32,130 nucleotides of DNA from Macrostomum lignano. Lineage: Eukaryota. A program made the position numbers and the translations under genes. This document shows positions 1 through 32,130 of this stretch, in pieces (the first letter of the stretch is position 1; every line of letters begins with the position of its first letter). A model generated the notes under the pieces. It made no database searches. It was not told the origin of the DNA and was given only the letters and a program-made list of their open reading frames with translations. The DNA lies in contig NIVC01004891.1 in the NCBI GenBank assembly GCA_002269645.1, forward strand, positions 1-32,130, given 5' to 3'.

Positions 1-172
1 AATTGCTAATGGTTATTGGTTTCTGTCGATTGTGTGGTGGTTGAAACAGCTTATTTTTTAAAACTGCTTATTTATGTTGTCTGCAGAGAATGATAATAGT
101 GTTCCGTAAAAATCATATTTTGCAAACATTTTGACACGGTCAGTGTCTCGGTCTCAAATTTAGTGTTCATTT

Positions 173-516
173 TGTGTCAGCTATGGTCAGTGCTCACTGT
201 GTCAGCTATGGTCAGTGCTCACTGTGTCAGCTATGGTCAGTGCTCACTGTGTCAGCTATGGTCAGTGCTCACTGTGTCAGCTATGGTCAGTGCTCACTGT
301 GTCAGCTATGGTCAGTGCTCACTGTGTCAGCTATGGTCAGTGCTCACTGTGTCAGCTATGGTCAGTGCTCACTGTGTCAGCTATGGTCAGTGCTCACTGT
401 GTCAGCTATGGTCAGTGCTCACTGTGTCAGCTATGGTCAGTGCTCACTGTGTCAGCTATGGTCAGTGCTCACTGTGTCAGCTATGGTCAGTGCTCACTGT
501 GTCAGCTATGGTCAGT
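173..516. repeat. Minisatellite, 25-bp unit TGTGTCAGCTATGGTCAGTGCTCAC, ~14 near-identical copies
   Basis: Directly visible. The three plus-strand ORFs here repeat every 25 aa (3 units). Confidence 0.97.
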
Positions 517-1125
517 TCTGTTCCCGCAGTCATCCAATGTGTCTAATATTCTGCCAGCCTGTCGCTCTTTCTCTGTCGTAACGCCAAGTATTTTGTTGTT
601 TTCCAGTTAATTTTAAATCTTTGCAAAAGCAAGTAAAATGCAAATTCTTTCTGTTCTCACCTGCAATATAACATTGCTGTTTATTTTTCAGCTATTCGTG
701 CGCAAAAAAGCTGGCAATAACCGTTTAATGTTACTCTGCATTGGCCGTAGTAGTATAGTTAGGTTATTTTTACCCGCCGCATTATCTTTGTTCGAAAAAC
801 AACACTACGAAATTCGATGCTTTTTTAAGATCATCCGCAGTGCGAGTGACTTTGCTTTGATGGCTGATGGGTTTGGCAGTAAACTTTGGGGAAGGCGATT
901 AATATTCTATCATTGTCATTATTATTCCACATTTTGTAAGTGTCAGTTAACTGTTCGCACTACTTGAGCTTTAAGCTGAAAGCTGAAATACACACTCTTA
1001 GCTGCTTGCCTGGCAAAACTTTTAAATTAATATGGAAAAAGCCCGACCTCAAGGAGCTTTTCTATCCAAATATTAACGCATGATTGAGAGTCCAAGTGTT
1101 GGAATGTAGATTAACTGTCATAGAC

Positions 1126-1267
1126 AGATGAATGACCGTCATGAGCTATTATAGGCAGATGAATGACCGTCATGAGCTATCATAAGCGGATGAATGACCG
1201 TCATGAGCTATCATAGGCGGATGAATAACCGTCATGAGCTATCATCATAGACAGATGAATGACAGCA
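1126..1267. repeat. Short minisatellite, ~31-bp unit (GATGAATGACCGTCATGAGCTATCATAGGC-like), ~4.5 copies
   Basis: Directly visible repeats with few substitutions. Confidence 0.9.
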
Positions 1268-1672
1268 TGCAGTATCTTAAACTGCTGACTGACACTGACA
1301 GTTAATAAATTCGCAAGACAAATTTCGTTTAAAAAAGAAGCAATTATATTTGACAGTCTTACCGACCGCAAACAGGATTGTAAATAAAGACAGAAAACAG
1401 AAAGGCGACACGACACGTTGGATTACAAGAAAAGATTTAGAAAATTTTGCATCAAAGCAGGCAAAATTAGGAATTGTTCGGACATGATGGCGGCAATATT
1501 TCTGACACACAAAAACATTATTAAACCAACGGTTCACATTATTGGCTCAATCTGGATTTTGTCATTTACTAAAAAAAATTCTATTTACTCTACTTCAAGT
1601 AGACATATTCCAATTTGCTCCGTATTTCTCTAGCTAATTAAGAAATTACCGTTATTTTAATGAGCTCTTGTT

Positions 1673-4600
1673 TTATTTCCTCTTAGTTTTACCCGTCCGG
1701 CCGCGCTCGAAGCGCACCGTCTCGGCCACCAATGACGTCATTTCGGACAGGCGCTGGCAGAAGGTGACAGCAGCTCCCACAGATGGATCTGAAAATCTGT
1801 ACTTTTCTGTGGGATTAAGGGCTTATTTTATAGCCATGATACCAGGAATCCGAGCTTTGAAACTGTTAAAGTTCAATCGTATCTTTTAAAAGACAGAAAA
1901 TTCTCCTCTGAGCTCACCTGCGCAGTTTGCTGCAGCCTGAGAATTACCGCTATTAGCCTGGGCTGACCTCCTGTTGCCATAGTAACGCGACGAATACGGC
2001 GAACCGTTTGGACGTCGCGAACTGGCGATGCCGGAGCAGCAGAAACTGCCTGCTGAGTCCTGATGCAGCCCGTCTGCTGCGGCTGCGTCACTCAGGGATG
2101 AGCCTACTGAGCCTGCGGAGTTGGAGTGAGTCAGTCAGTCAGTCAGTCAGTCAGTCAGTCAGTCAGTCAGTCAGTCAGTCAGTCATTCAGTCAGTCAGTC
2201 AGTCAGTCAGTCAGTCAGTCAGTCAGTCAGTCAGTCAGTCAGTCAGTCAGTCAGTCAGTCAGTCAGTCAGTCAGTCAGTCAGTCAGTCAGTCAGTCAGTC
2301 AGTCAGTCAGTCAGTCAGTCAGTCAGTCAGTCAGTCAGTCAGTCAGTCAGTCAGTCAGTCAGTCAGTCAGTCAGTCAGTCAGTCAGTCAGTCAGTCAGTC
2401 AGTCAGTCAGTCAGCTCACACTGCCTGGATGGCGGCAGTCCGTGGCCCGCAGGCCGGCCCTGTGTGACTGTCGTTGGCTCCCGCCGCTGCAGAACCAGCG
2501 ACTGCGCGGTTCGAATCTCCAGTAGTTCGCCAGCGCGACACCAGGCGGCTGCAGCGGCAGCGACTCCTGCCGGGGATTCCTGCGCTGCTGCCGCGGCTGC
2601 AGCTGCTGCGCCCCGCCGGCCTCGCCCTGCTGGCCGAACAGCAGCCGGCGCTCGCGGCGCCTCTCGCGCGAAGTCGGACGAGCTGTGGAGGCGTCGGCGC
2701 CGGTGGCAGCGGCTGCAGCGGCGGCGGCGACGGCGGCGGCTGAGGCCAGATCGTTGGTCGAGCGGGATGGAGCGATGCCGCTGCTGCGGGGGTCCGGGTT
2801 TGAATCCGCATTAGCCTGCGGTTCCCGCTCGAAAATTGACCCCACAACGAGGGCCGACCCCCCAAGGCACAGTGAGTGTACATGCCCGACAATGAGGAAG
2901 TCAGGGCGGCCGTAGTGTACACCCTGAGTGAGCCTGTGCCTGCGGACAAGATCCATAACTAACTAGCCTCGACTTGAAGATACTCGATAAGAGGCGGCTG
3001 TGGACTACTTTAAGTAGCACTCACCGTTGGTTCCGCCTAATGCTGAGCTGCTGCCCGGACAGCAGGTCAACCATCATGCCAGCTCTGCTTTGAGCTGGGC
3101 TGCTTATTTGTATGGATTTTGCTTCAACTAGAGTAGAAGAATGACGGAGAAGGCCACGCCGCACTTGCTGCTCTATACTCGTTCTGCTCACGCAAAGCCA
3201 TCCTGCAGCTCAAACCCCGGTGAATGGGCCGCCCAGTATATGTATGAGCCATTGGGATTATTGACTTGCCGTGGAGTGGCTTGGAGGGGAGGAGGGTAGA
3301 GAGGCAGGGAGACCCACGCAGACGGGCCGGCTGAATTGTCAACTCAGCGCCTCAAATAATCAGCAGCCAGTATTGCGTGAAATGCCATGAAACAATGAGA
3401 GAGGGTAGGCAGAGCTGGTACGGGCTTTCGCTGTGCGTATGGCCAGGGTGAGGCACCTCTGCGCTCCAGTAAGCTTCAGGAAATGTGCCTTGAGCAGAAG
3501 TACCTGGCTTGGGAAGGCGGCACGCTATGCAAGGGGATGGGGTTCTCCTGCACTAGGGAGGTTGAGACAGGCTCTGTTCCTCATCACGATAAGCCAGTCA
3601 ACGCCTAGCTCTTAGACTACATATTTTCCCATTAATATAATTGCCTTGCATGTGTCTAACTCTAACAGGTTTGATGAGCAGAGCTGATTAATCTTCTGTC
3701 TGTCTGTCTGTTGGGTTTGAGTAGATTGCCTACGCATTTAGGCCTTAGAAACTGTCACCAAATTGTAGAATGCATGTCTAACAGGCTGTAGAATCTATCT
3801 AACAGGCTGTAGAATCTGTCTAATCGGCTGTAGAATCAATCTAACAGGCTGTAGAATCAATCTAACAGGCTGTAGAATCTGTCTAATCGGCTGTAGAATC
3901 AATCTAACAGGCTGTAGAATCTATCTAACAGGCTGTAGAATCTATCTAACATGCTGTAGAATCTATCTAACAGGCTGTATAATCTATCTAACAGGCTGTA
4001 GAATCTATCTAACAGGCTGTAGAATCTGTCTAATCGGCTGTAGAATCAATCTAACAGGCTGTAGAATCTGTCTAATCGGCTGTAGAATCTGTCTAACAGG
4101 CTGTAGAATCTATCTAACAGGCTGTAGAATCTATCTAACATGCTGTAGAATCTATCTAACAGGCTGTATAATCTATCTAACAGGCTGTAGAATCTATCTA
4201 ACAGGCTGTAGAATCTATCTAACATGCTGTATAATCAATCTAACAGGCTGTAGAATCTATCTAACAGGCTGTAGAATCTGTCTAATCGGCTGTAGAATCA
4301 ATCTAACAGGCTGTAGAATCAATCTAACAGGCTGTAGAATCTATCTAACAGGCTGTAGAATCTATCTAACATGCTGTAGAATCTATCTAACAGGCTGTAT
4401 AATCTAACAGGCTGTAGAATCTATCTAACAGTCTGTAGAATCTATCTAACAGGCTGTAGAATCTAACAGGCTGTAGAATCTATCTAACAGGCTGTAGAAT
4501 CTATTTAACAGGCTGTAGAATATGTCTAACAGGCTGTAGAATCTATCCAACAGGCTGTAAGACATGACTACCAGGAATCTGAAAACTTTTAGTGAACCCC

Positions 4601-7600
4601 GAAACTGTACCGGTTTCCATGGCGACCAACAGCCGGAGCGGATCTGAAGCGGTTCCTACGGGAGCAGCAGCGCCTCAGTTGAGGCATCTTTTTACTTTGA
4701 CCAACCGCCGATGACAGCATTTGAGGTACCCTGCTGCTTCTGCTGCTGCTGCTGCTTCTGCTTCTTAGAACTGTAATTGCTTTTGTGTTCCCCTCATGTT
4801 GTTGGCAGACTCACTGCAGATATGCATGCAGCTCGTACTTCTCAAGAGGCTGCGCATGAGTAGCTCTCGCATGTTTGGGGTCAGGGATTGGTCGGTGTTT
4901 GAAGCGTGTCTCACTGTTCTCACTTCTCACTTGGTTTCTTTCACGCTTTTTCTACAGTTTCTCTCCTAGAAGCAAATAACACAGTTTCTGCACATGTACT
5001 TGCGCTGCATGTCAAGTAGGGCTTGAACAGAGTCGGTATTAGGGTTGGGGTTTGAGTTCTGCTCAGTTCTCATTTTCACACAATTTACTAATAATGTTAT
5101 TATATAACGCTTTTAGTAAGCGAAATTAATGTGTTTAGCTAGTTATATGAGTGTGAAATAATTAATCAGTATGGTTAGTGACCACGCTTAATTACTGTTA
5201 GTGACCGTTATTGAGAAAAGGCAGTCAGTGACCCCAGTGAGATCAAGCAGTCAGTGACCCATTCAGATCAAGCAGTGAGTGACCCCAGTGAGATCAAGCA
5301 CGCAGTGACCCCAGTCAGATCAAGCACGCAGTGACCCCAGTGAGATCAAGCAGTCAGTGACCCCAGTGAGATCAAGCACGCAGTGACCCCAGTCAGATCA
5401 AGCAGTCAGTGACCCCATCGAGATCAAGCACGCAGTGACCCCAGTCAGATCAAGCAGTCAGTGACCCCATCGAGATCAAGCACGCAGTGACCCCATTCAG
5501 ATCAAGCACGCAGTGACCCCAGTCAGATCAAGCACGCAGTGACCCCAGTGAGATCAAGCAGTCAGTGACCCCAGTGAGATCAAGCAGTCAGTGACCCATT
5601 CAGATCAAGCAGTGAGTGACCCCAGTGAGATCAAGCACGCAGTGACCCCAGTCAGATCAAGCACGCAGTGACCCCAGTGAGATCAAGCAGTCAGTGACCC
5701 CAGTGAGATCAAGCACGCAGTGACCCCAGTCAGATCAAGCAGTCAGTGACCCCATCGAGATCAAGCACGCAGTGACCCCAGTCAGATCAAGCAGTCAGTG
5801 ACCCCATCGAGATCAAGCACGCAGTGACCCCATTCAGATCAAGCACGCAGTGACCCCAGTCAGATCAAGCACGCAGTGACCCCAGTGAGATCAAGCAGTC
5901 AGTGACCCCAGTGAGATCAAGCAGTCAGTGACCCCAGTGAGATCAAGCACGCAGTGACCCCAGTCAGATCAAGCACGCAGTGACCCCAGTGAGATCAAGC
6001 ACGCAGTGACCCCAGTCAGATCAAGCACGCAGTGACCCCAGTGAGATCAAGCACGCAGTGACCCCAGTGAGATCAAGCACGCAGTGACCCCAGTCAGATC
6101 AAGCACGCAGTGACCCCAGTCAGATCAAGCACGCAGTGACCCCATGCGGACTGGGTGCAGCTGGCACCAATCATGCAGCTGCTGACTCACTCGCAAAGCA
6201 GTTCGTGAAATTCTGCCTTTTGCCGTTCGTACTGCGAACTGGAGAGCAGCTGCCTGCTGTGCCTGCCTGTCTCGCTGCTGAAAGCATTTGGTAGCACCGG
6301 GTGGTGTTTTCAGATGCAGTCCGAGACGCTGCTTTCACGCAGTATTTGCTACATGGTTTTGTATAAAAACTTTTAACCAGAAATTTTCTCGATCGCAAGT
6401 GCACAGGCAAATCTACTATGAGTAGCTAGTGATATTCAAGATAGGTAAAAGTAGATCAGAAGAATCGAACACCGGTTCTTTGGGCTTTTTTCAAAAACTT
6501 TAACGCAATCTGTCATGGACCACTAAAGTAGAAGGACTGCCCACTTTAGCCCGATCTGTCATGGACCACTAAAGTAGAAGGACTGCCCACTTTAGCCCGA
6601 TCTGTCATGGACCACTAGAGTAGAAGGACTGCCCACTTTAGCCCGATCTGTCATGGACCACTAAAGTAGGACTGCCCACTTTAGCCCGATCTGTCATGGA
6701 CCACTAAAGTAGAAGGACTGCCCACTTTAGCCCGATCTGTCATGGACTACTAAAGTAGAAGGATTGCCCACTTTAGCCCGATCTGTCATGGACCACTAAA
6801 GTAGAAGGACTGCCCACTTTAGCCCGATCTGTCATGGACCACTAAAGTAGAAGGACTGCCCACTTTAGCCCGATCTGTCATGGACCACTAAAGTAGAAGG
6901 ACTGCCCACTTTAGCCCGATCTGTCATGGACTACTAAAGTAGAAGGACTGCCCACTTTAGCCCGATCCGTCATGGACCACTAAAGTAGAAGGACTGCCCA
7001 CTTTAGCCCGATCTGTCATGGACTACTAAAGTAGAAGGATTGCCCACTTTAGCCCGATCTGTCATGGACCACTAAAGTAGAAGGACTGCCCACTTTAGCC
7101 CGATCTGTCATGGACCACTAAAGTAGAAGGACTGCCCACTTTAGCCCGATCTGTCATGGACCACTAAAGTAGAAGGACTGCCCACTTTAGCCCGATCTGT
7201 CATGGACCACTAAAGTAGAAGGACTGCCCACTTTAGCCCGATCTGTCATGGACCACTAAAGTAGAAGGACTGCCCACTTTAGCCCGATCTGTCATGGACC
7301 ACTAAAGTAGAAGGACTGCTAGTTTTTAAAGTGCTGTCGGAGACTGGCAAGCAAGCAAAGTTGCTGAACAATTTCATCTATTACCTATCTTTTTAGTGTC
7401 CGTTTTGTCACTTACGGATTTTTCGATTAAGAGCCTTCAGAAAGATTAAAAAGTAATAAGTCTATAAATCCGTACTTAGACTTCTAGAGGAGGGTCTAGA
7501 GGGTACGGCTACTGGGTCTTGAGTGAAGTAAAATCATTCAATCAGTCAATGGGCAGTCAATTGTCACTCAATGAGCAGTCAATGAGCAGTCAATGAGCAG

Positions 7601-10117
7601 TCAATGAGCAGTCAATGAGCAGTCAATGAGCAGTCAATGAGCAGTCAATGAGCAGTCAATGAGCAGTCAATGAGCAGTCAATGAGCAGTCAATGAGCAGT
7701 CAATGAGCAGTCAATGAGCAGTCAATGAGCAGTCAATGAGCAGTCAATGAGCAGTCAATGAGCAGTCAATGAGCAGTCAATGAGCAGTCAATGAGCAGTC
7801 AATGAGCAGTCAATGAGCAGTCAATGAGCAGTCAATGAGCAGTCAATGAGCAGTCAATGAGCAGTCAATGAGCAGTCAATGAGCAGTCAATGAGCAGTCA
7901 ATGGAACAGTCAATAAGCAGTCAATCAGCAGCCAATCAGCAGCCAATGAGCAGTCAATGATACTGACCCCAGAAAGGAAATCCGATAATCTGGTCCATGA
8001 CCGCCTATCAGACTGTCGGTGCTGAAGGCAGCGCAGCCCGCCGCAGCAGCTGACGCTGGCATCTGCCGGAATGACAGTTTCATGCTGTCATAGGGCAGGT
8101 TGACGGCGTCCAGGTAGCACTGGGCGCTGAGCAGCGGCAGGCTGCCGGGTGTTCGGCCTTTCCTGTGCTGCGCCGGCGGCAGAAGAGGCTGCGAATGAGC
8201 CGCATCGACGTGTCGCATGGATTCCGATTGCTGCTGTCGCTGACGCCCTTGGCACAGCCTGCGCTTTGATGCGGCCTGCTGGCGGCTCGGCCAAGTGCTT
8301 GGCACTCGTTGCATTGTGCGTGCCTAGCGGCTGACTATTCTTATATACCTAAGTAGTCTATTCTGTGCCTCTGTGCGGCAGCCAGTGAACTGAGACCCGA
8401 GTCTAAAGCTGAGACAGACTCTATGAAGTGCGCCTGAATTGTTCCAGGCAATTTCTGTCTGTCATTTCTGCTTCGGCAGGGGGTGCAATTCTGGCCCTCA
8501 AACTAAAGCTCTATTTCTGAGTAAAACCCTGCAGAATGCACACGAAGATATACTGCGAGATGAACTGCTCACAGCTGAGAAGAATTTGATTCTTAAATTC
8601 TCAGCGCCTATTCAGATATTACGACTGCCTTCCTGCCTCAGAGTGCAGCTGTGAGGGATGTAGCCGGAAGCTGCAGTGATGATGCAGCTTTGGCTTGGCT
8701 GTGCCTCGGACTCCTCTGTCCCGGCTCAATGCAAAATGAGCAGCGGCACTCATGGGGTTGAACTCAAATACAGTGCAGTGCATCGCTTGTGCGCGTCTGG
8801 GGGCCTTTGCAATCTGCTGCTTTTCTGCTTCTCCCCTCTCCCTCCTACTCTCTCTCTCCTCTCATCCTCTTTTCTTACCCCTCTCACTCTCTTCTTTCTC
8901 CCATCTCACCCCTCTCACCTTCCTCTCTCTCCTCTCACCCTTTTCTCTCTCCCATCTCAACCTCTTCTCTCACTCATCTCACATCTCTCACCCTCTTCTT
9001 TCTCCCATCTCACCCCTCTCACCTTCCTCTCTCTCTCCTCTCACCCTTTTCTCTCTCCCATCTCAACCTCTTCTCTCACTCATCTCACATCTCTCACCCT
9101 CCTCACCCTCCTCTCTCTCCTCTCATCCTTTTTTCTCATCTTTCTCACCCTCCTCTCTCTCCTCTCACCCTCTTCTCTCTCCCATCTCACCTCTCTCACC
9201 CTCCTCTCTCTCCTCTCACCCTCGTCTCTCTCCTCTCATCCTTTTTTCTCATCTCTCTCACCCTTCTTTCTCCTCTCACCCTCTTCTCTCTCCCATCTCA
9301 CCTCTCTCACCCTCCTCTCTCTCCTCTCACCCTCCTCTCTCTCCTCTTATCCTTTTTTCTCATCTCTCTCACCCTCCTCTCTCTCCTCTCATCCTTTTTT
9401 TCTGATCTCTCTCACCCTCCTCTCTCTCCTCTCACCCTCTTCTCTCTCCTCTCATCCCTCTCATCCTCCTCTCTCTTCTCTCACCCTCCTCTCTCTCCTC
9501 TCAAGCTCTTCTCTCTCTTTCCTCTCACCCTCCTCTCTCTCCCCTCTCTCCTCTCACTCTCCTCTCTCTCCCCTCTCACCCTCCTCTTTCTTCTCTCACC
9601 CTCCTCTCTCTCCTCTCATCCTCTTCTCTCTGCACTCTTATCGTCTTGAATAACAACCATCATCTTTTAGTGTCGGCAGAGTGATCCACAGGCAGCCACA
9701 GTGTCGGCAGAGTAACCCACAGTTCCCCACAGTGTCGGCAGAGTGACCCACAGTCCCCCAGAGTGTCGGTAGAGTGACCCACAGTCCCCTACAGTGTCAG
9801 CAGAGTGACCCACAGTCCCCCACAGTGTCGGCAGAGTGTCCCACAGTCCCCCACAGTGTCGGCAGAGGCCACTCACAGATAAAAGCTGTGCGACTTGACC
9901 ATTCTTTGAAAGTCGGACACGAGGCCGAGCGGTCGGTGAGTCTGCAGCTGCAGTCGGACTCGAACCACCTCTGACGGACCCTCCGCTGTTGAGCGACCCG
10001 CCTGTCTGCCGGACGATGAAAACGCCATCTGTGCAGACTTAGACAGGCATGCAGAGAACTGCAGGGGGGCTCAGCGTATTACATACTTATGGCTTCTTTA
10101 AACAGATCAGGTAATGT
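1673..10117 (-). CDS. Multi-exon gene, product not recognised (5' end not located, probably further exons 10200-12100)
   Basis: Phase-consistent GT-AG exons read on the minus strand: 10117-10087 (TLPDLFKEAI), 10028-9877 (NGVFIVRQ..VAQLLS), 8816-8623 (QIAKAPRRAQAMHCTVFEFNPMSAAAHFALSR), 8323-7968 (..LPLLSAQCYLDAVNLPYDSMKLSFRQ..YRISFLG), 6277-6191 (SETGRH..QKAEFHELLC), ~4951-4815 (..RFKHRPIPDP..LEKYELHAYLH), 4770-4696, 2939-2422 (HRLTQGVHYGRPDFLIVGHVHSLCLGG..), 2112-1918, 1788-1673 (..TFCQRLSEMTSLVAETVRFERGRTGKTKRK*). Junctions 8623->8323 and 6191->4951 are unresolved. Confidence 0.7.
2129..2414. repeat. (CAGT)n microsatellite, ~71 copies, filling almost the whole intron 2113-2421
   Basis: Directly visible, with one CATT variant near 2185. 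Confidence 0.98.
2422..2939 (-). CDS. Large internal exon of gene 1 (conserved-looking GVHYGRPDFLIVGHVHSLCLGG segment, then Ala/Gln/Arg low complexity)
   Basis: Acceptor TCCGCAG|G and donor GCA|GTGTGA. Length 518 nt = phase 2 to phase 1, matching neighbouring exons. Lies within ORF 2411..2956. Confidence 0.75.
3778..4559. repeat. Minisatellite, 21-bp unit CTAACAGGCTGTAGAATCTAT, ~37 copies
   Basis: Directly visible. Variants CTAATCGG, CTAACATG and TGTATAAT, plus 17-bp deleted units near the right end. Confidence 0.97.
5222..6144. repeat. Minisatellite, 26-bp unit CAGTGACCCCAGT(G/C)AGATCAAGCA(GT/CG), ~35 copies, with 337-bp higher-order duplication
   Basis: Directly visible. The rare 25-bp variant GACCCATTCAG..GCAGTGAG occurs at 5256 and 5593. 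Confidence 0.96.
6508..7319. repeat. Minisatellite, 46-bp unit ATCTGTCATGGACCACTAAAGTAGAAGGACTGCCCACTTTAGCCCG, ~17.5 copies
   Basis: Directly visible. Period 46 (6508, 6554). Each unit carries a CTAAAGT...ACTTTAG inverted pair. Confidence 0.97.
7543..7960 (+). repeat. 11-bp satellite (CAATGAGCAGT)n, ~37 copies
   Basis: Directly visible, homogeneous core with degenerate ends. Confidence 0.97.
8820..9645. repeat. CT-rich (polypyrimidine/polypurine) low-complexity tract with internal duplications
   Basis: Almost only C/T on the plus strand (CTCTCACCCTCCTCTCT-like motifs). The overlapping Leu/Ser/Pro-rich ORFs are artefacts. Confidence 0.92.
9669..9868. repeat. Minisatellite, 31-bp unit AGTGTCGGCAGAGTGACCCACAGTCCCCCAC, ~6.5 copies
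   Basis: Period 31 (9669, 9700, 9731, 9762). Confidence 0.93.
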
Positions 10118-10602
10118 CTATTGGCGACGGGGAAAATGGGAAAGGGGAAGAAATATTAGAGAATTGGGGGGGGGAGATTTTAGAGGCAGCAAGATTTGCT
10201 CTGCTCTGAGTACTGTCTGAGTCGGGACAACATTTTTTGATCCCGGCGTCTGTCGCTGCGGCCTCGGCGGAATGGCAAAATGCAGTTGCAGATGAAAAGA
10301 GAGCACGGCTAAGGTAGATGGGGAAAGGGTGGGGGTGCCCAAGGGGAGCTTGAAGAGGGAGCTGGCATTGTAGTATCGGAGGAAATGTGCGGCGGAAAGT
10401 ACAAATGAGTCTTGAGGAGGGGCGGGGGTAGAGGAAGGATGGGGAGAGGAATTGGTGCTTATAGTATTTGCCCTGCGGGAATGAGTGTACCATGTGGCTC
10501 GTGCAGTCACGGAGCAACTGGTGAGCAATGGGACAATGCCACAATAGGGCGACAGTGTTTTATTAATATTGCATGTTACCGTGTCCTGCTGCACTATGCC
10601 AG

Positions 10603-10900
10603 TGACTGCTCATTGACTGCTCATGGGCTGCTCATCGACTGCTCATTGACTGCTCATTGACTGCTCATTGACTGCTCATTGACTGCTCATTGACTGCTCA
10701 TCGACTGCTCATCGACTGCTCATTGGATGCTCATTAACTGCTCATTGACTGCTCATTGACTGCTCATTGACTGCTCATCGACTGCTCATTGGCTGCTCAT
10801 TGACTGCTCATCGACTGCTCATTGGCTGCTCATTGACTGCTCATCGACTTCTGATTGACTGCTCATCGAACGCTCATTGACTGCTCATTGACTGCTCATT
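10603..10900 (-). repeat. 11-bp satellite (ACTGCTCATTG)n, reverse complement of the 7543-7960 array, ~27 more degenerate copies
   Basis: ACTGCTCATTG is the exact reverse complement of CAATGAGCAGT. Confidence 0.95.
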
Positions 10901-12144
10901 TTCTTAGAAATGAGCTGGAGTTTGGTAGGGAATGCTCTACCTGTCGTATCGCTATGTGTATTCAGTATGCTCTCAAAAAGTCGGATTTTTCCCGGCCGAA
11001 TCTGTCTATGGTAAAACCCTATTCAGTACTTATGCGTTCTCTATAGCATTTTCTAGATTCCACAGAACTTCTGTGGATAATTCTGATCTTCACTGCATCC
11101 ACGGAAATCGATGTTTAAGCATGATTCCTATGAGAGAGGTTGCTGCTGGCTGCTATCTATGGCCGAATTATAAACTTGATAAGCATCTGCCTTGACATTA
11201 TAAACCAAGGACTACTAAAGCTTTCTAGTAGTCCTTATTATAAACTTGCTTTCCTTTTCTCCATTTGTCTCTAATGTCTATGGGCAAATCTACTGCTGCC
11301 AAATGGTAATTTATAAAACCACATGTATTGCCATAGACAAAAACTGAGTGAGGCAAAAAGGCCGTAGATCGAAGGAAAGAAAAGAGGCTTCAGGCTCTCA
11401 GCCCTTCTATTCAGCTGTATGTCTATGGTCCAACTTTTAATTCACGTTCAAGTCTCGTAAAAAAGAGCTACGAGCACGAACTAGACTACTGGACAACAAG
11501 TTGACAAATTGACTCATGATGCTAACTTAAAGTGCCCTGGGGCATGGGGGTTGTGTCACACTGATCTCGAACCACGCACAGGCAGACCAAAACCAGTTTC
11601 AGGTTTGTTTGGCTTCGCCGTCCTCTCCCACCACTCTCAGTGTGCACAAACGCTTTTATGGCGACAATTTTCGGGCCAAGTGAGAGATTCTGCTATTCAA
11701 ATCTTTATTCGTCTACTTTTCTCAGTAGTCTAAATGGAATCTCTCACAGTGGTCATTCCACTTTATCGGCCGGTAAAAGCAATATGGCGTCGCATAAAAC
11801 CAAATGGCGACCCCCTTGAAGATTCCCCCTCATGTTGCCAAATGTTGCTGACTCTTGAACATACTGCATAGTGGAATACTGTACGCAGGCATGCACTCAT
11901 GCACACGCTCATTCAGGGTGTACAAGCGGCCCTGGGGCATGTACATGTACATTATCGGTGTCTTGAGGGTTGGCCCCCTGAATCGTCCGACAACCCCCTG
12001 GCGTGAGAGTCAGACATCGTTTTAATCGCTGAGCTGCTCCGAACTTGGCTGCCTTATGATGCTTAATGAAGTTCAAGTGAGATCCTGCTGCGATGTACTT
12101 GATTGATGGATGCGAATGCGATTCACTATTGCATCGACTCTCCT

Positions 12145-12405
12145 CTTTCCCAGTCTCCCTCTCTCCCTCCTCCTTCCCAGTCTCCCTCTTATCCTCCTCT
12201 TTCCCAGTCTCCCTCTTATCCTCCTCTTTCCCAGTCTCCCTCTTATCCTCCTCTTTCCCAGTCTCCCTCTTATCCTCTTTTTCCTAGTCTCCCTCTTATC
12301 CTATTTTTCCCATTCTCTTCCTTCCTTGTCTTTATCTCACCCTCCTCTCTCCATCTCATCCTCCCCGTCCCCCTCTCACCATTTTCTCTCTCTGTCTTCT
12401 TAGCA
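12145..12405. repeat. CT-rich tract with 27-bp unit TCCCAGTCTCCCTCTTATCCTCCTCTT (~5-6 copies)
   Basis: Directly visible. The ORF track shows a 9-aa SQSPSYPPL periodicity. Confidence 0.9.
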
Positions 12406-12756
12406 TCCTCTTGCTGGAGGCTGTTCGGTATTTTCCCATTCCCTAATTTTTAACAGCTTTTTAACAACTACTTATATCAGTAGTACATAAGGAAACAGAA
12501 AGTTACAAAGCACAGCACTTGAGGTCTATAAACCTTGCCAAATTATATTATAAATAAATTTATTTGATTTGAAGTTACCGGAAACGCGGTCGGTAAAGCC
12601 AAGCATTAGATCGATCGTTCATCATCATTGATCATCACAACACTAAAATTTCAGCAGCTAAAACACAACAGGCTAATAGCGACACAAACGCTACTACTGA
12701 GCAGCAGTAGTAACTCGCAGTGCTAAAAACAACAATAAACAGCGAAATTAATTAAA

Positions 12757-13676
12757 ATGGCTAAAAACAGAATTATAAAAACAATTTGGGAAGTTAAAAA
12801 AAGCAACACAGAGGGCGACGCGAACAACAGTGAATTTGAGGTGAGCCAACAATTCAAATGGATCGCTATAGTACACATGCCAATGATTTTGTAGCATTGA
12901 TCCTGGGAGATCAATGAAGAGTCCAAGTTTGGTGGCCGCTCGACGCGAAGCAGGGGGGATCCGAGTCTGATTAGGGCAAAATGCTTGGCGAGAGTACAGG
13001 AGCGATATGGGATTTAAACAATGGATTGGCAGAATGGCACAAAATGGAGGACATTGTAAGCGGCTTATATCTAGAATTATAATCGTTTTTTTTTGAATAA
13101 ACAACCCGTCAAAGCTTTTGGCTTGCGCAAGTCAATAGAAGCCAACATTGAGCGCCACTGTACATAAAAACAGCAGAGTATGGGGCAAGCAGGCTGTTAT
13201 TAGTCAACTATTATAATAAAATTATTATCTTGAAACATAGCAAAAACAATAAACAGGAAAACATTAAATATGACAATATAGATGCGGGGGGCGGAAACAA
13301 AAGGTTAAAAACGCGCGAATAACAAAATAATTATAAATAAAAGTTGAGATGTGAGCAGCTAAAAACAATGTCAGCTAAGCAGTGCTATTTTCTCTAGCAA
13401 AGTTTGAGCACCAGGTCTGTTTTACAGGTTTCTTGTCTAAAAAAAACTATTTAGCTTAGGTCAGGACTGGAGTACAGCCCAGCAAACTGTACATCAGAAT
13501 AGCATAAATAGGAAAGCAGACTTTTTCTAAAAGCAATTGGAAGTCTGATGCAGGTGAGACCAACATATGGGCACTTTAACAAGTCAGTTGACCAAGATGC
13601 TTCTTGTCTGCCTTCAGTTCTTCTCTGCCGAGTCGCTGGATCTGAAAGTTGAATTGTTGAGAGTAGAGTTGAGCAG
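12757..13676 (+). CDS. Tentative small multi-exon gene, product unknown, 3' end unresolved
   Basis: AAAATGG start at 12757. Exons 12757-12840 (MAKNRIIK..SEFE|GTGAGC), 12975-13055 (GKMLGE..AIWDLNNGLAEWHKMEDI|GTAAGC), 13512-13553 (ESRLFLKAIGSLMQ|GTGAGA), 13618-13676 (FFSAESLDLKVELLRVELS|GTGAGG). Four strong donors, phases consistent, no homology recognised. Confidence 0.4.
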
Positions 13677-13690
13677 GTGAGGCAGGCGCG

Positions 13691-14527
13691 GAGTGAGCAG
13701 TGGTTAAGCACAGAGTGAGCAGTGGTTAAGCACAGAGTGAGCAGTGGCTAAGCACAGAGTGAGCAGTGGTTAAGCACAGAGTGAGCAGTGGTTAAGCACA
13801 GAGTGAGCAGTGGTTAAGCACAGAGTGAGCAGTGGTTAAGCACAGAGTGAGCAGTGGTTAAGCACAGAGTGAGCAGTGGCTAAGCACAGAGTGAGCAGTG
13901 GTTAAGCACAGAGTGAGCAGTGGCTAAGCACAGAGTGAGCAGTGGTTAAGCACAGAGTGAGCAGTGGTTAAGCACAGAGTGAGCAGTGGTTAAGCACAGA
14001 GTGAGCAGTGGCTAAGCACAGAGTGAGCAGTGGTTAAGCACAGAGTGAGCAGTGGCTAAGCACAGAGTGAGCAGTGGTTAAGCACAGAGTGAGCAGTGGC
14101 TAAGCACAGAGTGAGCAGTGGTTAAGCACAGAGTGAGCAGTGGTTAAGCACAGAGTGAGCAGTGGTTAAGCACAGAGTGAGCAGTGGCTAAGCACAGAGT
14201 GAGCAGTGGTTAAGCACAGAGTGAGCAGTGGTTAAGCACAGAGTGAGCAGTGGTTAAGCACAGAGTGAGCAGTGGTTAAGCACAGAGTGAGCAGTGGCTA
14301 AGCACAGAGTGAGCAGTGGTTAAGCACAGAGTGAGCAGTGGTTAAGCACAGAGTGAGCAGTGGTTAAGCACAGAGTGAGCAGTGGTTAAGCACACAGTGA
14401 GCAGTGGCTAAGCACAGAGTGAGCAGTGGTTAAGCACAGAGTGAGCAGTGGTTAAGCACAGAGTGAGCAGTGGTTAAGCACAGAGTGAGCAGTGGCTAAG
14501 CACAGAGTGAGCAGTGGTTAAGCACAG
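13691..14527. repeat. Minisatellite, 22-bp unit GAGTGAGCAGTGG(T/C)TAAGCACA, ~38 copies
   Basis: Period 22, with essentially one dimorphic position. Confidence 0.97.
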
Positions 14528-14544
14528 ACGGTAGCACAATGATC

Positions 14545-17500
14545 TCACTTTTGCTCCTTGGCATTGTCAAAAGCGGGTCTGGCATTGGCCTCGGGAATGT
14601 GCTGATAGAAGTAGGCAATCAAAGCGTTGGCATCCTCGCTGCGGTGGAACTCCACCTGGGCTGAGCGCTTCTCAGCGTCAACCCGGGCTCGCTTGATGGG
14701 GTCGGCGGCGCCGGGGCCCCTGCCCAGGACGAATTCGCGAACGTAGGCGCAGAGGCTCTCCTTGCTGAGCAGATAATACGGCACAGACGTGATGTAGACG
14801 TTGTTCTTGGAGAATGAGCGCGGATTGCTCCAAGCCGGGGTGAGAGCGCCGAATTTGTGCGCGTTGGCCATGTAGATCTCGGCGTCTTGGCGCTCGCGGA
14901 AGAAAATGTGAATGAATTCTGGGCAGAAGAAGCGAATGGGGGAGATTGAATTACTTCTTCTTCGGAGCTAAAATCTGAATTAGCCTACTTATAGTAGAAG
15001 CACGTGAAAATCAGTAGTAATTTATTTAATTGGAAAAATAACTCACTGGCCAAGTCGCCCTCCTTGCTCCTATTGAGCTTAATAAAAACATTGTCGTGCA
15101 GGGAATACTCGGGCCCGAACATGTTCCTCAGGATATAGTACTCGGCTAGTACTGTATTGTACTCGGCGTCAGCTGATAGGACTAGGTTGGCGGGCAGTTT
15201 GCGATCAATCTCTCGCATCTTGTACAGGCAGGCTGTGCGGCCATCCAGAATAAATGGCGGCTTTTCGCTGTACCATTTCACAATCTGAAGAATAATGTGA
15301 TATAAATTTATCATTACATTACTAACATCCTTGATCTCTGCCTAACTGGTAGCACTGACAAAATTAGAATAATAAAGGAAGTACTAAAAATGAAAATATG
15401 ACTAATATATAAAAATATCATCCTGGATTTTACATTTCCAGGGAGACGGGCTCATTGTTTGGCAACCTTGGAGGAGAGACTAGACAGCATAATAACAGAC
15501 AGCAACATACAGAAAATACCAAGCCCCCCCATGTGAGCATCTTTAGAAAACAAGCCACCCGGCCCCCTGTGACTGTGTGACTCATCGTATTGTGAAGCCA
15601 GCAGGCAGACTGCTAAGGGGGTGTTGGGGCCTGGGGCATGGGGGTGGGTCGATTTGATCAGGGGGGGGGATTCGCGTGTCGGTAAATAAAATAGCCAGTC
15701 AGCCGCAGCCAATTCACCTCCTGCTGAACCCCTTACCCCACCCGGGCCCACGAGGCCAATTTTAAGCCACTAAAAAACCCCACCCCCCTCAAACGGCGCC
15801 TGCTGCCCCGCACACCCCTTTGGCAGGCTCAGACAGGCTTTAGGCAGAATAGAATCGAGTGTAAAAATGCTGGGCTAAGTTCGTCCGCAGTTATTAGAAG
15901 TTCGCTTTGTTAGAAAGAGACAGAATCAGCGTTGCGTTTCTTATACTTGTTGTTGTTGCTTTTGTCGGCAAGATTTCGGTGGGGGGTTTCGGATTTGTCT
16001 ATTGTGCCCAGTCGGCAGCTCAGGGAATGCGGGTCCCGGGGCAAGAAAACTCTGTCATTGTCAAGTGTGGCGGGCTAACTAAGTAGGCAATCAATTGGTA
16101 GGCGGTGTACAGGAATAAGGCGCCAGGCGCGGGGGCAGAGCAGAAGAAAGGAATGGTAAAACAGTCTGTCCTAAGCACAATGGCAGAACCAGTTAAGTCC
16201 AGCCCTGTTGCCTGTTTATTTTCAGAAGTTGTTTTGCCGCTCCAGTCGGTATATTATTATTTGGCTTGCGCACGTGGATCTCCCAGTTTGTTATTTATTT
16301 CTTGCGCTGCTGCTCAGACTAAGCTCTCATTTCTACCTAGCTCAGCTCATAACCTGCTTGCACTAAGAAATAATCTTAATTTAATAGGCAGCATTTAAAT
16401 TAAAAACAAAGTAGTGTCTAATTTTGACCTAGCCTAATATTTACTCTATCTGCCGAGTACATTGAGCAATGTACATGCGAATGCTGAAATCTCGTGTACA
16501 CTAGACTGCAACGAAGCAATTAAGTACCTAATTAGTTATAATAGTTAGCCTCAGTGGTTTGTAATTGTAAACAAGGTTAGTCGAGTGCGAGAAATAGAAA
16601 CGCCTAGATAAAAATATGACTACAATATGAGCTAATACCGCAGACCCCAACCCCTTATTGTCAATAATTGGACCTTTTACTGAATATGAAGTTTAGTGTT
16701 TATAAAATACTGAAGCCACTTAGTGTACCATAAATTTCTAGCCGCCAAAGATACCCTATTAATAATAGCATGAGAATTTTTGTTTAAATTAATTGGATAA
16801 ATATTTAACACCGGAGAAGAGTATTGGACGGCAGGCAGACAGGATAACATGATATTGGTGCCGGTGGTATTGCATATCCAGCATCTATTGTCTACTTGTT
16901 ATAATGTAGTACCAATACTACTGTTAATTATGCATAGCAAAGTTAAAGAAAAATATGCCATCTTCGTTGAAATTATTGTAGCAGCATATACTTAATACTT
17001 ACTATACAATAGGGGGTTTAACAACAAATTAAGGCCTAGAAAACGGAGAACAAGGGAAAACACAGGACAGATATGAAGCTCTTGCTTGCTTTAGCTCGTA
17101 CACTGCTTCTATCTGAGAGGTAAAAAAGGGCGCCAGCCACCAACTGGATTGAGTTCAGTTCTATCACAAACCGAACTAAGGGGTGGGTGCCTGTAAACTA
17201 AACCAGAACCGAATTTCGTTATCTGTTCCTACCACACCGATATAGTGGCACGCGCTAGTATAGGCCCAGAAGTCTCGGTGAGAATGTGCTCTTTTTTCCT
17301 TTTTTAAGTCTTGTTCAATTGTAGTAACAAACATTTCTGTCGTGAGAATTGGGTGGCGGCCAGCTAGCGAGATAAGATTATTAATATAGAGCCATAAAAA
17401 GCACGGACCAGTCAATTGAAGCGCAAGACCACAACCTCTATTCCACGATGCTAGTGTCAGTCACAATATCCAGAGCTTTTGAATGCTTTTAATATCCGAT

Positions 17501-18591
17501 CCAATGGCCAATGCTAAGAGTTACCCGATGCCCAATGCTCAGAGACCCTGTACACCCGATGCCCAATGCTCAGAGACCCTGTACACCCGATGCCTAATGC
17601 TCAGAGACCCTGTACATCTGATGCCCAATGCTCAGAGACCCTGTACACCCGATGCCTAATGCTCAGAGACCCTGTACACCGGATGCCTAATTCACAGCAG
17701 TGGCGTAGCCAGGATTTTCTTCTAGGGGGGGGGGGTCACAGTCAGTCACAGGCTCACAGCGGCAACCGGCTGGGGGGGGTCATGACCCCCATGACCCCTC
17801 CTTGGCTACGCCCCTGATTCTCAGAGACCCTGTACACCCGATGTCCTCAGAGACCCTGTATACTCAGAGACCCTGTACACCCGATGCCTAATTCTCAGAG
17901 ACCCTGTACACCCGATGCCTAATTCTCAGAGACCCTGTACACCCGATGCCTAATTCTCAGAGACCCTGTACACCCGATGCTAGTGCTTGAACTATAGAGA
18001 TATTCACTACTAAGAGGTCGAATGTGAATAACAAATTACAGAGGGAACTTACGTCGAATGGCGGTACATGGCTGCCGAAATTATAGGCTCTGAAGGCTGC
18101 AGCGGTGTGAAGTCTGCACGAATCCGGGAGGTCCTGCTCAAACACGGGGCAGCCCATGAGCTGGTGTTGCTGTTGTTGCTGCTGCTGCAGAAAGGCGGCA
18201 GCCGCGGCGGCGGCCTGCGCCGGAGAACAAGATGCCGCAGTCGACGAAACCGGCGGCGGCGGCGGCGGGGGGAGCAGCAGTTGATGTGGTAAATGCGGTG
18301 GCGGCGGCAGAGGCAGTGACGCCGGCGGGAACTGCGGACCGCCGGCACAGCCAGAGGCGGCAGCGGCAGCGGCAGCAGCAGCTGCTGCAAACTGCATCGG
18401 CAGTGGACCGAATGACGGAAGCATCAGTTGCTGCACAGGCGGCTGCATAAGGAGGCCGGCCGCGTTCAGCTGGTCAGCGAGAGGCACCGCCGACTGCTGC
18501 TGCTGCTGCTCAATATTGGCCGAGCTCACTGGCGAGTTTGGCAGGCTGCCAGGCTGGGAGGCGTAGCCAGACTCGACAGTTGTCTGTTGAG

Positions 18592-18625
<34 letters not shown>

Positions 18626-19076
18626 AAATATCGGCATTGGCAGGTAGAAGCTTGTTCCGGCCATCAGCGGCGGGGTTCTTGTTGGCGATGGCTGAGGATT
18701 AAACATTTGCCAATTTTGAATCGTCAATTAATGTCAGGCAAGGATTTTAGGCAGAAATTTCACGGAAAGAAAAATATTCAAGATTATTCATTGAACCGGT
18801 CTAGGACCTTGTAGCTCCTAGTTCACATCTTCCATGACTGAATTTGAAAATGAAAATTCCACACAGATACAAATCATTTTTGTTCACCTGACTCGAAGCG
18901 CCAGACGAGCACGGCGAGTCCGGATGCAGCATCGCATTGTTCGCTGCTGTTGGCGGCGGAGGCTGGAAGAACTGAGGCGGCGGCGGCGGCATGCGATGAT
19001 GCGGCGGCGGCGGCAGATGATGAGGCATTGGCAGCTGGCCTGGGTGCTGGTGCATCACTGGCGCCTGTACGTACAT
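14545..19076 (-). CDS. Multi-exon gene: poly-Q/P/A/H low-complexity N-terminus followed by divergent RRM-like domains (putative RNA-binding protein)
   Basis: Phase-consistent exons 19076-18888 (MYVQAP..SSQ), 18691-18053 (PSPTR..polyQ/A..HVPPFD), 17513-17465 (HWPLDRILKAFKSSGY), 17363-17238, 17190-~17100, then unresolved exons, then 15284-15047 (IVKWYSEKPPFILDGRTACL..), 14918-14545 (FIHIFFRERQDAE..NNVYITSVP..KRSAQVEFHRSEDANALI..KEQK*). RNP2/RNP1-like patterns (NVYITSV; AQVEF..EDA) were judged by eye. Confidence 0.75.
17524..17980. repeat. Minisatellite, 31-bp unit CCCGATGCC(C/T)AAT(G/T)CTCAGAGACCCTGTACA, ~11 copies, interrupted by a MITE
   Basis: Period 31 (17524, 17555). Located in the intron 17514-18052. 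Confidence 0.95.
17698..17816. mobile_element. 119-bp non-autonomous hAT-type MITE
   Basis: TIRs CAGTGGCGTAGCCAGG / CTTGGCTACGCCCCTG (14/16 match). 8-bp TSD ATTCACAG (17690-17697) / ATTCTCAG (17817-17824). An 8-bp TSD and CAG termini are typical of hAT. Confidence 0.85.
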
Positions 19077-19207
19077 GTCTGCAGGCAGTCAGTCAACTTG
19101 GAATTCAGCTGCGCAACAACAAAGGAGGAACCTGGCTGTTACAAACTGCTGTTTCGCTGTGAGCTCAGAGGTTTAGTCTTGGCTATTTGAAGGCTCGGCA
19201 CGGGACT

Positions 19208-19227
19208 GGGGCGGAGGTGGGACCAAT
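19208..19227. promoter_or_regulatory. GC-box (GGGGCGGAG) next to a CCAAT motif, upstream of gene 3
   Basis: Motifs visible 130-150 bp upstream of the ATG at 19076. Short motifs can occur by chance. Confidence 0.25.
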
Positions 19228-19749
19228 GAGAGAGCGCGCGAGGCTTGCAGTGGCTCGTTTTTATTTTTATTTACAACCTCTGAGCCGCTGACGGTGGGGG
19301 CCACTCAAATATCAGGGGTAATATAGGATTGGAGAGAGAGAGCAGTCCGCCTCGGTAACAGATTTGGTCTTGTTGCTGAGCTGGGGTTGAGTTGAGAGAG
19401 CCGAGAGACAACACGAGAGAGTTAGCAAGGATAAAAGGCACAGCACTCACTGCTCAAGCTTTGACTATAGGCGAGATATAAAGCCAGAGTGAATCGAATG
19501 CGAATGAGTGTGGGCAGGCTTCCGCCTGTTCTATATATTCATATCGAAATGCGGGCTGGAGGAGGGGGTTGGGGTGGCAGGGCAGGTGATGCAACCGCTT
19601 CAGCCCAGAAGGCCCCGCCACGCACGACTCACTTCACCATATCTCTTAGATAGCCCCTCTCTCTACCTGCAGCAGCTGCTGGTTGTGACTGTAACTTACT
19701 GACTGACTGATAATGGCCATAAGAATGGGACCCATTGTATATTGCACCT

Positions 19750-22700
19750 GCAAACTGCTGAACTTCAATGCATAATGCCGCCGCCCCTCACTGTTCTGTA
19801 TGAGTAATAAACAGTGTGCAGATGGATAATAGCCTTCGTGCAGATTCGTCATTTCATCGTGCTCATCACGTGACTGACTCACACGCGGTGGCCAGTGCAC
19901 ATTTTGCTTTTGATTTTGTTATTTACAAATTTTAATGCACAAAATGAAATACTCAGATGAAAACTATTCAAAATATTTGACCACCTCAGTAGTTGACCCC
20001 CCTGACCACCTCAGTAGCTGCCCCCCTGACCACCTCAGCAGCTGACCCCCTCTGACCACCTCAGTAGCTGACCCCCTGACCACCTGAGTACATGTAGCTC
20101 CCCTTTGACCACCTCAGTAGCTGACCCCCTTTGACAACCTCAGTAGCTGACCCCCTTTGACCACCTCAATAGCTGACCCCCTTAGACAACCTCAGTAGCT
20201 GACCCCCTTTGACCACCTCAGTAGTTGACCCCCTCTGACCACCTCAGTAGCTGCCCCCCTCTGACCACCTCAGTAGTTGACCCCCCTGACCACCTCAGTA
20301 GCTGCCCCCCTCTGACCACCTCAGTAGTTGACCCCCCCTGACCACCTCAGTAACTGCCCCCCTCTGACCACCTCAGTAGCTGACCCCCTCTGACCACCTC
20401 AGTAGTTGACCCCTTTTGACCACCTCAGTAGCTGACCCCCTGACCACCTCAGTACATGTAGCTCCCCTTTGACCACCTCAGTAGCTGACCCCCTTTGACA
20501 ACCTCAGTAGCTGACCCCCTTTGACCACCTCAATAGCTGACCCCCTTAGACAACCTCAGTAGCTGACCCCCTTTGACCACCTCAGTAGCTGACCCCCTTT
20601 GACCACCTCAATAGCTGACCCCCTTAGACAACCTCAGTAGCTGACCCCCTTTGACCACCTCAATAGCTGAACCCCTTAGACAGCCTCAGTAGCTGACCCC
20701 CTTTGACCACCTCAATAGCTGAACCCCTTAGACAGCCTCAGTAGCTGACCCCCTTTGACAACCTCAGTAGCTGACCCCCTTTGACAACCTCAGTAGCTGA
20801 CCCCCTATGACAACCTCAGTAGCTGACCCCCTTTGACCACCTCAGTAGCTGACCCCCTTTGACCACCTCAGTAGCTGACCCCCTTTGACTACCTCAGTAG
20901 CTGACCCCCTGACCACCTCAGTAGCTGCCCCTCTGATCACCTCAGTAGCTGACCCCCTCTGACCACCTCAGTAGCTGACCCCTTTGACCACCTCAGTAGC
21001 TGACCCCCTTTAACCCCCTCAGTACATGTAGCTCCCCTTTGACCACCTCAGTAGCTGACTCCTCTGACCACCTCAGTAGCTGACCCCTTTTGACCACCTC
21101 AGTAGCTGACCCATTTTGACCACCTCAGTAGCTGACCCCCTTTGACCACCTCAGTAGCTGACCCCTTTTGACCACCTCAGTAGCTGACCCCCTGACCACC
21201 TCAGTACATGTAGCTCCCCTTTGACCACCTCAGTAGCTGACCCCCTTTGACAACCTCAGTAGCTGACCCCCTTTGACCACCTCAGTAGCTGACCCCCTTT
21301 GACAACCTCAGTAGCTGACCCCCTTTGACAACCTCAGTAGCTGCCCCCCTCTGACCACCTCAGTAGCTGACCCCCTTTGACAACCTCAGTAGCTGACCCC
21401 CTTTGACCACCTCAGTAGCTGACCCCCTTTGACCACCTCAGTAGCTGACCCCCTAACCACCTCAGTACATGTAGCTCCCCTTTGACCACCTCAGTAGCTG
21501 ACCCCCTTTGACCACCTCAGTAGCTGACCCCCTTTGACAACCTCAGTAGCTGACCCCCTTTGACAACCTCAGTAGCTGACCCGGAATAAAAAGAGTTCTG
21601 CAACTCTGCAACAAACAACTCGGTCTCTCCACAGTGTTCGCAGACAGGAAAAGATAAGGTCACACAGAACTGACGCAATTGTCCTGGAGCCAAATCTCTG
21701 TCTGGTGAGCCGATTCCTTATTCTCCAATTCTCACAATTCCAAGGAGCCATATAACCAGAGCCTGGAGAGCCCTTCCACTAAACCTTTATTTTTAAAAAG
21801 CGCATTTTTAAAAATGATGAAGTCTATGTAACTTTTAGGTTTTGTGATGAATTTTGGCATAAAGTATATATACATTCGGAAAAAACTCAAACTCGAATCC
21901 ACTAACAATAGAGTTGGCTCTTCAGTTTCCAGTTTTAAGGCGTCCCCTCCCTCCACCGCCTGACAAAGAATCAAAAAAGAGGATACGAGAAGCGGAATTC
22001 CGTTCGGGCTATTAGAATGGACCCTGAAAGCTGCAGAACATAAAGTATAACCAGCTTTATTTACATTATACAATGGCTTTTGGTCTCTAATGCGTTTTTC
22101 GTGGGAATTTTTAAGATCCAGGTGCATGCTCGATGCAGCATAATATGCTCGGGACTCGTGGTAATCATATGGGTTATGTTTATGAATTTTATAATTTATA
22201 TAGCATTAAAACAAACACAAGCCACCTTTCATATTCCCGTACATACAATGGCAATCATTTATTGTAGAATGACTCAAATATCTCACATATCTTCTCCACA
22301 GAGAATCTCACCAGGAGATTTCAGTGGAGAGAAGATCGTCTCACAGAGAATCTCACATGGGAGATTTACAGTGGAGAGATCAAGATCGTCTCACAGAGAA
22401 TCTCACATGGAGATTTGCAGTGAAGAGAAGATCGTCTCACAGAGAATCTCACATGGAGATTTGCAGTGAAGAGAAGATCGTCTCACAGAGAATCTCACCT
22501 GGAGAATGGACATTTACAGCGATGAAGAAAAGTTGTTTATTGCTGAATAAACTTAGTTTTGATAAGATTAAAAGCTTTATAAATCTAAGTTGAATTTCCG
22601 GGAAATGATTTGACTTTTGATTTGTCTGTTTATTTCTTCAGTAACATTTTGTCTATTAATAATAATTTATATAAAGCTGCGCATAAAAGCGAATGAAAGC

Positions 22701-23730
22701 CAAGTTGACAAACCGATTATAAATTATGATATCAAAACAGAGCCGATAAGACGATTCAATAAGAAGATAAGCTTTGTTTGTTTACAAGCAGTTCATCAAT
22801 TTGACTGACCACTATTCAATCTCAGGCGTGCGTAAATTGCATCATATAAAATCAATTGGGTGGCCTCTCTAATCCGGCCTTCGGGTTCTTTGAAACTTCA
22901 CAATAGCAAGCCGGCTCGCGGGGGGGGGGGCATCACGAACCCGAAAAATCACAACTCCGAAACTGCTAGAAAGCTAGTAGTAACCGTGCCCAACGCTTAA
23001 TGTTAGTTTTTGTAGTTTTGATATTTCAGGTTTGTGATTTTTCGGGTTTATGATTCTTGTTTTCCCTGGGGTCCCGCGGAATGGCAGTAAATTCCCCGGG
23101 GTCCCCGATAAGAAAATTCCCCGGGGATCGACATCCCTACTCCCCTCACCCCTTTTCTTCTCTCTTCTCTCCCCTCTCCTCTCTGTCCCATCTTCTCTCC
23201 CCTATTCTCTCTCTTCTCCCCTCTCCTTTATCTCTCTTCTCTCGGGATCTCTACCCTCCTTTCATATCGCATCGCATCCCATCTTCTCTAAATTATTTCC
23301 TCTCCTCTCCTCTTATCTTCTCTCATCTCATCTTTCCTCTTCTTCGACTCCCCTTTCCTCTCCAACCTGGGCCGCAGCCATAAGCTATCTTCTTTATCTG
23401 GCCTTTGAAGTAAATAAGCCTGCCGACCACTCATAGTCGTAGATAGATAAAAAGACAATGGCGCACCTGCCATTAATTATAATAAACAGATTTCGAGCTG
23501 CAACGTGCAGCGGCCCTGTCAGTGTCACAGTGTCAAGACCGCCCCCTCCCCAGCCGCAGGCGTTAGCAGTGCTTCAATATCTCACGCCCTCTTAGCTAGA
23601 AGTTCTGCTGTTACGCAATGCAATAGGAAATATTTACGATTTACACACGCACATAGAGAGTGCGTTGACTCAACACTGAAAGTAGCCGCCGCCACCACAA
23701 ACCCCCTTCGGCCAAATTAAGAAGCCCAAT
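19750..23730 (-). CDS. Tentative multi-exon gene with PH-domain-like exons (boundaries uncertain)
   Basis: Candidate exons 23730-23653 (IGLLNLAEGGLWWRRLLSVLSQRTLY, PH beta1-beta2-like), ~23436-23367 (SGRQAYLLQRPDKEDSLWLR, PH beta7/helix-like), ~21958-21902 (AVEGGDALKLETEEP), 21716-21581 (..LRQFCVTLSFP..ELFVAELQ..), ~19795-19750 (NSEGRRHYALKFSSLQ). The full chain is not resolved. Confidence 0.33.
19978..21581. repeat. Large minisatellite, ~26-bp unit GACCACCTCAGTAGCTGACCCCCTTT, ~60 copies, many variants
   Basis: Period 26 (e.g. 20761, 20787). A TACATGTA-containing variant recurs at 20089, 20453, 21023, 21205 and 21466. Confidence 0.97.
22296..22510. repeat. Minisatellite, 46-bp unit GATCGTCTCACAGAGAATCTCACATGGAGATTTGCAGTGAAGAGAA, ~4.5 copies
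   Basis: Period 46 (22384, 22430, 22476). Confidence 0.92.
23060..23139 (-). mobile_element. Possible solo DNA-transposon terminus (TAGGGATGTCGATCCCCGGGG on minus strand) with three TTCCC(C/T)GGGG subterminal repeats
   Basis: TAGGGATG-type ends are typical of hAT-like elements. No partner TIR or TSD was found in the window. Confidence 0.3.
23140..23366. repeat. CT-rich low-complexity tract
   Basis: Directly visible. Begins at a putative minus-strand donor (23367). Confidence 0.85.
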
Positions 23731-24107
23731 CTGCACAGGAAAGCAAGGCGGAAACAGATAGTCACATTATTATATATAGTCTAATCTTTTAACGGCATAC
23801 ACGATAACGCAATGGGTTCATTAGAGAGCGCTAGGTAGCATACTAGATAAGTATTATATAAACTAATTCCATATCTACTGCCTATACAGACTGATCAAGT
23901 GTAAACAAAACAGTTTTGGCAATGCTAATAACTGTTACTATGGCTAGTTGCTGGCCCAGAGACCATTGAATACGCAGGCGTATGATGGGGCATCATTGCG
24001 CCCCATTGTGAGCTGATAGTTTTAAGAATTCAAAATATCCTGTTTATCAATTTTAACTGATCGACACTGAATGTTTTGCTTACGTCATAGTGGCATTCTA
24101 GGGTTCA

Positions 24108-24653
24108 AGAAGCTTGGGTTTTATGGCACTGTTGAGTTCATGCAGCATGGGTTTTATGACACTGTTGAGTTCATGCAGCTTGGGTTTTATGACACTGTTG
24201 AGTTCATGCAGCATGGGTTTTATGACACTGTTGAGTTCATGCAGCATGGGTTTTATGACACTGTTGAGTTCATGCAGCATGGGTTTTATGACACTGTTGA
24301 GTTCATGAAGCATGGGTTTTATGACACTGTTGAGTTCATGCAGCATGGGTTTTATGACACTGTTGAGTTCATGCAGCATGGGTTTTATGACACTGTTGAG
24401 TTCATGAAGCATGGGTTTTATGACACTGTTGAGTTCATGCAGCTTGGGTTTTATGACACTGCTGAGTTCATGCAGCATGGGTTTTATGACACTGTTGAGT
24501 TCATGCAGCATGGGTTTTATGACACTGTTGAGTTCATGCAGCTTGGGTTTTATGACACTGCTGAGTTCATGCAGCATGGGTTTTATGACACTGTTGAGTT
24601 CATGCAGCATGGGTTTTATGACACTGTTGAGTTCATGCAGCTTGGGTTTTATG
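24108..24653. repeat. Minisatellite, 33-bp unit ATGCAGCATGGGTTTTATGACACTGTTGAGTTC, ~16.5 copies
   Basis: The unit is 11 codons, giving repeat ORFs on both strands (MQHGFYDTVEF / MLHELNSVIKP). Confidence 0.96.
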
Positions 24654-25072
24654 AAATACTAAGCTCACTAAGCTTGGTTGTGATGACACTTCTGGCTCAA
24701 AAACAGACAGAAAAGAAAAACATAAACATAAAGTAGAAACGCAAACAGCTTCACTAAAATGTACCAATAGCCTTCCTCTTGTTCGAGAAAAATAAATTCA
24801 TTGTACAGAAAAACTGGAATGCCGATGGCTGCTTCTATTAATAGAAACTCAGCTCGTATTATTTCTAAAAACTGGAATTTGTCTCACATTGACAGACTAT
24901 GAGGGAACTTTCATCTCAACTTTATTTCTTAATTAGCTACTCAGAACATAACATCTTTAAAACGAAAGAAAGAAGTTCGAATGAATAATAAAAACTGAAA
25001 TTCGGCATTTTAGTTTTCAGGCTCACCGCTAATGGAGCCGGGAGAATATATAGATAGATAGATAGATAGATA

Positions 25073-26395
25073 CTGGGTGATTGGTAAAAATCTGGACATT
25101 TTTATTTGTTTTAGCAAGACAACAATAAACAAATTGAACACATGTCTTTTAACTTGGCTTAAGTTCAATATATAAGGGATTGTCTGGCTCATTGCCAAAC
25201 GGCTCCGACACCATTAGCCCGAGCTCGGCGAATCCCGGACTTGACATTGGTCATCATCTCCTGTACACAGTGCAGATCCACCTGGCGGAGGCAGTAGCGA
25301 ATGCGATTTTCCAGCTGTTCCAGACTGTCCGTCGTCCAATTGTGATGGTAAACCTTTTGCTTCAACATCCCCCAGAAGTTCTCAATTGGTCGCAGCTGTG
25401 GTACATTGGGAGGATTGAGCTCCTTGCTGACAAAATTGACACCTTCCTCTTCAAATGTGTCAATGACGTCACGAGCATAGTGACAGCTCGCCAGGTCAGG
25501 CCAGAACAGGTAGTTGCCGTCAGCATGCTGTTCCTTAATAAATGGCAATAGACGCTTGTGAATGCACTCTCTTATGTAGATCTCTTTGTTCATTGAGCTG
25601 CCGTGGCAGAAGAAGACCTTGGACATGCCCTTCTTGCTGATGGCCAGCCAGACCAAGACTTTGGCCTCAAATTTCTTGCTGGGTGAACACCTAACCTCAT
25701 CAGGTGCATCACCTCGAGCTGTTGCATAATAGAACCTGTTACCAGGGATGACATTGTATGACAGAGTAGTACGATTCATCGTCCATGACAATTTCCAGTC
25801 CGCCGTCATCTCCTGCCAGCACAGCACGGTAGAGCCTGTCAATCCTCACACGCTGGCGCTCTTTCTGCTCAAACGACACAAATGGCACTTTTTCTTTCTT
25901 GTATGCACTTAGTCCCTGCTTCTTGAGAATCTCGTTGACGTACGGCTGGCTGATGTCATATTTGCGTGCAATTTCGCGCTGGGACAGACCCGTCCTGGCA
26001 TCATTTGACATCTTCTCCATCAAAGTGGCAGTGACCTTGGTAGCTGGTCGTCCTGACCCTCCTTCCGTAGCACAGAATCTTCTCCAGTTGCTGAGTAGCG
26101 ATCCAGAATTCCATAAATGGTTGATCTTGGGACACCAAGCTCAGCAAAATATTTTGCGATTGCATTGTTGCTCAGCCCAGGGTGCTCAATTTTATATTGT
26201 ACAACCAGTTTACGCCGCTGCTCTTCATTTAGAGACTGCATCTCAGACGTGACGGGGCAAACAAGTGAAAAAAACAACTTAAGTTGTGAGGAAGACCCCC
26301 AGTATTGCTCAAAAGCATCAGCTCAATAAATTTGCCTCGTTAAATTTTGTCTATGGCAAAAACTAACCATGTCCAGATTTTTACCAATCACCCAG
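25073..26395 (-). mobile_element. Full-length IS630-Tc1-mariner transposon, DD37E (ITmD37E-like) class, 1323 bp
   Basis: Perfect 27-bp TIRs CTGGGTGATTGGTAAAAATCTGGACAT (25073-25099 / 26369-26395). TA TSD at 25071-72 and 26396-97. Inserted in a (TAGA)n run. Confidence 0.95.
25189..26241 (-). pseudogene. DD37E transposase with two frameshifts (~26057, ~25768)
   Basis: HTH region (GLSNNAIAK..PRSTIY; GLSQREIARK), G(S)GRP linker, MDDESY first Asp, FWPDLASCH second Asp, PPNVPQLRPIE Glu. 37 residues counted between D and E. Split across ORFs 26020..26277, 25739..26023 and 25189..25842, with no internal stops. Confidence 0.92.
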
Positions 26396-26427
<32 letters not shown>

Positions 26428-26494
26428 CACAGACAGACAGACAGACAGATAGACAGGCACAGACAGACAGACAGACAGACACAGACAGACAGAC

Positions 26495-26539
<45 letters not shown>

Positions 26540-26590
26540 CAGACAGACAGACAGACAGACACAGACAGACAGACACAGACAGACAGATGC
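26396..26590. repeat. Compound (TAGA)n-(GACA)n microsatellite, with its left portion (TAGA)5 at 25051-25070
   Basis: Directly visible, split by the transposon. Confidence 0.93.
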
Positions 26591-27004
26591 ACATATATAA
26601 ATCATATATAATAGTAATAAAAGTAAATGATTAATAAGGAAGCGAGTGAAAATAATGTCCAAATGCAACCCCTTGCGTCAGGAACCCAGAGCCGCAGCTC
26701 AGCGATGGCAGCGAGTATTTATTGACAAGTTTCATTCTGGATGGCAATGGCAACGTGCAAAATAGACGTCTGGCAGCTGGACGCAGCCCAATAAACAGTT
26801 AATAAATAATATTTTCATTTCACATGACTCACAAATTGACGAAAAAATCGCAGCTTGAAAAATTGATGACTGCAATGATTAAAATAAAATCGTATGCGCA
26901 ATACTGTCTACTGAAAGTAGAGTATTAAAAATGATAAAACCCGGAAAATCCAGAAAATTAACATGGCACATTGCACTGCTATCGCACTCATCACCCTAAC
27001 CTCA

Positions 27005-27395
27005 CCTAACAGTCAATACCCGACCTGACAGTCAATACCCTGCCTGACAGTCAATACCCTGCCTGACAGTCAATACCCGACCTGACAGTCAATACCCGAC
27101 CTGACAGTCAATACCCGACCTGACAGTCAATACCCTGACCTGACAGTCAATACCCTGGCCTGACAGTCAATACCCTGGCCTGACAGTCAATACCCTGACC
27201 TGACAGTCAATACCCTGACCTGACAGTCAATACCCTGGCCTGACAGTCAATACCCTGGCCTGACAGTCAATACCCTGCCTGACAGTCAATACCCTGACCT
27301 GACAGTTAATAACCTGCCTGACAGTCAATACCCTGCCTGACAGTCAATACCCTGACCTGACAGTCAATACCCTGACCTGACCTCATCTGACAGTC
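27005..27395. repeat. Minisatellite, 19-20-bp unit CCTGACAGTCAATACCC(TG/GA/TGA/TGG), ~20 copies
   Basis: Directly visible. Confidence 0.94.
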
Positions 27396-27911
27396 AACTC
27401 TGACCCACAGATACTAAAATAACTAGATGGGCCACTCAGGCACATATACTTAGTAAAACAGCTTTCTAATTTCAGTTCAGTAGCAAAGAAGAATACATAA
27501 GCTATTTTATGGAAATAAAGGCAGCTTAATTGACTTTGATAAGTTTAGAAGCCCAAGCTTGCAGGCGCACACAACTTGCTAATTGGTTCAGCAATAATGT
27601 ACATTAGCCAGTCCACTGAAATGTACATGGCAGCTTTAGGCTGGAATTCCGAGGAAGGCAATAAAAATTGGGGTGGGGCGAGGGAGTAGTGTGGAAAGGC
27701 GCGGTTGGAGGGTTTAAGCTGGGGGTAAGAGCTAATAAATGAGCCTTGGCTTTAAAATACATTAAAATGCTTCTGTTTAACTAACTACTGAACTGAAAGT
27801 AGCTTACACGCAAATGTGCTGAGTGGCCCATCTGGTAGTTATTCTAGGATCTGTGCTCTGACCTCATCAGCCACAATAAAAATCAATGGATGGGTGTCCC
27901 AGACTGGCCAA

Positions 27912-30255
27912 TCAGTGCGGTCGGGACACCTGAGGCTGTGCAGCCGCGGACTCGGACAGGTGGCGGGCAGTTTTGCCGTTGGAGCGGCCCCGCCTTGCGA
28001 CCTTACTTGGCGACGCCTGGGTGGCCTCGGCCGCGAAGTCGCGAATGCGGGGCACCATGAGCTCAACGGCCACCAGGTTCTCCGGGCCGCGCGGCAGCAC
28101 CAAATCCGCGTACTTCTTTGTCGGCAGGCAGAAGCCTTCGAAGGCCGGCTTCACGAATTCGGTATGGTAGTTCAGGGTGGACACAAGGCTGCGGCCTCTG
28201 GCCAGGTCCGTGCGGACTCGCCTGGGGGATTGGCGAGTGGGGACAGCAAGCGCCAGTCAACAATTCAGTTACCAATAGACAGCAAAAATCAGAAGAGATT
28301 AACAACCAGTAATCTACAGCAGCCAATGTCAATATCGAAAATCAACAACCAATTAACAACAAACTCAAATCAACAGCAACCAACACAAATCAACAAAAAA
28401 CAAAACAAATCAAGTTAATCAACAACCAACACAAATCAACAACAACCAACACAAATCAACAACAAACACAAATCAACAACCAACACAAATCAGCAACCAA
28501 CACAAATCAACAACAACCAACACAAATCAACAACCAACACAAATCAACAACCAACACAAATCAACAATCAACACAAATCAAGTTAAACAACAACCAACAC
28601 AAATCAACAACAACCAACACAAATCAACAACCAACACAAATCAACAATCAACACAAATCAACAACCAACACAAATCAAGTTAATCAACAATCAACACAAA
28701 TCAAGTTAAACAATAACCAACACAAATCAACAACAACCAACACAAATCAACAACAACCAACACAAATCAACAACCAACACAAATCAACAACCACCAACAC
28801 AAATCAACAACAACCAACACAAATCAACAATCAACAAAAAACAACCAACACAAATCAACAACAACCAACACAAATCAACAACAAACACGATTAAACAACA
28901 ACGAACAACACAGATCAACAACGACAAACAGAAATCAACAACCAACAACACAAATCAGCAGCAACCAACATAAATCAACAGCAACCAACACAGATCAGCA
29001 ACAACCAAATCAAATTAACAACAAACAACACAAAACAATAACAACCAACACAAATCAACAAACAACACAATTCAACAGCAACAAACACAAATCAACAACC
29101 AACACAAAACAATAACAACCAACACAAATTAACAACTAACACAAATCAACAATCAACACATCAACAACAACCAACAACACAAATCAACAACAACCAATAA
29201 CACAAATCAGCAACAATCAACAACACAAATCAGCAACAACCAACACAAATCAACAACAAGCACCACACAAATCAACAACAACCAACAACACAAATCAACA
29301 ACAAACAACACAAATCAACAATCAATGGACACTCAACACACTATCGAACAGCAACATGACCAATAAATAAAACAGCCAAACCTGGCCAGCCGAGTGTCAG
29401 AGTCGCAGTCCACAAACAGCTTAACGTCGAACAGGTCCCGCAGCCGGGGCTGATAGAATAGCAGAATGCCTTTCACGAGCAGCACATCGACAAGAGCCAG
29501 CTCCCTGTGCCGCTGCTGGGCAGCCGCCAAGCTCAAGCTGGGATCGTACTCGGCCACTCGAACCGGCTTGCCCATGCGGGCGTCTTGCAAAGTCGACACC
29601 ATCAGGTCGAAGTCGAAAGCGTCTGGACCGGCCATTTGTAATTTTTTTGGGGATTAGAGTAAGTTGGGAGATTTTAGGGATTTGAGTAGATTCGGGAGAT
29701 TTTGATATTCCAGTAGATTTGGGAGATTTGGGGATTCGAATAGATTTGGGAGATTTTGAGGAATCGAGTAGATTGGGAGATTTTGGGGATTCGAGTAGAT
29801 TTGGGAGATTTTGGGGATTAGAATATATTTGGGAGATTTTGAGGAATCGAGTAGATTGGGAGATTTTGGGGATTCGATTGGTTTAGGACATATCGGGGAT
29901 TTGATCAGGTTGGGAGAATCTGGAGACTTAAGTAGATACATTATGAGAGATTTGAATGCCTTGGGATTTCAGAGACTCAATTCGCATGTCACAATGCTAC
30001 AAAGGATACAAAGGTAATAAAAGTATGATACAAGCAGATGCACAAAAGGTGAAAGCCCACCACAATTGCAGCCTACACAAATCGTTACTGAGTAGAATTA
30101 CCTGGATGATCAAAATTAAACAAGCCAGCTTGAGCTGCCTTTCTTTCCTCATCTGTCAGCCTCCGATAGAATGAGCTCATGCTAAGCATGTCCACCCGAC
30201 TGGACAGCTGACCGGGCCCAGACAGCTGCTGCATGATGCGTTCGCATACGGAGGT
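27912..30255 (-). CDS. UCK: Uridine-cytidine kinase family protein (UCK1/2-like), 3 exons, P-loop exon not found, active-site residues substituted
   Basis: Exons 30255-30102 (TSVCERIMQQL..LSMSSFYRRLTDEERKAAQAGLFNFDHP), 29622-29382 (DAFDFDLM..VKGILLFYQPRLRDLFDVKLFVDCDSDTRLAR), 28221-27912 (RVRTDLARGR..FVKPAFEGFCLPTKKYADLVLPRGPENLVAV..SRPH*). GT-AG sites with phases 0/1/2 consistent. Motifs NFDHPDAFD, KLFVD.D.DTRL.RR and FVKPAF..FCLPTKKYAD are diagnostic of UCK. Confidence 0.92.
28341..29328. repeat. CAA-rich degenerate repeat (CAACAACCAACACAAAT-like units) in a UCK intron
   Basis: Plus strand almost G-free for ~1 kb. Confidence 0.92.
29655..29895. repeat. Degenerate ~27-28-bp repeat (TCGAGTAGATTTGGGAGATTTTGGGGAT-like) in a UCK intron
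   Basis: Visible period ~27 (29764, 29791). Confidence 0.85.
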
Positions 30256-30339
30256 CTGTTGGATGAGTGCGGGAATGACAGAATCAGAACCGGTTGACTC
30301 TCAGGCGTAAGCAATAGGCATTCCGCTTGCACTGCCGAT

Positions 30340-31565
30340 AAGGGCAGATTCTCTCAGCAACCAAGCGCAGATTCTCTCAGAAACCAAGGGCAGATTCTCT
30401 CAGAAACCAAGGGCAGATTCTCTCAGCAACCAAGGGCAGATTCTCTCAGCAACCAAGGGCAGATTCTCTCAGCAACCAAGGGCAGATTCTCTCAGCAACC
30501 AAGGGCAGATTCTCTCAGCAACCAAGGGCAGATTCTCTCAGCAACCAAGCGCAGATTCTCTCAGCAACCAAGGGCAGATTCTCTCAGCAACCAAGGGCAG
30601 ATTCTCTCAGCAACCAAGCGCAGATTCTCTCAGAAACCAAGGGCAGATTCTCTCAGAAAACAAGGGCAGATTCTCTCAGCAACCAAGCGCAGATTCTCTC
30701 AGCAACCAAGGGCAGATTCTCTCAGCAACCAAGCGCAGATTCTCTCAGAAACCAAGGGCAGATTCTCTCAGAAACCAAGGGCAGATTCTCTCAGCAACCA
30801 AGGGCAGATTCTCTCGGAAACCAAGGGCAGATTCTCTCAGCAACCAAGGGCAGATTCTCTCAGAAACCAAGGGCAGATTCTCTCAGAAACCAAGGGCAGA
30901 TTCTCTCAGAAACCAACATCAATCACGGGCAGATTTTCTCAGAAACCAACATCAATCACGGGCAGATTCTCTTAGAAACCAAGGGCAGATTCTCTCAGAA
31001 ACCAACATCAATCACGGGCAGATTCTCTCAGAAACCAAGGGCAGATTCTCTCAGTAACCAAGGGCAGATTCTCTCAGCAACCAACATAAATCACGGCCAG
31101 ATTCTCTTAGAAACCAACATCAATCACCGCCAGATTTTCTCAGAAACCAACATCAATCACGGGCAGATTCTCTCAGAAACCAAGGGCAGATTCTCTCAGT
31201 AACCAAGGGCAGATTCTCTCAGAAACCAAGGGCAGATTCTCTCAGAAACCAACATCAATCACGGGCAGATTCTCTCAGTAACCAAGGCAGATTCTCTCAG
31301 CAACCAACATAAATCACGGCCAGATTCTCTTAGAAACCAACATCAATCACGGCCAGATTTTCTCAGAAACCAACATCAATCACGGGCAGATTCTCTCAGA
31401 AACCAAGGGCAGATTCTCTCAGTAACCAAGGGCAGATTCTCTCAGAAACCAAGGGCAGATTCTCTCAGAAACCAACATCAATCACGGGCAGATTCTCTCA
31501 GTAACCAAGGGCAGATTCTCTCAGCAACCAACATAAATCACGGCCAGATTCTCTTAGAACCAACC
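30340..31565. repeat. Minisatellite, 23-bp unit GGGCAGATTCTCTCAG(C/A)AACCAA, mixed with a 33-bp derivative (+CATCAATCAC) from ~30910 onward
   Basis: Period 23 (30424, 30447) and 33 (30927, 30960). Confidence 0.96.
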
Positions 31566-32130
31566 TTAAAAAAACCTCAAACAGATTATCTGTATCTCTT
31601 GTCCAACACCATTTTTAGAAGTCAACGGTTCAAAAGTTGAGTAGCTGTGAAGCTGCAGCCATAGACAACTGGCAGGCTTACAGAATTACTACAAGAACTA
31701 GAGAGTTTTTGTAAGCAGCACATCTAGGCACTGATGTCATGAATTGCACATAAACAGATTATCTATCTATTAACTAATAAAAACATCTAACATAGCAATG
31801 GAAAATGTGAAAATCGAGGAACTACTATTTGTATCAATTATCACGCCTGCTATTCTGGTCAGTATGATGCTAATTGGAGGAAGCTGCTACCTGATTGCAT
31901 CTTCAATTGCTAATGGAAAAAAAGAAAACCTGAGCTAAGCACTAACTGCAATAAACTGTAATGCTAATGTAACTGATAGATTGACTTTAATATTGAACTA
32001 TGTACTATTGTTATTAAATGTTGTTTGCATACTTTGTCTTGTTTTTTATTTTTCTTGTTATGGAAATTAAAAAAAACTTACTCTGTAAATGTAATGAAAC
32101 AGTAAAAAATATTTCTATGAGTAAAGAAAT

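Follow-up and report, generated by a model that had tools for sequence, protein, structure and literature searches.

A selectively maintained uridine-cytidine kinase homologue of Macrostomum lignano without key catalytic residues, and its place among flatworm UCK2-type proteins lacking the catalytic aspartate

Gene structure and copies of the locus

The window, that is the whole stretch of DNA analysed here, is a single 32,130-bp contig of the free-living flatworm Macrostomum lignano. Between positions 27912 and 30255 it carries, on the minus strand, exons 2–4 of a four-exon UCK2-type uridine-cytidine kinase (UCK) gene, annotated on the contig as BOX15_Mlig009424g2 and hereafter referred to as type A. 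A first-pass annotation of this DNA had described three in-frame, properly spliced exons, and this description holds: AG acceptors and GT donors are found throughout, and the phases join into a single ORF of 234 codons (Table 1). Exon 1 (MSANNKRTILIGVAGGSSSGK), whose P-loop is intact, falls off the contig and hence outside the window: in L006, the copy from the same haplotype, 5.5 kb separate it from exon 2 on the upstream side, and the window holds just 1.9 kb there. The P-loop, GVAGGSSSGKT, is intact in L006 as well as in the sister copies L001 and L005.

Table 1. Exons and introns of the type A gene in the window (residues in type A numbering).
Feature	Position	Strand	Content
Intron 1, 3' part	30256..32130	(-)	reaches the contig end; mostly 23/33-bp minisatellite (30340-31564)
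Exon 2	30102..30255	(-)	residues 22-72 and first base of codon 73; helix after the P-loop, LSMSSFY, NFDHP with Asp84 kept
Intron 2	29623..30101	(-)	27-bp minisatellite at 29645-29877
Exon 3	29382..29622	(-)	remainder of codon 73 to codon 153, split with exon 4; degenerate base-recognition hairpin EYDPSLSLAAAQQ, VLLVKGIL
Intron 3	28222..29381	(-)	nearly all 20-bp (AACAACCAACACAAATCAAC)n minisatellite, 28355-29321
Exon 4	27912..28221	(-)	residues 153-255 and stop (TGA 27914-27912); RRVRTD, RGR, LNYH, AFEGF, LPTKKYAD, low-confidence tail, C-terminal SRPH

The full type A protein is 255 amino acids long, consists of a PRK domain only, and ends in SRPH. The Pfam PRK/uridine kinase family (PF00485) matches it with an E-value of 1.7e-29 for the part encoded in the window and 1.2e-36 for the full length, and the window product matches human UCK2 (PDB 1xrj) with an E-value of 2e-54. 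It has no C-terminal UPRTase-like domain, and hence is not of the UCKL1 type by domain content.

The DV1 assembly (GCA_002269645.1), which is partly duplicated, contains four copies of type A that are nearly identical; SNPs diagnostic for the copies lie at codons 26, 45, 63, 147, 216, 230 and 231. The window copy and two sister copies have an undisturbed ORF and intact splice sites throughout. In the copy L006, 1 bp is deleted within a C run, 9 nt ahead of the stop codon. The BOX15 annotation derives from transcripts, since the GenBank submission used a genome-guided assembly of RNA-seq data (PMC5730564). This transcript support applies to the type A copies jointly, as reads are not assignable to the window copy as opposed to its 99%-identical sisters. 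The supplements of two papers on M. lignano gave no expression values for Mlig gene identifiers. The transcript-derived annotation, together with the residue and selection analyses below, identifies the window gene as a real, transcribed and selectively maintained UCK-like gene without key catalytic residues.

Changed and retained active-site residues

Human residue numbers were set by HMMER alignment to PDB 1xrj. This alignment confirms both the UCK2 numbering used in the first-pass annotation and every substitution that it had listed, as well as the retained NFDHPDAF, RGR, FVKPAF..LPTKKYAD and C-terminal SRPH motifs. In LSMSSFY, Gln61 is replaced by Met and Asp62 by Ser (codon AGC, 30177-30175), while VLLVKGIL carries Glu135Lys (AAA, 29473-29471). 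The YDPSLS hairpin keeps Tyr112, but Phe114 is replaced by Pro, there is no His or Asn at position 117 (Ser or Leu there), and one residue is inserted. RRVRTD keeps Arg166, with Leu168Arg and Arg169Thr (ACG, 28211-28209); the LID has therefore lost Arg169 but has an Arg one position earlier, and keeps Arg174 and Arg176 (RGR). LNYH corresponds to Gln184Tyr and Tyr185His (CAT, 28166-28164), and AFEGF to Glu195Gly. Exon 2 also encodes a macrostomid-specific Asp at human position 57 (GAC, 30192-30190).

The ribose 2'/3'-OH ligands Asp84 and Arg166 (the ribose clamp) are both present in type A, as is the aromatic base pocket formed by Tyr65, Phe83 and Tyr112. The conservation of the P-loop, the ribose ligands and two LID arginines is what would be seen in a working phosphotransferase, and runs against the kinase-impaired reading favoured below.

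In UCK2, Asp62 is the general base, and together with Ser34 and Glu135 it is also a Mg2+ ligand (PMC9163393; see also PMC6274218 on UCK residue roles). A D62A mutant of UCK2 has been made and used as a catalysis-deficient variant (PMC7718876). I surveyed these positions in 313 sequences, comprising 164 non-macrostomid hits (a first, insect-rich set) and 149 others. Position 62 is Asp or Glu in 163 of the 164 hits and position 169 is Arg in all 164; position 135 is Glu in 164/164 and in 139/149 of the other sequences, and Lys in none; position 185 is Tyr in 164/164, and Tyr or Trp in 313/313. As these four positions are near-invariant, their changes in type A are far beyond chance. Glu135Lys and Tyr185His are peculiar to type A, neither being found in the 313 other sequences checked, and so are Glu195Gly and the missing Asn/His117. 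In contrast, Asn is the commonest residue at position 117 (134/164 of the insect-rich set), and Gln184 is also variable; since neither His117 nor Gln184 is invariant, these two losses carry little weight. The proposed loss of catalytic residues thus stands for Asp62, Glu135, Arg169 and Tyr185. With the base and two of the three Mg2+ ligands gone, type A is probably incapable of phosphorylating uridine or cytidine at a useful rate.

Loss of Asp62 across flatworm UCK2-type proteins

The first-pass annotation had pictured one dismantled paralogue beside a canonical one. This picture is not supported by the comparison with other flatworm proteins. The only other UCK2-type paralogue found in M. lignano, type B (PAA69524), is ∼59% identical to type A and also carries Ser62 and Thr169. 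When 5.8 billion proteins were searched for further macrostomid-type members with a profile of types A, B and P0006, the only hits were those of M. lignano itself and a single Logan transcript (run SRR30276812); in the tree, the type A paralogue predates the split from the SRR30276812 species, and type A is the older of the two macrostomid UCK2-type paralogues. Arg169 is replaced by Thr or Ser in all three macrostomid sequences, with type B and the SRR30276812 transcript sharing the Arg168-Thr/Ser169 arrangement and Asp57 with type A.

Asp62 is missing from 18/18 flatworm UCK2-type proteins retrieved (Macrostomum, trematodes, cestodes), where position 62 is mostly Ser, and Tyr in cyclophyllidean cestodes. 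These proteins, from type B to those of Opisthorchis, Fasciola, Schistosoma, Echinococcus and others, are all auto-annotated as 'uridine/cytidine kinase', and all 18 have Ser/Tyr62, Val/Ile134 and Leu208. A C-terminal RPH is a further feature that type A shares with this group. Unlike type A, the other flatworm proteins keep Glu135 and Tyr185, and Lys135, His185 and Gly195 occur in type A only. Judged from these sequences, the loss of Asp62 is flatworm-wide among the UCK2-type proteins retrieved, and not gene-specific. What is specific to this gene is limited to Glu135Lys, Tyr185His, Glu195Gly and the Ser at position 117, and the Asp62 and Arg169 changes are shared with its flatworm and macrostomid relatives, respectively. 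Type A is the most degenerate member of the flatworm UCK2-type clade rather than a lone oddity.

These comparisons also bear on whether the odd residues could be sequencing or assembly artefacts, which I consider practically inconceivable. The assembly is a long-read one with indel errors, but the changes are substitutions, and they recur identically in the four copies of the assembly as well as in separate M. lignano entries of UniProt; they are therefore not read errors, as had been proposed from the window alone. Furthermore, the Ser62 codon is AGC in both M. lignano paralogues as well as in the transcript from another species, and any Asp codon is two steps away from it.

Outside the flatworms, two further UCK2-type proteins without Asp62 were identified, B0001.4 from Caenorhabditis elegans (Q17413; SLHSFY, with Arg169Thr as well) and A0A177B9Y8 from Intoshia linei (GMSSYY). 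In contrast to type A, both keep Glu135 and Tyr185. They fall outside the flatworm group in the tree, and their loss of Asp62 is possibly independent of that in flatworms. No characterisation of either protein was found in the literature.

Purifying selection on type A

Three type A haplotypes differ at 6 synonymous and 3 non-synonymous codons. All 3 non-synonymous differences are within the low-confidence C-terminal tail (codons 216–231), and the kinase domain shows 4 synonymous and 0 non-synonymous differences. A neutral expectation, derived from the non-coding flanks and introns (41/1420 sites variable) on a conservative estimate, is 12.0 non-synonymous and 3.9 synonymous changes in the domain, against the 0 and 4 observed (P = 6e-6). 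Domain dN/dS is 0.22 between types A and B and 0.29 between type A and P0006, and estimates overall range from 0.17 to 0.29, far from the ∼1 of a plain pseudogene. The type A gene is under purifying selection. Tajima relative-rate counts for types A and B are 17.4 and 17.5, which rules out a faster evolution of type A.

A recently relaxed duplicate had been offered as the alternative for this locus, and purifying selection leads me to reject it. In its general form, in which type A is a duplicate turning into a pseudogene and its substitutions are neutral decay, this explanation is very improbable. It could draw on the more numerous hits to invariant columns in type A than in type B, namely Pro to Ala at residue 96 and His to Arg at residue 211 (both in type A numbering), along with the changes at 135, 185 and 195, and on the deletion in L006. 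However, that deletion lies within a C run of a PacBio assembly, the gene is intact in three copies, and the haplotypes lack the dozen or so non-synonymous domain changes expected under neutrality. Moreover, although type A arose before the SRR30276812 species split off, it has evolved at the same overall rate as type B.

Fold and comparison with known systems

Type A is ∼49% identical to human UCK2 (PDB 1UJ2, 1UEJ, 1XRJ) and UCK1 over the domain, and shares with them the P-loop, NFDHP, RGR, FVKPAFE.F.LPTKKYAD and the C-terminal SRPH, but lacks their Asp62, Glu135 (Lys), Arg169, Tyr185, Phe114 and His117. An AF2 model of type A has a mean pLDDT of 80 and target-normalised TM scores of 0.85–0.90 to human UCK2 structures. 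In agreement with the first-pass annotation, type A is thus predicted to keep the UCK fold, with low model confidence in the base-recognition hairpin.

It is conceivable that type A acts on a new substrate or by a new chemistry, for instance on another nucleoside analogue or metabolite, or on an acceptor requiring no general base. The rebuilt hairpin (Phe114Pro, no His/Asn117, a one-residue insertion, low model confidence) would fit such a change, as would the retained P-loop on the ATP side, the retained ribose ligands and the maintained selection. However, the loss of two Mg2+ ligands speaks against any ATP-dependent phosphotransfer, and there is no fused domain or informative neighbour at the locus hinting at another pathway, which makes this explanation improbable.

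An inactive UCK-fold domain has been described in the N-domain of Schizosaccharomyces pombe Tad2 (PDB 7EEY), in which key residues are replaced; it is inactive on uridine and cytidine, and is required for the stability and function of the Tad2 complex (PMC8217354). This domain was recovered with type A both by sequence search and by fold search. By analogy, it may serve as a precedent for an inactive UCK-fold protein that is still needed. It differs from type A in several respects, being only ∼22% identical, fused to a deaminase and confined to Schizosaccharomyces, and lacking Arg166 and Arg176, both of which type A has.

The UCKL1-type proteins (human UCKL1 and Schistosoma mansoni G4VLZ9) possess a PRK/uridine kinase domain homologous to that of type A. 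In contrast to the single-domain type A, they carry a UPRTase domain at the C-terminus, and their set of canonical catalytic residues is complete. In G4VLZ9, with its PRK and UPRTase domains, the kinase domain is fully canonical.

Discussion

The residue replacements at Asp62, Glu135, Arg169 and Tyr185, in a gene that is intact and under purifying selection, would on sequence grounds place type A among the pseudoenzymes. The best reading, which I hold with confidence and doubt in about equal measure, is that of an old paralogue under selection that still binds a nucleoside or nucleotide but is impaired as a kinase. Type A would then most likely persist as a nucleoside/nucleotide binder without catalysis; it might sense a ligand or serve as a subunit that does not catalyse, mixed tetramers with type B being one example. 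The uridine/cytidine kinase activity of flatworms would probably reside in the UCKL1-type enzyme, which in S. mansoni keeps every canonical residue.

This has to be weighed against the possibility that type A and all flatworm Ser62 UCK2-type proteins are still working uridine/cytidine kinases. Catalysis would be relocated or different, e.g., by substrate-assisted or water-mediated deprotonation, with Lys123 replacing the Mg2+-Glu135 pair in charge neutralisation. Selection has maintained Ser62 in the flatworm proteins retrieved, and efficient incorporation of cytidine has been described for intact S. mansoni (el Kouni and Naguib 1990, cited in PMC6128611), so these proteins may be kinases with another base or mechanism. 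The retention of the P-loop, Asp84, Arg166, Arg174 and Arg176 and the strong purifying selection on type A point the same way. In addition, the motif reads SL[TSH]DFY in several homologues from early-diverging fungi, where the Asp stands one position later; this resembles a migrated residue and shows that the position can shift. However, the macrostomid SMSSFY motif has no acid at positions 61–63, and no compensating acidic residue is newly conserved across all flatworm UCK2-type proteins compared. The D62A mutant of human UCK2 was built as catalysis-deficient, type A has also lost Glu135 and Tyr185, and a canonical kinase domain is on hand in the flatworm UCKL1-type proteins. On balance I consider working kinases unlikely, less so than a new substrate. 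Type A could nonetheless retain some activity. Literature searches found no activity-assay data for type A, and no paper on 5-ethynyluridine or fluoropyrimidine labelling in Macrostomum.

More broadly, I propose tentatively, with rather more doubt than for the kinase-impaired reading of type A, that the flatworm UCK2-type proteins are an ancient clade without the catalytic Asp, which has been maintained alongside a canonical kinase of the UCKL1 type over hundreds of millions of years. The clade would either have found a new catalytic solution to nucleoside phosphorylation or be a pseudo-enzyme throughout the phylum, its role being non-metabolic, and type A would be its most extreme, fully non-catalytic member, acting as a pyrimidine nucleoside/nucleotide sensor or regulatory subunit.

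UCK is the rate-limiting enzyme of pyrimidine nucleoside salvage, and it activates many nucleoside drugs and labels, among them 5-ethynyluridine and the fluoropyrimidines. For type A itself the news is more modest, this being the most degenerate member of its clade. If the loss of the base holds across flatworms, a naturally occurring, selectively maintained UCK pseudo-enzyme would be at hand. Non-catalytic roles have been reported for human UCK2, and since M. lignano is experimentally tractable (RNAi, transgenesis), such roles could be studied in this animal. If UCK2-type proteins lack the catalytic base flatworm-wide, then the 'uridine/cytidine kinase' labels in databases, including those for schistosomes and tapeworms, may be wrong, and metabolic reconstructions would need to reassign the activity to the UCKL1-type enzyme.

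Gene structure and genomic context

The UCK2-type gene studied here (type A) had been read in the first-pass annotation as three in-frame, properly spliced exons, and this holds: all AG and GT sites are present, and the exons form a single 234-codon ORF in which the split codons G/AC (Asp) and AG/G (Arg) join cleanly. The product matches Pfam PRK/uridine kinase and human UCK2 (E 2e-54), and the protein search gives 99–100% matches from the free-living flatworm Macrostomum lignano. In GCA_002269645.1 the gene already has an annotation (PAA46378.1, BOX15_Mlig009424g2, 227 aa), under the automatic name 'uridine/cytidine kinase'. It is cut by the contig end, leaving exon 1 outside the window; in the sister copies this exon (MSANNKRTILIGVAGGSSSGK, P-loop intact) lies 5.5–6.1 kb upstream of exon 2, where the window has only 1.9 kb.

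Four copies of type A (the window, L006, L001 and L005) were identified in the assembly, together with three of a paralogue, type B (e.g. PAA69524), at ∼59% identity, in line with the redundancy already described for the DV1 assembly (PMC5730564). No substitution separates the window from L006 over ∼3.3 kb, and the two represent one haplotype. In L006 (BOX15_Mlig009424g1) a CCC run at ∼9914 has a 1-bp deletion, 9 nt ahead of the stop, turning the QVSRPH-stop ending into a 279-aa product; the alternatives are an assembly error and a true frameshift of the last three residues. Type B possesses five exons and type A four, the extra type B intron (L003, L004, L007) splitting an exon left single in type A. 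A DUF4551 gene always adjoins these type B loci, on the opposite strand.

Tandem repeats make up ∼38% of the contig, as many unrelated minisatellites with periods of 11–46 bp and near-perfect copies, and fill all three type A introns seen in the window. A Tc1/mariner-type transposase remnant is found ∼2 kb downstream of the gene, and a further ORF corresponds to a 484-aa neighbour gene called in L001.

Features of the contig
Feature	Position	Strand	Remarks
Type A exon	30255-30102	-	AG acceptor, GT donor
Type A exon	29622-29382	-	AG acceptor, GT donor
Type A last exon	28221-27912	-	AG acceptor; ORF end SRPH-TGA
DDE_3 transposase match, 217-aa ORF	25189-25842	-	PF13358, E 2e-6, just below gathering score
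Poly-Gln, poly-Ala, Pro-rich 256-aa ORF	17957-18727	-	no Pfam match
Tandem repeats, examples	173-516; 3764-4559; 5226-6144; 6497-7319; 13691-14528; 19976-21582; 24103-24654		
(AGTC)n run	2125-2414		290 bp

Active-site residues

Human UCK2 numbering was assigned through HMMER alignment to PDB 1xrj, and every substitution previously listed against human UCK2 is present in type A. They are not read errors, since each of the four assembled copies, and separate UniProt entries as well, show the same active-site residues. Their weight differs, as judged on the 164 UCKs from outside the macrostomids that the first two homologue searches gave. Position 62 is D/E in 163 of these, and positions 135 (E), 169 (R) and 185 (Y) are invariant (164/164); position 114 is aromatic in 159. 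In contrast, position 117 is mostly Asn (134/164; His in only 20) and position 184 is variable, and the reported losses of His117 and Gln184, while real as changes, therefore mean little. Type A retains Tyr65, Phe83, Asp84, Tyr112, Arg166, Arg174 and Arg176, and its AF2 model (mean pLDDT 80; TM up to 0.90 to UCK2, normalised to target) agrees with the earlier proposal that the UCK fold is kept. All macrostomid sequences have an Asp at position 57 (RVDMLS; window 30190-30192, -), within strand beta2, a position occupied by Val or Ile in other UCKs.

Shared and type A-specific losses

The SMSSFY and RRVR[TS]D motifs are also found in type B and in P0006, a transcript from another macrostomid species (Logan run SRR30276812), and all three use AGC for Ser62 (window 30175-30177 in type A). 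Type A branches outside type B and P0006 in a neighbour-joining tree (support 100%), and is thus an old paralogue predating that speciation.

When 1.84 billion cluster representatives were searched exhaustively, ∼10% of the diverse UCK-like clusters had no acid at position 62; among those named were liver flukes, Intoshia, C. elegans B0001.4 and a number of early-diverging fungi. The trematode and cestode UCK2-type proteins, recovered with an Opisthorchis seed, all read LSLS[SAT]FY or LSLYSFY, so that none has Asp62: the residue (P0239, P0329-P0346) is Ser in trematodes, Mesocestoides and Schistocephalus, and Tyr in cyclophyllidean cestodes. All are auto-annotated as uridine/cytidine kinase, and all the neodermatan ones show Arg166->Lys and a conserved Glu directly after the P-loop GK[ST]. 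The dismantled active site first proposed for this gene is real in its losses, but that of Asp62 is common to all 18 flatworm UCK2-type proteins retrieved, and the change at 169 to the three macrostomid sequences. A single origin of the Asp62 loss in flatworms would fit the shared Leu208 (18/18; Ile in 90/91 others) and Val/Ile134 (18/18), with bootstrap support for an all-flatworm clade of only 36%.

Beyond flatworms, C. elegans B0001.4 (Q17413, P0326, 'probable uridine-cytidine kinase') carries SLHSFY (Asp62->His) and RNRLATY (Arg169->Thr), and the orthonectid Intoshia linei (P0256) GMSSYY (Asp62->Ser) and Arg166->Ile; in these lineages, likewise fast-evolving, the losses may have arisen independently. 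In P0262, P0267, P0294, P0300 and P0311 (early-diverging fungi and one JGI sequence) SL[TSH]DFY replaces SQDSFY, and the Asp, one position later, looks like a migrated catalytic residue.

What belongs to type A alone is Lys135 and His185, seen in none of 313 other sequences surveyed (Glu135 and Tyr185 being retained by all other flatworm sequences), Glu195Gly, Ser for Asn at 117, and His->Arg in the VQHI motif.

A canonical domain is present beside a Ser62 UCK2-type protein in at least one flatworm: S. mansoni G4VLZ9 (P0309, XP_018653103.1; 565 aa) has PRK and UPRTase domains, the UCKL1 architecture, and is canonical at Asp62, His117, Glu135, Arg166, Arg169, Arg174, Arg176, Gln184 and Tyr185. 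Its RefSeq name, 'ethanolamine-phosphate cytidylyltransferase', is thus likely a misannotation of a UCKL1-type uridine kinase.

Selection and transcription

Across the 702 coding bases common with the window, the three type A haplotypes (window/L006, L001, L005) differ at six synonymous and three non-synonymous codons, the latter (216, 230, 231) all in the low-confidence tail. The kinase domain shows 4 synonymous and 0 non-synonymous changes, against 3.9 and 12.0 expected from the rate in introns and flanks (41/1420 aligned, repeat-masked sites variable; Poisson P = 6e-6). Domain dN/dS is 0.22 for A vs B, 0.29 for A vs P0006 and 0.15 for B vs P0006, with dS near saturation (1.1–1.3), and types A and B score alike in relative-rate counts against 23 outgroups (17.4 and 17.5). 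The recently relaxed duplicate offered earlier as an alternative is rejected, and type A is not decaying. The gene models were built from genome-guided RNA-seq assembly (PMC5730564), and the type A locus family is therefore transcribed; reads are not assignable to a single copy.

Functional implications

In UCKs, Asp62 is the proposed general base and holds Mg2+ with Ser34 and Glu135 (PMC9163393), Arg169 contacts the gamma-phosphate (PMC6274218), and UCK2 D62A has been used as a catalysis-deficient mutant (PMC7718876). In type A two of the three Mg2+ ligands are missing, as are the general base and Arg169, and the hairpin for base recognition has been remodelled; P-loop, ribose clamp and fold are retained.

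As the chief alternative, proteins with Ser62 may have remained active kinases. In favour of this, Ser62 is old and conserved, cytidine salvage is efficient in S. mansoni according to PMC6128611 (citing el Kouni and Naguib 1990), and the Asp has apparently moved by one position in some fungal homologues. Even then type A, which carries Lys135 and His185, would be the least probable of these proteins to be active. The literature search found no description of a flatworm UCK2-type protein without the catalytic base, and no UCK pseudo-enzyme except the UCK-fold domain of S. pombe Tad2.

The sequence evidence is solid, but the headline loss, that of Asp62, is not unique to this gene. The most economical reading of these sequences is that type A would bind ligand but be impaired as a kinase, and be retained for a function other than catalysis, for which there is precedent both in the Tad2 domain, inactive but functionally required (PMC8217354), and in human UCK2, for which functions independent of catalysis have been reported (PMC7718876).
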